A stretch of 64,000 nucleotides of DNA, taken from the sequence record PZ386974.1; one strand, given 5' to 3'. Below, one piece after another: positions 1-64,000 of the stretch; position 1 is the first letter of the stretch, and the number at the start of each line of letters is the position of its first letter. The notes beneath the pieces were generated by a model. The model ran no database searches. It was given only the letters and a program-made list of their open reading frames with translations, and had not been told where the DNA came from. This stretch comes from a phage. A program made the translations under genes and the position numbers.

Positions 1-1839
<1,839 letters not shown>

Positions 1840-1866
1840 AAATAAAGCAAATTAAGAGGAATTAAA

Positions 1867-3849
1867 ATGACACTTCTCTCTCCGGGCGTTGAGCTCAAAG
1901 AAACTACCGTACAGAGTACTGTAGTTAATAACTCCACTGGTACTGCTGCCCTGGCTGGAAAATTCCAATGGGGACCTGCATTCCAGATTAAACAAATCAC
2001 TGATGAAGTTGCATTGGTTGATATGTTTGGTACTCCTAATACGGATACAGCAGATTATTTCATGTCTGCTATGAACTTCCTTCAATATGGTAATGACCTT
2101 CGTGTTGTACGCGCAGTTGACCGTGATACTGCTAAGAACTCATCTCCTGTAGCAGGCAATATTGAATTCACAATCTCTGCTGCTGGTAGTAACTATGCAG
2201 TTGGTGATAAAATTATCGTTAAGTATTTGACCGAAACTGTTGAAGCAGATGGTTATGTCACTTCAGTTGATGTCGATGGTAAAATTCTTAACATTTATAT
2301 CCCAACCGGTAAAATTATTGCTCGTGCAAAAGAAATTAATGAATATCCGGCATTGGGTTCTAACTGGACCGCCGAAGTTGCCAGTTCTTCTTCTGGTCTC
2401 TCTGGCGTTATTACAATTGGTTCTATCGTAACCGATTCGGGTATTCTGTTAACTGAAGTTGAAACTTCTGAAGAAGCTATTACTTCTCTAACTTTCCAAG
2501 AATCTATTAAAAAATATGGTGTCCCAGGCGTAGTTGCTCTTTATCCTGGTGAACTTGGCGACCAGCTCGAAATTGAAATCGTATCTAAAGCAGACTATGA
2601 CAAAGGTGCTTCAGCCCAGTTAAAAATTTATCCTGATGGTGGTACTCGTGCATCTACTGCTAAAGCAATCTTTGGGTATGGCCCACAAACTGATGACCAA
2701 TATGCAATTATCGTTCGTCGTAACGATGCTGTAGTTCAGAGCGTAGTTCTTTCTACTAAACGTGGTGAACGCGATATTTATGGTAGTAATATCTTTATTG
2801 ATGATTTCTTTGCTAAAGGCGCAAGCAATTATATTTTCGCTACTGCACAAGGTTGGCCAAAAGGTTTCTCTGGCGTAATCAAACTGGGTGGTGGCTTATC
2901 ATCTAATGAAACGGTTGACGCTGGTGATTTAATGGAAGCTTGGGATTTGTTTGCTGACCGTGAATCTGTTAATGCGCAGTTGTTTATTGCCGGTTCTTGT
3001 GCAGGTGAATCTTTAGAAGTTGCTTCTACAGTTCAGAAACATGTTGTAGCAATTGGTGATTCTCGCCAAGATTGCTTGGTTCTTTGCTCACCACCACGTG
3101 CAACTATAGTCGGTATTCCTGTTAATCGTGCAGTTGATAATCTGGTTGATTGGCGTACTGCAACAGGAACTTACACCGATAATAACTTTAATGTAAGTTC
3201 TACTTATGCTGCTATTGACGGTAACTATAAATATCAATATGACAAATATAATGATGTGAATCGTTGGGTTCCATTAGCCGCTGATATCGCTGGTCTTTGT
3301 GCTCGTACAGACAATATTTCTCAGCCTTGGATGTCTCCTGCCGGTTATAACCGTGGACAAATTCTTAACGTTATTAAGCTTGCAATTGAAACTCGCCAAG
3401 CGCAGCGTGATCGTTTGTATCAGGAAGCTATTAACCCTGTCACTGGTACCGGTGGTGATGGGTATGTTCTGTACGGTGATAAAACTGCCACTTCTGTTCC
3501 TTCACCATTTGACCGTATTAACGTTCGTCGTTTGTTCAATATGGTTAAAACGAACATTGGTTCAGCATCTAAATATCGCCTGTTTGAATTGAACAACGCA
3601 TTTACCCGTTCTTCTTTCCGTACAGAGACTTCTCAATATCTACAGGGTATTAAAGCTCTCGGTGGTGTATATAACTTTAAAGTTGTTTGTGATACTACCA
3701 ATAACACCCCAGCAGTTATCGACCGTAATGAATTTGTAGCTACTTTCTACTTACAACCTGCCCGCTCGATAAATTATATTACGTTGAACTTTGTAGCAAC
3801 AGCAACTGGTGCCGATTTCGACGAACTAATTGGTGCTGTAGGTGGTTAA
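1867..3849 (+). CDS. 18: tail sheath protein gp18
   Basis: 660-aa ORF; N-terminus MTLLSPGVELKETTVQ and length match T4 gp18. Confidence 0.95.
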   Translation: MTLLSPGVELKETTVQSTVVNNSTGTAALAGKFQWGPAFQIKQITDEVALVDMFGTPNTDTADYFMSAMNFLQYGNDLRVVRAVDRDTAKNSSPVAGNIEFTISAAGSNYAVGDKIIVKYLTETVEADGYVTSVDVDGKILNIYIPTGKIIARAKEINEYPALGSNWTAEVASSSSGLSGVITIGSIVTDSGILLTEVETSEEAITSLTFQESIKKYGVPGVVALYPGELGDQLEIEIVSKADYDKGASAQLKIYPDGGTRASTAKAIFGYGPQTDDQYAIIVRRNDAVVQSVVLSTKRGERDIYGSNIFIDDFFAKGASNYIFATAQGWPKGFSGVIKLGGGLSSNETVDAGDLMEAWDLFADRESVNAQLFIAGSCAGESLEVASTVQKHVVAIGDSRQDCLVLCSPPRATIVGIPVNRAVDNLVDWRTATGTYTDNNFNVSSTYAAIDGNYKYQYDKYNDVNRWVPLAADIAGLCARTDNISQPWMSPAGYNRGQILNVIKLAIETRQAQRDRLYQEAINPVTGTGGDGYVLYGDKTATSVPSPFDRINVRRLFNMVKTNIGSASKYRLFELNNAFTRSSFRTETSQYLQGIKALGGVYNFKVVCDTTNNTPAVIDRNEFVATFYLQPARSINYITLNFVATATGADFDELIGAVGG

Positions 3850-3862
3850 TAAGACGCCTGAT

Positions 3863-3880
3863 GGGCTATTTCGGTAGCCC
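3863..3880 (+). terminator. intergenic hairpin GGGCTA-tttcgg-TAGCCC after gene 18
   Basis: 6-bp GC-rich stem directly after gene 18 stop; followed by late promoter. Confidence 0.4.
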
Positions 3881-3881
3881 A

Positions 3882-3889
3882 TATAAATA
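3882..3889 (+). promoter_or_regulatory. T4-type late promoter TATAAATA for gene 19
   Basis: exact TATAAATA in 18-19 intergenic region. Confidence 0.6.
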
Positions 3890-3961
3890 TACTATATCGT
3901 TTAAAAATTAATTCTATGGGCATCTGGTTAATCCTAAGCCCATATTACTACAGAGGCTAAT

Positions 3962-4453
3962 ATGTTTGTAGATGACGTAACTCGTGCCTTCGAATCAGGT
4001 GATTTCGCTCGCCCTAACCTGTTCGAAGTAGAAATCTCTTATCTTGGGCAAAACTTTAGCTTCCAGTGTCGTGCTACGGCTCTTCCTGCTGCGATCGTTG
4101 AAAAGGTTCCTGTTTCTTATATGAACCGTAAAATTAACGTGGCCGGTGATCGTACATTCGATGATTGGACTATTACAGTAATGAACGATGATGCTCATAG
4201 CATTCGTCAGAAATTTGTTGATTGGCAAGGTATTGCAGCAGGACAAGGTAATGAAATTACCGGTGGTAAACCTGCTGAATATAAAAAGTCTGCTATTGTT
4301 CGCCAATTTGCTCGCGATGCTAAAACGGTCACTAAAGAAGTTGAAATTGTTGGCTTGTGGCCTACTAACGTTGGTGAAGTATCTCTTGATTGGGACAGCA
4401 ATAACGAGATTGAAACATTCGAAGTAACTCTTGCTCTCGATTGGTGGGAATAA
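3962..4453 (+). CDS. 19: tail tube protein gp19
   Basis: 163-aa ORF, same length and position as T4 gp19. Confidence 0.93.
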   Translation: MFVDDVTRAFESGDFARPNLFEVEISYLGQNFSFQCRATALPAAIVEKVPVSYMNRKINVAGDRTFDDWTITVMNDDAHSIRQKFVDWQGIAAGQGNEITGGKPAEYKKSAIVRQFARDAKTVTKEVEIVGLWPTNVGEVSLDWDSNNEIETFEVTLALDWWE

Positions 4454-4455
4454 TC

Positions 4456-4477
4456 TGGTTGGGGAGAAATCCCCAGC
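4456..4477 (+). terminator. intergenic hairpin (GGGGA-gaaa-TCCCC core) after gene 19
   Basis: GC stem with GAAA tetraloop immediately after gene 19 stop. Confidence 0.4.
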
Positions 4478-4501
4478 TTCCCGTGATGACGGAGAAGTCC
4501 A

Positions 4502-4509
4502 TATAAATA
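4502..4509 (+). promoter_or_regulatory. T4-type late promoter TATAAATA for gene 20
   Basis: exact TATAAATA about 28 nt upstream of gene 20 ATG. Confidence 0.6.
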
Positions 4510-4537
4510 TAACTATAATTCCCATTCGGAGAATACA

Positions 4538-6109
4538 ATGAAATTTAATATCTTAAGTTTGTTTGCTCCATGGGCAAAAATGGACGAACGTGATTACAAA
4601 GACCAAGAAAAAGAAAATTTAGAATCTATCACCACACCAAAATTAGACGACGGCGCTAAAGAATACGAAGTATCTGAAAATGAAGCACAGCAAACATATA
4701 ATGCTATGTTTCAGAGAATGTTTGGTAGTCAAGAACCAGGGCTCAAATCAACCCGTGAATTAATCGATACGTATCGAAATTTGATGACGAACTATGAAGT
4801 GGATAACGCGGTCTCTGAAATAGTTTCTGATGCTATCGTGTATGAAGATGATACAGAAGTCGTTTCTATAAATTTAGACAACACAAAATTTAGTCCAAAT
4901 ATAAAATCAATGATGTTGGATGAATTTAACGAAGTGTTGAATCATTTATCTTTCCAACGTAAAGGTTCAGACCATTTTAGGCGTTGGTATGTAGATTCTC
5001 GAATTTTCTTCCATAAAATTATTGACCCTAAACGCCCTAAAGAAGGTATTAAAGAGCTTCGTCGTTTAGACCCACGTCAAGTTCAATATGTCCGTGAAGT
5101 TATTACAACCACTGAAGCCGGTGTTAAAATAGTCAAGGGTTATAAAGAATATTTCATTTATGACACATCACACGAATCTTATGCTTGTGATGGTCGCATA
5201 TATGAAGCTGGCACAAAAATAAAAATCCCTAAAGCCGCGATTGTTTACGCCCATTCTGGTTTAGTTGATTGTTGTGGTAAAAATATCATCGGTTATTTGC
5301 ATAGGGCTATTAAGCCAGCGAACCAATTAAAACTTCTTGAAGATGCTGTCGTAATTTATCGTATTACTCGTGCTCCCGATCGTCGTGTATGGTACGTTGA
5401 TACAGGTAATATGCCTTCAAGAAAAGCAGCAGAACATATGCAACATGTTATGAATACGATGAAAAACCGTATTGCATATGATGCTACTACAGGCAAGATT
5501 AAAAACCAGCAGCATATTATGTCGATGACCGAAGATTATTGGTTACAACGACGTGATGGTAAAGCAGTAACAGAAGTTGACACATTACCGGGTGCAGATA
5601 ATACCGGAAATATGGAAGATGTACGTTGGTTCCGTAATGCGCTTTATATGGCTTTACGTATTCCTATTACCCGTATTCCAAGTGACCAAGGTGGTATACA
5701 GTTTGATGCTGGTACTTCTATTACACGAGATGAATTGTCATTTGGTAAATTTATTCGTGAGCTGCAACATAAATTTGAAGAGATATTCCTAGACCCGCTT
5801 AAAACTAATTTAATTCTTAAAGGAATTATTACAGAAGATGAGTGGAATGATGAAATAAATAATATTAAGATAAAATTTCATCGGGATAGTTATTTCTCGG
5901 AATTAAAGGATGCTGAGATTCTGGAGCGTCGCATTAATATGCTTCAGATGGCCGAACCATTTATTGGTAAATATATTTCTCACAGAACAGCTATGAAAGA
6001 TATTCTTCAGATGTCTGACGAGGAAATTGAACAAGAGGCTAAGCAAATTGAAGAAGAGTCGAAAGAGGCTCGTTTCCAAGACCCCGACCAAGAACAAGAG
6101 GATTTTTAA
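4538..6109 (+). CDS. 20: portal vertex protein gp20
   Basis: 523-aa ORF; T4 gp20 length and position downstream of gene 19. Confidence 0.93.
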
Positions 6110-6345
6110 TGGACGATTTAATTCAAGCTATTAAATCAAACGACCTCGTTGCTACTCGAAAGTTTTTTGAAAGTGCAATGGCAGAAAAAACGGTTCGTTT
6201 GATTGAAGCACGCAAAGCAGAAATCGCGTCTCAATTTTTGATTGAAGGCGAAGAACCTGAAGAAGAAAAGAAAGCTAAAGCTTCGGAAGACGACGCTGAT
6301 GAAGGCGATGACGACGAAGACGAAGATGATGAGGACGATGAATAA
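6109..6345 (+). CDS. 67: prohead core protein gp67
   Basis: 78-aa ORF with poly-acidic C-terminus ([12 protein letters not shown]), ATGA overlap with gene 20, as in T4. Confidence 0.85.
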
Positions 6346-6770
6346 TGTATCTTATCCCTGAATCTTATGAATTGGTACTCGAAAATGTCGAAGCACTTAT
6401 TCCTGAAGCACAGGGCCGAATCGATGCATTGTCTTCTGCTCTCGATATTGACGATATAAATACTATTATCGAGAACATGCTTGAAACTGAAACGGATTTA
6501 GCTGTTGCAATGGCTTCCATTATTAATGAAGAACAGTTAAATGAGTTTATCGTTAAACATGTTTCTTCTCGTGGTGAAGTCACCCGCACTAAAGACCGTA
6601 AAACTCGTGAACGTAATGCGTTCCAAACCACTGGTCTTTCTAAAGCAAAACGTAGACAAATCGCTCGTAAGGTCGTTAAAGCTAAAAAAGCTAACCCTTC
6701 AGGCCAAGTTAAAGGCTTGCGTAAGCGTAAAAAGGCTCTTAAACGTCGTAAAGCATTAGGATTAAGCTAA
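6345..6770 (+). CDS. 68: prohead core protein gp68
   Basis: 141-aa ORF, basic C-terminus, position between 67 and 21. Confidence 0.85.
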
Positions 6771-7411
6771 TGAATAAACCCGAGTTACTTATTGAAACTT
6801 GGGGTCAACCCGGTGAGATTATTGATGGCGTTCCAATGTTGGAATCTCATGATGGAAAAGATTCTGGCTTAAAACCAGGGCTTTATATAGAAGGTATTTT
6901 TCTTCAGGCAGAGGTTGTTAACCGAAATAAACGTTTATATCCTAAACGCGTTTTGGAAAAAGCAGTAAGTGACTATATTAAAGAACAAGTCGCAACCAAA
7001 CAAGCCCTTGGAGAATTAAACCATCCACCTCGCGCAAATGTTGACCCTATGCAAGCCGCTATCATTATTGAAGATATGTGGTGGAAAGGAAACGATGTAT
7101 ATGGACGTGCTAGAATTATTGAAGGTGACCATGGTCCCGGCGATAAATTAGCTGCTAATATACGAGCTGGTTGGATTCCAGGTGTTTCCTCTCGTGGTCT
7201 TGGTTCTTTAACCGACACCAATAAAGGGTACCGTATCGTGAACGAAGGATTTAAATTAACCGTCGGCGTAGATGCCGTATGGGGACCTTCTGCTCCAGAT
7301 GCTTGGGTTACTCCTAAACAAATATCAGAATCAGAAAATTCGGTGGAAATCACCAAAAACAGTGCTGATGAAGCATTTAAAGCTCTCGCAGAGAGTTTAA
7401 AAGCATTATAA
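6770..7411 (+). CDS. 21: prohead core protease gp21
   Basis: 213-aa ORF; T4 gp21 length and synteny. Confidence 0.92.
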   Translation: MNKPELLIETWGQPGEIIDGVPMLESHDGKDSGLKPGLYIEGIFLQAEVVNRNKRLYPKRVLEKAVSDYIKEQVATKQALGELNHPPRANVDPMQAAIIIEDMWWKGNDVYGRARIIEGDHGPGDKLAANIRAGWIPGVSSRGLGSLTDTNKGYRIVNEGFKLTVGVDAVWGPSAPDAWVTPKQISESENSVEITKNSADEAFKALAESLKAL

Positions 7412-7444
7412 ATAATAATGTAATCTAAACCACAGGACACTAAA

Positions 7445-8257
7445 ATGATCAAAGAACAACTTTTGAAAGAAGCTCAGAACATCGAGACTTCAGTTGCTCT
7501 TAATAGTGTTTTCGAATCAGTAGAACTGTCTCCGGACGTTAAAGCTAATTTCAGCACTGTATTCGAAGCCACCGTTAAGCAGGAAGCAGTCAAACTGGCT
7601 GAATCTCATATCAAAGCCATCGCCGAAAAGGCCGAAGAAGAAGTTGAAAAGGCTAAAGAAGATGCTGAAGAGAAAGCTGATAAAAAATTGGCTGAACAAG
7701 CTTCTAAATTCCTAGACCATCTTGCAAAAGAATGGCTCGCAGAAAACCAAATCGCAGTTGATAAAGGCATTAAAGCTGATTTGTTCGAATCCATGCTTGG
7801 TGGTCTGAAAGAACTGTTTGTTGAACATAACGTTGTTGTTCCAGAAGAATCTGTAGATGTTGTAGCAGAAATGGAAGAAGAGCTGGCCGAACATAAAGAA
7901 GAAACCGCTCGTTTGTTCGAAGAAGTTACCAAACGTGATGCATATATCAATTACGTTCAGCGTGAAACCGCTATTAATGAAAGCGTAAAAGACCTGACTG
8001 AATCTCAGAAAGAAAAAGTTATTGGCCTGGTTGAAGGTATGGATTATTCTGACGCATTTGGTACTAAGTTAACTGCTATTGTAGAAATGGTTAAAGGTTC
8101 TACTAAAGAAGAAGCCGCTATTACCGAAAGTATAAATACAGTTGACAATGACGCTGCCGGTCTTAATTTTGTTGCCGAAGCAGTTGACACTACCACAACT
8201 CAGGTAGAACAGAATTCTAATGTAAGTTTATATGCGAAAGTCGCATCTCGTTTCTAA
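7445..8257 (+). CDS. 22: prohead core scaffold protein gp22
   Basis: 270-aa highly acidic coiled-coil-like ORF between 21 and 23. Confidence 0.92.
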   Translation: MIKEQLLKEAQNIETSVALNSVFESVELSPDVKANFSTVFEATVKQEAVKLAESHIKAIAEKAEEEVEKAKEDAEEKADKKLAEQASKFLDHLAKEWLAENQIAVDKGIKADLFESMLGGLKELFVEHNVVVPEESVDVVAEMEEELAEHKEETARLFEEVTKRDAYINYVQRETAINESVKDLTESQKEKVIGLVEGMDYSDAFGTKLTAIVEMVKGSTKEEAAITESINTVDNDAAGLNFVAEAVDTTTTQVEQNSNVSLYAKVASRF

Positions 8258-8274
8258 TTTAAAGGTTAACACAA

Positions 8275-9843
8275 ATGACTACTATCAAAACTAAAGCTCA
8301 GCTCGTAGACAAATGGAAAGAACTGCTGGAAGGTGAAGGCCTGCCGGAAATCGCTAATAGCAAGCAGGCTATTATCGCTAAAATCTTCGAAAACCAGGAA
8401 AAAGATTTCGAAGTATCCCCTGAATATAAAGACGAGAAAATCGCTCAGGCATTTGGTTCTTTCTTGACCGAAGCTGAAATTGGTGGTGACCATGGTTATA
8501 ATGCTCAGAACATCGCAGCAGGTCAAACCTCTGGTGCAGTAACACAAATTGGGCCGGCAGTTATGGGTATGGTTCGTCGTGCTATTCCTAATCTGATCGC
8601 TTTTGATATTTGTGGTGTTCAGCCTATGAACAGCCCGACCGGTCAGGTATTTGCTCTCCGTGCAGTATATGGTAAAGACCCTATCGCTGCTGGCGCTAAA
8701 GAAGCTTTCCATCCGATGTATGCCCCAGACGCGATGTTCTCTGGTCAGGGTGCTGCTAAGAAATTCCCAGCTCTGGCTGCTGACACTACTACTGTTGTAG
8801 GTGATATCTATACTCACTTCTTCCAAGAAACTGGTACCGTATATCTGCAAGCTTCTGCTATCGTAACACTTGATTCTAGTGCAACTGATGCAGCTAAATT
8901 AGATGCAGAAGTTAAGAAACAAATGGAAGCTGGTGCACTGGTAGAAATCGCTGAAGGTATGGCTACTTCTATCGCTGAACTTCAGGAAGGTTTCAACGGT
9001 TCTACCGATAACCCATGGAATGAAATGGGCTTCCGTATCGATAAACAAGTTATCGAAGCTAAATCTCGTCAGCTGAAAGCTGCTTACTCTATCGAATTAG
9101 CACAAGACCTCCGTGCAGTACACGGTATGGATGCTGATGCTGAACTGAGCGGTATTCTGGCTACAGAAATTATGCTAGAAATCAACCGTGAAGTTGTTGA
9201 TTGGATTAACTACTCTGCACAGGTTGGTAAATCTGGTATGACCCTGACTCCGGGTTCTAAAGCTGGCGTATTTGACTTCCAGGACCCGATTGATATCCGT
9301 GGTGCTCGTTGGGCCGGTGAAAGCTTTAAATCTCTGTTGTTCCAGATTGATAAAGAAGCAGTTGAAATTGCTCGTCAAACCGGTCGTGGTGAAGGTAACT
9401 TCATTATCGCTTCCCGTAACGTAGTTAACGTACTGGCTTCAGTTGATACTGGTATTTCTTACGCTGCGCAGGGTCTGGCTTCTGGTTTTAATACCGACAC
9501 TACTAAGTCTGTATTTGCCGGTGTACTTGGTGGTAAATACCGCGTATACATCGACCAGTATGCTAAACAGGATTACTTCACCGTTGGTTACAAAGGCGCT
9601 AACGAAATGGATGCAGGTATTTACTATGCTCCTTACGTTGCACTTACCCCGCTGCGTGGTTCCGATCCTAAGAACTTCCAGCCGGTAATGGGCTTTAAAA
9701 CTCGTTACGGTATCGGTGTTAACCCGTTTGCTGAAAGTTCCCTGCAGGCTCCAGGTGCTCGCATCCAGTCCGGTATGCCGTCTATCCTGAACAGCCTTGG
9801 TAAGAACGCTTACTTCCGCCGTGTATATGTAAAAGGCATCTAA
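8275..9843 (+). CDS. 23: major capsid protein gp23
   Basis: 522-aa ORF; strong T4-like codon bias; matches T4 gp23 length and sequence by recall. Confidence 0.96.
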   Translation: MTTIKTKAQLVDKWKELLEGEGLPEIANSKQAIIAKIFENQEKDFEVSPEYKDEKIAQAFGSFLTEAEIGGDHGYNAQNIAAGQTSGAVTQIGPAVMGMVRRAIPNLIAFDICGVQPMNSPTGQVFALRAVYGKDPIAAGAKEAFHPMYAPDAMFSGQGAAKKFPALAADTTTVVGDIYTHFFQETGTVYLQASAIVTLDSSATDAAKLDAEVKKQMEAGALVEIAEGMATSIAELQEGFNGSTDNPWNEMGFRIDKQVIEAKSRQLKAAYSIELAQDLRAVHGMDADAELSGILATEIMLEINREVVDWINYSAQVGKSGMTLTPGSKAGVFDFQDPIDIRGARWAGESFKSLLFQIDKEAVEIARQTGRGEGNFIIASRNVVNVLASVDTGISYAAQGLASGFNTDTTKSVFAGVLGGKYRVYIDQYAKQDYFTVGYKGANEMDAGIYYAPYVALTPLRGSDPKNFQPVMGFKTRYGIGVNPFAESSLQAPGARIQSGMPSILNSLGKNAYFRRVYVKGI

Positions 9844-9867
9844 TCTTAATTGATTAAATCTTATTTT

Positions 9868-9892
9868 GGGAGACTTCGGTCTCCCATTTTTG
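9868..9892. terminator. rho-independent terminator GGGAGAC-ttcg-GTCTCCC + T-run after gene 23
   Basis: 7-bp GC stem with UUCG tetraloop followed by ATTTTTGG; same 25-mer recurs at 57319 and (reverse strand) 48993. Confidence 0.65.
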
Positions 9893-9895
9893 GTT

Positions 9896-10165
9896 TTATT
9901 TCTGTGCAATTTCGATGTAAGTTTTCAAAATATTTTGCCAATTAGGCATACCTTCTTGGTCATATGCCGGAGAACCGTCTTTGTTTTTGAATGATGCAAG
10001 TTTATCGGTGGCCCAATAACCTTTAGCTCGAGCTTCAGAATCAACTTTCATCCATACTTTGTTGAAGGCATTACCATTAACTTTTGCACCATATTTTTCT
10101 ACTAACTTAACTGCTTCAGCTTCCAGAACTTTTAAAGTATCTCGTAAGAAACGTGCTTTAGTCAT
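9896..10165 (-). CDS. hypothetical protein (antisense small gene between 23 and 24)
   Basis: 89-aa ORF with GAGGAG RBS and upstream early-type promoter; sits where I recall T4 carrying segD (uncertain). Confidence 0.55.
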   Translation of the reverse strand: MTKARFLRDTLKVLEAEAVKLVEKYGAKVNGNAFNKVWMKVDSEARAKGYWATDKLASFKNKDGSPAYDQEGMPNWQNILKTYIEIAQK

Positions 10166-10195
10166 TTTGTTTACTCCTCTGTAGTTGATAAGTCT

Positions 10196-10225
10196 ATAGT
10201 ATCATATACCAAATACGTTGTAAAC
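10196..10225 (-). promoter_or_regulatory. T4 early-type promoter (GTTTACA-N17-TACTAT) for ORF 9896-10165
   Basis: minus-strand GTTTACA, 17-nt spacer, TACTAT; same architecture at several other minus-strand gene starts. Confidence 0.45.
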
Positions 10226-10231
10226 AATCTT

Positions 10232-10239
10232 TATAAATA
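10232..10239 (+). promoter_or_regulatory. T4-type late promoter TATAAATA for gene 24
   Basis: exact TATAAATA about 28 nt upstream of gene 24 ATG. Confidence 0.6.
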
Positions 10240-10266
10240 ATCTATATCACATAAGGAAAAAATGCA

Positions 10267-11550
10267 ATGAGTAAAATCCAAAAATTATTGCGTGAATCTA
10301 CAACGTCTACCAGCAACTCAATTGGTCGCCCAAATCTCGTTGCTTTGACTCGCGCTACGACTAAATTAATATATTCTGACATTGTAGCAACACAAAGAAC
10401 TAATCAACCTGTTGCTGCTTTTTATGGTATCAAATATCTTAACCCAGATAACGAATTCACATTTAAAACTGGCGCTACTTATGCGGGTGAAGCTGGATAC
10501 GTAGACCGAGAAAAAATTACTGAGCTCACAGAAGAATCAAAAGTCACACTAAATAAAGGCGATTTTTTCAAATATAATAATATCGTCTATAAAGTGTTAG
10601 AAGATACACCATTTGCAGATATTCAAGAAAGTGATCTAGAATTAGCTCTTCAGATTGCAGTCGTTCATTTAAAGGTACGGTTATTTTCAGATGCAGCGGT
10701 AACAAGCAAATTTGAAAGCTCTGATAGCGAAATTTCTGATGCAAGATTCCAGATTAATAAATGGCAAACTTCAGTCAAATCTCGTAAACTTAAAACTGGT
10801 CTCACGGTTGAATTAGCGCAAGATTTGGAAGCGAATGGATTTGATGCCCCTAACTTCTTAGAAGATTTGCTTGCTACTGAAATGGCAGATGAAATTAATA
10901 AAGATATTCTTCAGTCTTTAATTACTGTATCGAAACGTTATAAAGTTACTGGAATTACTGACACTGGATTTATTGACTTGAGCTATGCGTCAGCTCCAGA
11001 AGCAGGTCGTTCATTATATCGAATGGTGTGTGAAATGGTATCACACATTCAAAAAGAGACAACTTATACTGCAACGTTTTGTGTAGCCTCAGCTCGTGCA
11101 GCTGCTATTCTTGCTGCTTCTGGTTGGTTAAAACATAAGCCAGAAGATGACAAGTATCTTTCACAAAATGCTTATGGATTCTTGGCAAATGGATTACCTC
11201 TTTACTGCGATACCAACAGCCCGTTAGATTATGTTATTGTGGGTGTTGTAGAAAATCTCGGCGAAAAAGAAATTGTAGGGTCCATCTTTTATGCTCCATA
11301 CACTGAAGGAGTAGATTTAGATGACCCAGAACATGTCGGTGCTTTTAAAGTTGTAGTTGATCCAGAAAGCTTGCAACCGTCTATCGGATTATTGGTTAGA
11401 TATGCTTTATCAGCAAATCCTTACACAGTGGCAAAAGACGAAAAAGAAGCGAGAATAATTGATGGTGGGGACATGGATAAAATGGCAGGACGTTCAGACT
11501 TGTCTGTTTTACTCGGTGTTAAATTGCCTAAAATTATTATAGATGAATAA
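10267..11550 (+). CDS. 24: head vertex protein gp24
   Basis: 427-aa ORF, T4 gp24 length; gp23 paralog. Confidence 0.93.
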   Translation: MSKIQKLLRESTTSTSNSIGRPNLVALTRATTKLIYSDIVATQRTNQPVAAFYGIKYLNPDNEFTFKTGATYAGEAGYVDREKITELTEESKVTLNKGDFFKYNNIVYKVLEDTPFADIQESDLELALQIAVVHLKVRLFSDAAVTSKFESSDSEISDARFQINKWQTSVKSRKLKTGLTVELAQDLEANGFDAPNFLEDLLATEMADEINKDILQSLITVSKRYKVTGITDTGFIDLSYASAPEAGRSLYRMVCEMVSHIQKETTYTATFCVASARAAAILAASGWLKHKPEDDKYLSQNAYGFLANGLPLYCDTNSPLDYVIVGVVENLGEKEIVGSIFYAPYTEGVDLDDPEHVGAFKVVVDPESLQPSIGLLVRYALSANPYTVAKDEKEARIIDGGDMDKMAGRSDLSVLLGVKLPKIIIDE

Positions 11551-11562
11551 ACAAAAAAAAAA

Positions 11563-11585
11563 GGGACCTTACGGTCCCTTTTTCG
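11563..11585. terminator. bidirectional terminator GGGACC-ttac-GGTCCC flanked by A-run and T-run
   Basis: between convergent genes 24 (+) and rnlB (-). Confidence 0.65.
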
Positions 11586-12584
11586 TTATGATACTAATTC
11601 AATCCATGCAGGACGCAGAACATCTTGCACCATTCGGACTAATTCTTTCTTAACAAGATTCGGATTATCAGATGATGTTAATACAATACCTTCACGAGAA
11701 GTTTCTTCCAGAATATCTTGAACAGTCAATCCCATCACTTTACCAAAATCTTTTGGCGTTACAGTCCCAATCTTAGAAATCACATTATTAATACGATTTA
11801 ATGTAACATAACAAGCTAGAACATCAATCAAGTTTTTGTCAGTTTCGGTTAATGGAACCTGAGTTTTAATAGGCTTATCAGACTTTTTCTTTTCACTGAA
11901 TTTAGAGTTCTTGCACTTAATAGCTACACGAGTACCGTTTGGCAGCCATTTAGGGAAACAGGGCTTCAGAACATAACCTTCTGCCGTATTATCGCCAATA
12001 ACATTAGCATCAAATACGCAATTATTTGCTTCGACAAGGTCTTCCGATGCCGTGGCGTTATAAGCGGCTAAGACGGAATCAAGGTCATTTGGAATCATGA
12101 TAAGAGAATCAAATGTTCCACGTCCAAGCATTGGTGCCATTTTAAAACCGAATTCATTACAGAAATCTTGCATTTCGTAATCGGTCAAATACGTATTATC
12201 ACCACTTTCTGTATTGATAAGGATATCGAACACGTAAAAATCTTTTTCACCGTAGTCAACACCTTTCTGGATTCCACCACCAGCGAATTCACCGAATACT
12301 TGATATGATACGGCTCGAGCTGTGTACATGAATTCCTGAACGGCTTTAATAGCTTTATCATACTTCTTGAGTACGATTTCATAACCATAAAAATCTTCTG
12401 CTGGAAGAATAGGGCCTGTGCGCTTGGCGCATGTGACGTTGTCACGTTCAATTATTAACGAGAAGTTAGTCCCATGGATTTTCTCACGTGCTACCCAAAC
12501 ACCAGTAGTCAAACCATTAGTGTAGAGTTTTTCAATAAACTTAGAGTTGTAGTGGTTTTCAAGACTGCTGTATTTCTTAAACAT
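11586..12584 (-). CDS. rnlB: RNA ligase 2 (Rnl2)
   Basis: 332-aa ORF; N-terminus [21 protein letters not shown] and KIHGTNF lysine-nucleotidyl motif match T4 Rnl2. Confidence 0.95.
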
Positions 12585-12703
12585 AAATCACCATTATAAA
12601 TAATAATATCAAAATAATTAGCAGAGACTCTGTCTCCGACCGGATGTTTAATTTGAATGGATAGAACCTAGATTCATTATACCATCAAAAAATGTAAAGC
12701 ATA

Positions 12704-12955
12704 TTAGAACTTGATTTCTATCCAATGACCATCACGCTGATCGTGATTAATTTTGTACTGGAAGCCATTATCACGTAACCACTGCCCGACTTGCTCAGTG
12801 ATAGTTAAATCATTCTTTGACGGGTAGTACGTGAATTGTGTCTGGCCTTTATCAGCGGCTTTCTCTGCCATCACAGAGAAGTTAGTAATAAAATCACTCA
12901 ACAAATTAGCTTTAGTGGCCAGAGCCCTTTCTCTTAATTCCTGTGCAAAACTCAT
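12704..12955 (-). CDS. hypothetical protein (24.2-like)
   Basis: 83-aa ORF in T4 24.2 position. Confidence 0.5.
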   Translation of the reverse strand: MSFAQELRERALATKANLLSDFITNFSVMAEKAADKGQTQFTYYPSKNDLTITEQVGQWLRDNGFQYKINHDQRDGHWIEIKF

Positions 12956-13152
12956 TTCTTCACCTTTTTGTTAATCAAACGTTTACGGTATACAACTTTT
13001 TCTTTTGCTTTAAACTTTGACCGAGCTGTCTCGGCTTTAGTCCATAGTAATCCAACTTCTTTAGGTTGTAAACCAATTTTTTGAGCAATTTCTACGAATG
13101 AAAATCCCGCCTCATGTAATGTATAAACTTCAACTTCAGCTCTCATAATCAA
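12952..13152 (-). CDS. hypothetical protein, possible HTH (24.3-like)
   Basis: 66-aa ORF; ATGA overlap with downstream ORF. Confidence 0.5.
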   Translation of the reverse strand: MIMRAEVEVYTLHEAGFSFVEIAQKIGLQPKEVGLLWTKAETARSKFKAKEKVVYRKRLINKKVKK

Positions 13153-13227
13153 TCCCGTATTATTTGGTTTGTGCCATTATATACATCAATCTCAAGATGT
13201 GTTTTGTATGCTTTAAAAACGAAGAAA

Positions 13228-13241
13228 GGGGCCGAAGCCCC
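13228..13241 (-). terminator. terminator hairpin GGGGC-ttcg-GCCCC + T-run after hoc
   Basis: minus-strand stem-loop then TTTCTTCGTTTTT directly after hoc stop. Confidence 0.55.
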
Positions 13242-13245
13242 TTGA

Positions 13246-14664
13246 TTATGGATATGTATAGATGATACCAGTTTCCAAAGCAGTTTTATGGATGATGTAT
13301 CCATTACGTGATTCTTGAACATCAACTTCTGGATAGTCTTTCATCATCTTCTGAAGCGTATAACGATGCAAGTAATACTTACTATCTGGATCTTCAGTTT
13401 TCCAATCTTTACCTTCTTCAGTCATTTTTTGGATTTCATCCATAACCCACCAACCGCACCAGATGTAAGCTGAAGTACGATGTGGAAGAGGATGAACATA
13501 AGGTAATTCACCTTCTGGTTCTGGAGCAACTTTATCGGTTACCTGAACTTGACCTTCTGCTGTAATAGTTTTGCTATCATAATCAGTAGCAGTAACAGAT
13601 GCAGTAACTTCAATAGTTTGACTTCCAATAGATGAGGTATCAACGGTATATACATTAGTTGACCCTTCTACAGGAGAAGAATCTTTCTTCCATGAATACT
13701 CAATTTGCGCTTCTTCTGGAGCATCAGTGACATTAGCGGTAAATGTAGCCGAAGCATCTTGCTGAACGTTAATAGAAGGAGGAGTCAATGTAACCCGTGG
13801 ATTCATTGTCTTCTTATTAACCGTTAATGATACTTCATTCGAAGTAACTTCCTTTGCATCATAATCTGTCGCGGTTACTTGGGCTACACATTTAATTCTT
13901 TTTACTCCACTTGTAGTCGGAGTATAGCTAAATGTAGAGTTAGTTTCTCCACCAACCTGTGAATCATCTACATACCACTGATACGTAGCAGACGCTCCAA
14001 CCGGTTGAGAAGCTAAGGCAGCAGTAAATTGAACTGGGGTTCCAATTACTCCGGCTGAAGGACTATTGGGAGTTACTGCCAACGTAGTTGTCTGTGTCTT
14101 TTTATTAACAGTCAGTGACACTTCATTAGAAGTAACTTCCTTTGCATCATAATCTGTTGCGGTTACTTGAGCCACACACTTAATTCTTTTTACCCCGCTT
14201 TCGGCAGGAGTGTAATTGAACGTAACGTTAGTTGCTTCGCCAACAGGAGAATCGTCTACATACCATTGATAAGTAGCGTTTGCGCCTGATGGCTGCGAAG
14301 CTAAAGCGGCGGTAAATTCAATAGCTGTTCCTATTACTCCAGCGTCAGGGCTATTGGGAGTTACTGCTAAGGTAGTCGTTTGTGTCTTGTTTTGAACTGT
14401 GATAGTTGTAGAAGCTTCTGCTGTTTCAGCTTCAGCTTCTGGAACTGTATTTGTTGCAACTACTTTAATAGTCTTTTGACCGGCAGGTCCTTTTAGTACA
14501 TAACTAAAAGTTGCTTCAGCTCCATCTTGTGGAACATCATCCACAGACCAAGCATATGTAATAGTTCCGCCCCCAGTTTCACCACTGGGTGTAGCATTAA
14601 ACTGCTTAGTCTCATCTATAACTCCAGTAGGTGTTTTAGGAGTTATATCAACTGTAAAAGCCAT
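13246..14664 (-). CDS. hoc: highly immunogenic outer capsid protein Hoc, with extra Ig-like domain
   Basis: 472-aa ORF; N- and C-termini match T4 Hoc (376 aa); contains two tandem ~96-aa Ig-like repeats where T4 has one. Confidence 0.9.
   Translation of the reverse strand: MAFTVDITPKTPTGVIDETKQFNATPSGETGGGTITYAWSVDDVPQDGAEATFSYVLKGPAGQKTIKVVATNTVPEAEAETAEASTTITVQNKTQTTTLAVTPNSPDAGVIGTAIEFTAALASQPSGANATYQWYVDDSPVGEATNVTFNYTPAESGVKRIKCVAQVTATDYDAKEVTSNEVSLTVNKKTQTTTLAVTPNSPSAGVIGTPVQFTAALASQPVGASATYQWYVDDSQVGGETNSTFSYTPTTSGVKRIKCVAQVTATDYDAKEVTSNEVSLTVNKKTMNPRVTLTPPSINVQQDASATFTANVTDAPEEAQIEYSWKKDSSPVEGSTNVYTVDTSSIGSQTIEVTASVTATDYDSKTITAEGQVQVTDKVAPEPEGELPYVHPLPHRTSAYIWCGWWVMDEIQKMTEEGKDWKTEDPDSKYYLHRYTLQKMMKDYPEVDVQESRNGYIIHKTALETGIIYTYP
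13813..14388 (-). repeat. tandem duplication of 288-bp Ig-like domain unit inside hoc
   Basis: two adjacent 96-codon units (14101-14388 and 13813-14100), clearly similar at nt level (identity not computed), encoding KTQTTTLAVTPNSP...SLTVNK. Confidence 0.8.
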
Positions 14665-14673
14665 AAGTTATCC

Positions 14674-15342
14674 TTATTTTAATGTTACGAAAGAAGAATT
14701 ACGAGTTTCACGAATTAGAACTGATCCATCGCGATTAATATAATAAATTAAGCTAAATAATGTTTGGTGAGCAGAAGCATGCACAAAACTAGTTGGACGA
14801 GATTTCCAATCTGGGGTTTCGGCTATCCATTGATAAATCCACCAAGGAACAGTAACATATCCTGGGCCTTTGCCTAATTTAATGAGTGTAGGACTAAAAT
14901 TTTCAGGCAGAACAAATTTTACTTCTTTATTTACCTCTGGCTCAGGCTCTTTTTCAGATTCAACAACCTGAGTAATTGCTTCTTCGAATTTATCATGGTC
15001 GAATTCTTTTTCTTGTTCGACAACTTCTAATACTTCAACTTGTTCTGTTGGAGAATCAAACAACAGAATAGCTTCTTCTTTAACTTCTTCGTTGGTGAAA
15101 TTAACACCGTCCACATCATCTGCGGCAGTAATTAAATCAGTGATAGATAATCCATCAGTTTCAGGTAATGGTTCATCAGCCAGTGCGTTAAGAGCTTCTT
15201 CGATATCAATAACAATATTATCGAATGATTTTGATTTCTTAACACTAATGCCGAATTGTTCCGCATATTCAAACAGTTTAGCTTTGGCTTCCTTTTTATC
15301 AGAAAGAGCACGTAACTCTTCAATATAGTCTTTATCGATCAT
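14674..15342 (-). CDS. inh: inhibitor of prohead protease (Inh)
   Basis: 222-aa acidic ORF directly downstream of hoc, T4 synteny. Confidence 0.8.
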   Translation of the reverse strand: MIDKDYIEELRALSDKKEAKAKLFEYAEQFGISVKKSKSFDNIVIDIEEALNALADEPLPETDGLSITDLITAADDVDGVNFTNEEVKEEAILLFDSPTEQVEVLEVVEQEKEFDHDKFEEAITQVVESEKEPEPEVNKEVKFVLPENFSPTLIKLGKGPGYVTVPWWIYQWIAETPDWKSRPTSFVHASAHQTLFSLIYYINRDGSVLIRETRNSSFVTLK

Positions 15343-15355
15343 GATATTTCCTCAT

Positions 15356-15363
15356 TATAAATA
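15356..15363 (+). promoter_or_regulatory. TATAAATA late-promoter motif upstream of segE
   Basis: exact TATAAATA 17 nt upstream of the MEKSMYHF ATG. Confidence 0.4.
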
Positions 15364-15379
15364 TAACTATATTTATTAC

Positions 15380-16123
15380 ATGGAAAAGAGTATGTATCAC
15401 TTTGTTTATGAGACCGTAAATTTAATCAATGGTAAAAAGTACATTGGCAAACATTCTACAGAAAATTTAAATGATTCGTATCTAGGGTCAGGTGTTGCCT
15501 TAAATCGCGCTATCAAAAAATACGGAGAAGAATCATTTAAACGTTCAATAATTAAACAATTTGAAACTTCCGCTGAAGCTTTAGAATACGAAGCTCAGTT
15601 AGTAACAGAGGATTTGGTCAAATCTAACGAGTATTATAATATGCGCCAAGGCGGTGAAGGTGGAAGGTATAAGTACACCGAAGCTGATAAGACTAAAATG
15701 TCTAATAGTGCTAAAGAACGAATAAAGAGGCTTGGTCATAATCTTTTAGGAAAACACAGATCGGAAGAAACAAAAAGAAAACTATCTGAAACAAATAAAC
15801 GTCGATACTCTGAAGACCCAACATGCCACGGGCGGTATGGTACAGGAAAGCCAAAGATTGATAAAATTAAAGGTCCTAAAAATCCTACAACTCTAAATAA
15901 AATTTGTGTTAACAACGGTAAAGAAAACAGATTTATATCAGCCGAGGACCCGATGCCTGAAGGATTTGTAAAAGGAATGGTCCAACTTAATAGAAAATCT
16001 AGAAAGGGTTGTGAAGTAAAACCTACGACCACCGGCAGAATATGGGTAAATAACGGGGCTATAAATAAATTAGTAAATCCGTTATCCATCCCAGATGGAT
16101 ATGTTAAAGGCCGTTTAAGGTAA
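15380..16123 (+). CDS. segE: GIY-YIG homing endonuclease SegE-like
   Basis: GIY-YIG module (YHFVYETVNLINGKKYIGKHS); same inh-uvsW location as T4 segE; start placed at ATG 15380 not the ORF-track ATG 15341. Confidence 0.8.
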   Translation: MEKSMYHFVYETVNLINGKKYIGKHSTENLNDSYLGSGVALNRAIKKYGEESFKRSIIKQFETSAEALEYEAQLVTEDLVKSNEYYNMRQGGEGGRYKYTEADKTKMSNSAKERIKRLGHNLLGKHRSEETKRKLSETNKRRYSEDPTCHGRYGTGKPKIDKIKGPKNPTTLNKICVNNGKENRFISAEDPMPEGFVKGMVQLNRKSRKGCEVKPTTTGRIWVNNGAINKLVNPLSIPDGYVKGRLR

Positions 16124-16128
16124 TTATT

Positions 16129-17643
16129 ATGACAGATATTAAAGTACATTTTCATGATTTTAGCCATGTAAGAATTGAATGCGACGAAAGCGTGTTCTAT
16201 GAATTACGCGACTTTTTTAGCTTTGAAGCCGATGGGTACAAATTCAACCCGCGTTACAAATATGGGAACTGGGATGGTAGAATTCGACTTTTAGATTACA
16301 ATCGTTTGTTACCATATGGACTTGTAGGACAAATAAAAAAGTTCTGTAACAATATGAGTTATTCTGTATGGATTGACCCTAAAATCTTTGAGACTGAAGA
16401 CCTTACCAGGGAAGATTTTGACGCATGGCTTTCTAAACAAGAAATTTATTCTGGCAACGCCAAAATTGAACCACATTGGTATCAAAAAGATGCAGTATAT
16501 GAAGGACTAGTTAATCGTCGTCGAATTTTAAACCTTCCGACATCAGCAGGTAAATCACTAATCCAAGCACTTTTAGCTCGGTATTATCTAGAGAACTATG
16601 AAGGTAAAATTCTCATTATCGTCCCTACAACGGCATTGACAACTCAGATGGCTAATGATTTTGTTGATTATCGCTTGTTTAGTCATTCGATGATTAAGAA
16701 AATTGGCGGTGGTGCTGATAAAGCGGACAAATCTAAAAACGACGCTCCAATTATTGTTGGCACATGGCAAACGGTAGTTAAGCAGCCTAAAGAATGGTTC
16801 TCTCAGTTCGGTATGATGATGAACGACGAATGCCACTTAGCAACAGGCAAAAGTATTTCTTCAATCATCTCAGGATTAAATAATTGCATGTTTAAATTCG
16901 GTTTATCCGGCTCATTAAGAGACGGAAAAGCCAATGTAATGCAGTATGTAGGCATGTTCGGCGAAATCTTCCGTCCTGTTAGCACGTCTAAATTAATGGA
17001 AGATGGACAGGTAACTGAGCTTAAGATTAATAGTATTTTCCTTCGTTATCCGGACGAATTCACCGTTAAATTAAAAGGTAAAACATACCAAGAAGAAGTT
17101 AAAATTATTACCGGACTAAAACGTCGTACAAAGTGGATTGCTCAACTTTCGGTCAAATTGGCTAAGAAAGACGAGAACGCCTTTGTAATGTTTAAACACG
17201 TTACACACGGTAAAGAAATATTTGAAGCTATTAAAGAGCTTGGATACGAAAAAGTTTATTACGTATCAGGTGAAGTTGATACTGAAACACGTAACGCGCT
17301 TAAAGTCATGGCAGAAAATGGTAAAGGCATTATTATTGTCGCATCATATGGAGTATTCTCTACTGGTATTTCAGTCAAGAATCTTCATCATGTTATTTTC
17401 GCCCATGGTGTTAAATCAAAAATTATCGTACTTCAAACAGTAGGTCGTGTGCTTCGTAAGCATGGTTCTAAAGCTGTTGCTACAGTTTGGGATCTCATCG
17501 ATGACGCAGGTGTAAAACCTAAATCATTAAATACTAAAAAGAAGTATACTCATCTTAATTACTTGTTAAAACACGGTATTGATCGTATCCAGCGTTACGC
17601 TGATGAGAAATTTAACTATGTAATGAAAACAATTAATTTATAA
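16129..17643 (+). CDS. uvsW: UvsW DNA/RNA-DNA helicase
   Basis: 504-aa ORF; SF2 helicase motifs (PTSAGKS Walker A, DECH box). Confidence 0.93.
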   Translation: MTDIKVHFHDFSHVRIECDESVFYELRDFFSFEADGYKFNPRYKYGNWDGRIRLLDYNRLLPYGLVGQIKKFCNNMSYSVWIDPKIFETEDLTREDFDAWLSKQEIYSGNAKIEPHWYQKDAVYEGLVNRRRILNLPTSAGKSLIQALLARYYLENYEGKILIIVPTTALTTQMANDFVDYRLFSHSMIKKIGGGADKADKSKNDAPIIVGTWQTVVKQPKEWFSQFGMMMNDECHLATGKSISSIISGLNNCMFKFGLSGSLRDGKANVMQYVGMFGEIFRPVSTSKLMEDGQVTELKINSIFLRYPDEFTVKLKGKTYQEEVKIITGLKRRTKWIAQLSVKLAKKDENAFVMFKHVTHGKEIFEAIKELGYEKVYYVSGEVDTETRNALKVMAENGKGIIIVASYGVFSTGISVKNLHHVIFAHGVKSKIIVLQTVGRVLRKHGSKAVATVWDLIDDAGVKPKSLNTKKKYTHLNYLLKHGIDRIQRYADEKFNYVMKTINL

Positions 17644-17668
17644 GGGCTTCGGCCCTTAGGAGATAAAA

Positions 17669-17899
17669 ATGGTACTTGAATTTAAACAATTTTTATACGA
17701 AGCATCTATTGACGAATTCATGGGTAAAATTGCTAGTTGTCATACCTTAGAAGGGCTTGAAGAATTGGAAGCTTATTATAAGAAACGTATAAAAGAAACG
17801 GAATTAAAAGATACAGATGATATTTCTGTCAGGGATGCCTTAGCAGGTAAGCGTGCCGAACTTGAAGGCGATGATGAGGATGTGGAAGAAGACTTCTAA
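17669..17899 (+). CDS. uvsW.1: UvsW.1 small acidic protein
   Basis: 76-aa ORF downstream of uvsW with AGGAG RBS. Confidence 0.75.
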   Translation: MVLEFKQFLYEASIDEFMGKIASCHTLEGLEELEAYYKKRIKETELKDTDDISVRDALAGKRAELEGDDEDVEEDF

Positions 17900-17959
17900 T
17901 TAAAAAAAGGCCCGACCTTTTTGGAAGGGCCAAAAACCATAGGCAAAAAAGGTAACACT

Positions 17960-18127
17960 ATAGTAAAAGTTGGGTTTCGTTCAATTGCTCTTCTGAACTT
18001 TCTGAAACCGGCAATTGTTGGACATAATTATAACAAGGACCAGGATGTGCTGGACCTTTGTCTGTTTCAACAACCAATGCAGAATCGATTGGAGTTTTAC
18101 AGACAACACAAATCTTATCTGACATGA
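17960..18127 (-). CDS. small Cys-containing protein (uvsY.-2-like), below ORF-track size cutoff
   Basis: 55-aa ORF MSDKICVVCKTPIDS...PGPCYNY with GGAGG RBS 7 nt upstream; hand-translated. Confidence 0.5.
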
Positions 18128-18157
18128 TTGCCTCCTAAGTTGAAATTACATATCTAT

Positions 18158-18382
18158 TTATACCACTCGCATGCACATATCGATACCCATATCTTTTGTA
18201 TAAAAATACTCGTCGATGTACCCAGCAAACTTCCCTTTAATATAAAGGACGTCTTCGCCACAAGGATGGTCTGCCAGGATACGAATATCCTGACGACGTA
18301 GACGATACTTTTCCATTAAGAATTTAATTTCAGTTTCAAATTCTTCATCATTATTAAAGGCATCTTCAATTGAATAACGCAT
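18158..18382 (-). CDS. hypothetical protein (uvsY.-1-like)
   Basis: 74-aa ORF downstream of uvsY, stop/start overlap. Confidence 0.6.
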   Translation of the reverse strand: MRYSIEDAFNNDEEFETEIKFLMEKYRLRRQDIRILADHPCGEDVLYIKGKFAGYIDEYFYTKDMGIDMCMRVV

Positions 18383-18795
18383 TATTGCCCCGCTTCAAAT
18401 TCTCGCATATCCTGGATATGTTTAAGTGCAAAACTACGAGACTTAACTGCGTCAAGTGCACCACTACAGAACTCAAGTAAAATTCCCCAGTATTGTAAAG
18501 TAGTCTCTATTTTAAGCACATCTTTATCTGCAGCCAGGACAGTTTTCATTTCAGATTTCTCGTATCGGTCCATACTGAATTCATCACCATCACCTCGTCC
18601 CGAGTAGTAGTCTAATCTCGCTTTTAGAGCAGTTTTCTTCTGAGTCTCTATACGCAACATTTCTTTACGAATAAATGAGTGCTTACGTAGCCATTTGCTG
18701 TATAACTTAACATTATTCGCTGTCTCATATTGCAACTTTGTCGTATCAATAGCTAAGTCTGCGTCTAACTCTTCCTGTAAATCTTCCAGCTTCAT
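18382..18795 (-). CDS. uvsY: UvsY recombination mediator
   Basis: 137-aa product from internal ATG (MKLEDLQEEL...) matches T4 UvsY; the 164-aa ORF-track version is an upstream extension. Confidence 0.9.
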   Translation of the reverse strand: MKLEDLQEELDADLAIDTTKLQYETANNVKLYSKWLRKHSFIRKEMLRIETQKKTALKARLDYYSGRGDGDEFSMDRYEKSEMKTVLAADKDVLKIETTLQYWGILLEFCSGALDAVKSRSFALKHIQDMREFEAGQ

Positions 18796-18875
18796 AATAT
18801 TCTCTCTTTTAACTAATAATCTCCCGGCTGTATCGGAAGGACCTAAAACCATTATACATAGGTTGCCTTGAAGCA

Positions 18876-19274
18876 TTACACTCTATTGCTTGATGCTAAC
18901 TGAAGTTTGATTTGTTCGATATCATCAGGGTTATCTACGACCGAAAATCTAATCTCTACTATAACTGTATAATCATCATATACTGGCGTTACACTTACAG
19001 AAAGTTTGTCGATGCGCGGCTCATAGTTACGGACGGCTGCCTGGATATTACGCTCAATCGTATCGGCTGTAAGTGGTGTCATGTTCTCGAAAAGTTCATC
19101 AACCAAATCGCATCCAAATTCAGGGTCGAAGGGGCGTGAGCCTTTTCTAGTTGTCACTATGCCAAGAAGACTATTTTTAATAGAACGAAGTCCTACAGAA
19201 CGAGCAACGTCCTTGTTCCAATCCATACGCATTTCTGGGTCGATATCTGAATAAAGTTTATTGATATTAGACAT
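18876..19274 (-). CDS. 25: baseplate wedge protein gp25
   Basis: 132 aa; MSNINKLYSDIDPEM... near-identical to T4 gp25. Confidence 0.95.
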   Translation of the reverse strand: MSNINKLYSDIDPEMRMDWNKDVARSVGLRSIKNSLLGIVTTRKGSRPFDPEFGCDLVDELFENMTPLTADTIERNIQAAVRNYEPRIDKLSVSVTPVYDDYTVIVEIRFSVVDNPDDIEQIKLQLASSNRV

Positions 19275-19900
19275 TATAGTAACTCAAAGAATTCTTTGAG
19301 GCCTCGTATTGTGTGAACGTGTGACGCCCCACATTTGGGACATTTAATAGGGGTTGCCAGATAAATTGATGGCGACACTAAAAGATTTTTAATATTGATC
19401 ATATCATCTTCTGTTATAAGGCCGTAAAGGTCGTTTATTTCTGCTTCAGTTAAATCTTCAACAGCGATGGACTCTCCATTTACAAAAACGGCCTCAATAC
19501 ATGAAGCAATCATTAATGCGATATTTTTATCGTCAAATAATTTAGGTTGACGGAACTTAATTTTAATACCACTAAACGAATACCAGGGATCGGCCTGTTC
19601 ATCTAATTGAGTGTGCAATAAATTCATATAGACTTGAAATGAATGCCCACAGGAACAATTCCAGGTGTGTTCTTGATTCACTTCACCTAATGAATGTGCC
19701 CACAGATTTACCAACAATAGCTCGGCTTCTTGTTTAGTCAAGTTTTTAGCGTTAGAGCAATTAGTGATAATATTGTTCACTGCTGATTCAATAGTACCGG
19801 TAGCCCGCGCACCTATGAGTCCTAAATATTCTTTTAAAGTAAAGGCTCTACAATTCACTTCTTTATCGCCTAAACGTACGGTAAACGTATATTTGTACAT
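19274..19900 (-). CDS. 26: baseplate hub protein gp26
   Basis: 208 aa, T4 gp26 length; ATGA overlap with gene 25. Confidence 0.9.
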   Translation of the reverse strand: MYKYTFTVRLGDKEVNCRAFTLKEYLGLIGARATGTIESAVNNIITNCSNAKNLTKQEAELLLVNLWAHSLGEVNQEHTWNCSCGHSFQVYMNLLHTQLDEQADPWYSFSGIKIKFRQPKLFDDKNIALMIASCIEAVFVNGESIAVEDLTEAEINDLYGLITEDDMINIKNLLVSPSIYLATPIKCPKCGASHVHTIRGLKEFFELL

Positions 19901-19918
19901 GTTAACTCCTTTATTGTG

Positions 19919-19930
19919 TATTTATAAATA
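19919..19930. promoter_or_regulatory. palindromic bidirectional late promoter TATTTATAAATA between genes 26 and 51
   Basis: 12-bp palindrome gives TATAAATA on both strands, correctly spaced upstream of gene 51 (+) and gene 26 (-). Confidence 0.5.
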
Positions 19931-19947
19931 ATAGAAAAGGAGTAATT

Positions 19948-20700
19948 ATGGCTAATATAATTCGTTGTAAATTACCGGATGGTGTTCATCGTTTTAAGCC
20001 GTTCACTGTGGCGGATTATAGAGACTTTTTACTAGTTAGAAATGACATCGAACATCGTTCGCCGCAAGAACAAAAAGAAATAATTGCCGATCTGATTGAT
20101 GATTATTTTGGCGAGTACCCTAAAACATGGCAACCATTTATATTCCTGCAAGTTTTTGCAGGCTCTATAGGCAAAACAAAAGTTCCCGTTATTTTCACTT
20201 GCCCTAAATGCTCTAAAGAAAAAACTGCACCATTTGAGATATATCAAAAAGAACTAGTCGAACCTGAACTTGATGTTGCTGGTATAAAAATACGGTTTTC
20301 TTTCCCTGAAAAGTTTTATGACAACAAGGCGTTAATGATAAGTGAAAACATAAAAGAAATATATTATAATGACGAATGGTACCCATGGAATGATTTGACT
20401 GAAGAGAACCAAATCCAAGTAATAGAAGCAATAGACATTGACTCGCTCGAGAAGGTTATTGCTTCTATGAACCCTATTAATTTAACTCTTAGATTAGGTT
20501 GTTGTGAACGACATGTTAAAACATATACTGATATCTTAGAGGTTTTTAAATTGTTAGTTAACCCTGATGAGATTTTTACATTCTATCAGATAAACCATTC
20601 ACTGGTAAAGAGTCAATACACATTGGATTCTATTATGCAAATGATTCCTGTTGAACGTGGTATTGCTTTAACATTAGTAGAAAAGGACCATAAAAAATGA
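19948..20700 (+). CDS. 51: baseplate hub assembly catalyst gp51
   Basis: 250 aa, T4 synteny 26-51-27. Confidence 0.9.
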
Positions 20701-21869
20701 AAGTATTCCAACGTCCAGGATATCCTAACTTAAGCGTTAAATTATACCAAGATTATTCGGCTTGGCAAGAAAATAGATACGTTGAACTCGCGGCAACAAT
20801 AACAACTTTAACCATGCGAGATTCGTTATATGGAAGAAATGAAGGGATTCTTCAATTTTATGACACTAAAAACATCCACACTAAAATGGACGGTAGACAG
20901 ATAGTTCAAATCTCTGTTTCAAATTCAAACACGCCTCTCCAAGTTAGAACTCGAATTTATGGATGCAAACATTATTCTGTGTCTGTGGACTCAAAAGGTG
21001 ACAATATTATTGCAATTGAGCTTGGAACAATACATTCTATAGAGAACCTTAAATTTGGGCGACCATTCTTCCCGGACGCAGGAGAATCTATACGTGAAAT
21101 GTTAGGTGTCATATACAAAGACCGTGCGTTAATTACTCCGCCAATAAACACTATTAATGCTTATGTTCCTGATATCCCTTGGACAAGCACATTTGATGAT
21201 TATTTGGCATATGTCAGAGAATTAGGACTTGCTACAGCGAGTGATAAGTTCGTATTCGTATGGCAAGATATTTTAGGCGTAAACATGATTGACTATGATA
21301 CTCTTATTGGTCAGGAAGGCATTAAGATGATTGTAGGCGAGCCAAATACCGTAGGTCAGTATATTCAAGAGCTTGAGTATCCATTAGTATGGGATTTCAC
21401 CTGGATGACTAAAGCTAACCAATTTACAAGAGACCCTATTAAAAACGCCACGATATTCGCTCATTCATTTTTAGATACATCTATTCCGGTTATTGTTACA
21501 GGCGATGGTGATAATGCTATTGTTGTGTCAAGATCCGGTGGATATTCCGAAATGACCTATCGTAATGGATTTGAAGAAGCAAGTCGTCTTCAGACAATGG
21601 CTCAATATGACGGATATGCTAAATGCACTACTACAGGTAATTTTAACATAACTCCTGCTACTAAAATTATATTTGTTGACCAAAAGAACCAATTCAAATC
21701 CGAATTTTACGTGGATGAAGTTATTCATGAGTTATCAAATAACAACTCACAAACTCATCTGTACATGTTTACCAACTCAATGGTGTTAGAACCTGTTAAC
21801 CCAGTTAAGGTTAAAAATGAACTTAAATCTGATTCTACCTCTAAAGAAAATAATTCTACCACAGTCTAA
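20697..21869 (+). CDS. 27: baseplate hub protein gp27
   Basis: 390 aa, T4 gp27 length. Confidence 0.92.
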
Positions 21870-22350
21870 TAAAAAGGTAATGATTCCCAAATTAGGGCTA
21901 AAACATTATAATCTTTTAAAGGACGTTAAAGGCCCTGATGAAAACATGAAAATCTTAGCTGATTCTATTTGTAAAAATATGAGTCCTGCAGATTTTGATT
22001 TTGCGTGTCTACACATATTGGAATTTAATAACAAACTTAAGTCTGAAGTTGAAAAAGACGGATTCACGTATAAACTAGATGACGTCTATGTATGTCAACG
22101 AACAGAATTCCAATTCCAAGGCAATACTTTTTATTTTAGACCCCCAGGCAAATTTGAACAATTCGCTACAATCAGTGAAATGCTATCAAATTGCTTAATA
22201 AAAGTTAATGACGAAGAGAAAGAAATTTCTTTCCTTGAGATGCCTGCTTTTGTAATCAAATGGGCAGAAGACCTTTCGACAACTATTGCTATTCCAGGCC
22301 CTAATGGCCCTATTAAGGGTATAGCAGAAATTATTGGATTGCTTGAATGA
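21817..22350 (+). CDS. 28: baseplate hub distal subunit gp28
   Basis: 177 aa; overlaps gene 27 3' end by 53 nt as in T4. Confidence 0.88.
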
Positions 22351-24119
22351 AACCTGAAGAAATGAAATCCATGCGTAGAAATAAGGTCATTGCCGATAAT
22401 AAACCACAAAAAGTAGCTGCAACAGCAGCTACCGATTCATTAGAAGCATTGAATGACATTTCATCAAAACTAGACGATGTCCAAGCCGCGTCTGAACTCA
22501 CATCACAAAGTGTAGAAGATAAAGGCAATGGAATTATTGAATCAATTGGAGACTTAAAGAATTCGACAGATAATACTGCTGAAGGCACAGAGCTTATCGC
22601 AGAAGTTATTGAAAAACAAACTGAAGTCACTAAAAGTATAAACGAAGTTTCTAGTGCAATAAGCTCTAAGTTAGACCGATTAGCTACATTATTAGAGCAA
22701 AAATTACAAACATCTACCGCTATTCAAAATACAGGAGGCACCTCTCTTGAAGTAATTGAGAACGCAATACCTGTTAAAGTGGTTGAGAATGAAACTTCTG
22801 ATGAGTTGTTTAAAGCATTACCTACACCTGAAAAGATTGATAATAAGCCAGACGAAGATTTCTTCCCAGCCCCGGTTCAAGAAAGTGCTAATTCTACTTC
22901 CGATTCTAAAGGTGGAATTAGCTTTAAATTGAGCGATAAAATTGCAATGCTCACCAAAACAGTTCAAACCGGGTTTAATAAATCAATATCAATTTCAGAC
23001 AGAATTGCTGGAATGCTTTTCAAATACACTATAACGGCTGCTATTGAAGCAGCAAAAATGGCCGCACTTATTCTTGGTATTGTTATCGGTATTGATTTAT
23101 TGATAGTCCATTTCAAATATTGGACAGACAAGTTCACTTCTGCCTGGGATTTATTTGATGAAAACTTTACTAAATTCTCCGATGAAGCTAAAGAGTGGGG
23201 TAAATTCTTAAGTGATATATTCACTTCTATTGACTCGATAAAACAAATGTGGGAAGCTGGAGACTGGGGTGGTTTAACCGTTGCTATTGTCAAAGGTGTA
23301 GGAACAGCATTAATGAACTTAGGTGAACTAATTCAATTAGGAATGGCTAAACTCTCCGCGTCTATATTGCGTGCTATAGGTTTTGGTGATACCGCGGACG
23401 AAATAGAAGGACGTGCTTTGGAAGGATTCCAAGAAACTACTGGGAACAAATTAAAGAAAGAAGACCAAGAGAAAGTCGCTAAATATCAAATGAAGCGTGA
23501 CGATGGGGAATTAGGAACCGTTTCTAAAGGTCTTGATATGTTACAACGCGGCAAAACATTCGTTACTAACTGGGTTCGTGGTAATGACAATAAAGAAGAG
23601 TTTAGTACAAGCGATGAGCGTGCTGCGGAATCAGCAAAATTAAAAGAGTTACCTGAAGAGGAGCGTAAAGAGGCGTATATAAAAGCTAATGAAACTCGTG
23701 CGGCACTGGTTAGATTTGAGGATTATATCGATAAAATCGATATGACTAATCCAGAAAATGCTAAAAACGTCGAGAAGTCTTATGCTGATTTAAGTAAACT
23801 TATTAAAGACCCTGAACTTAATAAAACTCCTGTTGTTAAAAAGGAAATAGATGCTAGATTTGAAAAGCTAAATAATAAAATGGCTGAAGCCAAAAAGGCT
23901 CAGACAACAGTTAAGCCTGAATCTTCGACTAAATCTCCGGAAGCAAAACAAGTTCAGTCAATAGAGAAAGGACGGGCTTCTGAATCTAAACAACAGCAAC
24001 CGGTAGCGGCGATTAGTAACACAAATAATGTCGTCAAAAAGAATACCGTAGTCCAGAATATGACCCCTGTAACAAGTACAACGGCTCCTGGAATTTTCCA
24101 TGCCACCGGTGTTAATTAA
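22347..24119 (+). CDS. 29: baseplate hub / tail length determinator gp29
   Basis: 590 aa, same length as T4 gp29. Confidence 0.92.
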   Translation: MKPEEMKSMRRNKVIADNKPQKVAATAATDSLEALNDISSKLDDVQAASELTSQSVEDKGNGIIESIGDLKNSTDNTAEGTELIAEVIEKQTEVTKSINEVSSAISSKLDRLATLLEQKLQTSTAIQNTGGTSLEVIENAIPVKVVENETSDELFKALPTPEKIDNKPDEDFFPAPVQESANSTSDSKGGISFKLSDKIAMLTKTVQTGFNKSISISDRIAGMLFKYTITAAIEAAKMAALILGIVIGIDLLIVHFKYWTDKFTSAWDLFDENFTKFSDEAKEWGKFLSDIFTSIDSIKQMWEAGDWGGLTVAIVKGVGTALMNLGELIQLGMAKLSASILRAIGFGDTADEIEGRALEGFQETTGNKLKKEDQEKVAKYQMKRDDGELGTVSKGLDMLQRGKTFVTNWVRGNDNKEEFSTSDERAAESAKLKELPEEERKEAYIKANETRAALVRFEDYIDKIDMTNPENAKNVEKSYADLSKLIKDPELNKTPVVKKEIDARFEKLNNKMAEAKKAQTTVKPESSTKSPEAKQVQSIEKGRASESKQQQPVAAISNTNNVVKKNTVVQNMTPVTSTTAPGIFHATGVN

Positions 24120-24127
24120 GGATTATT

Positions 24128-25237
24128 ATGATTAGTGTAAAAGAAATAGTAGTAGATGCAAAGGATTTAAATAAAGCAATCCCAGTCTCAGAAAGTGCTG
24201 GGCAAAGCACTAAAACCGAAACAACTACTAAAACTTATGTTGCTCAATTTCCTACAGGAAGAGCAGCCGGAAATGACTCCACAGGAGACTTCCAGGTAAC
24301 AGACCTTTATAAGAACGGATTATTATTTACCGCGTACAATATGTCTGCACGCGATTCAGGATCCCTCAGGAATTTACGTCCGGCATACGCCGGGACTTCA
24401 TCTAATGGTATCATATCGGATTTAACTGATAATGTGAAAGATGCGGTGACTAAATTCTCAAATGGATTGCTTCCTGCCGGAGCTAATAAGTCTACTATAA
24501 ATAAAACTCCTGTTGCTAATATCCTTTTGCCACGTTCCAAATCTGACGTTGATACAACTTCACATCGTTTTAATGATATCGGTGATAGTCTTATTACTAA
24601 AGGTGGAGGTACTGCTACAGGTGTTTTAAGTAACATTGCTTCTACTGCAGTCTTTGGTGCATTAGATTCTATTACTCAAGGGCTTATGGCTGATAACAAC
24701 GAACAGATTTATACGACTTCTCGTAGTATGTATGGCGGTGCTGAGAACCGTACTAAAGTCTTTACATGGGATTTAACTCCACGTTCGACTGAAGACCTTA
24801 TGGCTATTATAAACATTTACCAGTATTTTAACTATTTCTCTTATGGTGAGACTGGTAAATCACAGTATGCCCAAGAGATTAAAAGTTATTTAGACGAATG
24901 GTACCGTTCAACGTTTATTGAGCCTATGACGCCAGATGATGCAGTAAAAAATAAGACATTGTTTGAAAAGATTACTGCGTCATTAACAAACGTATTAGTT
25001 GTAAGCAACCCTACAATTTGGATGGTTAAAAACTTTGGTTATACATCTAAATTTGATGGATTAACTGACGTATTTGGCCCATGTCAAATTCAAAGCGTAC
25101 GTTTTGATAAAACTCCAAATGGACAATTTAATGGTCTCGCTGTTGCTCCTAACTTACCATCAACATTTACGTTAGAGATAACAATGCGAGAAATTATTAC
25201 ATTAAACCGTTCTTCACTTTATGCGGGGACTTTCTAA
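24128..25237 (+). CDS. 48: baseplate tail tube cap gp48
   Basis: 369 aa, T4 synteny 29-48-54. Confidence 0.9.
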   Translation: MISVKEIVVDAKDLNKAIPVSESAGQSTKTETTTKTYVAQFPTGRAAGNDSTGDFQVTDLYKNGLLFTAYNMSARDSGSLRNLRPAYAGTSSNGIISDLTDNVKDAVTKFSNGLLPAGANKSTINKTPVANILLPRSKSDVDTTSHRFNDIGDSLITKGGGTATGVLSNIASTAVFGALDSITQGLMADNNEQIYTTSRSMYGGAENRTKVFTWDLTPRSTEDLMAIINIYQYFNYFSYGETGKSQYAQEIKSYLDEWYRSTFIEPMTPDDAVKNKTLFEKITASLTNVLVVSNPTIWMVKNFGYTSKFDGLTDVFGPCQIQSVRFDKTPNGQFNGLAVAPNLPSTFTLEITMREIITLNRSSLYAGTF

Positions 25238-26199
25238 TGTACTCTTTAGAAGAATTTAATAACCACGCTATAAATGCGGATTTCCAACGAAACAATATGT
25301 TTAGTTGTGTATTTGCTACTACCCCATCGACCAAATCATCTTCACTAATTTCGTCAATTGGTAGTTTTGCTTATAATAACTTAGGGTTGGATTCAGATTG
25401 GCTAGGATTGTCTCAAGGTGATATCAATCAGGGCGTAACAACCCTGATTACAGCAGGAACACAGAAATTAATTCGAAAATCGGGTGCAAGTAAATATCTG
25501 ATTGGAGCAATGAGTCAACGTACGGTACAAAGCTTGTTAGGTGAGTTCACAGTAGGAACTTATCTGATAGACTTCTTCAATATGGCATATAATAATACAG
25601 GTTTAATGATTTATTCTGTAAAAATGCCTGAGAACCGATTATCTTATGAAACGGATTTCAACTATAACTCCCCGAACATCCGAATTACCGGTCGTGAAAT
25701 GGACCCGTTAGTAATAAGCTTTAGAATGGATTCCGAAGCATCTAACTTTAGAGCAATGCAAGACTGGGTAAACTCAGTCCAAGACCCTGTAACAGGTCTT
25801 CGTGCTTTACCACAAGACGTCGAAGCAGATATTCAGGTTAATTTACACGCACGAAATGGTTTACCACATACCGCTGTCATGTTCACAGGATGTATTCCTG
25901 TTAGTGTCTCTTCTCCTGAGTTAACGTATGATGGTGATAATCAGATAACAGTTTTTGATGTAACATTTGCTTATCGCGTTATGCAATCAGGTGCTGTAAA
26001 TAGACAGGCTGCTTTAGAATGGCTGGAATCAGGACTTATTAGTAGTGTTTCAGGAATGTTTGGAAATAATCAGAATGATTCTGGACTAGGAAGTGCAGTA
26101 TCAAGACTTTCTAGATTAGGTGGGACCGCTGGAGGTGTGTCTAATATAAACACATTGACAGGTGTGGTGAATTCTGCGTCAAGAGTTTTAGGACTATAA
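25237..26199 (+). CDS. 54: baseplate tail tube initiator gp54
   Basis: 320 aa, same length as T4 gp54. Confidence 0.9.
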   Translation: MYSLEEFNNHAINADFQRNNMFSCVFATTPSTKSSSLISSIGSFAYNNLGLDSDWLGLSQGDINQGVTTLITAGTQKLIRKSGASKYLIGAMSQRTVQSLLGEFTVGTYLIDFFNMAYNNTGLMIYSVKMPENRLSYETDFNYNSPNIRITGREMDPLVISFRMDSEASNFRAMQDWVNSVQDPVTGLRALPQDVEADIQVNLHARNGLPHTAVMFTGCIPVSVSSPELTYDGDNQITVFDVTFAYRVMQSGAVNRQAALEWLESGLISSVSGMFGNNQNDSGLGSAVSRLSRLGGTAGGVSNINTLTGVVNSASRVLGL

Positions 26200-26206
26200 A
26201 GAAAAA

Positions 26207-26226
26207 GGGAGACAACGTCTCCCTTT
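26207..26226. terminator. bidirectional terminator hairpin (GGGAGAC...TCTCCC) between gene 54 and alt-side genes
   Basis: GC stem flanked by A-run and T-run between convergent transcription units. Confidence 0.55.
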
Positions 26227-26232
26227 AGGGGT

Positions 26233-26526
26233 TTATTTACGGAATGAAAGGAATGCTGGTGCTCGGAATGGAGTATCATCTTTAGAGTATTTAACTAATA
26301 CGACCATTGGTACCTCTGTTTCTAAATGACCCGTCACTACACCGACAAAAATTTGATCAGTGTGTTCAGGGTCACGAAAGTTTTTAAGAGGTTCCATAGC
26401 AATATGGAATGCACCTGGGAATACTCGATTCAATTCGTCAATCACAGCTTCGTTAAAAGCATCATCCGCTGGGATAACATCTTCAACTACTAGTTCTTGA
26501 CCATTAAAGCGAAGCATAGATTTCAT
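26233..26526 (-). CDS. hypothetical protein (alt.-1-like)
   Basis: 97-aa product from ATG with GAGGAAA RBS; early-type promoter upstream at 26556-26585. Confidence 0.55.
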   Translation of the reverse strand: MKSMLRFNGQELVVEDVIPADDAFNEAVIDELNRVFPGAFHIAMEPLKNFRDPEHTDQIFVGVVTGHLETEVPMVVLVKYSKDDTPFRAPAFLSFRK

Positions 26527-26555
26527 AACGTTTTCCTCGTGTTGTTGATGGGATG

Positions 26556-26585
26556 ATAGTATCACACATCCATGTGTTTGTAAAC
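26556..26585 (-). promoter_or_regulatory. T4 early-type promoter (GTTTACA-N17-TACTAT)
   Basis: minus-strand GTTTACA, 17-nt spacer, TACTAT, overlapping 3' end of alt. Confidence 0.45.
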
Positions 26586-28672
26586 TATCCTTGGACAAAT
26601 TTAAACGGAACTGATTCTAAATCCATTAAAGATGCTAACAATTTCAATCCTTTAGGAGCACTAGTTTTTTCTACAAATGAAGAGAACGATACTGGCTCAT
26701 CCGATTCGATTTCACCCGTCATAGCAACCACCTCGCCTGTTTCCATGAGAACATCACCATCATAAATGACAGCTTCATCCAACTGGTCCGAGGACATGAC
26801 TTCAGCTTGAATAAATTTAAGGTTGGATTCTAAACCCGCACCAGTGTCAGATGACGCATCTGTAATTTTATTTATTTGCAAGAGAATGCCTCTAGGCAAA
26901 ATAATTTCTTGCTCATTAGGGTGATTACTCAACTGTCCTGGATAAATCACGTTAACTTTATGAGCGCCATCAATAGCCCATCCAACGTTAACACGGATTT
27001 GTTCTGGCGCATGCATAGCTGTTCTTACTTGACTAGGAGAAATAGTAACACCTTCGTCATTATTGTCAATGTTAAGCTCTTTGCGAACTTCTTCAGGAGC
27101 AAGTCCAAGGGCAACGTTCTCTTTAAACCCACCGAAAATAATAGGAGCTAGTGAAGTGGAAACATAGTTTCTGAAGTAGAATACCTTATTTTTAACCATT
27201 GCTTCGTAAATAGGCATTCTGATAGACTGAGCTCTATATAACGTTAGTCCTTCAGGTAAACGGTCTCCATTTAAAAACGCCGAATCAAGACCATCAATAG
27301 CGCGTTTAACTTCATCTTCATCCGCAACATCGTAAAAATCCGGTTTATAACGACCTAACAACATATTATTGATATCTATATATGCAGAAGAGGCATATTC
27401 ACGAATAGCTCGTTTTTCAGCAACAGAGTATTGTTTAGGGTCTCGATTCATTGTTATATTAAAGGTGCCTCTAGCCGATTCTCTGGCATAAGTATACATC
27501 ACATTAGACAAGAACGCTGATTTACGTTGTTTCCAAGTTCTTTCAGATACTTCAGCTAAAACGTCGTCAGGCAGTTGGAAATTATCACGTCTAAAATCTT
27601 CAAACCATTCGTCTTTAATAGAGTCTGCAATTTCATTTGCAGCTTCAACAAAAGCAGCTAATGCTTTAACAGATGTTGTTTTTTCGGTTTTAATTTTCTT
27701 AGCAAACTTTTCTAAAGTCGGCTTAATAACACTACCATAAGAAACTTCATCAGCAAATTTAAAGGATTCATCAATACGATTATAAATCTTATTTTCGATA
27801 TCAGCAACTAAAGTGCCTTTTGCTGTGGACGATGCTTGGGCTAGTACGATTTCATATGCTTCAGGAAGTAATTCGGCCGTAGCTGGGCCACTAACTTCTT
27901 TAGCAGAATTTTCGTATTTCTGGAATAACTCACCTTCTTGTCGGTCAGCTTCTAAAGATTGACTTGCTGCAATAGCACGACGAGAAATTTTAGTACGAGC
28001 AATAACAGGCTTATCTTTACGTTTTTCTTCTACAGCAGCAATAGAACCAGCGATAGCCGTTTCTTTGGTGACCTTTTCGCCAGTCTTTTTACTCACATAA
28101 ACTTCGCCAACATCAGAATCTACTTTCGCGTACAACTCTGTGTTAATGTTAGGGATGCCTTTAATATCTTCAATGTTGGCATTTTTACGAACCATCATCA
28201 CATAGGTGTGTTTACCTGTGAATTGATACATTGCCGACAATACTTTAAAACGACCACCGGTTTTAGTAGAAACTAAACGAGCAAGAAGAGTTTGAAGCTG
28301 TTGTCCACGTCCTTTCAATTTCTTGGTAGGGAATCGGAACAGAACTGCATCCATACGAAGAGCTTTAACCTGTTCATATACTGTATTGAAAATAGTGTTG
28401 ATTGCATCAATAGGAGCAGGACCAAGGCCATTTTTCAATTCAGCTAGATTACCCTTTTCAGACAGACTCATAATAACAACATGAGCGTATTTGTCGCCAA
28501 GTTTAACTTGTTTTACAGCGTCGCCTTCGGAAAGGTAAGAGAATAAACGAACTACAATATTTGTATCGATATCACCAATTTTCCAGACTTGTGGAACTTT
28601 AGCTTTAGGGTTCAAATTGACGACAGGAAGACTGCCTTCAGATTCAAACACTTCATTTAATTGTTCAGACAT
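26585..28672 (-). CDS. alt: Alt ADP-ribosyltransferase (packaged, modifies host RNA polymerase)
   Basis: 695 aa; C-terminal ART signatures (YVSTSLAP STS motif, EQEIILPRG catalytic Glu); T4 synteny next to gene 30. Confidence 0.88.
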   Translation of the reverse strand: MSEQLNEVFESEGSLPVVNLNPKAKVPQVWKIGDIDTNIVVRLFSYLSEGDAVKQVKLGDKYAHVVIMSLSEKGNLAELKNGLGPAPIDAINTIFNTVYEQVKALRMDAVLFRFPTKKLKGRGQQLQTLLARLVSTKTGGRFKVLSAMYQFTGKHTYVMMVRKNANIEDIKGIPNINTELYAKVDSDVGEVYVSKKTGEKVTKETAIAGSIAAVEEKRKDKPVIARTKISRRAIAASQSLEADRQEGELFQKYENSAKEVSGPATAELLPEAYEIVLAQASSTAKGTLVADIENKIYNRIDESFKFADEVSYGSVIKPTLEKFAKKIKTEKTTSVKALAAFVEAANEIADSIKDEWFEDFRRDNFQLPDDVLAEVSERTWKQRKSAFLSNVMYTYARESARGTFNITMNRDPKQYSVAEKRAIREYASSAYIDINNMLLGRYKPDFYDVADEDEVKRAIDGLDSAFLNGDRLPEGLTLYRAQSIRMPIYEAMVKNKVFYFRNYVSTSLAPIIFGGFKENVALGLAPEEVRKELNIDNNDEGVTISPSQVRTAMHAPEQIRVNVGWAIDGAHKVNVIYPGQLSNHPNEQEIILPRGILLQINKITDASSDTGAGLESNLKFIQAEVMSSDQLDEAVIYDGDVLMETGEVVAMTGEIESDEPVSFSSFVEKTSAPKGLKLLASLMDLESVPFKFVQG

Positions 28673-28712
28673 AGAGTTTTCCTTTTAGTAATAATTTATA
28701 TTTATGCCAAAA

Positions 28713-28728
28713 AGAGCCCGAAGGCTCT
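28713..28728 (-). terminator. hairpin AGAGCC-ttcg-GGCTCT + T-run upstream of alt
   Basis: minus-strand stem-loop followed by TTTTTGG between upstream ORF and alt. Confidence 0.5.
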
Positions 28729-28916
28729 TAATCCACAATCGGGAGCAAAGTACGATAAACTTCAAAATTAGGGCCTTTTTCGTACGTATCAAAATTGTCC
28801 ATAAAAATATTATAGGAATCGTTATTAGGAAAATCTAATATAATCTGAGAGCAAGAGGTGGAAACATCTCCACCATCCTTCTTAGCTACAATAACTGTTT
28901 CTAAATAAGCTTTCAT
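28728..28916 (-). CDS. hypothetical protein
   Basis: 62-aa ORF starting at ATG overlapping ligase stop (TAATG). Confidence 0.5.
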   Translation of the reverse strand: MKAYLETVIVAKKDGGDVSTSCSQIILDFPNNDSYNIFMDNFDTYEKGPNFEVYRTLLPIVD

Positions 28917-30409
28917 TATAAACCTGTCTGGGACCACGGTCCAAATACGTCTTCAAACGAATCCGCTTCTGTTTTATCAAAACGGAACCCTTTAATAATT
29001 GGAAGGAAAATACCTACAGTACCTTCACGGCCTTTAGAATGAACCCAACCATTACATTCACAATCAGCGATACGTCCAATTAATTTACCTTCACGAGCTT
29101 CGGTCATTAATCGTTCACGGTCCAAATCATGTCGCTCATCTAAAGGAATAAGAACCTTTACACCGTCAACTGTTTTATGAGTTGTATCTTTAAACCCTGA
29201 ACCACAATCAGTTGTAATACGACGACAACGTGATACGAGTTCGACACCACCTAATTTGTTAGGGTCTTTAGAGTGTTCATAGTATCCTACAACTTCTAAA
29301 GCGATATCAATAACTTCTTTAAATTTAATTAGGTTCTTAGAGCGTTTGTTTTCCCAATATGAATCACGGTTTTTAAGGATAATACCTTCAAGACCTTGGT
29401 CAACATATTTTTTATAAACCACTTTAGCTTCGTCAAGATTACGAACTAACTGATTTTCAATTGGCTCAATTCGTTTAAAGCCTTCAGCCATATTTTCAAG
29501 AGCAGCAAAACGAACATCGTATTTCTGACCTTTAATTTTGCCATCAGAATAGACTTCATCTAAAGGAACATAGTCCCAGGCTTGAAGAACCATACCTTCC
29601 GCTTCTTTAGGAGAAATAGTCCCTTGAAGAGATTTATTTGCTAAACCATTTGAAGTGCTACGGTCTGCAACTTGTACTTCTTCGGATTCTTCATTATCAC
29701 CAAATAAGAACGACAGGTCGTTTCCTGAGCTCACAGCCTTTTTAATATCGAATGAATGATAAACTAATTCACCATCGATTAAAACCCCATTAGGGTGTCT
29801 TTCACGAGCTTCTTTAGTCATTTCCATTAGTTCATCCGCTAATAGAGTAAGACCATGGTATTCGTTACCAGCACGAGAAAAGAATTGAACACCATCATCG
29901 CGAACTTCAGCGAAACAACGAGCACCATCTGCTTTTAATTGGGCAAATGCGGGCCATTTAATATTTTTAGTAATCAATTTCTCATCATATGCAGATGCTA
30001 ACATCTGTGGTTGCAATTGAATAAGTCCAGGCCACACCTTATTCGCGATAGACACTGAAGCACCTACTTCAAGGTCGCGCATCATTACACGACGAAGGAC
30101 TTCTACATCATCAGGTTTACCATCAGCGATATAACCCATGAGCTCTTTAATTGCAGCATTACCAGTGAGTTTACGAGTGGCTAATGTGAACTCAATAAAA
30201 TCCAACATGTCATCTAATTCAAGAAGACCATATGCTTGAGACCTTTCACCCGGTCCTGGCCATTTCTTAATATAATACTGGATACCACGTGCATATGTTA
30301 AACGATACACACGTTCAAGTAATTTGTTGTCCTTATTTTTCTTAAGGATTTCTTGTTTTGTTTTAGTAGAACCGATCGCAGCTATTTGGTTTAAAATATC
30401 TAAAATCAT
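28916..30409 (-). CDS. 30: ATP-dependent DNA ligase gp30
   Basis: 497 aa; N-terminus MILDILNQIAAIGSTKTKQ and active-site KADGAR match T4 DNA ligase. Confidence 0.95.
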   Translation of the reverse strand: MILDILNQIAAIGSTKTKQEILKKNKDNKLLERVYRLTYARGIQYYIKKWPGPGERSQAYGLLELDDMLDFIEFTLATRKLTGNAAIKELMGYIADGKPDDVEVLRRVMMRDLEVGASVSIANKVWPGLIQLQPQMLASAYDEKLITKNIKWPAFAQLKADGARCFAEVRDDGVQFFSRAGNEYHGLTLLADELMEMTKEARERHPNGVLIDGELVYHSFDIKKAVSSGNDLSFLFGDNEESEEVQVADRSTSNGLANKSLQGTISPKEAEGMVLQAWDYVPLDEVYSDGKIKGQKYDVRFAALENMAEGFKRIEPIENQLVRNLDEAKVVYKKYVDQGLEGIILKNRDSYWENKRSKNLIKFKEVIDIALEVVGYYEHSKDPNKLGGVELVSRCRRITTDCGSGFKDTTHKTVDGVKVLIPLDERHDLDRERLMTEAREGKLIGRIADCECNGWVHSKGREGTVGIFLPIIKGFRFDKTEADSFEDVFGPWSQTGL

Positions 30410-30675
30410 TTGATGACCTCGATTTTGGTTACGGTTCTATTATAAGCCACTTCATCTAGAAGCGATTTCAGCGTTTTCTGATAAGTGGTAATCCATTTAC
30501 CGAGTCCTTCAACATAATATTCTGAAATGTAGATGAACCCTTGTTCAACACACTCTTTAAATATTTCTGCGTCTTTTACTGAACGAAACACCGGCCAGTC
30601 TCGAAAGAACATGTTAACATGACCGTAGTCACGCGTTGTGTTTTTGCCATCTGTAATATCATGAACTACAAACAT
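30406..30675 (-). CDS. hypothetical protein (30.1-like)
   Basis: 89-aa ORF, ATGA overlap with gene 30. Confidence 0.6.
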   Translation of the reverse strand: MFVVHDITDGKNTTRDYGHVNMFFRDWPVFRSVKDAEIFKECVEQGFIYISEYYVEGLGKWITTYQKTLKSLLDEVAYNRTVTKIEVIK

Positions 30676-30684
30676 AATTAGCCC

Positions 30685-31500
30685 TTAACAATTTATAGAC
30701 CAAGTCCATTTAGACGAATCTAAAGGAAAGTTTTGAATCGTCCACCATGGCTGCATATCGGTTGGTCCTGGGGTTCGCCAGGTATACGGATTCGACGGAG
30801 CACCAATTTGATTAGGCCATGCGCCTGGACTTGTTGTACCAGATTCTTTAAGCAAATCCGCCAATCGTTTTAAAAGGTCTTCACGATCTGAATCTGAATT
30901 ATGCTCTGGTGGAACCAAACGAGATTCAATATCATCCCACGTGTGTACACGTTGTGCAGTACGAGGAATGGCATCACGTTCACCACGAGCCAACCAATAA
31001 ATCGGTACATTAAGAATTTCTGCTGCATGGTCACAGTGATGAGCTAAATCGTCAACGTAACAAATCACGTTATATTTTGTTTTAGCTAGTTCAAATAATT
31101 GTTCCTTTGAAGAATCATGACCACACATCATTACTTCAGAGAAAGCGCCTGGGAACAAAGCATTCAAATTAAATTGTCTATTCAATCGAGCATCAATTGA
31201 ATCACCTAGCGCCGTCACAGCTACAAAATTATAGTCTTCTTTTAGTTTATTGATAACTCGAAGAGCATCCGAATAAGGCGCTAAGTAACGAATAAAATCA
31301 GAGCTATTATATTTTTCTATTAATTGTTTACCAAGGTTATCGTCGGTATTGAACAGTTTACCAGGAGAAATAAATTTTTCGTCCTGAATCATTTTTAAAA
31401 TATGTTCTAATGGAAGGTTATATTTTTGGGCAAAATAAGGAAGTCCAGATTGCCAGCTTAAACATACACCATCAATATCAGTCAAAATAGTAGGCTTCAT
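30685..31500 (-). CDS. HAD-superfamily phosphatase-like protein (30.2-like)
   Basis: 271 aa; N-terminal DIDGV motif typical of HAD hydrolases. Confidence 0.65.
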   Translation of the reverse strand: MKPTILTDIDGVCLSWQSGLPYFAQKYNLPLEHILKMIQDEKFISPGKLFNTDDNLGKQLIEKYNSSDFIRYLAPYSDALRVINKLKEDYNFVAVTALGDSIDARLNRQFNLNALFPGAFSEVMMCGHDSSKEQLFELAKTKYNVICYVDDLAHHCDHAAEILNVPIYWLARGERDAIPRTAQRVHTWDDIESRLVPPEHNSDSDREDLLKRLADLLKESGTTSPGAWPNQIGAPSNPYTWRTPGPTDMQPWWTIQNFPLDSSKWTWSINC

Positions 31501-31964
31501 AAAGAGTCTCTTAATAGGTTTAACACATCAATAAATTCAGCTTCAGTTAGTATTGTATCATCTTTTGTTAGGTGGCTAGCCATGCTGTGCTTCAAAATTT
31601 TTCCTTTAGAGGCTTGTAAGGCATCACGAAATCCCTTATTTTGGATCGCGGCTTCAAAATATGCATTTGTGTATAATTCTTTCCACGCTTCAGAGTATCT
31701 TGAAAATGGAACTCCTAACCAGAAGAGAGTCCCACGGTCCTGAGCTCTTGCGTAAGACCTTCCAGCTTGCTGTGCAGCCAATCCAGACAACCCAAATATA
31801 CGTCTTTGTTGTTCAACATTTTTCACCTTACATCCTTGGAGAAATCCTTCAAGACCTCCGAATTGAATACCATCCATAACAAAAGGCCATTGAGCAAAGT
31901 TACTTAATGCACATGACGGCCACTTGAAATTACTTCTTATTTCTAATTCAGACATCTTTAACAC
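31497..31964 (-). CDS. NADAR/YbiA (DUF1768)-family protein (30.3-like)
   Basis: 155 aa; FKWPSCALSNFAQWPF...DGIQFGGLEGFLQGCK resembles YbiA/NADAR N-terminal signature. Confidence 0.6.
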   Translation of the reverse strand: MLKMSELEIRSNFKWPSCALSNFAQWPFVMDGIQFGGLEGFLQGCKVKNVEQQRRIFGLSGLAAQQAGRSYARAQDRGTLFWLGVPFSRYSEAWKELYTNAYFEAAIQNKGFRDALQASKGKILKHSMASHLTKDDTILTEAEFIDVLNLLRDSL

Positions 31965-32166
31965 TTATAATTTCAACATCAGCCCAATGGCCGTATCCAG
32001 GTATACGGTCTTCGATAGATAAATTTCCGTCATTTTTAGGCATTTTAATTGACGTAACGTATGGTTCTAAACGGTTTTCTGCATAATATGGAAAAACGTC
32101 TGTTACACGATAAGTAACTTCGATCATTTCCGTACCAAACAATTTCTGGATTAATTTATTCAACAT
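31948..32166 (-). CDS. hypothetical protein (30.x)
   Basis: 72-aa ORF in gene-30 operon. Confidence 0.5.
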   Translation of the reverse strand: MLNKLIQKLFGTEMIEVTYRVTDVFPYYAENRLEPYVTSIKMPKNDGNLSIEDRIPGYGHWADVEIISVKDV

Positions 32167-32353
32167 GTTTCAACCCTTTAATAGGAGATAACTCTTTACC
32201 CATACGTATGTCAGAAGTCCAATCAACCCATTGAACAGCATACGCTTCATTGATAATTCCAGCGGCGGTTTTAAATTCAGGGAGAACTTTAAAAATCACC
32301 CCAGGAATTCCAACACCTTTTAATTGGACTGTTTGTGCTATTAAAAATTTCAT
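32156..32353 (-). CDS. hypothetical protein (30.x)
   Basis: 65-aa ORF; early-type promoter upstream. Confidence 0.5.
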   Translation of the reverse strand: MKFLIAQTVQLKGVGIPGVIFKVLPEFKTAAGIINEAYAVQWVDWTSDIRMGKELSPIKGLKHVE

Positions 32354-32407
32354 ATTTTTCCACTTACTAAAGAAATCATTATACTCTAATCCGTCCTTGG
32401 ATGTAAA

Positions 32408-33022
32408 CTACTTAATGAAATTAATTTCTACCGGATGAACAACAGGTTGAGCAGTGATATATTGAGTAATTGCTTTCATGACTAGAGCTTCAGAACCAGG
32501 ATTTTTCTCAACGAATTCACGTGCTTGGTTATGAGCTTCAAGTTCACTTAGTAAACCACTTCGTTGACATCCACGGTCTTGAGTACCCTGTTCAGATAAA
32601 AAGGCGACGATGTATTTTTCATCGTCATACGGTTTAGACGGTTGAGCAAATGTTCCTTTACTTCCAAAAGGAGAGTTATGACGCCACATCACGCCGTTAG
32701 GAGTTTCAACCTTCGTATATTCGTGTGGGCCATTTTTCTTAGTTTCTTGATGTGGAACTTCATGGACCTTAGGGTTAGGACATTCAATAAAATGCTCATC
32801 TAAATCAGTCGAGAATATTAAAGTAAAACAATTACTAAATTTACCAACACCTGCCTGATAAATTTTACCTTCAGACGTTCTAATTTCACAAACCGAGCCA
32901 GCATCAGTAACTTCTAAAACTTCAAAAGGCTCGATAAGGTCATATGAGAACATGTTTTTAAGGCGTGGAGTAATATCCCCATTTTTAAAATTCATTTTAT
33001 AAAAAGTATTAACTTTAAACAT
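32408..33022 (-). CDS. hypothetical protein (30.x, 204 aa)
   Basis: 204-aa ORF in T4-like codon usage. Confidence 0.6.
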   Translation of the reverse strand: MFKVNTFYKMNFKNGDITPRLKNMFSYDLIEPFEVLEVTDAGSVCEIRTSEGKIYQAGVGKFSNCFTLIFSTDLDEHFIECPNPKVHEVPHQETKKNGPHEYTKVETPNGVMWRHNSPFGSKGTFAQPSKPYDDEKYIVAFLSEQGTQDRGCQRSGLLSELEAHNQAREFVEKNPGSEALVMKAITQYITAQPVVHPVEINFIK

Positions 33023-33034
33023 AATTTCCTCAAT

Positions 33035-33050
33035 GGGAGCCGAAGCTCCC
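33035..33050 (-). other. intergenic RNA hairpin GGGAGC-ttcg-GCTCCC
   Basis: identical 16-mer hairpin also at 33974-33989. Confidence 0.45.
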
Positions 33051-33057
33051 AGTTAAA

Positions 33058-33423
33058 TTAGATATCAAATTCGTTAAGAACTACATCAAAGATTGCTTCG
33101 AGATGTTCAGGTTTAGCTCGGTTACTCAGGATATGACGAATCCAAGTTTTAACCAGAAGTTTACGATTAACACCATTCCAGCAAGGATGAGTACCTAAAT
33201 CACGTTGACGGAAATCATCATCTAATGCAATTTTGAAGTTGGAACCTTCCATTGTGATTGAAACCGTGATGCCATTTTCAAATCGCATATAAACATAATT
33301 AGGAGTCATATACTGCTCAATTTCACATACTGAACCATTTTTATGCTTCCACAAACAAACCATATCGATAGAACCAGCGATACCGTTAGAAACATATTTG
33401 CGTTCGAAGTTGGTGTAGTTCAT
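33058..33423 (-). CDS. hypothetical protein (30.x, 121 aa)
   Basis: 121-aa ORF. Confidence 0.6.
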   Translation of the reverse strand: MNYTNFERKYVSNGIAGSIDMVCLWKHKNGSVCEIEQYMTPNYVYMRFENGITVSITMEGSNFKIALDDDFRQRDLGTHPCWNGVNRKLLVKTWIRHILSNRAKPEHLEAIFDVVLNEFDI

Positions 33424-33497
33424 TTTATTCTCCAGATGTTTAAGTTGTTTGTTGGTACAGGTCTATAATAACATAACCTGTACCAAAGTAAACTGTT

Positions 33498-33866
33498 TTA
33501 TGCAACTTTAATCCAATTGTCTAAATTTAAAACACCTTTGGCTTTCATTTTTTCGATCAGGTTATCTGCTGTAATGCGTCCATTTTGATACCATGTAACA
33601 TCTTCAGAGTAACCAGTTTCTTCGTCAACATATGTTTCTGAACGAATTTTACCGGTAATAATAGTTTTTAATTCGTATGTGTCACCTGTGAAAAAGTTTG
33701 CTAACACAATTTTCCAAGAGAAATCATCTGAAGGACCTTCAGGGGTCATACAACTTACGATCTCAAATTGCTCTTTGTATAACATCCACTGGAATTCTTT
33801 AATTTCGATAGCTTTATAACCATCGTGGTCTTTACATTTGATGTATGAGTTCAGATTGATTTTCAT
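33498..33866 (-). CDS. hypothetical protein (30.x, 122 aa)
   Basis: 122-aa ORF with early-type promoter upstream (33909-33937). Confidence 0.6.
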   Translation of the reverse strand: MKINLNSYIKCKDHDGYKAIEIKEFQWMLYKEQFEIVSCMTPEGPSDDFSWKIVLANFFTGDTYELKTIITGKIRSETYVDEETGYSEDVTWYQNGRITADNLIEKMKAKGVLNLDNWIKVA

Positions 33867-33908
33867 TTTGTTCTCCAGGTTGTTTTATTGATTAGGTGGT
33901 ACAAGTCT

Positions 33909-33937
33909 ATAGTAACACATCCTACAGGAGAGTAAAC
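33909..33937 (-). promoter_or_regulatory. T4 early-type promoter (GTTTAC-N17-TACTAT)
   Basis: minus-strand GTTTACT, 17-nt spacer, TACTAT, upstream of ORF 33498-33866. Confidence 0.45.
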
Positions 33938-33973
33938 ATCTTTTTAAACTTTTTCTGCCCTAAACGCACAAAA

Positions 33974-33989
33974 GGGAGCCGAAGCTCCC
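33974..33989 (-). terminator. terminator hairpin GGGAGC-ttcg-GCTCCC + TTTTGTG
   Basis: directly after stop of the 59-aa ORF on minus strand. Confidence 0.55.
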
Positions 33990-33994
33990 TAAAA

Positions 33995-34174
33995 TTATGC
34001 AACAACCTTTCCAAAACGAGAAGCATCATCTCGAAGAACTGCACGTGCTCTGCGCATGATCTTCTCAACTGTTTGATTAATACGAGAGTTCGACCCACGC
34101 TTGTATCCAGCGCGTTTAGAGGTACCATCAACTTTCTTTTCAACTGCTTTCTTTGCTTTAGCTTGTTTTGCCAT
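33995..34174 (-). CDS. small highly basic protein (30.9-like), below ORF-track size cutoff
   Basis: 59-aa ORF MAKQAKAKKAVEKK... hand-translated; T4-like codon usage; terminator downstream. Confidence 0.55.
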   Translation of the reverse strand: MAKQAKAKKAVEKKVDGTSKRAGYKRGSNSRINQTVEKIMRRARAVLRDDASRFGKVVA

Positions 34175-34469
34175 TATAAATTCTCTTTAAATGAAAATGC
34201 AGGACTTATTGACATTGCCTGCGCAAGTCCTCAAGGGGAACATAGGTTTTGGATATTTAACGACAGGATAACCATAAACCCGTCATCATACCACCCACGA
34301 CTTAGACAGATAACCTTTTTCTGACGCGTGATAGTATAAAATACATTCAAGAGGTACACCGTAAAACTGCCGGGGTCTTAAAACTATAATGATTCGCAAA
34401 TCATTAATCAGACAGTTCGACGGCTCCTCGATTTTCTAGCCGCACTTAAGGTAGCGAATCACCTAAAAC

Positions 34470-34718
34470 TTATTTAAGGGTGATAACAAAATGACGTACT
34501 GCTTTACGAGCTGCAGAAGCCAAAGGCTTAGCGTATTTCAGTTCATCTTTTGCTTCCAGTTCAGAAGCCAAAGCTGCCTGTACCGGGTTCAGATGTTTGA
34601 AATATCGCAGGATTTCAAGAGCTTCGGCTTCAACATCAATAGATGCGCCATAGTTTTCGTGGCCGTTATTCCATGCGTTTCGTTGCAGTTCAAGAGCGTG
34701 TTGTAATTGTTTAATCAT
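34470..34718 (-). CDS. rIII: rIII lysis-inhibition accessory protein
   Basis: 82 aa; MIKQLQHALELQRNAWNNGHENYGASIDVEAEALEILRYFKHLNP matches T4 RIII. Confidence 0.93.
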   Translation of the reverse strand: MIKQLQHALELQRNAWNNGHENYGASIDVEAEALEILRYFKHLNPVQAALASELEAKDELKYAKPLASAARKAVRHFVITLK

Positions 34719-34834
34719 TTTAAATTCTCAATTCGAGATAATATTTAGTAGCCACGTTCGTCTGAATTTCACTTCCTTTCGACAAGTCTCTCAGTTGTAG
34801 GCTACCGCTTAGAAGAGTGTTCTCTTCATATAGT

Positions 34835-34842
34835 TATTTATA
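34835..34842 (-). promoter_or_regulatory. late promoter TATAAATA (minus strand) for rIII
   Basis: exact motif just downstream of gene 31 stop. Confidence 0.5.
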
Positions 34843-35175
34843 TCACTTATAAAGACACGGAATAGCTTTATAGTGGCATGTTACGAATTTCTGTTTAATT
34901 TCTTTAGGATGTTTAAGTCCCAAAGCCACAAATGGATGTGGAACATTTCGAATTTGTCCAACTGGTAGTGGAGTCAAATCACCGACTTCAACAAAACCTT
35001 CAGGAACATCAGGACCTACAGAATGAACTACACATAGTTCAGGAACTTCACCTTGAACACGTTTACCAATCACAAGTCCTGATTCGGTAACTTCTTCATC
35101 ACCTGCTTGAGCGGGTTCAGAAACCAGAATGACATATTCACCAACAGCACGAATTGGGAGTTGTACTTCAGACAT
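34843..35175 (-). CDS. 31: head assembly co-chaperonin gp31 (GroES analog)
   Basis: 110 aa; [21 protein letters not shown]... matches T4 gp31. Confidence 0.95.
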
Positions 35176-35205
35176 CTTATTTCCTTGTTGTTTGACGATA
35201 GATTA

Positions 35206-35230
35206 ATAATACCATACTATTCGTAAAGCA
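35206..35230 (-). promoter_or_regulatory. candidate MotA-dependent middle promoter for gene 31
   Basis: minus strand TGCTTTA (MotA box) followed 12 nt later by TATTAT. Confidence 0.4.
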
Positions 35231-35232
35231 TA

Positions 35233-35541
35233 TTACATAAGAAGCAAACGTTCTACTGGAGTACCATCAACCGAAATTACTTTATCAAGGCGGAAAGAAC
35301 GCCACTGACCTAACTCGGTATCGAATGCTCGAACTGATTCACGAGGTTCAGAACGAACTTCTGTTGATGGGTTACTATTTTCATATTTGACTTCAAGTTC
35401 ATCGCGGGAGGCAAACATCGTACGAACATCACCGTTAGCCTTTTCAAATACAACACAATGAACGCCTACAGACAGAATAGTTTTAATACGTTCACGAAGA
35501 ACCATAGTTTCTCGTTCAGTTAAAATCATATTATTCACCAC
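35233..35541 (-). CDS. hypothetical protein
   Basis: 102-aa ORF between cd and gene 31. Confidence 0.5.
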   Translation of the reverse strand: MVNNMILTERETMVLRERIKTILSVGVHCVVFEKANGDVRTMFASRDELEVKYENSNPSTEVRSEPRESVRAFDTELGQWRSFRLDKVISVDGTPVERLLLM

Positions 35542-36112
35542 AAAAGTTTCGGATTTGTTCCCAATTCAGAGAACGAAGATTATTACGAGAGTACTGAATT
35601 ACTTCAATACCGGCTTGTTTTAGAATTTCGGCCCAATTTTCAGGAGATCTGTCATATAATTCCGCGTATACAACCTTTTTAATACCTGACTGCGTAATAG
35701 CTTTAGTGCAATCAGGACACGGAGAAAGCGTAGTATATAACGTAGCACCTTCAATAGAATTACCTTTACGAGCTGCAAACAAAATTGCGTTCAGTTCCGC
35801 ATGGATTTCGTTATTAGCAGACCATGCACTATGAGCGGCCCGATGTTCTTTAGCCAAAACAAAATTATCCACCCGTCCAAATGCTGTAGTGCCTTCTTTA
35901 TGCCCAGCAACGATGACCGGGCTTGGTTTATTCTTCAACCAACCGTTTTCGGATGCATGTTCGCAACAGTTTGTACCACCTGAAGGAGAGCCATTATAAC
36001 CTGTAGAAATAATGCGTCCATCCTTTTCAATGACGGCACCAACTTTCCATGAACAACATTTTGATTCTTGAGAAATCAGATATGCAATCTGAAGGTATGT
36101 GCTAGCTTTCAT
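35531..36112 (-). CDS. cd: dCMP deaminase
   Basis: 193 aa; zinc-binding CDA motifs (HAE..., PCPDC); T4 Cd length. Confidence 0.93.
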   Translation of the reverse strand: MKASTYLQIAYLISQESKCCSWKVGAVIEKDGRIISTGYNGSPSGGTNCCEHASENGWLKNKPSPVIVAGHKEGTTAFGRVDNFVLAKEHRAAHSAWSANNEIHAELNAILFAARKGNSIEGATLYTTLSPCPDCTKAITQSGIKKVVYAELYDRSPENWAEILKQAGIEVIQYSRNNLRSLNWEQIRNFCGE

Positions 36113-37104
36113 TATTGAACCTTATTAATATAAGTTAACAGCTCTTTAGTTTGTTCCCAACTGATGCACGCATCGGTAACGGAAACGCCATAGGACATAT
36201 TATCAGAAATTTTTTGATTTCCTTCATGTAGGAATGATTCTATCATAATTCCTTTGACCAAATCATTAGCTGCTAAATTTTTACCAATACCAATTTGATT
36301 GCTATAATGCCCATCAGCGTTTGCATGGCTACAGTCAACCATTACATAATGATTCAGACCTACTGCCCTTGCTTTGTTAGAAGCTTCTTGAATATCAGAA
36401 GAATGATAGTTCGGGCCGTTGGTCCCACCACGCAATACGATATGCGTATTCTGATTACCTTCAGCTTCAACAATGCCTACAGTACCATCGACGTCCATAC
36501 CCATATACCGATGAGGCCAGGCGGCACTATACATCGCGTCTGTAGCTACTTTAATAGAACCATTGGTTGCGTTCTTGAAGCCTACGCACATCGGTAGACC
36601 TGAAGCAATTTCACGATGTGTCTGACTTTCAGTCGTACGGGCGCCAATAGCAACCCATGAGAAAATACCAGAAAGATACTTAATCGTGAATGGGTCTAAT
36701 ACTTCAGTTGCTAATGGAAGTCCCATACGTAGAAGTTTACGACACAATGTTCGTGCAACTATAAGACCGTGGTTCATATCAAAACTTCCGTCAAGATATG
36801 GATCATTTACAAGACCTTTCCAACCTACGGTAGTTCGAGGCTTTTCAAAATAAACGCGCATCACTAACAGAACATTAGGAAGACGAGTTTGAAGTTCGGC
36901 CAGACGTTTGCCGTATTCAACAGCAGCAATAGGGTCATGAATTGAACAAGGACCTACAACAATAAGTTTGCGTGGGTCTTCACCGTTCATAATCGAATTA
37001 ACTTGTTCGCGATGAGAAGCCACTTGTGATGCGTAAGCTTCCGACAAAGGAATAATCTCAGCCAGTTCTTTTGGAGAAATAAGTTTTCCGACGACAGGTA
37101 ACAT
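36112..37104 (-). CDS. class I 3-deoxy-D-arabino-heptulosonate-7-phosphate (DAHP) synthase
   Basis: 330 aa; full-length similarity by recall to E. coli AroG/AroF/AroH incl. VVGPCSIHD, KPRTTVGWKGL, IGARTTESQ, DCSHAN, ESFLHEGNQ, TDACISW; stop overlaps cd start (TAATG). Confidence 0.9.
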   Translation of the reverse strand: MLPVVGKLISPKELAEIIPLSEAYASQVASHREQVNSIMNGEDPRKLIVVGPCSIHDPIAAVEYGKRLAELQTRLPNVLLVMRVYFEKPRTTVGWKGLVNDPYLDGSFDMNHGLIVARTLCRKLLRMGLPLATEVLDPFTIKYLSGIFSWVAIGARTTESQTHREIASGLPMCVGFKNATNGSIKVATDAMYSAAWPHRYMGMDVDGTVGIVEAEGNQNTHIVLRGGTNGPNYHSSDIQEASNKARAVGLNHYVMVDCSHANADGHYSNQIGIGKNLAANDLVKGIMIESFLHEGNQKISDNMSYGVSVTDACISWEQTKELLTYINKVQ

Positions 37105-37225
37105 AACAATCCTTAGGAGATATAAACAGATTCTGATTCAACAATACCTTTAACCGGACCACGCCAGGCTAAGTTGGTAGTGCTCAGATTTATGACCATT
37201 CTCGATAGTAATGAGATAGCTCTCA

Positions 37226-37462
37226 TTATAGTGTTCCATATACTCGAGTTGCTTCAACAAGACCATCACTGCCTAATTTAAGGCTAGTAATCTGGCCACC
37301 ATCTTTAGGATTAACGATTATGAGAAAAGAACGTGGAGATTCTTGAATAACTCGTAATGTTGCATCCTGGAAACGTTCAGACACTTTATTGATGAGTGCT
37401 TGAGCAAATTCTTTTACTTTAATCTGAAATTCGTGCACTGTAATTGGGTTTTCACTTAGCAT
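37226..37462 (-). CDS. hypothetical protein
   Basis: 78-aa ORF with GAGGAAA RBS and early promoter upstream. Confidence 0.55.
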   Translation of the reverse strand: MLSENPITVHEFQIKVKEFAQALINKVSERFQDATLRVIQESPRSFLIIVNPKDGGQITSLKLGSDGLVEATRVYGTL

Positions 37463-37491
37463 TCTGTTTTCCTCATTGTGTTGGTAGAGTT

Positions 37492-37521
37492 ATAGTATCA
37501 CAACTCTACCATGTTGTAAAC
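37492..37521 (-). promoter_or_regulatory. T4 early-type promoter (GTTTACA-N17-TACTAT)
   Basis: minus strand GTTTACA, 17-nt spacer, TACTAT upstream of ORF 37226-37462 and DAHP synthase. Confidence 0.45.
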
Positions 37522-37523
37522 CA

Positions 37524-37799
37524 TTAAATTGCTTTGCATTCAATTTTTTGTGTACCGAAATTGATATCACATTGGATAACTAAATCGCCGTCAAGATCAA
37601 ATACCACGATGACGTGTGCAGACCCAGGGAGAAGAGTAATAGCAATAGAATCTACTTGGTCTGGGAGCAAAGCATTGAGTACATGAGTTAGTTGAGCATG
37701 AACTCTGAGTTCGGCTGCATTATCAAGCACTTCAAACATATTATTAGCAATAATCTGACTGAAGACTACCTTTACAATTTCAGAATAAGTTGGGAACAT
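37524..37799 (-). CDS. hypothetical protein
   Basis: 91-aa ORF. Confidence 0.5.
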   Translation of the reverse strand: MFPTYSEIVKVVFSQIIANNMFEVLDNAAELRVHAQLTHVLNALLPDQVDSIAITLLPGSAHVIVVFDLDGDLVIQCDINFGTQKIECKAI

Positions 37800-37806
37800 A
37801 ATTACC

Positions 37807-38031
37807 TCAGTGTACAGTATTTACTTTAACTCGAACAACAAATCGCTCGGTCGGTTCACCTACAGGAACAAACTCTACATGATATTCGCCTTTGTAACGA
37901 GTATTCAGATCATTACGAATTCCTGCGAGTTTGTTGATTAATGTAGGACTCATATTAAGTCCCACTAGTTTACGAAGCATTTTGTATGCTTCATCTTCGA
38001 TTTCATGATGTTTATCGTACATAGTTTTCAT
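37807..38031 (-). CDS. hypothetical protein
   Basis: 74-aa ORF. Confidence 0.5.
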   Translation of the reverse strand: MKTMYDKHHEIEDEAYKMLRKLVGLNMSPTLINKLAGIRNDLNTRYKGEYHVEFVPVGEPTERFVVRVKVNTVH

Positions 38032-38202
38032 TTAACCATTCAATTGCCTGGTCGACGTTATCAAATATACCGCCGTCCAACCATTCTTCATGTTCATAGT
38101 CCAGCACATCAATACCGAACCGTCCATTTACTAAAGGCCATACTACAAACAAATATTCTTTATGCTGTTCGATGACCTCAATCACTTCATATAATCGTTT
38201 CA

Positions 38203-38203
<1 letters not shown>
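38012..38203 (-). CDS. hypothetical protein
   Basis: 63-aa acidic ORF. Confidence 0.45.
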
Positions 38204-39289
<1,086 letters not shown>

Positions 39290-39290
<1 letters not shown>

Positions 39291-39589
39291 TATTTGATTC
39301 CTAAGAAAGCTTCAAGAATACGAATGTTGAGTTCGCGCCGGTCTTTATTAATTTCAGCAACGTTTTTATTAATTGACGTACTTCTAACGTTTGAAGAAAT
39401 AAATTTAATCATATGACTTTTGAGTTGATGCAAATCCAACCCTTTTTCTTTAGCAGCTTTACGAAGAGCTTTACCTGCTTCATCTAGTGCTTTTGCCGCA
39501 TCTTTATCATAATTGCCAAGTGGCATTCCGCGGCAGATATCAATATACTCATCAGACCGTTTGATGTAATTCTCTAGTAATGTTTTCAT
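39290..39589 (-). CDS. hypothetical protein
   Basis: 99-aa ORF. Confidence 0.5.
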
Positions 39590-39617
39590 TTAGATTTCCT
39601 CAATTATCCATAGGAGC

Positions 39618-39647
39618 ATTATACTCTGCTCCCGAGAGTTTGTAAAC
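39618..39647 (-). promoter_or_regulatory. T4 early-type promoter (GTTTACA-N17-TATAAT)
   Basis: minus strand GTTTACA, 17 nt, TATAAT. Confidence 0.5.
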
Positions 39648-39871
39648 TATTTTACTAAAGATTCAATATACTCATGAAGAGCTTTAGTCGCTACTGCCCA
39701 CTTATTCTGATATTCATTTTTCAGATTAGCACGAGACTGAACTAACAAGCGATCATTAGTCGGAGGCAAAGATTCTAATCGTTGAATCTGGCGTCCATAA
39801 ATCATAGCCGCCATTTCAGATTCATAGATAAGCCCTTTAATGTATTCATGCTGTTCTTTAGTCATTGGCAT
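39647..39871 (-). CDS. hypothetical protein (pseT.1-like)
   Basis: 74-aa ORF. Confidence 0.5.
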   Translation of the reverse strand: MPMTKEQHEYIKGLIYESEMAAMIYGRQIQRLESLPPTNDRLLVQSRANLKNEYQNKWAVATKALHEYIESLVK

Positions 39872-40152
39872 TTTTCCTCTTTTAAACCACTACGATAATA
39901 ACATATCATAGTCTTCTGGTCGTGTACATATCTTTTTACGTCGTTTAACCAGATACGAAATTCTTGAGAGTCTTCAAATGGCATTCCGACCCACGGATTA
40001 CCATCAATAACCTTTACTTGCCATTTCTGGTTATATTCAGCAATAGATTCTGGCCATGGCGGATGTAAAGTTTCTTTAGGGCTTAAGGGCACATCCTGGG
40101 CACATCCGGCCAAAATGCCAATAGATAATACAACTGCGGTTAATTTAATCAT
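39862..40152 (-). CDS. outer-membrane spanin lipoprotein (o-spanin, PseT.2-like)
   Basis: 96 aa; signal peptide with lipobox LAGC; immediately downstream of i-spanin-like gene. Confidence 0.65.
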   Translation of the reverse strand: MIKLTAVVLSIGILAGCAQDVPLSPKETLHPPWPESIAEYNQKWQVKVIDGNPWVGMPFEDSQEFRIWLNDVKRYVHDQKTMICYYRSGLKEEKCQ

Positions 40153-40505
40153 TCTGAGAGCTTCCTGAGGTCTTCTGCAAAGGAATCGAAGGACCTGTTG
40201 ATTTGTTTTTCGACCAATCCTGGCTTACTTGCCACCACGTTCTTCTTCTTCGAATCCTTACGGAGCTTTTCATTTTCGGCCTTAAGTTGGTCAACTAAAA
40301 CACGGTTCTTATAAGTCATTTCTTCGATTGACTGATATTGAACCTTGAAGTCGTCTAATACTTTAGCATTGTTTTTAGCGGTCTCTTTGACAGAAGCTAA
40401 TTCAGTATTCAACGAATCAACTTTGTTGTTTAAGACAACTATTGTTATCGTAGAAACTAGAGCAAAAGCTGCTACTATAGCATAAATCGGATTTACTTTA
40501 AGCAT
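40149..40505 (-). CDS. inner-membrane spanin (i-spanin, PseT.3-like)
   Basis: 118 aa; N-terminal TM helix (IYAIVAAFALVSTITIVVL) then charged coiled-coil. Confidence 0.65.
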   Translation of the reverse strand: MLKVNPIYAIVAAFALVSTITIVVLNNKVDSLNTELASVKETAKNNAKVLDDFKVQYQSIEEMTYKNRVLVDQLKAENEKLRKDSKKKNVVASKPGLVEKQINRSFDSFAEDLRKLSE

Positions 40506-40993
40506 GTTTTAATAATCTCAATGATTTCATCTCGGGATAATCCATTGATAAGAACGGTTTTCGGACCATCGCACTGGATTTTGTACGATTCAAACAATAC
40601 ACACAACTCTTCTGCTGTATGATACGGACTTGAGATTCCGAGACGGTTGAATTTGTCGGTAAGAGGGTCGCAAATAATGTAGAATTTTATACCTGAGATA
40701 TGTACGTTTGGTTGACTAATATTAATGAACACATTAGCGTCATATTTAGTCAAATTGTTTTGAAGAAATTCTACCATGGCATTAACTGCTTCCGGCATCG
40801 CTTCACGTTTCTCTTCGGTGTAACGTGTTGAATATTCCTTTTGCTTTAACTTCTTTTTAGCATTTTTCGCTAGAGTAACACGTAGGTCAGTAAGATAACC
40901 AACTGCACGGCCTTTCTTAAAGACCCTGATTCCGTCTGTAGAATCACCAAATGCTGCCACAACCATATCGTTAGTAATCAATTGCATATTCAT
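40493..40993 (-). CDS. alc: Alc, inhibitor of host transcription on cytosine-containing DNA
   Basis: 167-aa product from internal ATG (MNMQLIT...) with GAGGAG RBS; matches T4 Alc. Confidence 0.9.
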   Translation of the reverse strand: MNMQLITNDMVVAAFGDSTDGIRVFKKGRAVGYLTDLRVTLAKNAKKKLKQKEYSTRYTEEKREAMPEAVNAMVEFLQNNLTKYDANVFINISQPNVHISGIKFYIICDPLTDKFNRLGISSPYHTAEELCVLFESYKIQCDGPKTVLINGLSRDEIIEIIKTCLK

Positions 40994-41023
40994 AATTTTC
41001 TCCTCGTGTTGTTGATAAAAGCC

Positions 41024-41053
41024 ATAGTAACACCTTCCTTGGTGTTTGTAAAC
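41024..41053 (-). promoter_or_regulatory. T4 early-type promoter (GTTTACA-N17-TACTAT) for alc
   Basis: located in the alc leader (the ORF-track N-terminal extension) just downstream of the rnlA stop. Confidence 0.45.
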
Positions 41054-41055
41054 CA

Positions 41056-42189
<1,134 letters not shown>

Positions 42190-42205
42190 TCAGTTAGTTT
42201 TTTAA

Positions 42206-42235
42206 ATTGTACCACAATCCTTGTGGTATGTAAAC
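42206..42235 (-). promoter_or_regulatory. T4 early-type promoter (GTTTACA-N17-TACAAT) for rnlA
   Basis: minus strand GTTTACA, 17 nt, TACAAT, then GAGGA RBS. Confidence 0.45.
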
Positions 42236-42645
42236 TACTTTTTCTTATGTTGGATATTCCAAGGCGGGTTGAACTTTTTGATAAAAAGTGGTTCTTCAAG
42301 GTCCATTGTTGCGATGGTCATTGAACCAAGTTCGTTGGTGACTGAAAGGTCAAAACATTGGCGGGCCCAGAATTCAACCTTTTTGCCTTGCATTAAGGCA
42401 TCCAAAATCATAAGTGATTTTCTTGAATCTGAAGTCTGGTCTTTTCGATTTATGGCTGTTCGATAATAGTTAATGCGTTTCTTTAAATTCTTGGTTTTAC
42501 CAATATACACAAGTTCGTCATCTATAGCAATAGCGTATATGACATTTTTCTTATTAGGGACATCAACTGTTTTAATTGTTGCATCTTCTAATAGCTCCAA
42601 TTCTGTATATTTAATAAAGGAATATTCGGCGGCAATATCTTTCAT
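42235..42645 (-). CDS. denA: endonuclease II (GIY-YIG family)
   Basis: 136 aa, same as T4 EndoII; VYIGKT motif. Confidence 0.9.
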   Translation of the reverse strand: MKDIAAEYSFIKYTELELLEDATIKTVDVPNKKNVIYAIAIDDELVYIGKTKNLKKRINYYRTAINRKDQTSDSRKSLMILDALMQGKKVEFWARQCFDLSVTNELGSMTIATMDLEEPLFIKKFNPPWNIQHKKK

Positions 42646-42671
42646 AATAAAGTGGGACCGAAGTCCCGTCC

Positions 42672-43859
42672 TTAGAAATATTTTTTGTATGAATTGATTA
42701 CATTTTGGTCTACATCATTATCAATTTGTGCGACAAGATAAGAACTGATTTCAACTTCCTGAGGAGCTGCTTGAACTAAATCAGAGTTCAGATATTCACG
42801 AATCCAAGGATACGGATGCTTTGTCGGAGCATCAGTGATTGGGCATGGCAAACCACACTGTTTCATACGAGACACAGTCAAGTAATCAACAAAAGCACAC
42901 ATACTCTGTGTATTGATGCCTGGGCATGTACCGTCTTTAAAGAGGTGTGCAGCCCATTCCTTCTCTTGACTATTTACTTCCATAAAAATGTCAACTGCTT
43001 CTTGTTCACATTCTTTAGCAATTTGAACCCACTCATCACCGTCAGTACCAGATTGAAGTTGACGGATAATGTACTGAGTACCCTTGAGATGGAGTTGTTC
43101 GTCACGAGCAATGAACTTCATAATCTTTGCATTACCTTCCATAATTTCCATATTTTTATGGAAGTTGAAAGTACATGCAAATGATACGTAAAAACGAATA
43201 GCTTCTAAGGCGTTGATAACATGCAAACAGAGATAAAGAGACTTCATTAAATCACGCTTGGCGTTAAACATTATTTCTTCGTACATCTCAATATCATTCT
43301 GCTGGCATGAGCCTATTGAATACTCATAATTTTCCTTAGCATTTTCCCAATGACGAGTCTTGACTAGAACATCATCGTAATATTTACCTATTGATTCAGC
43401 TCGTTTCATGATTGCTTCGTCTAATACAATCTCATCAAATACCTTAGATGGGTCTGTATAAAGATTTCGCATAATATGAGTATACGAACGAGAGTGAATA
43501 GTTTCACTGAAAGTCCATGTTGCAACCCATGTATCTAATGAAGGGTCAGAAATCAGTGCCATAAGTACCGCAGATGGGGCCCTGCCTTGGATAGAATCTA
43601 ATAATGATTGATACTTAAGATTGTTTGTAAAGATGTCCTGTTGGAACTGAGGAAGCTTATTGAACTGCGCAGAGTCCAACATCAAGTTTACCTCTTCGGG
43701 GCGCCAGAAAAATGACAATTGCTTTTCGGTCAAATCTTCAAAAACTTTATGGCGTTGAATATCATAACGCGCAATACCAAGACCAGAACCAAAGAACATC
43801 GGTTCATTCAAAACATCGACTTGTTGTGTGTTAAAAACTGTACTCATTATATTTCTCAC
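42672..43859 (-). CDS. nrdB: ribonucleotide reductase small subunit NrdB (intron-less)
   Basis: 395-aa uninterrupted ORF with diiron ligand motifs. Confidence 0.93.
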   Translation of the reverse strand: MRNIMSTVFNTQQVDVLNEPMFFGSGLGIARYDIQRHKVFEDLTEKQLSFFWRPEEVNLMLDSAQFNKLPQFQQDIFTNNLKYQSLLDSIQGRAPSAVLMALISDPSLDTWVATWTFSETIHSRSYTHIMRNLYTDPSKVFDEIVLDEAIMKRAESIGKYYDDVLVKTRHWENAKENYEYSIGSCQQNDIEMYEEIMFNAKRDLMKSLYLCLHVINALEAIRFYVSFACTFNFHKNMEIMEGNAKIMKFIARDEQLHLKGTQYIIRQLQSGTDGDEWVQIAKECEQEAVDIFMEVNSQEKEWAAHLFKDGTCPGINTQSMCAFVDYLTVSRMKQCGLPCPITDAPTKHPYPWIREYLNSDLVQAAPQEVEISSYLVAQIDNDVDQNVINSYKKYF

Positions 43860-43900
43860 TTAGTTTTAACTCATCCATGAGTAAATTATAATCAAAAGTC

Positions 43901-46156
43901 TTAAAGCTTACAAGCAGAACAATCTTCAGCTTTAGGTGTTTCTAATTCATAGTCATCTGTACCCGACCCATCACGAGTGTTATGATAGTAGAGGTTTTTT
44001 CCGCCAAAGTACCAGAAGTAAAGCAGATCGTCAAGCATTACTGACATTGGCACTTTACCTTTCTCAAATACTGCAGGGTCATAGTAAGTATTAGCAGAAG
44101 CAGATTGGCACACCCATTTCAACATGATAGCAACTTGGGTCAAATAAGGTTTATTACCTTTCTTAGCAAGTTTCCACGCGTAGTCGTAAAGACTCATGTT
44201 ATGTTCGATATTAGGAACAACCTGTCGGAAGTTGCCTTCTTTAGATTCTTTAATACTTACTGGACCGCGCGGAGGCTCAATCCCGTTTGTAGAGTTCGAT
44301 ACTTGACTGCTTGACTCACAAGGCATGAGTGCAGACAACGTTGAGTTACGAATTCCATGTTCTTTGAGTTCAGCTCGAAGTTCTTCCCAGTCACAGACGT
44401 AGTTCGGGGCTGCGATTTGGTCAATCTTTTTATTGTACCAGTCGATAGGTAATTCGCCTCTAGACCATTTAGTGTCTGAATAATACTCGCAACGTCCTTT
44501 TTCTTTGGCGAGTTTGATTGAAGCTTTGATAAGGCCATATTGCAATCTCTCAAACAATTCATGAGTCAAATCGTTAGCGTCTTCATATGAAGCAAAGTTA
44601 GAAGCTAACCATGCAGCATAGTTCGTCACACCGACACCGAGGTTTCGACGCTTTTTAGCTTTTAAAGCTTCTGGAACCGGATAATCTTGATAGTCTAACA
44701 GGTTATCAAGTGCACGTACTTGTACTTCAGCAAGTTCATTAATTTTATCTTGGTCTTGCCAATCAAATTTATCTAATACAAAAGCAGATAATGTGCATAA
44801 ACCGATTTCAGCGTCAGGTCCATTCACATCATTAGTTGGAATAGCGATTTCACAACATAAGTTACTTTGACGAATTGGAGCTTTTTCACGAATAAATGGA
44901 GTGTAGTTATTCGTGTTATCAACAAACTGCGGATAAATTCGAGCAGTGCCAGAACGTTCAGTCATGAACAATTCAAAGAGTTCTAGTGCTTTGATTCTTT
45001 TCTTTCTGATTGTTGGGTCTTTTTCAGCTTTCTCATAAAGCTCACGGAATTTATCTTGATCTTCAAAGAACGAGTAGTATAGTTCGCCTGACATTTCGTG
45101 AGGGCTAAATAAAGTAATATAATCATTTTTGCCAAGGCGTTCCATCATGAGGTCATTAATCTGAATTCCATAGTCCATATGTCGAATACGGTTTTCATCC
45201 ACGCCTTTGTTATTTTTCAGAACTAATAGGTTCTCTACTTCTAAGTGCCACATCGGATAATACGCTGTAGCAGCACCGCCACGAATACCACCTTGAGAAC
45301 AAGATTTTACTGCAGTTTGGAAATGTTTCCAGAATGGAATAACACCTGTATGTCGAACTTCACCCATACCGATCTTAGAACCTTCTGCACGAAGCATACC
45401 AACGTTGATACCGATACCAGCTCGTTTAGAAATATATTCAATAATTGATGCTGAAGTTTTGTTAATAGATTTTAACGAATCACCGGCTTCAATAACTACA
45501 CAACTAGAGAACTGGCGAGTCGGAGTACGAGCACCTGCCATAATTGGGGTTGGCAATGAAACTTGATGAGTAGAAACGGCATCATAAAAACGAATAATAT
45601 GTTTCAAACGGTCATGAGTTTCGTTTTGGTGTAAGGCCATGCCAATAGCCATGATAGCAAACTGGGGAGTTTCATAAATCTTCCCAGTTGTTTTATCTTT
45701 AACTAGATATTTTTCTTTAAGCTGCATAGCACCAGCATAAGTCAGGTCAAAGTCTCGTCCATGTTTAATCTGTGAATCGAGATAAATGATTTCTTCTGCT
45801 GAATATTGAGACAACAGCTCAGGGTCATATTTGCCTTCATTAACACAATAAGAAATATGGTCGATAAAAGCAGGCGGTTCAAACTGCCCATATACATCTT
45901 TACGAAGTGCAAACATTAGCCCTTTGGCGGCGACATACTGATAATCAGGTTCTTCGACAGAAATCGAGTTAGCTGCAACTTTAATACAAATCTTCTGAAT
46001 ATCTTTGGTGCTCATCCCGTCAACAAGATGGGTCTTAATTTCTTCGTACAATTCATATGGGTCAATTTGTGTTCCTTCACATTGCCAAGTTAAGACTTGA
46101 ATAATTTTCTGTGCATCAAAATTTTGGGATACACCACTGCTCTTAGTTACTTGCAT
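43901..46156 (-). CDS. nrdA: ribonucleotide reductase large subunit NrdA
   Basis: 751 aa; class Ia RNR catalytic motifs, C-terminal CSACKL. Confidence 0.95.
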   Translation of the reverse strand: MQVTKSSGVSQNFDAQKIIQVLTWQCEGTQIDPYELYEEIKTHLVDGMSTKDIQKICIKVAANSISVEEPDYQYVAAKGLMFALRKDVYGQFEPPAFIDHISYCVNEGKYDPELLSQYSAEEIIYLDSQIKHGRDFDLTYAGAMQLKEKYLVKDKTTGKIYETPQFAIMAIGMALHQNETHDRLKHIIRFYDAVSTHQVSLPTPIMAGARTPTRQFSSCVVIEAGDSLKSINKTSASIIEYISKRAGIGINVGMLRAEGSKIGMGEVRHTGVIPFWKHFQTAVKSCSQGGIRGGAATAYYPMWHLEVENLLVLKNNKGVDENRIRHMDYGIQINDLMMERLGKNDYITLFSPHEMSGELYYSFFEDQDKFRELYEKAEKDPTIRKKRIKALELFELFMTERSGTARIYPQFVDNTNNYTPFIREKAPIRQSNLCCEIAIPTNDVNGPDAEIGLCTLSAFVLDKFDWQDQDKINELAEVQVRALDNLLDYQDYPVPEALKAKKRRNLGVGVTNYAAWLASNFASYEDANDLTHELFERLQYGLIKASIKLAKEKGRCEYYSDTKWSRGELPIDWYNKKIDQIAAPNYVCDWEELRAELKEHGIRNSTLSALMPCESSSQVSNSTNGIEPPRGPVSIKESKEGNFRQVVPNIEHNMSLYDYAWKLAKKGNKPYLTQVAIMLKWVCQSASANTYYDPAVFEKGKVPMSVMLDDLLYFWYFGGKNLYYHNTRDGSGTDDYELETPKAEDCSACKL

Positions 46157-46243
46157 ATATTCCTCAGTATAGGTTGATAGACATTACTCCAAACGGGATA
46201 GTATTTATCCCGTTAATTTATTATACACCTTTAAACTGAAGCG

Positions 46244-46498
46244 TTAATTATCCTTAGCAATAATTTCTTCGTATTCTTTAGGTGTCAAGACTGTGATATT
46301 GAAATAAACCAACGGTTCTTTTTCCATACCGAATCCACCACAGAATTCACGATATTCATAAATTCGTTCATGTGAATAACAAATGAATCGTTCACCTTTA
46401 ACTGTGATTTCACTATTTGGTGAAGGGATATCCAGTTCACTTGGATTTTTCATTTCAAAAATTGTGGTGCCATATGAATTAATAAAACGTAAAATCAT
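46244..46498 (-). CDS. hypothetical protein (nrdA.1-like)
   Basis: 84-aa ORF between td and nrdA. Confidence 0.5.
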   Translation of the reverse strand: MILRFINSYGTTIFEMKNPSELDIPSPNSEITVKGERFICYSHERIYEYREFCGGFGMEKEPLVYFNITVLTPKEYEEIIAKDN

Positions 46499-46499
46499 T

Positions 46500-48185
<1,686 letters not shown>

Positions 48186-48187
48186 AA

Positions 48188-48451
48188 TTATTTCCTCAGA
48201 TTTTTCTTAACAACTTTCCAATCAGCTTTAAACTGATCGACGTCAGAATGATAAATCCAGAATCCTGCACTTTCACCATCTTCGTAGAGTGGACATCCAT
48301 CACATTCTTCGTTCCAACCCATTTCGCGTAAAGCTTCTTCAGCTTGTTCAAGGAGTTCAGCGTCTTTACCAACAATGTTGAAGTACCATTTACCTCTAAC
48401 TTCAGAATCTTTGATGCTCTGGCGTTGCAATCTCATTTTATTCTCCTTCAC
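48188..48451 (-). CDS. hypothetical protein (frd.2-like)
   Basis: 87-aa ORF. Confidence 0.5.
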   Translation of the reverse strand: MKENKMRLQRQSIKDSEVRGKWYFNIVGKDAELLEQAEEALREMGWNEECDGCPLYEDGESAGFWIYHSDVDQFKADWKVVKKNLRK

Positions 48452-48498
48452 TTTTGATTTGATAGGGCTACTATAACATAACCCTATCTGATTGTATA

Positions 48499-48903
48499 CT
48501 ACTTTTTAAAAGTTTTTTGCAAAAGTTTGATGATTTCGTCGACGTTGGTTTCATCTACGATACAATGGATTTTTGTTACACCTAAAGTTATACCTTCGTT
48601 AGTAGGTTGAGGCTTTACTAAATCTACCTCAGTAAAGTACTCAATAAAGTATTTGAACTCGTCAGGATAAATCTCAAAATAAGTTTCAATTTCACCACCG
48701 GCAGAACATACAGTACCATCTTCCATAGTTACACTTACTACGTTTGACGTATCGCTATCATAATCAGGTTCCATTCCGTTTACAACAAAACTAGGCCCGT
48801 GGAGTTCAATCAATTTTAACATCTTAGCGTTATTATGTGGTGCTTCTTGAACAAAGTCGTCTTTAAATAAAGGGTTAATGATATAAGATTTTCCGATTTC
48901 CAT
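48499..48903 (-). CDS. hypothetical protein (frd.3-like)
   Basis: 134-aa ORF; early promoter upstream. Confidence 0.55.
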   Translation of the reverse strand: MEIGKSYIINPLFKDDFVQEAPHNNAKMLKLIELHGPSFVVNGMEPDYDSDTSNVVSVTMEDGTVCSAGGEIETYFEIYPDEFKYFIEYFTEVDLVKPQPTNEGITLGVTKIHCIVDETNVDEIIKLLQKTFKK

Positions 48904-48932
48904 TTTGATTTCCTCATGTTGTTGATATGACT

Positions 48933-48961
48933 ATACTAACACATCTAGTGAAGAAGTAAAC
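48933..48961 (-). promoter_or_regulatory. T4 early-type promoter (GTTTAC-N17-TAGTAT)
   Basis: minus-strand GTTTAC, 17-nt spacer, TAGTAT upstream of ORF 48499-48903. Confidence 0.4.
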
Positions 48962-48992
48962 AACTTTTTCGGTAATTTATAGATACTCAAAA

Positions 48993-49010
48993 GGGAGACC
49001 GAAGTCTCCC
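48993..49010 (-). terminator. terminator GGGAGAC-ttcg-GTCTCCC + TTTTGAG after gene 32
   Basis: same hairpin as after genes 23 and 35, here on the minus strand. Confidence 0.6.
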
Positions 49011-49016
49011 GATTTA

Positions 49017-49919
49017 TTATAGACCAGCTAACAGGTCATCGAGGTCGCCATCATCAGAGGATGAGGTAGAGCTCATGAAGTCATCTTCAGTTTTTGCAGA
49101 ACTAAAGGCTTCCATGTCTTTATCAAAATCGTCAAGGTCAGAAGCAACTTTATCTGCAACAGAAGCTGCGGCAGCTGCTGCACCACCAAGAGCGGCAGTA
49201 CCAAGAACCTTAGCGAAAGATTCATTTAATTTTTCAAATGATTTGAACTGGTCTTTAGCCGTCAAAGTAGTAAGGTCTACCATCTGGTCATATAGTTCTT
49301 TCTGGAATGCTTCGTCATTAATACGAGGAATTTCAGACTGACCCAAGAATTTAGATTCGTCATAGTTGCTAAAACCGGAAACCTGCTTAGCTTTCAGAAC
49401 GAAGTTAGCACCTTCAAACGGACAAGTAACATCAACTGGAGTTTCACCCATTTCGGTATCAACTGCAATCATTGCATTGATTTTGTCCCAAATCTTTTTA
49501 CCGAAACGATATTTAAATACTTTACCTTCGTTATCTGGAGCTTGAGGATCTTTAACAACCAGAATATTAGCCCAATAAGAAGTTTTACGTTTCAGTTGAG
49601 AATATTCAGCTTTGTTGGTATTGTACAGGTCATTTTTACTAATGTACTGACATACAGGACAAGAGTCATAATCACCATGTGTAGAAGAGCAATTTTCAAT
49701 ATACCATTTACCATTTTTCTTGAAACCATGGTTAACAAGAATTGCAAATGGTAGTGCATCATCAGTTTTTGCTGGCAAGAAACGAATTACCGCTTGACCA
49801 TTACCGGATGCATCTAGCTTCAGCTTCCATTCGCCTTTATCTTCTGAAGAGAAACCTTTGTTACCATTCAGTTTAGCCATTTGAGCAGCGAGGTCAGCAG
49901 TAGATTTACGTTTAAACAT
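49017..49919 (-). CDS. 32: single-stranded DNA-binding protein gp32
   Basis: 300 aa; MFKRKSTA..., zinc-binding H/C cluster, acidic C-terminus. Confidence 0.95.
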
Positions 49920-50037
49920 GGATTATTACCTTTTATTTAGATTATTTAATTTATTTACAGTTGGTTGCTACGACACTTATACCTCGTAGCTGGTATGATT
50001 TATTTATAAAGTAATTTTAACACACAAGAAATAAAGC
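49920..50037 (-). promoter_or_regulatory. gene 32 leader: A/U-rich tract plus stem (candidate translational operator) and late-promoter motif
   Basis: minus strand has stem GCTACGA...TCGTAGC, then ~40 nt A/U-rich before ATG; TATAAATA upstream. Confidence 0.4.
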
Positions 50038-50691
50038 TTAATACTTACATGATTTGATTGTTTCTATGAACAATTTCTTAGCAGCATTTCCATCGATTTG
50101 AAGTATTTTTCGATATGCCTTTAATTTGGTAGAATAATTTTGCCAGACTAAGTTATCGGTGAGTTCGTCGTGCTTATCTATAATATTCAAAAATGAATCT
50201 AACAACAAGAAGGTTTCAAATGAAATTACATTGCTTTGTAGCAATTTAAATATGTAGCTCGACTGAACTTTATTATTATAATCAAATATCTCTTGAAGCG
50301 CGCTAACTTCAACTTTCTTACTGAAATAGTAGATGTTACGTACATCTTCAGCAAACGTCTCCTTGGCTTGTTTGAGACGTCCAATATATTCCCTATAGAA
50401 AACTAATGCATCAGCGTCTGATATCTCACCAATCCATGCGTCTTGGTTAGCAACTAAGTTGCTTATGAATATCAAGGTGAGTTCCTTCAATTTATATTTC
50501 TCTGCTAGTTTTTCAAAGAAATATTTATCTCGGCGTTTTTGATACGCATTATCCGAAACACGCATGCACCAGTTATATTTGATTACGTCATACCGACCAT
50601 TAAAATGTTGTTTGCACATCAAGTATAGTTTGTATACCGATTTTCCGTTAATATAACGTTCTCCATCAGGAGGCATGCGTATTTTAATCAT
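50038..50691 (-). CDS. 59: helicase loader gp59
   Basis: 217 aa, matches T4 gp59. Confidence 0.93.
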   Translation of the reverse strand: MIKIRMPPDGERYINGKSVYKLYLMCKQHFNGRYDVIKYNWCMRVSDNAYQKRRDKYFFEKLAEKYKLKELTLIFISNLVANQDAWIGEISDADALVFYREYIGRLKQAKETFAEDVRNIYYFSKKVEVSALQEIFDYNNKVQSSYIFKLLQSNVISFETFLLLDSFLNIIDKHDELTDNLVWQNYSTKLKAYRKILQIDGNAAKKLFIETIKSCKY

Positions 50692-51026
50692 AATAAGAAA
50701 TCTAACGTATTAGTTTTTTCACCACGAGCAACTGATGGGCGAAGCATATTTTCGTCAATTGCTTCGCTTGTAATTTTTTCAACAATTCCTGTAGGAATAA
50801 ATTTAGCAAATTGTGTTTCTGGGATAGAATTTTCTTCCAAGAAAGCAGTTGTTGCTTCTAAATAAGACATACCAAATTGTTCAACCATGGATTCGATAAT
50901 GAATCCGTTTTCTTGTCGGTCAAGCAATTTAGCGATATCATCTTTATCGTGTTTTACTGCTAATTCTTGTTCAGATAAACCGGCCTCATCAACCGGTTTA
51001 ATATCACTTAGTGAAAACTGTGTCAT
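50688..51026 (-). CDS. 33: late transcription co-activator gp33
   Basis: 112 aa, matches T4 gp33. Confidence 0.92.
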   Translation of the reverse strand: MTQFSLSDIKPVDEAGLSEQELAVKHDKDDIAKLLDRQENGFIIESMVEQFGMSYLEATTAFLEENSIPETQFAKFIPTGIVEKITSEAIDENMLRPSVARGEKTNTLDFLL

Positions 51027-51273
51027 AAAGCTCGACTACCTCTTCGTTTTCAGCTTCAAATTGGTCACGAGCGTCTTTATGATAAAGAGCTAACAAACGA
51101 TTAAACATTTTTCCATCGACACCAAGCTCTTCTTTAGCACGAGTACGAATGTCTTTAATCAGTTCATTATAACCAGAAATTTTAAGTTTGTTATCGGAAG
51201 CTTCCTTGACTAGTTTAGCCAGTTCTTCACCATGCACATCTTGATTAAATTCAACTGCTTCTTTCTTAGCCAT
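51004..51273 (-). CDS. dsbA: dsDNA-binding protein DsbA
   Basis: 89-aa product from internal ATG (MAKKEAVEF...) with GAGGT RBS. Confidence 0.85.
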   Translation of the reverse strand: MAKKEAVEFNQDVHGEELAKLVKEASDNKLKISGYNELIKDIRTRAKEELGVDGKMFNRLLALYHKDARDQFEAENEEVVELYDTVFTK

Positions 51274-51280
51274 GTTTACC

Positions 51281-52198
51281 TCAGAATTCATTAATTACAC
51301 TTGTTAATTTAGAAAGGCCAGATTTTACAAAGTATGAATAAATCTTGCCTTTAGGTTGTTGTTTATATGAGTTATAATACTCTATAATGGTTGAAGCAAT
51401 ATTATCAGGGATATAATCAAAATCAATGAGAACCAAATTTTCTTGATACCGTTTATATTCTTCTGCACTTAATAATACTTCAGCTTGAGAACGGTCATTA
51501 GCAATTGCTTCAATAATTGATGTTTTCATGCTTGGAGTTCGTTCACCATCAACTCTGGTAAACCAGAAGTCGCCACGAACTCGAACAGATGCAACGCCGT
51601 CTTTACGGTCACCTTTAAGAATTTTAGTCATGCAATCAATTTCAGCAGAACCGTTCTTAATTTTAACCCATTTTTTCTGTGGTGGCGACCACTGTTTAAC
51701 GTTAGGATATTTGTGTAATTGTGTAAAGTCACCATCTGATGCAACAATACATACCTTATGACCAGCTAATGACAAATATTTAGTTAATACACCGATATGG
51801 TCGTCCGCTTCATACTTGTCAATATCCATTACAACGTATGGCATGTATTTCTTAATCTCATCAACAACTTGATGGAGTGCAGTAAAATATCCTTCCCAAT
51901 CCCACTTTGAAGCTTCACGATCGGTTTTACGATTTTTCTTGTAATAGTAAGCAAAGTCACGACGCCAATAACCTGAAGTAGCATTATCCATACACAATAC
52001 AAATTTTGTATAGCCTTGCTTACGGAACATCACTACGTTTTTACGAATTGAATTCAAGATTACATGTCGAACCATTGGAACAGTAATTTTATCACCGTCT
52101 TCAAAGTTGTTTAATGCGGCTGCCAACGCAATGTTACTAAAGTCGGCAAGTGCAATACCTTCTTTGTAATCTTCATCCAACATCATTTCTAAATCCAT
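51281..52198 (-). CDS. rnh: RNase H (5'-3' exonuclease / flap endonuclease)
   Basis: 305 aa, matches T4 RNase H. Confidence 0.93.
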   Translation of the reverse strand: MDLEMMLDEDYKEGIALADFSNIALAAALNNFEDGDKITVPMVRHVILNSIRKNVVMFRKQGYTKFVLCMDNATSGYWRRDFAYYYKKNRKTDREASKWDWEGYFTALHQVVDEIKKYMPYVVMDIDKYEADDHIGVLTKYLSLAGHKVCIVASDGDFTQLHKYPNVKQWSPPQKKWVKIKNGSAEIDCMTKILKGDRKDGVASVRVRGDFWFTRVDGERTPSMKTSIIEAIANDRSQAEVLLSAEEYKRYQENLVLIDFDYIPDNIASTIIEYYNSYKQQPKGKIYSYFVKSGLSKLTSVINEF

Positions 52199-52230
52199 AT
52201 GAACCTCTTGTTCAGTTAGTCAACTTGTCT

Positions 52231-52260
52231 ATAGTAACACACTCATTTGAAAGCGTAAAC
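52231..52260 (-). promoter_or_regulatory. T4 early-type promoter for rnh
   Basis: minus strand GTTTACG, 18-nt spacer, TACTAT. Confidence 0.4.
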
Positions 52261-52263
52261 TGG

Positions 52264-52271
52264 TATAAATA
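52264..52271 (+). promoter_or_regulatory. T4-type late promoter TATAAATA for gene 34
   Basis: exact motif about 30 nt upstream of gene 34 ATG. Confidence 0.6.
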
Positions 52272-52301
52272 AGTATTATTGAAACAATAAAGGAAAAACG
52301 A

Positions 52302-55300
52302 ATGGCCGACATCAAACGTAAGTTCAGAGCCGAAGACGGTCTGGACGCCGGTGGCGACAAGATTGTTAACGTAGCATTAGCCGACCGTACAGTAGGTACT
52401 GATGGCGTAAACGTTGACTTCCTGGTACAAGAAAACACCGTTCAAGTATATGATTCTACGCGTGGATATAACAAAGGATTTGTTGTTCTTTATGACAACC
52501 GTTTATATCAAGCAATAAATGATATCGTGTCTCCTTCCGGGGCATTTAACCTTTTACAATGGCGTGCAGTTCGTACCGATGCACAATGGATAACTGTAGC
52601 TTCTGGGACTTATCAACTTTCTTCAGGTGAATCGATTTCGGTTAACACCAGTGCCGGCAATGATATGGTTTTCACGTTGCCAAATGCGCCGGTTGATGGT
52701 GACACTATTGTTTTGGCTGATATTGGTGGAAGAACCGGGGCAGTTAAAGTACAGATTAACGCGTCTGTGCAGAGTATTTTAAACTTTAGAGGCGAACAAG
52801 TTCGTACAGTTTTAATGACGCGTCCGCGTTCACAACTAGTGTTTGTGTTTAGTAATCGTTTGTGGCAGATGTATATCATTGATTACGGTAAAGAATCAAT
52901 CACTGTTACACCTGCTACACCATATCAAGCGCAAGCAAACGATTTTATTGTTCTTCGTTTTACTAGTGCAGCACCAATCAACATTACACTTCCACGTAAT
53001 GCTAACAATGGTGATATAATCAGCCTAGTTGATTTAGATAAATTAAACCCACTGTATCATACGATTATTAAAACATTTGATGATACAACGTCTATTGGCG
53101 AAGTCGGGACTCATATCGTCGAAGGTAGAACTTCTTCTGACGCGTTTTTTGTTTTTGATGCTGCAAATAGTTTATGGCGTATATGGGAAGGCGACCAGAA
53201 ATCACGTCTTCGTATTATCCGTACAGATTCAAATATTCGCCCAAATGAAGAAGTTCTTATTTTTGGTACAAATAACGCTACAGCAGAAACTATTAACCTT
53301 ACGCTTCCTACAGGAATTTTGACCGGTGACACTGTTAAAATTTCAATGAACTACATGCGTAAAGGCCAAACAGTAAAAATTAAAGCTGCCGAAGGTGATA
53401 CAATTGCTTCTTCTGTCGCATTACTTCAGTTCCCTAAACGTTCTGAATATCCACCTGATACTCAATGGGTCTCTGTTACTGAACTAGAATTCAATGGCAC
53501 TACTTCATATGTTCCTGTATTAGAATTAGCGTATATCGAAGACACCGATTCTGACACTCATTATTGGGTTGTGCAACAGAATGTCCCTACAGTAGAACGT
53601 GTTGATGCCGGAACTGATGCTACACGAGCTCGTTTAGGTGTTATTGCTCTTGCTACTCAAGCGCAAGCAAATGCTGATTTAGAGAATACTCCAGCTAAAG
53701 AAGTGGCTATTACTCCTGAAACGTTGGCAAATCGTACAGCAACTGAAGCTCGACGTGGTATCGCTAAAATTGCTACAACAGCACAAGTTAACCAGAATTC
53801 CACAGCATCATTTGTGGACGATACTGTTGTTACGCCTAAAAAACTAAATGAGCGTACAGCAACTGAAACTCGTCGTGGTCTTGCTGAAATTGCTACTCAG
53901 ACTGAAACCGATGCTGGTCTTGATGACACAACGATTATTACACCTAAGAAATTGCAGGCACGTCAGGGTTCTGAAACACTATCTGGTATAGTTAAATATG
54001 TATCAACTACTTCTGCTACTCCGGCTGCATCTCGTGGAGCTGCAGGCACTAATGTTTATAATAAAGACACAACCACGTTAACTATTTCTCCTAAAGCCCT
54101 TGACCAATATAAAGCAACTTATGCTCAACAAGGTGCAGTAATTTTAGCTGTTGATAGTGAAGTAATTGCTGGTCAATCACAAGCAGGTTATTCTCATGCT
54201 GTAGTAACTCCTGAAACACTACATAAGAAAACTTCTACTGATGGACGTATTGGTTTAATTGAAATTGCTACGCAAGCAGAAACTAATGCTGGGACTGATT
54301 ATACGCGGGCAGTAACGCCTAAGACGTTAAATGATAGGAAAGCTACGGAAGGATTATCCGGCATAGCCGAACTTGCTACGCAAGTTGAATTTGATACTGG
54401 AACTGATGATACTCGTATCTCGACTCCACTGAAAATTAAAACTCATTTTGATTCTTCTGACCGTACCAGTGTTAATTCTGATTCCGGACTTATTGAAGAA
54501 GGAACCTTGTGGAACCATTATACTCTTGATATTTCTAAAGCAAATGAAACACAACGTGGTACACTTCGCGTAGCGACTCAGGCAGAATCTAATGCAGGAA
54601 CTTTAGATGATGTTCTTATTACTCCTAAAAAGCTTTTAGGGACTAAGTCCACTGAAACGTCTGAAGGTGTAATTAAGGTTGCTACTCGGGCTGAAACTGT
54701 AACAGGAACTTCTGCTAATACTGCTGTATCGCCTAAGAATTTAAAATGGATTGTCCAGAATGAACCAACATGGGCTGCTACTACGGCAATTCGTGGATTC
54801 GTTAAAACTTCATCCGGTTCTATTACATTCGTTGGTAATGATACAGTTGGTTCAACACAACCTTTAGAATCATATGAGAAAAATAGTTATGCGGTATCAC
54901 CATATGAATTAAACCGTGTACTTGCTAACTATTTGCCATTAAAAGCAAAAGCTGCTGACTCAAATTTATTAGATGGCCTAGATTCATCTCAGTTCATTCG
55001 TAGGGACATTGCACAGACGGTTAATGGTTCACTAACCTTAACCCAACAAACGAATCTGAGTGCCCCTCTTGTATCATCTAGTACTGCTACGTTTGGTGGT
55101 TCAGTTTCGGCAAATAGTACATTAACTATTTCTAATACTGGAACGGCAACTCGTCTGATTTTTGAGAAAGGACCTCAAACTGGAACTAACCCAGTGCAGA
55201 CGATGACTATCAGAGTTTGGGGAAATCAGTTTGGTGGCGGTTCAGATACAACACGTTCTACTGTATTTGAGGTTGGTGATGAAACATCTAATCACTTTTA

Positions 55301-56177
55301 TTCTCAACGTAATAAAGATGGGAATATAGCGTTTAGCATTAATGGCACTGTAATGCCAATAAACATTAACGCTTCCGGTTTGATGAATGTTAATGGCGTT
55401 GCAACATTCGGTCGTTCAGTTACTGCTAATGGCGAATTTATCAGTAAATCATCAAATGCTTTTAGAGCAATAAATGGAAATTACGGATTCTTTATTCGTA
55501 ATGCTGGTAATGACACTTATTTTATGCTCACTGCAGCTGGTGATCAGAACGGTGGATATAATGGATTACGTCCATTATCAATTAATAATCAATCCGGTCA
55601 AGTTACAATCGGTGAAAGCTTAATTATTGCCAAAGGTGTTACTATAAATTCAGGTGGTTTAACTGTTAACTCGAGAATTCGTTCTCAGGGTACTAAAACA
55701 TCTGATTTATATACCCGTGCACCAACATCTGATACTGTAGGATTCTGGTCAATCGATATTAACGATTCAGACACTTATAACCAGTTCCCAGGTTATTTTA
55801 AAATGGTTGAAAAAACTAATGAAGTGTCTGGACTTCCATACTTAGAACGTGGTGAAGAAGTTAAATCTCCTGGTACTTTGACTCAATTTGGCAATACTCT
55901 TGATTCACTTTACCAAGATTGGATTACTTATCCAACAACTCCAGACGCACGTACCACTCGCTGGACACGTACATGGCAGAAAACTAAAAATTCTTGGTCA
56001 AGTTTTGTTCAAGTATTTGATGGCGGAAACCCTCCTCAACCTTCTGATATTGGCGCTTTACCTTCTGATAATGCAACAATCGGAAACTTGACAATACGGG
56101 ATTTCTTAAGGATTGGTAATGTCCGCGTTATTCCAGACCCTGTGAATAAATCTGTTAAATTCGAGTGGATTGAATAA
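52302..56177 (+). CDS. 34: long tail fibre proximal subunit gp34
   Basis: 1291 aa (T4 about 1289 from memory); repetitive beta-rich sequence. Confidence 0.93.
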   Translation: MADIKRKFRAEDGLDAGGDKIVNVALADRTVGTDGVNVDFLVQENTVQVYDSTRGYNKGFVVLYDNRLYQAINDIVSPSGAFNLLQWRAVRTDAQWITVASGTYQLSSGESISVNTSAGNDMVFTLPNAPVDGDTIVLADIGGRTGAVKVQINASVQSILNFRGEQVRTVLMTRPRSQLVFVFSNRLWQMYIIDYGKESITVTPATPYQAQANDFIVLRFTSAAPINITLPRNANNGDIISLVDLDKLNPLYHTIIKTFDDTTSIGEVGTHIVEGRTSSDAFFVFDAANSLWRIWEGDQKSRLRIIRTDSNIRPNEEVLIFGTNNATAETINLTLPTGILTGDTVKISMNYMRKGQTVKIKAAEGDTIASSVALLQFPKRSEYPPDTQWVSVTELEFNGTTSYVPVLELAYIEDTDSDTHYWVVQQNVPTVERVDAGTDATRARLGVIALATQAQANADLENTPAKEVAITPETLANRTATEARRGIAKIATTAQVNQNSTASFVDDTVVTPKKLNERTATETRRGLAEIATQTETDAGLDDTTIITPKKLQARQGSETLSGIVKYVSTTSATPAASRGAAGTNVYNKDTTTLTISPKALDQYKATYAQQGAVILAVDSEVIAGQSQAGYSHAVVTPETLHKKTSTDGRIGLIEIATQAETNAGTDYTRAVTPKTLNDRKATEGLSGIAELATQVEFDTGTDDTRISTPLKIKTHFDSSDRTSVNSDSGLIEEGTLWNHYTLDISKANETQRGTLRVATQAESNAGTLDDVLITPKKLLGTKSTETSEGVIKVATRAETVTGTSANTAVSPKNLKWIVQNEPTWAATTAIRGFVKTSSGSITFVGNDTVGSTQPLESYEKNSYAVSPYELNRVLANYLPLKAKAADSNLLDGLDSSQFIRRDIAQTVNGSLTLTQQTNLSAPLVSSSTATFGGSVSANSTLTISNTGTATRLIFEKGPQTGTNPVQTMTIRVWGNQFGGGSDTTRSTVFEVGDETSNHFYSQRNKDGNIAFSINGTVMPININASGLMNVNGVATFGRSVTANGEFISKSSNAFRAINGNYGFFIRNAGNDTYFMLTAAGDQNGGYNGLRPLSINNQSGQVTIGESLIIAKGVTINSGGLTVNSRIRSQGTKTSDLYTRAPTSDTVGFWSIDINDSDTYNQFPGYFKMVEKTNEVSGLPYLERGEEVKSPGTLTQFGNTLDSLYQDWITYPTTPDARTTRWTRTWQKTKNSWSSFVQVFDGGNPPQPSDIGALPSDNATIGNLTIRDFLRIGNVRVIPDPVNKSVKFEWIE

Positions 56178-56185
56178 GAGGTATT

Positions 56186-57313
56186 ATGGAAAAATTTATG
56201 GCTAAGTTTGGACAAGGATACGTCCAAACGCCATTTTTATCGGAAAGCAATTCGGTACGATTTAAATTAAGCATAGCGGGCTCTTGTCCGCTATCAACAT
56301 CTCCTGCCTATATTAAGTTCCAAGATAATCCACTTGGGTCCCAGGTTTTTTCTGTTGGATTAAACGTTCGTGTAATAAATCCTACAACAGGTGCAGTAGT
56401 TGAATCTAAGTCATATAATTTCTCTACTGAAAACGACGCCACGTCAAGTGCATTTGTTACTTTCATGGACACATATGCTTCAAATTTTATATTTGCTCTT
56501 GTTACTAACGCTAAAACAAACTTTCCACCCGAAGTTCTTACATGGTTTAATAAAGCCGGAAGTTCTGCTATTCCATTAGCTCAACAAGTTTTAAATATAG
56601 TGGACATTTCTTATTCTGCGTTTTATATTTCTGGTAAGAATGCTATAGCACTAGAACATATTAAGTATAGTAATAAGAAAACTTCAACCGACTATAGTAC
56701 ACCACTTGATGTTGTGTACGACACGATCGATGATATTGGTGCTACCGGCTTCCCTAGACGTACGTACGAATCGACAGACACATTTTTATCTGCTGTTGGA
56801 GGTGCTAATAATGAAATTAAAAGGATGCCTACAACGTCCGTTATTACACCTCTCACTGGGTATAAATTGAAGCCTGGAGATTTCCTTTATATGAAATTCC
56901 AACTAATGGCCGATGCCGATTTGTTAGCACAAGGGACGACACGACTTTCTATTCGTTTCTTTAAATCTCCTTCTACTTCACCTATTTCATTTAAGGATAT
57001 AAACTTTGATGGGGCTGCAGGTGAATGGAAGATATATGAAGACTACATAGAAATTCCTGCTGGTGCTGACGGGTTCACGATTTATTGTTATCGTACAGCT
57101 CCAGTCGGGCAAGGTGGATTAAGAAACGTTATATTCACTGAAGTATCATGTAATGGAAGCGTTTCAAAACCTGCCGAGTTTGGTATAAATGGTATTCGTG
57201 TAAATTATGTTTCAGAATCTTTAAGTGCCCCAGACATAATGACATTACCTACTCAATCTTCAACCGATACTGGTAAGGTATTTGGTCAAGAATTTAAAGA
57301 AGCATCAGAATAA
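56186..57313 (+). CDS. 35: long tail fibre hinge protein gp35
   Basis: 375 aa, T4 synteny. Confidence 0.9.
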   Translation: MEKFMAKFGQGYVQTPFLSESNSVRFKLSIAGSCPLSTSPAYIKFQDNPLGSQVFSVGLNVRVINPTTGAVVESKSYNFSTENDATSSAFVTFMDTYASNFIFALVTNAKTNFPPEVLTWFNKAGSSAIPLAQQVLNIVDISYSAFYISGKNAIALEHIKYSNKKTSTDYSTPLDVVYDTIDDIGATGFPRRTYESTDTFLSAVGGANNEIKRMPTTSVITPLTGYKLKPGDFLYMKFQLMADADLLAQGTTRLSIRFFKSPSTSPISFKDINFDGAAGEWKIYEDYIEIPAGADGFTIYCYRTAPVGQGGLRNVIFTEVSCNGSVSKPAEFGINGIRVNYVSESLSAPDIMTLPTQSSTDTGKVFGQEFKEASE

Positions 57314-57318
57314 ATTTA

Positions 57319-57343
57319 GGGAGACTTCGGTCTCCCATTTTTG
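57319..57343 (+). terminator. terminator GGGAGAC-ttcg-GTCTCCC + T-run after gene 35
   Basis: identical 25-mer to 9868-9892. Confidence 0.6.
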
Positions 57344-57351
57344 TATAAATA
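57344..57351 (+). promoter_or_regulatory. T4-type late promoter TATAAATA for gene 36
   Basis: exact motif immediately after the terminator. Confidence 0.6.
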
Positions 57352-57375
57352 TGGTATACATATAAGGAGACAACT

Positions 57376-58041
57376 ATGGCCGATTTAAAAGCTGGTAGTA
57401 CAACTGGCGGTGCTGTCATATGGCATCAAGGTAATTTCCCTTTAATGCCAGCAGGTGATGACGTCCTGTATAAAACGTTTAAACTCTATTCAGAATATAA
57501 TAAACCACAAGCTGCTGATAACGATTTCGTTTCTAAAGCTAATGGTGGTACGTATGCCGCTCGAGTAACATTTAATAATGGTGTGCAAGTACCTTATGCC
57601 GTAAATAACACAAATCAAAGTGGTATTTATCCTGGCAATGGCGATGCTGCTACTTTTGATACAGCAAATATTGATATTGTTTCATGGTATGGCATTGGTT
57701 TTAAATCATCACAAGGATCTGCAGGTAGAACTGTTGTTGTTAACACTCGTACTGGTGATATCAGCACTAAAGGTGGTATTTATGCAACTGGTCCTGTCCG
57801 TTCTAATGCTACTGCTCCGGTTGCAGCAAATGATCTCACAAGAAAAGATTATGTTGATGGACGAATAAATATTGTTACGGATAACGCAAATTCCCGTGTA
57901 TTGCGTAAAGGCGATACCATGACTGGTACTTTAACAGCACCAAACTTTTTCTCACAGAATCCGGCGTCTGAGGCTAATCATGTTCCTCGTTTCGACCAGA
58001 TTGTAATTAAAGATTCTGTTCAAGATTTCGGCTATTATTAA
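57376..58041 (+). CDS. 36: long tail fibre distal connector gp36
   Basis: 221 aa, same length as T4 gp36. Confidence 0.9.
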
Positions 58042-58049
58042 GAGGACTT

Positions 58050-61000
58050 ATGGCTACATTAAAACAGATACAATTTAAAAGAAGCAAAGTAGCAGGAGTT
58101 AATCCTACTGCAGCACAATTAGCCGAAGGCGAATTAGCGATAAACTTAAAAGATCGAACTCTTTTTACTAAAGATGACCTCGGTAATATTATTAGCCTAG
58201 GCTTTGCTAAGGGTGGGGATATTAACGGTAATGTAACTCAAAATGGTGATTATTTACAAAACGGCACATTTAACCTCAATGGAAATCAGTTTGTTTATGC
58301 AGGAAAATACATTGAATTTTTACCTAAAACCACTGGAAATGGCGCTTGGGCTAACCAACATTCGAATAAAGCCCCTATCTTTACAGATTTGAGTTCAACT
58401 ACTTCTATTTCAGAATACCACCCTTTGATTAAACAACGCTATAAAGATGGAACTTTTTCTGCTGGTACATTAGTAAACGAAGGTAGTTTTAAATTCCATT
58501 ATATTGATGAAACCGGGACTTCAAAATACTGGACTTTTAATCGAAACGGTAATTTTCAAGTTGATTCTGGAAGTTTATTAGTATCTAATGGATATTTAGT
58601 TACTCAAAGTAATATTGAAACTAAAGCTGGTTCTTTAATTGGTCCTAAAGTTATTACCAAAAATATCAATGTGAGCACTAAATCTTGGGGCACTAATATT
58701 GATACTGCATATGATTTAGTTTCATTACCGACTTGGCACTATACTCCAACCGAAACAGATTTGGATACTAATGGTATAAACTACCTTCGTAAATTCCGCG
58801 GACATGTTTCTTCTGCTATTTTCCATGAAGTTGCTGATGCTCGTTCAGGTAAACCACAGAATATTTCGTATTGGACGGGACGTAATGCTGAAGTTTATCA
58901 ATGGTCTTATACCACAGATGGGCGTATGTCTGTTGCTAATTCGATAGGTATAGGTCTTGCTGATGTTGGTGACCAAGGACGTTATCCATTGGTTTCGTTT
59001 GGTAAAGGTATTGCAATTGGTGACAATGATACTGGTATTAAATGGGTTCGTGACGGGGTTATCGATTTAGTTGCGAATGGTATTTCTGCCGGCACTATTC
59101 TTAATAACGGCATTAACAGTACTAAAAAATTGATGGTTGGTTATAGTCGAGATTCTGGTTCTACTTGGGATTACCCAAATAACAACCAAGCAATGTTTAC
59201 TGCGCGTACCGATGTTGATGGTAATAATAACGGTGACGGTCAGACTCATATTGGTTATAGCAGCAATGCCAAGATGTATCACTATTTCCGTGGCACTGGT
59301 CGTATGTCCGTTAGTATGGGCGATGGACTTCTTGTTGAGCCTGGCATTTTAGATATTAAAACTGGTTCAAATTCGTTAAATTTGCGTGCTGATGGTACCA
59401 TCGCTTCCGTTCAAACGTTAAAACTTAATAATGGATTATATTTTAATGGCGATGGAACTAATGCTTCTCTAGTTTTTAAAGCAGCTTCAGGTATTGATGG
59501 CACTAAGCAAATCATGTGGGAAGGCGGTACTCGAGCAGGTCAGAATAAGAGTTATGTAACGGCTAAAGCATGGGGTAATTCATTTAATGCCACTGGTGAT
59601 AAATCTCGTGAAACTGTATTTGAAGTTAGTGACGGGCATGGATACCATTTTTATTCTCAACGTGTAGCTCCTGCGCCTGGTTCTACCGTCGGACCTATTC
59701 AATTTCGAGTTAATGGTGGTTTATTAACTTCAGGTAGTATTGTTACTTCTGGTTCTATTACAACTGAATCTTCTTTAAGTGTTAATAATGGCATGTCAGT
59801 AAATGGACAAGCTAAATTCGGTGGAACTGCTGATGCATTAAGAATTTGGAATGCTGAATACGGTGCTATTTTCCGTCGTTCAGAGGCGGCATTGCATATT
59901 ATTCCAACTCCTAAAGATGCAGGTGAATCTGGCGGAATAAGTAATCTTCGCCCATTAAGTATCAGCCTTAATAATGGTATGGTGCAAATGCGTCATTCTG
60001 TCACGTTAGGTGACGATGGTGCTGGCGGTAATATGATTACAGTGGACAATGATAACAAACTTGTTGTTGTTACTAGTAATAGTCGCATTTCTCCTAATTT
60101 CAGAATGCAGATAGGTCAGTCGGCATACATTGATGCAGAATGTACTGATAGAGCACGTCCGGCCGGAGCGGGTTCTTTTGCTTCCCAAAATAATGAAAAT
60201 GTACGTGCGCCGTTCTATATGAATATTGATAGAACTGATACTAGTACATATGTTCCTATTTTGAAACAACGATATGTTCAAGGAAATAGCTGTTATTCTT
60301 TAGGAACTCTAATTAATGGTGGTAACTTTAGAGTTCATTATCATGAAGGTGGTGATAATGATTCGACGGGCCCTTTAATTAAGGACTTCGGGTGGGAATT
60401 CAATAGAACCGGTGATTTTATTTCCCCTGGTAAATTAGGCGCTGGTACGGTTCGTATTGGTACTGACGGTAACATCACAGGTGGTTCTGGTAATTTTGCC
60501 AACTTAAATAGTACAATTGAATCACTTAAAACTGATATTGTCTCAAGTTATCCAATTGGTGCTCCGATTCCATGGCCTACTGATACACCTCCTGAAGGTT
60601 ATGCCATAATGGAAGGTCAAACATTTGATGCTGGCTTGTATCCTAAGTTAGCTGCGGTGTATCCTTCCGGCTCTCTGCCTGATATGCGTGGTCAAACTAT
60701 CAAGGGTAAACCATCTGGGCGTGCTGTATTGAGTACAGAAGCAGACGGTGTTAAGTCACATAGCCATAGTGCAAGTGCATCAAGCACAGATTTGGGTACT
60801 AAGACCACTTCTAGTTTTGATTACGGTAGCAAAACGACTTCAAGCTTTGATTATGGTACTAAGACCAGTAATACCACTGGCAACCATAACCATACAGTGA
60901 GTGGTAATACTAGTTCCGCAGGAGCTCACCACCACGCGCGTTCAGGTCCTCAGGTACAAGGCGGCATACCCACTAGCGTATTCTATGATGGATACAATAG

Positions 61001-61304
61001 TGCTGGTCCAAACGGCAACGCTAAATTCACTGCAACCGTGAGCGGTGCTACTGCATCGTCGAATATGGCCAAAACTTCTTCAGACGGTGCCCACACCCAT
61101 AGTTGGTCAGGAACTACTAGCTCTACGGGTAACCACGCGCATACTGTAGGTATCGGTGCCCATAGCCATTCGGTCGGTATTGGTGCTCATACCCACACGG
61201 TAGCTATTGGTTCGCACGGTCATACTATCACTGTAAATAGTACAGGAAATACAGAAAACACAGTTAAAAACGTTGCTTTTAACTATATCGTTCGTTTAGC
61301 ATAA
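58050..61304 (+). CDS. 37: long tail fibre distal subunit / receptor-binding protein gp37
   Basis: 1084 aa; C-terminal His-box (HxH) repeats and terminal ...NYIVRLA as in T4 gp37. Confidence 0.93.
60795..60854 (+). repeat. tandem 30-bp (10-codon) repeat [10 protein letters not shown] x2 in gp37 tip region
   Basis: two adjacent units with conserved peptide but many synonymous differences; T4 has a single copy by recall. Confidence 0.6.
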
Positions 61305-61310
61305 GGAGAA

Positions 61311-61330
61311 GGGACCTCAGTCCCTTTTTA
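61311..61330 (+). terminator. hairpin GGGAC-ctca-GTCCC + T-run between genes 37 and 38
   Basis: lies between the gene 38 SD-like GGAG (61305-61308) and its ATG (61335). Confidence 0.5.
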
Positions 61331-61334
61331 TAAT

Positions 61335-61886
61335 ATGAAACTCTATCATTATTATTTTGACACTAAAGAATTTTACAAAGAAGAAAATTATAAACCATTA
61401 AAAGGCGTAGGATTTCCGGCTCATTCGACACCAAAAAAACCTTTAGACCCTAAAGAAGGCTATGCTGTTATATTTGATGAACGCGAACAAGAATGGGTAT
61501 ATGTTGAAGACCATCGTGGAAAAACGGTATGGACTTATGATAAGCAAAAAATTGTTATTGACACTCCAGGTGCTCTTCAAAATGTTACTACAGAAGAACC
61601 TGGTGAATTTGACATTTGGACCGACGACGGGTGGAAGGAAGATGAAGCATATAAACGTGTAGTTCAACGTGATAAGAAAATTCATGAACTCTATAAATTA
61701 TTCAGTGTTTTAAGTTCTCTTATTGATGCAGAGGTTGCTAATAGAGAAGAAAAACGAAAATTTAAAGAGCTCAAAAAATTCTTTGCCCTTTTAGAAAAAC
61801 ATGAACATCTTGGCGGCGAATTCCCTAAATTCCCTGACCTTGAAAGCAAATCACTTGTTAAACGAATTATAAATATCTTTAAGTAA
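61335..61886 (+). CDS. 38: tail fibre assembly chaperone gp38 (T4-type)
   Basis: 183 aa; MKLYHYYFDTKEFYKEENYKP... matches T4 gp38. Confidence 0.93.
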   Translation: MKLYHYYFDTKEFYKEENYKPLKGVGFPAHSTPKKPLDPKEGYAVIFDEREQEWVYVEDHRGKTVWTYDKQKIVIDTPGALQNVTTEEPGEFDIWTDDGWKEDEAYKRVVQRDKKIHELYKLFSVLSSLIDAEVANREEKRKFKELKKFFALLEKHEHLGGEFPKFPDLESKSLVKRIINIFK

Positions 61887-61895
61887 GGAGGTATT

Positions 61896-62555
61896 ATGGC
61901 AACACCAAAAGTGTCATTTTCGCCTAGTGATATTCTATTTGGGTTGCTAGATCGTATTTTCAAAGATAACGCTACTGGAAAGGTTTTAATGTCCCGAGTA
62001 GCGGTAATTATTCTTTTGTTCCTAATGGCACTAATATGGTACAAAGGAAGTATTTTGCTGGATTATTATGTAAGAGCTAAGTATGATACTTATACTGAAA
62101 TAATCCAAAAAGAACGAGCTTTACGTTTTGAATCTGCGGCTCTAGAACAACTGCAAATAGTTCATATCTCATCTGGTGCAGATTTTAGTGCTGTGTATTC
62201 TTTCAGACCTAAAAACTTAAATTATTTTGTCGACCTTATAGCTTATGAAGGCAAACTACCTAGCACAATTTCTGAAAAGTCCCTTGGCGGATTCCCGGTG
62301 GATAAAACGGCCAATGAATATATAATTCATTTAAGCGGCCGTCATTTCTCATCTAAATCAGAATTTGCATTTTTGCCTACAAAATCTAAGACTGCCGAAC
62401 TTTCTTATATGTATAGCTGTCCATACTTTAATTTGGATAACATCTATGCTGGAACTGTGACGATGTATTGGTATAAGGGGAATAATATACTTGAGGAGGA
62501 CCGCTTAGCGGCTATATGCAACCAAGCGGTCCGAATACTAGGAAGGGCTAAATAA
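61896..62555 (+). CDS. t: holin T
   Basis: 219 aa; single N-terminal TM segment, large periplasmic domain; matches T4 T. Confidence 0.93.
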   Translation: MATPKVSFSPSDILFGLLDRIFKDNATGKVLMSRVAVIILLFLMALIWYKGSILLDYYVRAKYDTYTEIIQKERALRFESAALEQLQIVHISSGADFSAVYSFRPKNLNYFVDLIAYEGKLPSTISEKSLGGFPVDKTANEYIIHLSGRHFSSKSEFAFLPTKSKTAELSYMYSCPYFNLDNIYAGTVTMYWYKGNNILEEDRLAAICNQAVRILGRAK

Positions 62556-62828
62556 TTAGTTGTTAGAATACATCGCTAAATGACGATAAATATTTTCAAA
62601 ACCTTCATTGAATTCACTAATCAGTGTTTTCTTTTCTTCGGCAGTTAAATTTGTAATTAGTTTTCTAAAAGAATTCTGATTTAGCTGCCGACCATCTTTT
62701 TTAATTCCAATCTCATTCAAGAATCCGATGAAACTTGCTCGGTCTTCAACAATATCTTCCCTAGAGAATTTAATCAAAATAGAAGCAATAGTAATAATTT
62801 CACGTACGATTTCAATGTCTTTATTCAT
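62556..62828 (-). CDS. asiA: anti-sigma70 factor AsiA
   Basis: 90 aa; MNKDIEIVREIITIASILIKFSREDIVE matches T4 AsiA. Confidence 0.93.
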   Translation of the reverse strand: MNKDIEIVREIITIASILIKFSREDIVEDRASFIGFLNEIGIKKDGRQLNQNSFRKLITNLTAEEKKTLISEFNEGFENIYRHLAMYSNN

Positions 62829-62874
62829 AACGTTTTATTCATTCCACTTAGTTGATATGGATATAGTACCATTA

Positions 62875-63036
62875 TCAGTGTTGATTGTAAACGGCTTTTT
62901 CTACGCTTTTAACGTAATTGGTATAGTCTTCCTGTTCGTACGAGTGTAAGGCTAAGAACAGAGCTAATAATTCATTATAGACTAAAGCCTCACGCTCACG
63001 TTCGGCCTCTACTACGTTCTGAAGATTATGACTCAT
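62875..63036 (-). CDS. hypothetical protein (asiA.5-like)
   Basis: 53-aa product from internal ATG with AAGGA RBS. Confidence 0.45.
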   Translation of the reverse strand: MSHNLQNVVEAEREREALVYNELLALFLALHSYEQEDYTNYVKSVEKAVYNQH

Positions 63037-63325
63037 ATCGTTCCTTATAACTATCAATATAGTCCTGTATGTCGAAAAACGACATTTCATATTCTAGGGC
63101 GTTAAGAGCCCGTTCTTCAGTATAGTCAGAACCAAAGACGATAGTGATTTCGCCAGGCTTCATGTGATTGAAATCGACACTAAAAGGAATACGAGAACAT
63201 ACTTCGTCTGCCATATCTACGATAACACTACGACACACTTCTCGGTTAACCCGATAAAGCTCTGCAAGTTCTTCACATCGAATAACAAGTTCAGTGGCAG
63301 GATTTTCTTTGATTTTAGTAAGCAT
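63026..63325 (-). CDS. arn: Arn-like anti-restriction protein (tentative)
   Basis: 99-aa product from internal ATG (MLTKIKENP...); position upstream of asiA as T4 arn. Confidence 0.55.
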   Translation of the reverse strand: MLTKIKENPATELVIRCEELAELYRVNREVCRSVIVDMADEVCSRIPFSVDFNHMKPGEITIVFGSDYTEERALNALEYEMSFFDIQDYIDSYKERYES

Positions 63326-63408
63326 AGTCTTTACCCTTATGTTTTTGTTTACGTTTAGATTGAAGTTCTGATTTCTTTTTGTCCTTATGGACGGAAGCCT
63401 TATTGAAA

Positions 63409-63627
63409 TCATGTTTTGCCACAAGATTGTTCATAATGCTTTATAACCTCGTTTAAACATTTACTAGTGAAAGAAAACTTTTTAGCCACAGAACATTCGA
63501 TAATGTGCTCTTTCAAATCTTTAGAGTCGGTATAACCCATCTCAATAATAAAGTGGCGAATTAAAGCTTTATTCTTATCATTAACAGAATTAAAATAATC
63601 TGCTTTAGAATCAATTATTCTCATCAT
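63409..63627 (-). CDS. hypothetical protein (arn.x-like)
   Basis: 72-aa ORF. Confidence 0.5.
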   Translation of the reverse strand: MMRIIDSKADYFNSVNDKNKALIRHFIIEMGYTDSKDLKEHIIECSVAKKFSFTSKCLNEVIKHYEQSCGKT

Positions 63628-63892
63628 CTAATTTCCTTAATTGATATTGCAACGAGCTAATAATTTCTTCGTTCATTTTAATATACATGTCACGCAAGAA
63701 AGGTTTTAATCCATCACGAATAATTGCTAACGTATCACCTTTACATAAATTAACCAAATAAGGATGGTCTAAAGCGTCCCAACCAGGCTGATTAGCATAC
63801 ATACCATAGTTTTCTTCCATCATAGCATTCAGGCGTTTGATATGATTAATGTGGGCTTCAATAGCATCAATCTGGAGTTGTTTAAGATTCAT
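63611..63892 (-). CDS. hypothetical protein (arn.x-like)
   Basis: 93-aa ORF; start overlaps upstream stop (TAATG). Confidence 0.5.
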   Translation of the reverse strand: MNLKQLQIDAIEAHINHIKRLNAMMEENYGMYANQPGWDALDHPYLVNLCKGDTLAIIRDGLKPFLRDMYIKMNEEIISSLQYQLRKLDDENN

Positions 63893-64000
63893 TAGTAAAG
63901 GTCCTCAGAGTAAAGTTCTTTTTCATTACCACCACGTTCAATACGTACTTGTCCAGCGTAAGTTGCAATAATCATTGCTTCTTCACGTGTCCAGTAATTA
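63892..64000 (-). CDS. hypothetical protein, 3' end only (gene continues beyond window)
   Basis: open minus-strand frame ...[11 protein letters not shown] running to window edge. Confidence 0.4.

Follow-up and report, generated by a model that had tools for sequence, protein, structure and literature searches.

The DNA analyzed here is a 64,000-nucleotide stretch of phage sequence (PZ386974.1), referred to in its entirety as the window, and positions 39862-40505 within it hold exactly two open reading frames (ORFs), both on the minus strand. The upstream ORF (40149..40505) starts with ATG and encodes a 118-aa protein that begins MLKVNPIYAIVAAFALVSTITIVVLNNK, and the downstream ORF (39862..40152), which also starts with ATG, encodes a predicted 96-aa prolipoprotein whose translation opens with MIKLTAVVLSIGILAGCAQ. 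We refer to these as the genes for the i-spanin and for the o-spanin, the orthologues of pseT.3 and pseT.2 of phage T4, respectively. The two genes are adjacent, with the i-spanin gene first, and lie between alc and pseT.1 in the architecture called "separated." The start codon of the o-spanin gene is placed over the i-spanin gene's TGA stop codon in the sequence ATGA (40149..40152, minus strand), and this 4-nt overlap, which had been reported before, may allow coupled translation of the two proteins. The original prediction for this DNA was accurate in describing such a pair, but it named neither the strand of the genes (minus) nor the two additional small ORFs that are present between pseT.1 and pseT.

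The order of the surrounding genes, rnlA-alc-pseT.3-pseT.2-pseT.1-...-pseT, is that of T4, and the original prediction had likewise matched the pair to the T4 arrangement. The host transcription inhibitor gene alc (40493..40993, minus strand; Pfam ALC, E value of 2.5e-42 from residue 22) is directly upstream of the i-spanin gene, whose start is overlapped by 13 nt by the alc 3' end, and rnlA (41056..42180; PHROG 562) lies upstream of alc. A longer alc ORF of 187 aa (40493..41056, minus strand) was called mechanically, and a promoter-like site at 41052..41024 falls inside its extension. The tblastn match of T4 Alc spans 40993..40505 and relatives annotate alc as 501 nt; the gene probably starts at M22 (40993), with the 187-aa ORF being over-extended. 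On the other side of the pair, the pseT.1 orthologue (39647..39865, minus strand; PHROG 2347; 82% identity to T4 PseT.1 by tblastn) overlaps the o-spanin stop codon, and pseT (PHROG 505) is found farther downstream. Two small minus-strand ORFs, one of 99 aa (39290..39589) and one of 63 aa (39099..39290), separate pseT.1 from pseT, whereas T4 has nothing at this position. They belong to PHROG 2364 and 8683, families without an assigned function, and both are shared by the Mosigvirus relatives. When the annotations of T4 and six other Tevenvirinae were surveyed, covering Tequatrovirus, Mosigvirus, Jiaodavirus, Moonvirus, Karamvirus, and two phages without a genus label, the order alc, i-spanin, o-spanin and the 4-nt overlap were present throughout.

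The Kyte-Doolittle hydropathy of the i-spanin (19-residue window) peaks at 2.57 over residues 7-25 (IYAIVAAFALVSTITIVVL), and this stretch is part of a single hydrophobic segment, a predicted transmembrane domain (TMD) at approximately residues 6-25 that would give the protein an N-in/C-out topology in the inner membrane. The protein contains no Cys residues, and 69% of the heptad a/d positions are hydrophobic in the best register. In an AlphaFold2 model made from single-sequence input (mean pLDDT of 85), residues 6-88 form one helix in which the TMD is continuous with the periplasmic alpha1, followed by a 7-residue linker (89-95) and the helix alpha2 (96-117), which is the same layout of TMD, alpha1, short linker, and alpha2 as that of T4 PseT.3 (PMC6139136). 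The proposal of a type II membrane protein with a coiled coil is thus in line with one N-terminal TMD and a long helical periplasmic domain, as predicted by hydropathy and the model. The i-spanin matched PHROG 739, "Rz-like spanin," with an E value of 6.4e-35 and was 48% identical to PseT.3 of the T4 reference (NC_000866) by BLASTP (4e-33). In an alignment of eight Tevenvirinae, a KPGLVEKQINxSF block near the C terminus was retained, while alpha1 and the TMD varied. Homologues were detected by tblastn in 991 phage records, which places the ORF pair far beyond chance.

The start of the o-spanin, MIKLTAVVLSIGILAGC, fits a lipobox pattern of the PROSITE PS51257 type, in which residues 14-17 are LAGC, and the earlier reading of this protein as a lipoprotein with that lipobox therefore held up. 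The residue at position +2 is Ala and not Asp. Under the +2 rule of E. coli, Ala at this position leads to Lol-dependent sorting to the outer membrane, so the o-spanin would be expected to be lipidated at Cys17 and sorted there. Outside residues 1-19, no window has a hydrophobicity above 1.6. Besides the lipobox Cys at position 17 there are Cys residues at positions 84 and 95, both in the predicted periplasmic part. The o-spanin matched PHROG 812, also "Rz-like spanin," with an E value of 1.5e-43 and was 69% identical to PseT.2 of the same T4 reference by BLASTP (4e-51). Seven residues were invariant in the eight-phage o-spanin alignment (C17, P31, P34, W44, P58, C84, and C95), and the last six of these correspond to P31, P34, W47, P61, C87, and C98 of T4 PseT.2, all of which were reported to be conserved (Kongari et al. 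2018, PMC6139136). The single-sequence AlphaFold2 model of the o-spanin is of low confidence (pLDDT of 47), and its strand-helix-strand order only loosely resembles the published beta1-alpha-beta2 prediction. A sequence search of the PDB with the o-spanin returned no meaningful relative (best E value of 0.5).

Scans of both proteins against Pfam and NCBIfam gave either nothing or subthreshold coiled-coil or DUF matches. Since neither library has a model that recognizes T4-type spanins, these blanks are uninformative and do not count against the assignment, and the family assignment instead rests on the PHROGs matches and the direct comparison with T4. All of the features of a T4 PseT.3/PseT.2-type pair that can be tested from sequence were found at this locus, including homology, a TMD with helices, the lipobox, the pattern of Cys residues, and the gene order. 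We consider it highly probable (approximately 95%) that the two genes encode a T4-type two-component spanin, orthologous to pseT.3/pseT.2, that would break the outer membrane late in infection. The function of the pair is transferred from its orthologues in T4, to which the two proteins are 48% and 69% identical.

By its sequence, the window is from a Mosigvirus coliphage. A megablast search with positions 39600-40700 matched 271 phage records, the best of them 98.5% identical over the full length, and the best relatives were the Escherichia phages F2 (NC_054913), SQ17 (MW882907), PNJ-9, and 348Ecol098PP (OR062947), of the genus Mosigvirus. The spanin loci of Mizar (PV714129), 348Ecol098PP, F2, and SQ17 are 98-98.5% identical to this one at the DNA level, have the same neighbors, and show essentially no difference from it; the i-spanin is 97.5-100% identical among these relatives and 100% identical to that of SQ17. 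The near-identical proteins are named "i-spanin" and "o-spanin" in the Mizar record and spanin inner and outer subunits in 348Ecol098PP, and the labels used by other relatives include spanin Rz/Rz1, Rz-like spanin, and, in some cases, "hypothetical protein." Many near-identical records carry this last label and Pfam and NCBIfam are blind to these proteins, so automated pipelines can miss such spanins.

Other features of the window were recorded in the course of these comparisons. A minus-strand gene at 36112..37104 encodes a 330-aa DAHP synthase, an enzyme of the aromatic amino acid pathway (Pfam DAHP_synth_1, 5e-75). It closely follows the pseT region on its downstream side, is directly upstream of cd, and is annotated in 348Ecol098PP, whereas T4 has only the small ORFs cd.1-cd.5 at this position. 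Both nrdB (395 aa, 42672..43859, minus strand) and td (286 aa, 46500..47360, minus strand) are uninterrupted. In 348Ecol098PP, which is 98% similar, both genes are instead split and accompanied by intron-associated endonucleases, and an extra endonuclease gene is found between gp33 and gp59; the third region that lacks an insertion relative to that phage is at 50691..51281. At least three insertions of introns or homing endonucleases are thus missing from the genome studied here, and scanning the complete window against Rfam gave no match, including no group I intron. Directly downstream of nrdB, the sequence GGGACTTCGGTCCC (42654..42667, minus strand) is a GC-rich hairpin capped by a UUCG tetraloop that could be a terminator or an RNA stability element.

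The lysis genes of this phage are dispersed and do not form a cassette, in keeping with the original prediction, which had put the pair approximately 22 kb from the holin gene t. The distance from this gene (61896..62555, plus strand; PHROG 860, 1.6e-102; Pfam Phage_holin_T, 4.2e-92) to the start of the i-spanin is 21.4 kb, and to the end of the o-spanin it is 22.0 kb. The late-promoter motif TATAAATA is present 21 nt upstream of t, at 61868-61875 on the plus strand. An 82-aa ORF (34470..34718, minus strand), taken as rIII and thus as a further scattered gene of lysis control, occupies the position of the annotated lysis-inhibition accessory gene rIII of 348Ecol098PP, and the same motif lies just upstream of it (34842..34835, minus strand). 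Neither T4 endolysin E nor RI gave a tblastn match within the 64,000-nt window, which places the endolysin gene e and the antiholin gene rI elsewhere in the genome. Dispersed lysis genes are likewise stated for T4 (PMC6139136, Fig. 8a legend).

The sequence upstream of the spanin genes was examined for promoters of the T4 temporal classes. A candidate sigma70-like promoter of the T4 early type (TTTACA-17-TACTAT with TG; 41024..41052, minus strand) precedes alc and likely drives a transcript that carries alc, both spanin genes, and pseT.1. A further early-type sigma70-like match is at 42234..42206. The best sigma70-like match of the region (TTTACA-17-TATAAT, 11/12) is a promoter-like site at 39646..39618 on the minus strand that precedes the two small ORFs and has in common with the candidate at 41052..41024 the block GTTTACAAAC. 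The exact late-promoter motif TATAAATA is enriched in the window (20 occurrences versus 7.1 expected), mostly preceding structural genes, and no copy lies between 34842 and 50001 of the minus strand, so that none precedes the spanin genes. Two late-promoter-like octamers with one mismatch are located upstream of the pair, TATGAATA at 40994..40987 and TACAAATA at 41509..41502, and some late transcription of the spanins is therefore possible. No full match to the MotA-box (middle promoter) pattern was detected upstream of the spanin genes. A terminator-like hairpin within alc (40621..40600) has three GC pairs and was judged to be a chance match, and a repeat scan of 39000-41200 yielded nothing except short promoter-like repeats. 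Since the pair lies downstream of alc in an early-type unit without a late-promoter consensus, synthesis of the spanins is probably early, from the alc transcript, and the proteins would then await the removal of peptidoglycan. This timing is tentative, because promoter-like matches are no more common here than in shuffled sequence (16 found versus 16.6 expected).

We infer the action of the pair from the T4 and lambda literature, and this applies to topology, lipidation, sorting, and early transcription as well as to the later steps. The single TMD of the i-spanin would fix it in the inner membrane in an N-in/C-out orientation, and the o-spanin would be lipidated at Cys17 via Lgt, LspA, and Lnt and then carried to the outer membrane by the Lol system. 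The two proteins would bind each other in the periplasm by their C-terminal portions, giving complexes that reach across the envelope through the mesh of peptidoglycan, and Cys84 and Cys95 of the o-spanin would form the disulfides required for the function of the T4 orthologue, in which either C87S or C98S abolishes lysis (PMC6139136). Such complexes would remain inactive until holin T has triggered and the peptidoglycan has been stripped by endolysin E; the freed complexes would then shift laterally and collapse, fusing the inner membrane with the outer one to complete lysis, as in the published model in which the peptidoglycan mesh restrains the complexes and the membranes fuse after endolysin action (PMC6139136). 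The complex would probably be preloaded well ahead of the firing of the late-expressed holin. Because intact peptidoglycan restrains the spanin, early loading would be tolerable and no timing of its own would be necessary. In support of the assigned function, T4 pseT.3/pseT.2 complement lambda Rz-am/Rz1-am (Kongari et al. 2018, PMC6139136, Fig. 8b).

Early synthesis could also be read differently, with the pair being a true spanin whose place in the early alc-pseT region reflects a second, earlier role, such as tethering the envelope, with an effect on superinfection, on lysis inhibition, or on how well the cell resists lysis from without. Such a role would agree with the presence of early-type sigma70-like promoters and not the exact late motif ahead of the spanin genes, as well as with the retention of the alc-adjacent position in T4 and six other Tevenvirinae. 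These promoter calls are, however, consensus matches that were as frequent in shuffled sequence (16 against 16.6), no positive sign of such a role emerged from the analysis, PseT.3/PseT.2 are discussed solely in lysis in PMC6139136, and the inertness of spanins before peptidoglycan is degraded explains early synthesis well enough. We regard a second role as very improbable, and the same small chance is given to the idea that early-installed complexes serve beyond terminal lysis, for example, by stabilizing the envelope during lysis inhibition or by an effect on superinfecting phage.

A different doubt concerns the anchoring of the 118-aa protein, which has an A-x-A motif inside its N-terminal hydrophobic region (AFA, residues 13-15) and might therefore be exported with a cleavable signal peptide and end up soluble in the periplasm. 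Hydrophobicity nevertheless continues for approximately 10 residues beyond this motif, to give an approximately 20-residue segment of the kind typical of a TMD, AlphaFold2 places the N-terminal segment and alpha1 in one continuous helix, and in the T4 orthologue the hydrophobic region at the N terminus is drawn as a TMD (PMC6139136, Fig. 8a legend). These points make a soluble protein scarcely credible, less so even than a second role, and argue for the membrane-anchored i-spanin. A unimolecular spanin of the T1 gp11 type, which has an N-terminal lipobox and a C-terminal TMD in one protein, was also considered and rejected, as a second hydrophobic segment is missing from the 96-aa lipoprotein.

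The T4-type two-component spanin favored here, and its distance from the holin gene, are ordinary and previously documented, and the locus is a textbook case both of the "separated" spanin of the T4 type and of the scattered lysis genes found in T-even phages. Its importance goes little beyond correct annotation.

The two-component architecture of T4 PseT.3/PseT.2 was reportedly described as "separated" by Summer et al. in 2007. The pair studied here shares with that of T4 the gene order alc, i-spanin, o-spanin, pseT.1, the ATGA overlap, and a location far from t and e. At the protein level, the i-spanins of both phages have a single N-terminal TMD, zero Cys residues, and KPGLVEKQINxSF in alpha2, and both o-spanins have the lipobox Cys and two C-terminal Cys residues. 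The proteins differ slightly in size (118 aa here versus 117 aa in T4 for the i-spanin and 96 aa versus 99 aa for the o-spanin), the o-spanin linker is three residues shorter here, and the lipobox is LAGC here and LVGC in T4. The comparison with lambda Rz/Rz1 shows the same logic, in which an outer-membrane lipoprotein is paired with a type II protein of the inner membrane whose periplasmic domain is helical or a coiled coil, but the genes are separated here, whereas in lambda the gene for the o-spanin is embedded in that for the i-spanin, in the +1 frame. Compared to Rz/Rz1, the T4 type has one coiled-coil-prone helix only, a structured o-spanin without a proline-rich stretch, and disulfides that are confined to the o-spanin (PMC6139136). 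The pair had no significant match to the Pfam Rz or Rz1 families, and its sole link to the Rz side was a weak match to PHROG 214, a second "Rz-like spanin" family (9.6e-7). Given the lack of a Pfam Rz/Rz1 match and the genes that are not embedded, the pair is a functional analogue of lambda Rz/Rz1 and not a member of that sequence family.

Follow-up and report, generated by a model that had tools for sequence, protein, structure and literature searches.

T4-type early promoters have been known as a class since the 1980s; the early promoters (Pe) of T4 were reportedly described by Liebig and Rueger in 1989, by Wilkens and Rueger in 1994 and 1996, and by Miller et al. in 2003. The T4 early consensus carries GTTTAC at positions -36 to -31 together with an A-rich stretch at -40 to -44 (PMC1524935). 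In the review by Hinton, the T4 early promoters are treated as combined "UP/-35/TGn/-10" promoters which outcompete the promoters of the host and are stimulated by the injected ADP-ribosyltransferase Alt (PMC2988021). The coordinates of 58 predicted early promoters of RB69 were published by Nolan et al. in 2006 (PMC1524935 Additional file 3). Primer extension revealed activity of T4 Pe148.6 at 1 min after infection (PMC6024815), and the AsiA RNA of T4 was detected at 1 min by dual RNA-seq (PMC9697503). No genome-wide start-site map of T4 or RB69, determined by dRNA-seq or Cappable-seq, was found in literature searches.

Promoter-early stem-loop (PeSL) cassettes were described in RB49 and phi1 by Arbiol et al. 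in 2010, who proposed attenuator and recombination-linker roles for them and considered the elements of T-even phages to be analogues, not homologues (PMC2839356). At the T4 genes e, soc, 49 and I-TevI, hairpins sequestering the ribosome binding site (RBS) enclose an internal late promoter and provide temporal control (PMC3014915).

In the present work, a family of minus-strand sites in a 64-kb window (the whole stretch of DNA that was analysed) was compared with these systems. The original prediction had described the sites as early promoters, several of them placed inside or directly at the 3' end of the upstream gene. As a whole, the flagged sites are best explained as T4-type early promoters (Pe) of an RB69-like Mosigvirus, an assignment that we regard as very probable.

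Results

Origin of the window and detection of the sites

The window extends from gene 17 to the arn region and comes from a T4-type Mosigvirus that resembles RB69. It was aligned with positions 99367–161311 of RB69, to which most of it is about 96% identical, and the Mosigvirus Shigella phage phi25-307 was 97.7% identical over a 6-kb stretch around the focal site, 41024–41053. The DNA identity between T4 and the window was 72–87%. The plus strand carries the late structural genes and the minus strand the early and middle genes; alt (26585–28672) and asiA are among the genes encoded in the window.

The strict pattern GTTTACW-N17/18-TAYWAT gave nine matches, all nine on the minus strand, with 0.08 expected according to 100 shuffles. 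When one mismatch was permitted, 52231–52260 was gained. The relaxed pattern GTTTAC-N16-19-TANNAT resulted in 13 matches on the minus strand and none on the plus strand. The bare hexamer GTTTAC was nearly strand-neutral, with 21 plus-strand and 28 minus-strand occurrences.

Both strands were also scanned with a two-block weight matrix (-56 to -27 and -20 to +10, separated by a variable spacer), a check which had been proposed together with the original prediction. The family was separated cleanly from everything else: the family member ranked 14th scored 33.4, the next minus-strand match 3.9 and the best plus-strand match 8.9. The matrix revealed a 14th site, 48470–48499 (-36 G at 48499), with a score of 42.1 though it was outside the training set. 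The leave-one-out scores of the 14 sites were 14.1–41.6 versus 6.7–9.9 for the best plus-strand position, and the matrix maximum in simulated sequence was 7.8 on average with one extreme of 23.0. The window equivalent of the weak RB69 Pe:136969 (about 39894–39944, ATGTAC...TATGTT/TATTAT) had a poor matrix score and was left uncounted.

At least ten minus-strand sites had been predicted to fit GTTTAC(A/T)-N17/18-TA(C/T)(T/A)AT. All ten listed sites were real, but only seven matched that pattern exactly. The other three required its relaxation: the spacers of 33909–33937 and 48933–48961 are 1 bp shorter, the latter site also having TAGTAT, and in 52231–52260 the GTTTAC is followed by G. The list was incomplete as well, since four sites had been missed, of which 13044–13073, 33465–33493 and 62863–62892 were found by the GTTTAC patterns and 48470–48499 (GTATAC...TATAGT) by the matrix. 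Below, the sites are referred to by their lower coordinate.

A scan with the generic sigma-70 consensus yielded 68 sites with 58.9 expected; it provided no discrimination in AT-rich DNA and was dropped as evidence either way. Such an uninformative scan leaves some room for regarding the matches as products of chance and composition in an AT-rich window, or as silent relics of duplicated DNA without promoter function. Against this stand the approximately 100-fold enrichment of the specific early pattern, found strictly on one strand of the window, the fixed positions of the sites relative to the start codons, and the hexamers, which are kept across genera while the spacers diverge. An explanation by chance or relics is thereby left barely credible.

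Architecture of the sites

The GTTTAC at -36 to -31 was exact in 13 of the 14 sites, the remaining one having GTATAC. The spacing between the -35 and -10 elements, counted from TTTACA (G = -36), was 17 in ten sites, 16 in three and 18 in one. The -10 hexamers, all of the TAnnnT form, were determined to be TACTAT in eight sites, TATAAT in two, and TACAAT, TATTAT, TAGTAT and TATAGT in one each. The extended -10 element TGn was present in 11 sites; two of the exceptions, 32378 and 39618, have the perfect TATAAT, the remaining one being the weak 13044. The UP-like tract had the consensus AAAAA at -44 to -40 with a modest information content of 0.3–1.2 bits per column. A Shine-Dalgarno sequence and an ATG followed 18–36 nt past the nominal start in 13 sites, the gap at 13044 being 82 nt.

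All 14 sites are located on the early-gene strand and face early-gene orthologues, and the genes downstream include alt.-3, 30.7, 30.8, cd.2, alc, rnlA, frd.1, frd.2, rnh and asiA. The T4 early promoter architecture which had been claimed for the sites is supported by the GTTTAC, the spacer of 17 ± 1, the TGn, the TAnnnT and the A-rich -44 to -40 region. The sites resemble the T4 early promoters in all these elements as well as in spacing, orientation and the place before early genes. They differ from them in their spacer and leader sequences, and 32378 has no counterpart in T4 or RB69; there is no difference in kind.

The sites could instead be read as MotA/AsiA-dependent middle promoters, considering that AsiA is encoded in the window, that RB69 has MotA, and that the -10 element and TGn are shared by middle promoters (PMC2988021). 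In the middle promoters, however, a MotA box with the sequence (a/t)(a/t)(a/t)TGCTTtA takes the place of the -35 element, its centre being at -30 (PMC2988021, PMC1524935). G(T/A)T(T/A)AC was found at -36 to -31 in all 14 sites and GCTT at -30 to -27 in none, and separate MotA-box-like motifs are located elsewhere in the window (12703, 18877, 35232, 47438, 51400 and 54544). With no MotA box in any of the 14 sites, the assignment to middle promoters was rejected on sequence and is highly improbable.

The window was found to contain about 20 late-type TATAAATA boxes and 6–7 MotA-box-like middle motifs as further promoter-type motifs. The statement that the family gives a transcription map for the window holds for the early layer, whereas the late and middle layers are left out of it.

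Orthologous sites in RB69, other Mosigviruses and T4

According to coordinate mapping, 13 of the 14 sites are orthologues of the RB69 early promoters predicted by Nolan et al., and the focal site, P(alc), corresponds to Pe:138093. The site without an RB69 orthologue, 32378, sits in an 850-bp segment absent from RB69. Eight orthologous sites are annotated as promoters in GenBank OL960576 (Mosigvirus vB_EcoM_SA79RD). Six of these eight, including those at rnlA/alc and denA/rnlA, are labelled "similar to phage T4 early promoter GTTTAC(N14)gtggTAttaT".

The motif recurs in T4 at nine orthologous positions; the -36 G of the counterpart of the focal site is at 136336. Only two of the T4 orthologues were tied to curated Pe names, Pe133295 by the GenBank note and Pe148.6 by the published map (PMC6024815). 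The -36 G of the first of them, the orthologue of 37492, is at 133331, which gives a start at 133295, i.e., Pe133295 of the T4 GenBank note. The -36 G of the second, the orthologue of 52231, is at 150763 with the corresponding start at 150727, the left end of the Pe148.6 map (PMC6024815).

The individual sites, all of them on the minus strand, were assigned as follows. The site 10196–10225 (nominal start about 10189; leave-one-out score 41.6; RB69 Pe:109605) is located in the gap between gene 23 and gene 24 and would drive a small minus-strand ORF at 9896–10165. A weaker candidate early promoter, 13044–13073 (leave-one-out score 20.6; RB69 Pe:112451), lies 82 nt upstream of the 24.2 ATG. No T4 motif was detected at the orthologous position of 13044, and no promoter is annotated there in OL960576. 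This site may be weak or inactive, considering its location within a coding sequence, the lack of TGn, the 82-nt leader and the lack of a T4 counterpart.

P(alt.-3), 26556–26585, has its nominal start at about 26549; it corresponds to RB69 Pe:125323 and to an early promoter of OL960576, and the T4 -36 G is at 123093. The site following a 204-aa ORFan, 32378–32408, has a spacer 1 bp longer than usual, which contains the hairpin ATCC-AAGGAC-GGAT, and is annotated as a sigma-70-like promoter in OL960576. A Pfam search of the two ORFs flanking 32378 gave no matches. The spacers of P(30.7), 33465–33493 (RB69 Pe:131670; T4 -36 G at 129918), and P(30.8), 33909–33937 (RB69 Pe:132117; T4 -36 G at 130310), are both 1 bp shorter, and for the former OL960576 lists a promoter that overlaps a terminator. 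The same annotation is given there to the promoter at the pseT.1 stop, 39618–39647 (RB69 Pe:136687). P(cd.2), 37492–37521 (nominal start 37485; RB69 Pe:134561), is annotated in OL960576, and P(rnlA), 42206–42235 (nominal start 42199; RB69 Pe:139277), is an early promoter in the same record.

P(frd.1), 48470–48499, has the sequence GTATAC-N18-TATAGT (RB69 Pe:145300; T4 -36 G at 146143), and P(frd.2), 48933–48961, is located downstream of gene 32 (RB69 Pe:146013; T4 -36 G at 146875). P(rnh), 52231–52260, occupies the divergent gap between rnh and gene 34; it reads GTTTACG...TACTAT with the nominal start at 52224, corresponds to RB69 Pe:149309 and is annotated in OL960576. P(asiA), 62863–62892, corresponds to RB69 Pe:160217, and its T4 counterpart, GTTTAC...TATTAT at T4 161182–161211, is inside the 3' end of asiA.1.

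Overlap of the sites with the ends of upstream genes

The minus-strand sequence of the focal site is GTTTACAAACACCAAGGAAGGTGTTACTAT. It has the form GTTTAC-N18-TACTAT, its -10 hexamer is preceded by TGT, and its nominal start is at about 41017. In the wider minus-strand context, ...ggatatTAAtgGTTTACaaacaccaaggaaggtgtTACTATggcttttatcaacaacacGAGGAGaaaattATG, the TAA is the stop of rnlA (41056–41058) and the ATG at 40993 is the start of alc. The promoter core opens about 2–3 nt after the stop, the UP-element region falls in the 3' codons of rnlA, and the alc ATG is 24 nt downstream of the nominal start. The location of this site at the rnlA stop, in the alc leader, had been stated exactly.

At five sites one and the same G is the last base of the upstream TAG stop and the -36 base of the promoter; the genes ending in this way are alt (26556), the 204-aa ORFan (32378), pseT.1 (39618), denA (42206) and frd.2 (48470). 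A TAA stop about 3 nt upstream (TAATGGTTTAC) was found at two sites, 37492 (cd.3) and 41024 (rnlA). Altogether, the upstream stop is 0–5 nt from the -36 G in 8 of the 14 sites. One more stop, that of an upstream 71-aa ORF (62875–62877), is inside the promoter spacer of 62863, and one site, 13044, is contained in the coding sequence of gene 24.3. The placement within the preceding gene or at its 3' end was correctly recognised for 26556, 39618, 41024 and 42206, and it is also true of 32378, 37492, 48470, 62863 and 13044. The early region is almost without intergenic space, and it is due to this tight packing of the genome that the promoters are written over the last codons, the stop and the short gap of the preceding gene.

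Conservation of the alc promoter

A scan of IMG/VR with the Alc protein retrieved 14 T4-like contigs with Alc identities from 95% down to 48%. All 14 contigs had GTTTAC-N17-19-TAnnnT at the rnlA stop, mostly in the form gagTAGTTTAC. In each of the 16 T4-like phages that were compared, with Alc identities as low as 48%, the alc promoter was present at the stop of rnlA; across the genera its hexamers were conserved while the spacers diverged. Since each of the 14 Alc-bearing contigs keeps the motif at the rnlA stop, both the alc promoter and its placement are, by these comparisons, old and conserved.

Dyads in the promoter spacers

Inverted repeats around the -10 hexamer were determined in four sites. 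The 9-bp perfect repeat of 33465, GGTACAGGT/ACCTGTACC, had a duplex energy of -19.6 kcal/mol versus a cross mean of -7.1 kcal/mol; a 9-bp repeat, GGTAGAGTT/AACTCTACC, is present in 37492, and the dyads of 48470 and 39618 are GATAGGGTTA/TAGCCCTATC and GGAGCA/TGCTCC, respectively. Dyads internal to the spacer were found in 42206 (8-bp hairpin TACCACAA-GGA-TTGTGGTA), 41024 (6-bp dyad AACACC/GGTGTT) and 26556 (6-bp hairpin). The spacer of 33909, with TCTCC..AGG, is able to pair with the downstream Shine-Dalgarno sequence CCTGGAGA, and that of 48933 is likewise able to pair with its downstream Shine-Dalgarno. Outside the window, the spacer of RB69 Pe:61376, TTCTCCTCTAGTTG, is an anti-Shine-Dalgarno sequence which pairs with CAACTAGAGGAGAA over 14 bp, and the anti-Shine-Dalgarno pairing of the RB69 Pe:7443 spacer extends over 13 bp.

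As a control for the promoter consensus, the pairing of each spacer with its own downstream region was compared with its pairing with the downstream regions of the other promoters (cross). For the 58 published RB69 promoters, the longest complement between spacer and downstream region was 5.62 on average in own pairs versus 4.51 in cross pairs (z = 8.3), and complements of at least 8 bp occurred in 10 of the 58 own pairs versus 1.8% of the cross pairs. The duplex energies for the 14 sites of the window were -9.2 (own) and -6.5 kcal/mol (cross), and those for the alc promoter across phages were -16.2 and -10.6 kcal/mol, respectively; in both cases none of 5000 permutations reached the observed value. 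Helices of -15 to -22 kcal/mol are formed by 11 of the 14 distinct alc promoter sequences despite unrelated spacers. The focal site is an exception to most other phages at the alc position, its spacer-to-leader pairing being -4.2 kcal/mol.

The spacer-internal hairpins alone were weakly enriched over column-permuted controls (z = 3.0), and three of the five longest were identical paralogues. The lone internal mismatches in long stems were G.T on the sense strand in six cases and A.C in one; this excess of G.T over A.C weakly supports an RNA-level role of the dyads. No T-run follows any of the dyads, and their interpretation as canonical intrinsic terminators was rejected for this reason; the WebGeSTer-based annotation of OL960576 calls several of them terminators.

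The dyads are the basis for another reading of the sites, as composite promoter and stem-loop cassettes of the PeSL kind, with promoter activity as one function and with the main evolutionary role of short homologous linkers for recombinational gene shuffling. The order of the elements agrees with the PeSL layout, i.e., an upstream stop, an AT-rich tract, the -35 and -10 boxes, a stem-loop between or over the boxes, a Shine-Dalgarno and an ATG (PMC2839356). RB69 has neither site 32378 nor the ORFan flanking it, and a promoter similar to 32378, Pe:8387, is located about 120 kb away in the RB69 genome. P(alc) and P(alt.-3) of T4 have a common 56-nt cassette, identical at 55 of 56 positions, in unrelated flanks. 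However, the GGGG...CCCC stems of RB49 and phi1 are longer and less AT-rich than those in the window, and most of the promoters are at positions conserved from T4 to RB69, beside conserved genes rather than shuffled ORFans. A linker role would add to the promoter reading and would not replace it; as the main role of the sites it is possible, though rather unlikely.

Discussion

The sites analysed here are T4-type early promoters with very close precedents. The feature is a known one in three respects: the class itself, the orthologous sites predicted in RB69 in 2006, and the GenBank annotation of close relatives. Among the T4 early promoters, nine direct positional orthologues of the window sites were identified, including Pe133295 and Pe148.6. 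With respect to the predicted RB69 promoters, the differences are 32378, located in DNA which RB69 is missing, and the poorly scoring window equivalent of Pe:136969. Promoter activity in this phage would follow by homology from what is known of T4 and RB69.

Read as early promoters, the sites would be recognised by the unmodified sigma-70 RNA polymerase of E. coli immediately after DNA injection, before phage protein is available. The polymerase would read four stacked elements, namely the A-rich UP element at about -40 to -44, the phage-specific -35 element GTTTAC(A), the TGn and the TAnnnT. Transcription would start about 7 nt past the -10 hexamer and proceed leftward into the early genes alt.-3, 30.7, 30.8, cd.2, alc, rnlA and others.

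A second layer may be superimposed on these promoters. Most of the promoter spacers contain the 5' half of a dyad, and its 3' partner is found later in the spacer, around +1, or in the downstream Shine-Dalgarno sequence. A helix begun in the spacer would form solely in RNA read through from upstream, since its 5' arm is upstream of the start site. Such a helix could insulate the transcription units from one another, as was proposed for the PeSL cassettes and is known for the late-promoter/RBS hairpins of T4, and it might act by attenuation, by protection of the 3' end, or by masking of the downstream ribosome binding site. The mechanism would not be uniform, because the focal site lacks the spacer-to-leader pairing. 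The own versus cross comparison for RB69, the helices of the alc promoters and the G.T mismatches are consistent with a systematic selection of early-promoter spacers as the 5' arm of a helix with their own +1 region or downstream Shine-Dalgarno, whereby read-through RNA would be folded and either masked or hairpin-protected/attenuated while local transcripts stay open. We offer this proposal tentatively and consider it less probable than its opposite.

In layout, the sites resemble the PeSL cassettes, with the stop codon in an AT-rich tract, a putative strong early promoter, a candidate stem between the boxes or over the -10 element, and the Shine-Dalgarno with ATG, and the dyads in the window are above chance. 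In contrast, the RB49 and phi1 promoters, which have G at -33, are nearer to the sigma-70 consensus and carry G/C-rich stems, whereas the stems in the window are AT-richer, 5–10 bp long and without polyG/polyC, and some of them reach the downstream Shine-Dalgarno. The similarity to the hairpins of T4 e, soc, 49 and I-TevI lies in the 5' arm being upstream of the proximal start, by which only read-through RNA would mask the Shine-Dalgarno. Judged by their pairing potential, the candidates for this logic are T4 P(alc), RB69 Pe:61376 and Pe:7443, and the sites 33909 and 48933 of the window. The internal promoter of the T4 hairpins is a late one, whereas here it is an early promoter, the spacer itself would be the 5' arm, and the function is putative.

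The early-transcription map of the phage was recoverable from the raw sequence, yet nothing is added by it to phage biology. The promoter-embedded dyads are the sole part with residual value, and they were largely anticipated by the PeSL work. If the dyads function in the RNA, they would account for the insulation from read-through of closely spaced early genes that each have a strong promoter, and also for the covariation of spacers, which are normally thought neutral, with their leaders. If the proposed selection of the spacers is true, the logic of an internal promoter inside an RBS-sequestering hairpin, which belongs to a few late genes of T4, would become a genome-wide early rule in T4-like phages.

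Inverted repeats in the early promoter spacers

The T4-type early promoters of the window, 14 in number and named here by their coordinates, all lie on the minus strand. Inverted repeats were detected in which the 5' arm is formed by the spacer between GTTTAC and the -10 hexamer, and the 3' arm lies at +1 or at the downstream Shine-Dalgarno sequence. The dyads at 33465-33493, 37492-37521, 39618-39647 and 48470-48499 have arms on both sides of the -10 hexamer, those at 42206-42235, 41024-41053 and 26556-26585 are contained within the spacer, and at 33909-33937 and 48933-48961 the spacer can pair with the downstream Shine-Dalgarno (all minus strand). The pairing of a spacer with its own promoter exceeded cross-promoter pairing in the window promoters (0/5000 permutations), in those of RB69 (z = 8.3) and in a set of 14 alc promoters. 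The dyads predicted from the window sequence resemble both the promoter-early stem-loop (PeSL) cassettes of phages RB49 and phi1 and the RBS-masking hairpins of T4.

Beyond the region homologous to the window, the spacers of five RB69 early promoters predicted by Nolan et al. 2006 (Pe:61376, 7443, 20537, 64934 and 58138) start with TTCTCC(T)C; each is perfectly complementary, over 8-14 bp, to the GAGGAGAA Shine-Dalgarno region of its downstream gene.

Motifs of the spacer and leader

At the spacer centre, between about -24 and -19, a purine motif (AAGGA or TGGA) was observed repeatedly, and it frequently forms the loop of the spacer hairpin. It occurs as CAAGGA in 32378, 41024 and 42206, as ATGGA in 26556, and is also present in RB69 Pe:8947, 51019, 52042 and 72567. 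The G at -20 contributed 1.3 bits to the promoter weight matrix.

Just 3' of the nominal start, the leader motif ATCAAC(A/T)AC is conserved in 5/14 window promoters (+5 to +13 of 10196, 26556, 41024, 48933 and 62863), and close variants were found in three more (33465, 37492 and 48470). The motif is common in RB69 promoters as well, as tcaac or tcaaaac. It may function as an initial transcribed sequence or as a signal for RNA processing.

Additional genes and signals of the region

The segment 32169-33016, missing from RB69, is found in many other Mosigvirus genomes. It encodes a 204-aa ORF, for which a Pfam search gave no match, and promoter 32378 is located at the stop of this ORF. The spacer hairpin of 32378, CATCC-AAGGAC-GGAT, is similar to RB69 Pe:8387, about 120 kb distant in that genome.

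A DAHP synthase of 330 aa (36112-37104, minus strand; PF00793, E = 5e-75) is encoded between cd and cd.2, a position at which it is missing from RB69 and T4. This is an auxiliary gene of the aromatic-amino-acid pathway within the early region. In relatives the gene is annotated as aroF.

Within the alt coding sequence, TTGACA-N16-TACTAT with a TG (27042-27069, minus strand) is a good generic sigma-70 match without the GTTTAC signature, and it may be a promoter internal to the gene, or the match may be fortuitous. The interval between the convergent genes alt.-3 and 54 contains a strong, G/C-rich hairpin of 10 bp, AAAGGGAGAC-GTT-GTCTCCCTTT, with T-runs after it (26204-26226); it is probably the bidirectional terminator ending the alt.-3 early unit.

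A cassette common to P(alt.-3) and P(alc)

A 56-nt cassette is present at both P(alt.-3) and P(alc) of T4. It extends from -38 through the Shine-Dalgarno, and its two copies are identical at 55/56 positions and have unrelated flanks. The copies were located at ~13040-13095 (T4 123038-123095) and ~26283-26338 (T4 136281-136338) of the T4 sequence L001. The same promoter pair in the window, 26556 and 41024, has GTTTACAAACAC and the leader ATCAACAACACGAGGA in common. These shared sequences in T4 and the window suggest gene conversion or cassette exchange between the two promoters.

Stop codons fused to early promoters

In 5/14 window promoters, one G serves both the TAG stop of the upstream gene and position -36 of GTTTAC, resulting in TAGTTTAC. 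The stops concerned are 26585-26587, 32408-32410, 39647-39649, 42235-42237 and 48499-48501 (minus strand). At the rnlA stop, the same overlap was detected in 11/14 related IMG/VR contigs, and most of the alc-upstream loci L012-L024 show it. The TAG/GTTTAC overlap is a recurrent means of joining a gene end to a promoter.

Follow-up and report, generated by a model that had tools for sequence, protein, structure and literature searches.

A doubled ten-residue unit in the needle stem of a T4-like long tail fiber tip is probably a length module and is accompanied by an additional His box

[quoted passage not shown] The gene and its 1084-aa product (gp37) were identified from the open reading frame, megablast and an alignment to T4 gp37. 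Its megablast matches were genes annotated as gp37 in Mosigvirus and Tequatrovirus phages, and the flanking 24 kb is ~97% identical to Mosigvirus (RB69-like) phages, including LNA2, HY126, JS09 and APCEc01. Local gene order is that of T4, namely 34, 35, 36, 37, 38, t and asiA. Gene 38 lies at 61335..61886 (+) and its 183-aa open reading frame encodes a T4-type tail-fiber assembly chaperone (Pfam Caudo_TAP PF02413, E = 7.6e-5), with position and length matching those of T4 g38. A T2/T6-type adhesin was considered for gene 38 and was ruled out by the Caudo_TAP match together with this T4-like length and position. Because the downstream gp38 is a chaperone and not a T2-type adhesin, the receptor-binding site should sit on gp37 itself. 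A look-up of the exact gp37 protein against a collection of 15 billion sequences returned no match, and among the matches listed the tips nearest to that of the window were about 94% identical.

In a full-length MAFFT alignment, gp37 of the window is 58 residues longer than T4 gp37 (1026 aa, L001:6543-9623). The divergent shaft (residues 60-660) accounts for a net 21 of these residues and the needle for 37, made up of +10 (the unit described below), two head insertions of +15 and +3, and +9 (one His box of the VGIGAHxHx type in the descending limb). An initial annotation of this DNA had set the 1084 aa of gp37 against ~1026 aa for T4 when describing the duplicated unit. Those lengths are right, but the duplication accounts for no more than 10 of the 58 added residues; most of the difference stems from other indels.

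The domain limits published for T4 gp37 are a knob domain, D10 (residues 811-881 and 1010-1026), a stem (882-931 and 960-1009) and a tip subdomain (932-959), and the T4 needle contains seven iron ions (Islam et al. 2019, PMC6957217). The window gp37 tip is homologous to the T4 tip throughout the crystallized fragment (2XGF), sharing its collar domain and HxH boxes. A phmmer comparison gave E = 6.2e-92 over the whole chain, with query residues 57-334 aligned to chain residues 2-242, which upholds the original description of a T4-like gp37 tip with HxH boxes. Gaps relative to 2XGF were confined to the same +10, +15, +3 and +9 insertions, and the MAFFT alignment agreed. Using the T4 alignment and the limits of PMC6957217, the N-terminal part of the knob/collar domain D10 was placed at residues 832-902 (60543..60755, +; T4 811-881), and a Pfam Collar match (PF07484) was found at residues 837-884 (E = 9e-11; 42 bits versus a cutoff of 24). 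The C-terminal part of D10 comprises residues 1068-1084 (61251..61301, +), of which 16/17 are identical to T4 1010-1026. The last 31 residues of the two proteins are identical at 30/31 positions, and a T4-type gp38 lies downstream of both.

Between the two parts of the knob are eight HxH boxes, beginning at residues 904, 946 and 960 in the ascending stem and at 1015, 1029, 1038, 1047 and 1056 in the descending stem. Box 1 (H904-S-H906, within SHSHS; 60759..60767, +) forms the base of the ascending stem and aligns to T4 H883/H885. Box 2 (H946-N-H948; 60885..60893, +) follows 42 residues past box 1, compared with 32 in T4, and box 3 (H960-H-H962; 60927..60935, +), which corresponds to T4 H929/H931, marks the top of the ascending stem. 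The head, or tip subdomain, was delimited by the T4 alignment and by its variability to residues 963-1008 (60936..61073, +). At 46 aa it is longer than the 28 aa of the T4 tip subdomain (932-959), to which its sequence is unrelated. Box 4 (H1015-T-H1017; 61092..61100, +) stands at the top of the descending stem. It is followed at 61128..61235 (+) by four tandem nine-residue His-box repeats, GNHAHTVGI / GAHSHSVGI / GAHTHTVAI / GSHGHTITV, versus three in T4; Tandem Repeats Finder reported this repeat with a 27-nt period at 61146-61211. The seven His boxes listed in the initial annotation are all present, and the eighth, SHSHS at 904-906, had been missed. Relative to T4, the window therefore has one more ascending ten-residue unit, one more nine-residue box, and eight HxH boxes versus seven. 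The limbs of the stem are of nearly equal length in both proteins, at 60 ascending and 59 descending residues in the window and 50 and 50 in T4.

The ascending unit, G(T/S)KTTSSFDY, occurs twice in tandem in the window. Unit 1 comprises residues 916-925 (60795..60824, +) and unit 2 residues 926-935 (60825..60854, +); by the T4 and 2XGF alignments, unit 2 is the copy missing from T4. A degenerate unit 3 (residues 936-945; 60855..60884, +) is the counterpart of T4 GTKGTNSTGG, and its first 12 nt are the same as the first 12 nt of unit 1. Both T4 gp37 and the crystallized 2XGF chain carry a single copy of the unit followed by GTKGTNSTGG, so the statement of one copy in T4 was accurate, and the alignment proposed at the time as a check for the same duplication in T4 found a single copy there. 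The tandem pair had been located exactly, at 60795-60854, although the second copy is a 9/10 and not a perfect repeat (T->S in unit 2). It had also been described as lying just upstream of the His boxes; with box 1 before it and box 2 after it, it is in fact part of the His-box region.

No tandem 10-mer at >= 9/10 identity arose in 5000 shuffles (0/5000) of the last 200 aa of gp37, and the repeat is thus not a product of chance. At the nucleotide level the units are identical at 23/30 positions and differ at seven; counted by codon, five differ synonymously and one non-synonymously. Nei-Gojobori (NG86) estimates gave a dN of 0.043 and an incalculable dS (returned as -1, which we read as saturation). 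Tandem Repeats Finder did not report the 30-nt unit pair from the DNA, since two copies at 77% identity score under its threshold. The unit was also considered as an instance of the Pfam Phage_fiber repeat (PF03335) and rejected as such: that repeat is 14 residues long, is found elsewhere in T4 gp37 (924-937), and had no match in the window gp37 at E <= 0.01. Many homologues carry a precomputed PF03335 annotation.

The extra ascending unit and the extra descending box were examined together across the wider family. To measure the coupling, the distance separating box 2 from box 1 was set against how many C-terminal HxH boxes follow one another at intervals of exactly nine residues. The census comprised 120 close homologues, 147 of 1954 representatives of 50%-identity clusters (E <= 0.001), and the relatives, T4 and lambda, and yielded 177 distinct complete tips; the remaining off-pattern rows were truncated or frameshifted proteins. 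A spacing of 22 residues was accompanied by two nine-spaced boxes (1 tip), 32 by three (88 tips), 41-42 by four (77 tips), 52 by five (5 tips), 62 by six (1 tip), and 72-73 by seven (2 tips). Over the range of 2 to 7 rungs, each ten residues gained by the ascending limb thus went with a gain of one nine-residue His box by the descending limb, directly in 174/177 tips. Two of the three exceptions have an extra ascending HxH box (19+33 = 52 with five boxes, and 9+33 = 42 with four boxes), and the third has lost box 2 (69 = 32+37 with three boxes); all three fall in line when the extra or missing ascending box is taken into account. Ascending and descending boxes with a spacing of 14 residues likewise occurred in equal numbers, at 0/0, 1/1 and 2/2. 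The census sequences are related and therefore represent few independent coupled events; the six rung numbers observed imply at least five changes of state. This coupling rule is the sole mildly new point of the present analysis and is what the known hairpin structure would lead one to expect.

We consider it quite probable that the doubled unit is a structural element that sets the length of the needle stem, and not a receptor-contact element. In T4-type gp37 tips, the chain exits the knob domain, climbs the stem to the head, and returns down the stem, with the HxH boxes of three chains coordinating iron ions along the needle axis. Each ascending unit is suggested, from this topology and the co-variation, to pack beside one descending His box. 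One more ascending ten-residue unit together with one more descending nine-residue box leaves the limbs of the window stem balanced, and the partner of the extra unit would be one of the first two nine-residue His-box repeats. The most likely effect of the duplication is a stem with one further predicted iron layer, such that the window would have a 4-rung, 8-site needle, with a predicted eighth metal site, compared with the 3-rung, 7-site needle of T4. The stem would then act as a scaffold, and the choice of receptor would be made by the 46-residue head at 963-1008. An AlphaFold2 (AF2) monomer model of residues 807-1084, built on a 28-sequence alignment, was too poor to use (pLDDT 49.4, pTM 0.19), as is expected where the fold is an intertwined trimer. 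The balanced limbs and the coupling rule fit such an intertwined trimeric hairpin fold indirectly.

A broader generalization, which we regard as possible but doubtful, is that the stem of the T4/lambda family is a strictly quantized ladder in which units, His boxes and 14-residue modules change only in step with one another over the range of 2 to 7 rungs; none of the 177 complete tips was an unbalanced intermediate. If such a ladder were real and previously undescribed, it would mean either that stem length changes through exchange of whole hairpin cassettes and not through local slippage, or that imbalance between the limbs is lethal. A simple design rule for fibers of chosen length and iron content would also result. 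The coupling rule itself offers a quick plausibility check on annotations and on designs for chimeric fibers, and a construct that gains or loses a unit on one limb alone is predicted not to fold.

The range of rung numbers bears on a different reading of the same length difference, in which the number of rungs is adaptive. Needle length would set how far the head penetrates O-antigen or capsule on its way to OmpC or the LPS core, and the duplication would act on host range indirectly, via length. The occurrence of 2 to 7 rungs across phage and prophage fibers shows that length is evolvable and tolerated, and the unit sequence is under purifying selection, both of which are in keeping with such tuning. 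The 4-rung stem is nevertheless found in phages from rough K-12 as well as from O-antigen-bearing O26, O157 and Shigella strains, and by our own reasoning one rung is a small fractional change in a fiber that is as a whole far longer. We therefore consider this tuning of reach unlikely.

The initial annotation had instead put forward the duplication as a candidate for altered receptor specificity, on the understanding that the motif lies in the receptor-binding tip. Placed on the T4 structure, the added unit belongs to the ascending limb of the stem (T4 882-931), where it corresponds to 895-904, about 30 residues ahead of the tip subdomain; the extra His box maps to the descending limb (the T4 960-1009 region). 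In the strict sense the motif is thus outside the tip subdomain (932-959), and with it the specificity-determining segment, although it is within the crystallized receptor-binding fragment (785-1026). Such a position is, in that strict sense, one that the initial annotation had itself named as refuting its reading. Mutations affecting LPS/OmpC binding and host range in T4 map to gp37 929-955 (PMC6957217; PMC5221442). The absence of the extra unit from T4 would be compatible with a role in recognition, and two published observations lend that view some substance. One docking model (Bartual et al., as described in PMC5221442) has OmpC contacted by the head and also, laterally, by the needle; if this contact is real, the stem may have some influence on binding. 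Duplications in the C-terminal region of gp37 are also reported to expand the host range of T4 (Tetart et al. 1996, as cited in PMC6957217 and PMC5221442). According to those citing papers, the duplications of Tetart, Repoila, Monod and Krisch are likewise tandem and located in the C-terminal adhesin region of T4 gene 37. They are, however, selected host-range mutants, whereas the unit of the window is ancient, fixed and without host association.

This lack of association was evident from nine relatives (mogra, JS09, phiD1, HX01, APCEc01, phi25-307, F31, SHSML-52-1 and ATK47), whose recorded hosts are E. coli K-12, avian pathogenic E. coli (APEC), O26:H11, Shigella sonnei and Yersinia pestis. 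The two units, the degenerate unit 3 and the eight His boxes were present in 9/9. No association between duplication and host was found, as the duplication occurs in phages of E. coli K-12, O26, APEC, Shigella and Y. pestis alike. Among the nine same-length tips, 31/46 head positions (963-1008; 67%) were variable, versus 0-15% of positions in segments outside the head and 0% in unit 2, and amino acid identity was 37-96% in the head versus 95-97% elsewhere. The unit is thus invariant across heads and hosts that differ widely. Further, in the census both 3-rung and 4-rung stems were combined freely with many head lengths, with 33 to 70 residues from box to box across the head. In view of this distribution, and of the stem location, we judge it very unlikely that the extra unit itself is a specificity determinant, and we would not take the doubled unit as a pointer to a changed receptor specificity.

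The preferred reading, of a stem length module below a variable head, agrees with what has been reported for related phages. The head at 963-1008 is likely the receptor-contacting part, judging from its position and variability, and Mosigvirus phages with a T4-like gp37 differ chiefly in the head domain (Vitt et al. 2024, PMC10844046). A requirement for OmpC was demonstrated experimentally in that study for the Mosigvirus phages AV117 and AV118. The tips of AV110, AV112 and AV113, which are predicted OmpC binders, show 89-92% nucleotide identity to the window tip. By analogy with relatives of the same tip class, the receptor of the window phage is probably OmpC, with or without LPS. The head, at 60936-61073, would accordingly be the place to direct host-range prediction or engineering, with the stem modules serving as interchangeable scaffold.

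The same relatives also speak to the age of the duplication. Unit 2 in the window reads GGT AGC AAA ACG ACT TCA AGC TTT GAT TAT, and this DNA was identical in 6/9 relatives, one nucleotide off in 2/9, and recoded in F31. The synonymous differences between unit 1 and unit 2 recurred in 8/9. Because unit-2 DNA is shared across the relatives, the duplication is older than the divergence of these tips. Taking the shared codon differences together with the low dN, the unit duplication is old and under purifying selection, in line with the earlier suggestion that it is either not recent or under selection, and with the mostly synonymous differences on which that suggestion was based. The tandem, in-frame arrangement of the units might suggest that replication slippage duplicated the unit recently or that the pair is an artefact of assembly; both were rejected as extremely improbable, given that the units differ at 7/30 nt, that identical unit differences occur in independently sequenced phages, and that the pair receives no score as a DNA tandem repeat.

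The arrangement is widespread. The last 837 nt of gp37 had matches in 204 phage records, of which 137 cover >= 80% of the query. Among the matches listed (60 of 204), 60/60 cover 100% of the 837-nt tip and 59/60 span exactly 837 nt. The Mosigvirus phages JS09, mogra, HX01, APCEc01, phi25-307, SHSML-52-1 and ATK47, and the Tequatrovirus phage phiD1, have the same architecture as the window, with an 837-nt tip, both units and eight boxes. Their tips are 87-95% identical to that of the window at the nucleotide level and differ by point substitutions, mostly in the head. As these matches indicate, the gp37 tip of the window adds an allele to a tip class that is common and has been sequenced before.

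The tip of the lambda side tail fiber Stf (orf-314) belongs to the same family, which has been described (PMC9659904), as do E. coli prophage Stf homologues. Lambda Stf has the doubled unit and eight HxH boxes, with spacings of 42, 14, 48, 14, 9, 9 and 9, and the presence of the doubled unit there is a further point against the duplication as a host-range candidate. The pattern 42, 14, x, 14, 9, 9, 9 is common to the window and this group, and T4 is simply a shorter variant. The lambda and window tips are about 62% identical in amino acid sequence and differ in the head, with 48 residues between the flanking boxes in lambda versus 55 in the window. Unlike the window tip, which is part of gp37, the lambda tip is carried on a siphovirus side fiber shaft. 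Judged from these comparisons, dozens of phage genomes on deposit, and lambda, already have the doubled-unit architecture, and the stem arrangement is old, fixed, and common to a large class of Mosigvirus/Tequatrovirus tips and lambda Stf. A small difference from the relatives is found at residues 960-962, at the top of the ascending stem, which read HHH in the window versus HQH or HRH in the relatives.

The shaft of gp37, the distal subunit of the long tail fibre, is a mosaic across window 58230-60000 (residues ~60-650). When aligned to T4 gp37, residues 60-465 retain only 7-29 identities per 60 columns, and eleven indels separate the two proteins up to residue ~660. By megablast, phi25-307 is the only phage covering the whole gp37 gene (90% nucleotide identity), with the remaining phages giving piecewise matches.

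Within the tip, the third His box (HxH, a predicted metal site) reads His-His-His in the window (60927-60935; AHHHARS), whereas all nine relatives compared carry HQH or HRH. This amounts to one substitution at the middle position of the predicted metal site adjoining the head. The head itself (60936-61073) varies in Escherichia phage vB_Eco_F31 (record L008, 601-1452), where comparison of the window tip with its relatives revealed a 5-residue tandem duplication in the head loop, QGGVPQGGVPTS as opposed to QGGIPTS at the equivalent window position (~60950-60975). The F31 tip is 852 nt rather than 837 nt in length because of this duplication. The F31 duplication truly lies within the variable head, in contrast to the doubled 10-residue unit of the window (60795-60854), which belongs to the stem.

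The doubled unit is also present in phage lambda orf-314 (record L011, 2030-2974), the C-terminal part of Stf, which has eight HxH boxes with successive spacings of 42, 14, 48, 14, 9, 9 and 9 residues. Extremes of stem length in the tip family are represented by the homologous proteins P0099, P0165, P0226 and P0230. P0099 carries three copies of a 20-residue super-unit together with seven nine-spaced His boxes, and P0165 has six boxes and five GxK units, four of which end in FDY. The shortest stem is that of P0230 (a spacing of 22 and two boxes), despite which each of its limbs holds two 14-residue modules.

Seven bacterial (prophage) proteins, P0042, P0043, P0046, P0053, P0054, P0060 and P0113, end in this tail-fibre tip and are named 'terminase large subunit family protein' or 'tail tape measure protein' in their source records. 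They also have Pfam matches to terminase or tape measure families, so the underlying gene models are probably either fusions or miscalls.

Immediately 3' of the gp37 stop, inspection by eye picked out a GC-rich hairpin with a stretch of T residues behind it (~61309-61331; AGGGAC-CTCA-GTCCCT-TTTTAT); this hairpin is absent from the hairpin-scan output. A comparable hairpin 3' of gene 35 (57319-57336) is present in that output. In the NBG1 record, a terminator is annotated beneath its match to gp37.

Follow-up and report, generated by a model that had tools for sequence, protein, structure and literature searches.

An orthologue of the proposed T4 gene 38 split ribosome-binding site at the gene 37-38 junction of a Mosigvirus-like phage

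The start region of gene 38 in the T-even phage DNA analysed here (record PZ386974.1; the whole 64,000-nt stretch is referred to below as the window) is an orthologue of the T4 gene 38 split ribosome-binding site (RBS), a real and conserved element that is ordinary and already known. A Shine-Dalgarno (SD) sequence overlying the gene 37 stop codon is separated from the gene 38 AUG by a hairpin, and we consider it probable that the UAAGGAG and the bridging hairpin together constitute the initiation site. This reading draws on the anatomy of the junction, its orthology with T4, the lack of an alternative SD or start codon, the compensatory conservation of the stem and the constrained folded spacing, all of which are seen directly in the sequences compared. 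The features discussed are collected in Table 1.

Table 1. Positions of the junction elements, flanking genes and related features in the window.
Feature	Position	Strand	Remarks
Gene 37 (long tail fibre distal subunit, 1084 aa)	58050..61304	+	From the ORF list; gp37 annotated in T4 and relatives
Gene 37 stop TAA	61302-61304	+	Direct reading
Shine-Dalgarno UAAGGAG	61302..61308	+	GGAG at 61305-61308; first three bases are the gene 37 stop
Core hairpin GGGAC / CUCA / GUCCC	61311..61324	+	5 bp, 4-nt loop; pair probabilities 0.99-1.00 in a 301-nt context
Hairpin arms and loop	GGGAC 61311-61315; CTCA 61316-61319; GTCCC 61320-61324	+	
Extended predicted stem (10 bp)	61306..61329	+	A-U and G-U pairs; GAGAA with U-run
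U5 run directly 3' of stem	61325..61329	+	Terminator-like look; length polymorphic (four, five or six T) in close relatives
A/U-rich single-stranded linker, 8 nt	61327..61334	+	Between base of 7-bp stem and AUG, with SD engaged
Gene 38 (T4-type tail fibre assembly chaperone, 183 aa)	61335..61886	+	ATG at 61335-61337
Late-promoter motif TATAAATA	57344..57351	+	Upstream of gene 36; nearest upstream late promoter able to supply gene 38 mRNA
Late-promoter motif TATAAATA	61868..61875	+	Inside gene 38 3' end; serves gene t, not gene 38
Gene 25 split RBS	GAGG 19305-19302; ATG 19274-19272	-	27-nt gap; 7-bp hairpin CUCAAAG-AAUU-CUUUGAG

The last codons of gene 37 and its stop form the 5' flank of the gene 38 start element. 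The spacer between GGAG and the gene 38 ATG is exactly 26 nt long (61309-61334). UAAGGAG forms a duplex of -9.3 kcal/mol with the anti-SD at the 16S rRNA 3' end, to whose final seven bases it is complementary. The best 9-mer in the segment from -22 to -1 reaches only +0.7 kcal/mol by the same measure, and the 5' arm of the stem holds a weaker AAGGG (-5.0) at a distance of 17-19 nt from the ATG. None of the ten codons from the gene 37 TAA to the ATG is an in-frame ATG, GTG or TTG. The same start is annotated in T4, G53 and WFbE185, and the N-terminus it yields, MK(L/I)YHYYFD, is common to T4 gp38. Identification of the element confirms that gene 38 begins with the ATG at 61335, despite the lack of a nearby SD. 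Since the neighbouring genes 35, 36, 37 and t each have an SD (AAGAGG, AAGGAG or AAGGAGG) 4-6 nt from their ATG, gene 38 is the outlier. In the window, then, a strong SD precedes the authentic start by more than 15 nt, and there is neither a canonically spaced SD nor another in-frame start, the arrangement expected of a split RBS. A first-pass annotation, made from the sequence alone, had described this GGAG as the only SD-like element, 26 nt from the ATG, with a 5-bp hairpin in between; both placements are exact, and the duplex energies bear out the claim of uniqueness. The finding that would have spoken against that description, another start codon with a properly spaced SD, was looked for, and none exists in the TAA-ATG interval. 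We note that in the window the gene 37 TAA and the gene 38 ATG, 33 nt apart, share a frame with no stop between them; a gp37-gp38 read-through fusion was considered and rejected, because the two codons do not keep a constant frame in relatives, where the gap ranges from 26 to 31 nt.

A 16-kb segment of the window is 96.8% identical to Mosigvirus JS09-like phages, and the gene order 35, 36, 37, 38, t, asiA is that of T4. The gp38 of the window matches its G53 counterpart at 100% identity and T4 gp38 at 67.6%. T4-type records, including T4 isolates, match the window junction at 88% over 101 nt. The T4 junction (sequence TAAGGAGAGGGGCTTCGGCCCTTCTAAATATG), which reads TAAGGAG-A-GGGGC-TTCG-GCCC-TTCTAAAT-ATG, has the same architecture and aligns with the window junction column by column, so that the comparison with T4 suggested in the first-pass annotation indeed returns the same layout, with a spacing of 22 nt. 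The two junctions are orthologous. They are flanked by the same genes, 37 and the T4-type chaperone gene 38, and both have UAAGGAG over the gene 37 stop, a 5-bp GC-rich hairpin with a 4-nt loop and no proximal SD. The differences are of detail: the raw spacing is 26 nt in the window and 22 nt in T4, the stem is preceded by AA rather than one A, the fourth stem pair is A-U rather than G-C, the loop is CUCA in place of the UUCG tetraloop, and the 3' linker is UUUUUAUAAU rather than UUCUAAAU. Because of this linker the window has a U-run that resembles that of a terminator and can pair, through its U's, with the GAG of the SD. A search of about 200 phage records returned no identical match to the version with CUCA: over 101 nt, none of the 196-209 matching records is the same, and the best reaches 98%.

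The T4 element itself has been in the literature for a long time. Structure is stated to reduce the 22-nt spacing of T4 gene 38 to 5 (PMC3014915), and a second review credits the case to Gold 1988, names such sites noncontiguous or split, and notes that hairpins of the gene 38 kind have been suggested to help initiation (PMC7297116); the split SD named for T4 gene 38 in the first-pass annotation is therefore confirmed by the literature. These two reviews (PMC3014915, PMC7297116) suggest a role of the stem, and no experiment on gene 38 was found in them; a review statement on destabilising mutations most plausibly refers to gene 25. Genes 37 and 38 are mentioned in PMC4281060, which has nothing on their junction.

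The predicted fold of the 61-nt junction has an energy of -15.6 kcal/mol (z = -2.97), and none of 200 shuffled sequences was as stable. The stem is predicted to exceed the 5 bp first assigned to it: A61309 and A61310 pair with U61326 and U61325, and a weaker extension pairs G61306-A61307-G61308 with U61329-U61327. Positions 61306-61308 then have a probability of being unpaired of 0.01-0.08, and three of the four GGAG bases are predicted to be covered in the free mRNA. This masking of the GAG in the lineage of the window would by itself be inhibitory and speaks against the split-RBS explanation. The extension is worth about 4 kcal/mol (-13.4 versus -9.2), which is below the energy of the SD duplex. 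When the spacer is folded alone, with the SD left free, it has an energy of -9.2 kcal/mol and leaves 8 nt unpaired in the window, so that folding would, as had been supposed from the sequence, bring GGAG and ATG within normal spacing. A stable hairpin is thus predicted to lie wholly within the SD-AUG spacer and to leave a folded distance that should be functional. With the parameters used, the CUCA loop is predicted to cost less than 1 kcal/mol. No Rfam family reached its gathering score anywhere in the window, and the matches near the junction were chance matches with E above 0.2.

How the junction has been conserved was followed in 32 related loci, which together with the window gave 19 distinct haplotypes; the records belong to Tequatrovirus, Mosigvirus, Gaprivervirus and Dhakavirus. 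An IMG/VR search with gp38 had returned 2 loci only, a metagenome scan with the gene 37 3' end 3 loci only, and a 16-mer pattern scan of viral contigs 10 loci, 8 of them chance matches in unrelated contexts; because these scans yielded so few loci, the diversity was gathered record by record from the phage collection. The sequence UAAGGAGA is invariant in all 19 haplotypes, in a setting where synonymous sites of the last gene 37 codons vary. Standard pairs occupy every one of the 93 scorable stem cells (100%; 19 haplotypes times 5 pairs, minus 2 cells set aside for an alignment gap), and the pairing falls to 32-72% once the 3' partner is shifted by one, two or three columns. The fourth stem pair (61314-61321) covaries, being G-C in 9 haplotypes, A-U in 7, C-G in 1 and G-U in 1, and in a shuffle control 0 of 500 trials reached either the observed covariation score or the observed percentage paired. 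The sequences point to a stem maintained by compensatory change, a conclusion which rests on one covarying pair and few independent events among closely related and partly recombinant sequences. Three of the four loop columns are variable, with eight loops in all (UUCG, UUCU, CUCA, UUAU, UUUG, UUAG, UUCA, GUUA). Across the haplotypes the raw SD-AUG spacing is 22-27 nt, and the unpaired remainder of the folded spacer is 6-10 nt, mostly 7-9; by this comparison it is the folded spacing that is kept constant, and not the raw one. That the SD is fixed, the stem under selection, the loop mostly free to vary and the folded distance constrained agrees with what an SD-bridging hairpin predicts.

Within this set the Mosigvirus-type junctions form a recognisable variant, with AA before the stem, an A-U fourth pair and a run of 4-6 U's followed by AUAAU; G53 and phage 55 carry the G-U intermediate at the fourth pair. 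The loop of the window differs from the UUCG of its closest relatives at two positions. The T-run has four T's in PNJ-6, five in the window and six in 308Ecol101PP and E. coli O157 typing phage 3, which shifts the SD-AUG spacing from 25 to 27 nt, and one nucleotide either way is therefore apparently tolerated. Three junctions are mosaic. In slur08 a T4-type pre-stem segment and GGGGC/GCCCC hairpin are joined to a Mosigvirus-type UUUUUAUAAU linker and gene 38 5' end, and in JQD51 and ZQ3 a T4-type junction precedes a mostly Mosigvirus-type gp38 that is 93-95% identical to that of the window. Their sequences suggest recombination within or beside the conserved junction.

We propose the following course of events for the split RBS. 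Genes 36, 37 and 38 would be co-transcribed from the late promoter upstream of gene 36, and on that mRNA the sole usable SD for gene 38 would be the UAAGGAG over the gene 37 stop, which precedes the AUG by 26 nt. Between the two, a stretch of 14-18 nt would fold into a stable hairpin. Pairing of the 30S anti-SD with UAAGGAG might then displace the weak G-U and A-U pairs by which the stem reaches over the SD, while the hairpin itself stays folded, so that about 8 single-stranded A/U-rich nucleotides and the base of the helix would separate the SD from the AUG. Such a folded distance would lie within the range over which an SD can position a start codon in the P site. That gene 38 initiation requires the stem, or is enhanced by it, we infer from the proposal made for T4 gene 38 and from the experiments on T4 gene 25.

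The gene 25 site, at the 26-25 junction of T4, is the case in which the same principle, a hairpin between a distant SD and the AUG, has experimental support, in the form of mutations, DMS probing and lacZ fusions (PMC3014915). The work is that of Nivinskas et al. 1999 and Malys and Nivinskas 2009, and the raw spacing is given as 27 nt (PMC3014915); for T4 a folded spacing of 11 nt has been reported. The sequence is unrelated to that of gene 38, with GAGG rather than UAAGGAG as SD and a stem that is longer and A/U-rich. The window has a gene 25 site of this kind as well, and its spacing equals the T4 figure in PMC3014915. The E. coli thrS and rpmE initiation regions are likewise noncontiguous and interrupted by a stem-loop (PMC7297116). 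Their hairpin, however, is upstream of a normally spaced SD and is a protein operator, whereas the gene 38 hairpin of the window is between SD and AUG, with no binding protein indicated.

The transcription context limits the functions that the hairpin could have. On the + strand the exact TATAAATA is absent between 57344 and 61868. As candidates for a promoter of gene 38 itself, we considered the 400 nt upstream, which hold no TATAAATA and only a one-mismatch TGTAAATA at 61232, and the TATAAT at 61329-61334 as a sigma-70 -10 element; the latter is an A/T-rich coincidence, and a transcript from there would lack the gene 38 start. Both were rejected. Having no late promoter of its own, gene 38 would be translated from the polycistronic 36-37-38 message. 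The gene 35-36 junction is built otherwise: at 57319-57351 (+), just past the gene 35 stop, a hairpin GGGAGAC-TTCG-GTCTCCC is followed by ATTTTTG and immediately by TATAAATA (57344), a terminator-then-promoter arrangement, whereas no promoter comes after the hairpin of the 37-38 junction.

The alternative that survives best is that the hairpin is a partial intrinsic terminator or attenuator after gene 37, which lowers gene 38 relative to gene 37 mRNA; it could coexist with the split-SD role, and we regard it as possible, if rather doubtful. A conserved stem is as much expected of a terminator, or of an RNA-stability hairpin, as of a split RBS, and in this respect weakens the case for the latter. 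The window has the look of an intrinsic terminator, with a GC-rich stem of 5-7 bp, a 4-nt loop and five consecutive U's immediately after it. At the homologous site ARNOLD calls are present in several Mosigvirus records: the same hairpin is annotated as an ARNOLD putative terminator in G53 and WFbE185 (-11.2 and -11.8), and terminator features also lie under the match in NBG1, MM02, G2469 and KAW3E185. One may also suppose that the assembly chaperone gp38 is plausibly needed in smaller amounts than the structural gp37. The hairpin is not at the end of a transcription unit, however, its stem is short for a strong terminator, and the U-tract is not conserved although the stem and the SD are: T4-type junctions have UUCU (UUCUAAAU or UUCUGAAU), ESCO47 has UUUAUAAUA, TH58 has UUUAAUU, and others have UUUA. 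A consensus terminator scan did not list the junction hairpin, probably because the stem extension consumes the T-run, and we do not count this omission against termination. T4 needs gp38 to assemble its tail fibres. Since the interval from 57344 to 61868 holds no late promoter, gene 38 would be silenced if termination were efficient; its mRNA has to come from read-through of the hairpin, so that termination can be partial at most, and efficient termination after gene 37 is excluded by this logic. What stands of the earlier suggestion that the hairpin and its T-run terminate gene 37 transcripts is thus partial termination, which is possible in the Mosigvirus lineage, where the ARNOLD calls favour it; it is at best an addition specific to that lineage, given the missing T-run of the T4-type junctions and the read-through that gene 38 needs.

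Let us assume, nevertheless, that both functions meet in the Mosigvirus lineage. The ancestral split RBS might there have become a two-level valve, in which the run of 5-6 U's acts as a partial terminator that sets the gene 37/38 mRNA ratio, and the same U's in read-through transcripts pair with the GAG of the SD and throttle gene 38 initiation for as long as the lower stem has not been opened, whether by a 30S subunit or by a ribosome that ends translation at the UAA. We offer this scenario as speculation that is more likely wrong than right by a good deal. If it were true, the T-run length (four, five or six T's) and the loss of UUCG in the window phage would be tuning knobs.

Translational coupling, in which ribosomes ending gene 37 restart at the AUG 30 nt downstream and the hairpin is incidental or limits de novo entry, would leave the hairpin without a geometric role and so competes with the split-RBS explanation. 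The geometry invites it, with the stop embedded in the SD (UAAGGAG) in 19 of 19 haplotypes, a stop-start gap of only 26-31 nt and the two genes on one transcript. Simple reinitiation, however, needs neither an invariant 7-nt SD nor a covarying stem, and relatives do not keep the gene 37 stop and the gene 38 start in a fixed frame (the gap may be 26, 27, 28, 29, 30 or 31 nt). As the full explanation we think coupling unlikely; termination-reinitiation from the overlapping UAA may contribute to gene 38 initiation.

An RNA-stability or processing hairpin of the very stable C(UUCG)G class, which shields the upstream gene 37 mRNA against 3' exonucleases and plays no specific part in initiating gene 38, appears to us quite improbable. 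C(UUCG)G hairpins are reportedly common between T4 cistrons (Tuerk et al. 1988), the hairpin considered here is of the C(UUCG)G kind in most relatives, and the window holds at least 10 others, with 4-8 bp stems, several at gene ends, e.g. 57319-57336 after gene 35. We list them at 9867, 17641, 34619 and 57319 on the + strand and at 49010, 42667, 33990, 33051, 28729 and 13243 on the - strand; at 17641 the hairpin (TAAGGGCTTCGGCCCTTA) has GGAGATAAAA directly after it and so lies just upstream of an SD-like sequence. The junction hairpin of the window, however, has C(CUCA)G, and with CUCA in the window and eight loops among the relatives an extra-stable tetraloop is not the feature under selection. 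Protection of gene 37 mRNA would also leave unexplained the missing proximal SD, the invariant UAAGGAG and the folded spacing of 6-10 nt despite a varying raw spacing. That the hairpin is a functionless chance inverted repeat, short as a 5-bp stem is and common as such repeats are in any genome, is hardly credible given its z of -2.97 with 0 of 200 shuffles folding as well, and a stem that compensatory changes have preserved in four genera, without a single unpaired cell.

Two annotated records illustrate how gene finders mishandle start regions of this kind. In E. coli O157 typing phage 3 (L031, KP869101.1; positions 149-167 of the locus), a loop mutation to TTAT makes an in-frame ATG inside the hairpin, 9 nt past GGAG and 18 nt upstream of the usual start, and gene 38 is annotated from it, with 570 nt rather than 552. 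In this natural variant the split RBS may face competition from a start at normal spacing. In phage 55 (L028, OQ599310.1; positions 150-152 of the locus), an automated 3-nt ribosome_binding_site has been placed in the 3' arm of the hairpin.

Beyond correct annotation, the identification of the split RBS in the window has little significance. The comparative data lend modest support to the old proposal, made for gene 38, that a hairpin can bridge an SD and its start codon, and on the terminator-like variant it could be tested cheaply whether a single hairpin is able to act in the attenuation of transcription as well as in the initiation of translation.
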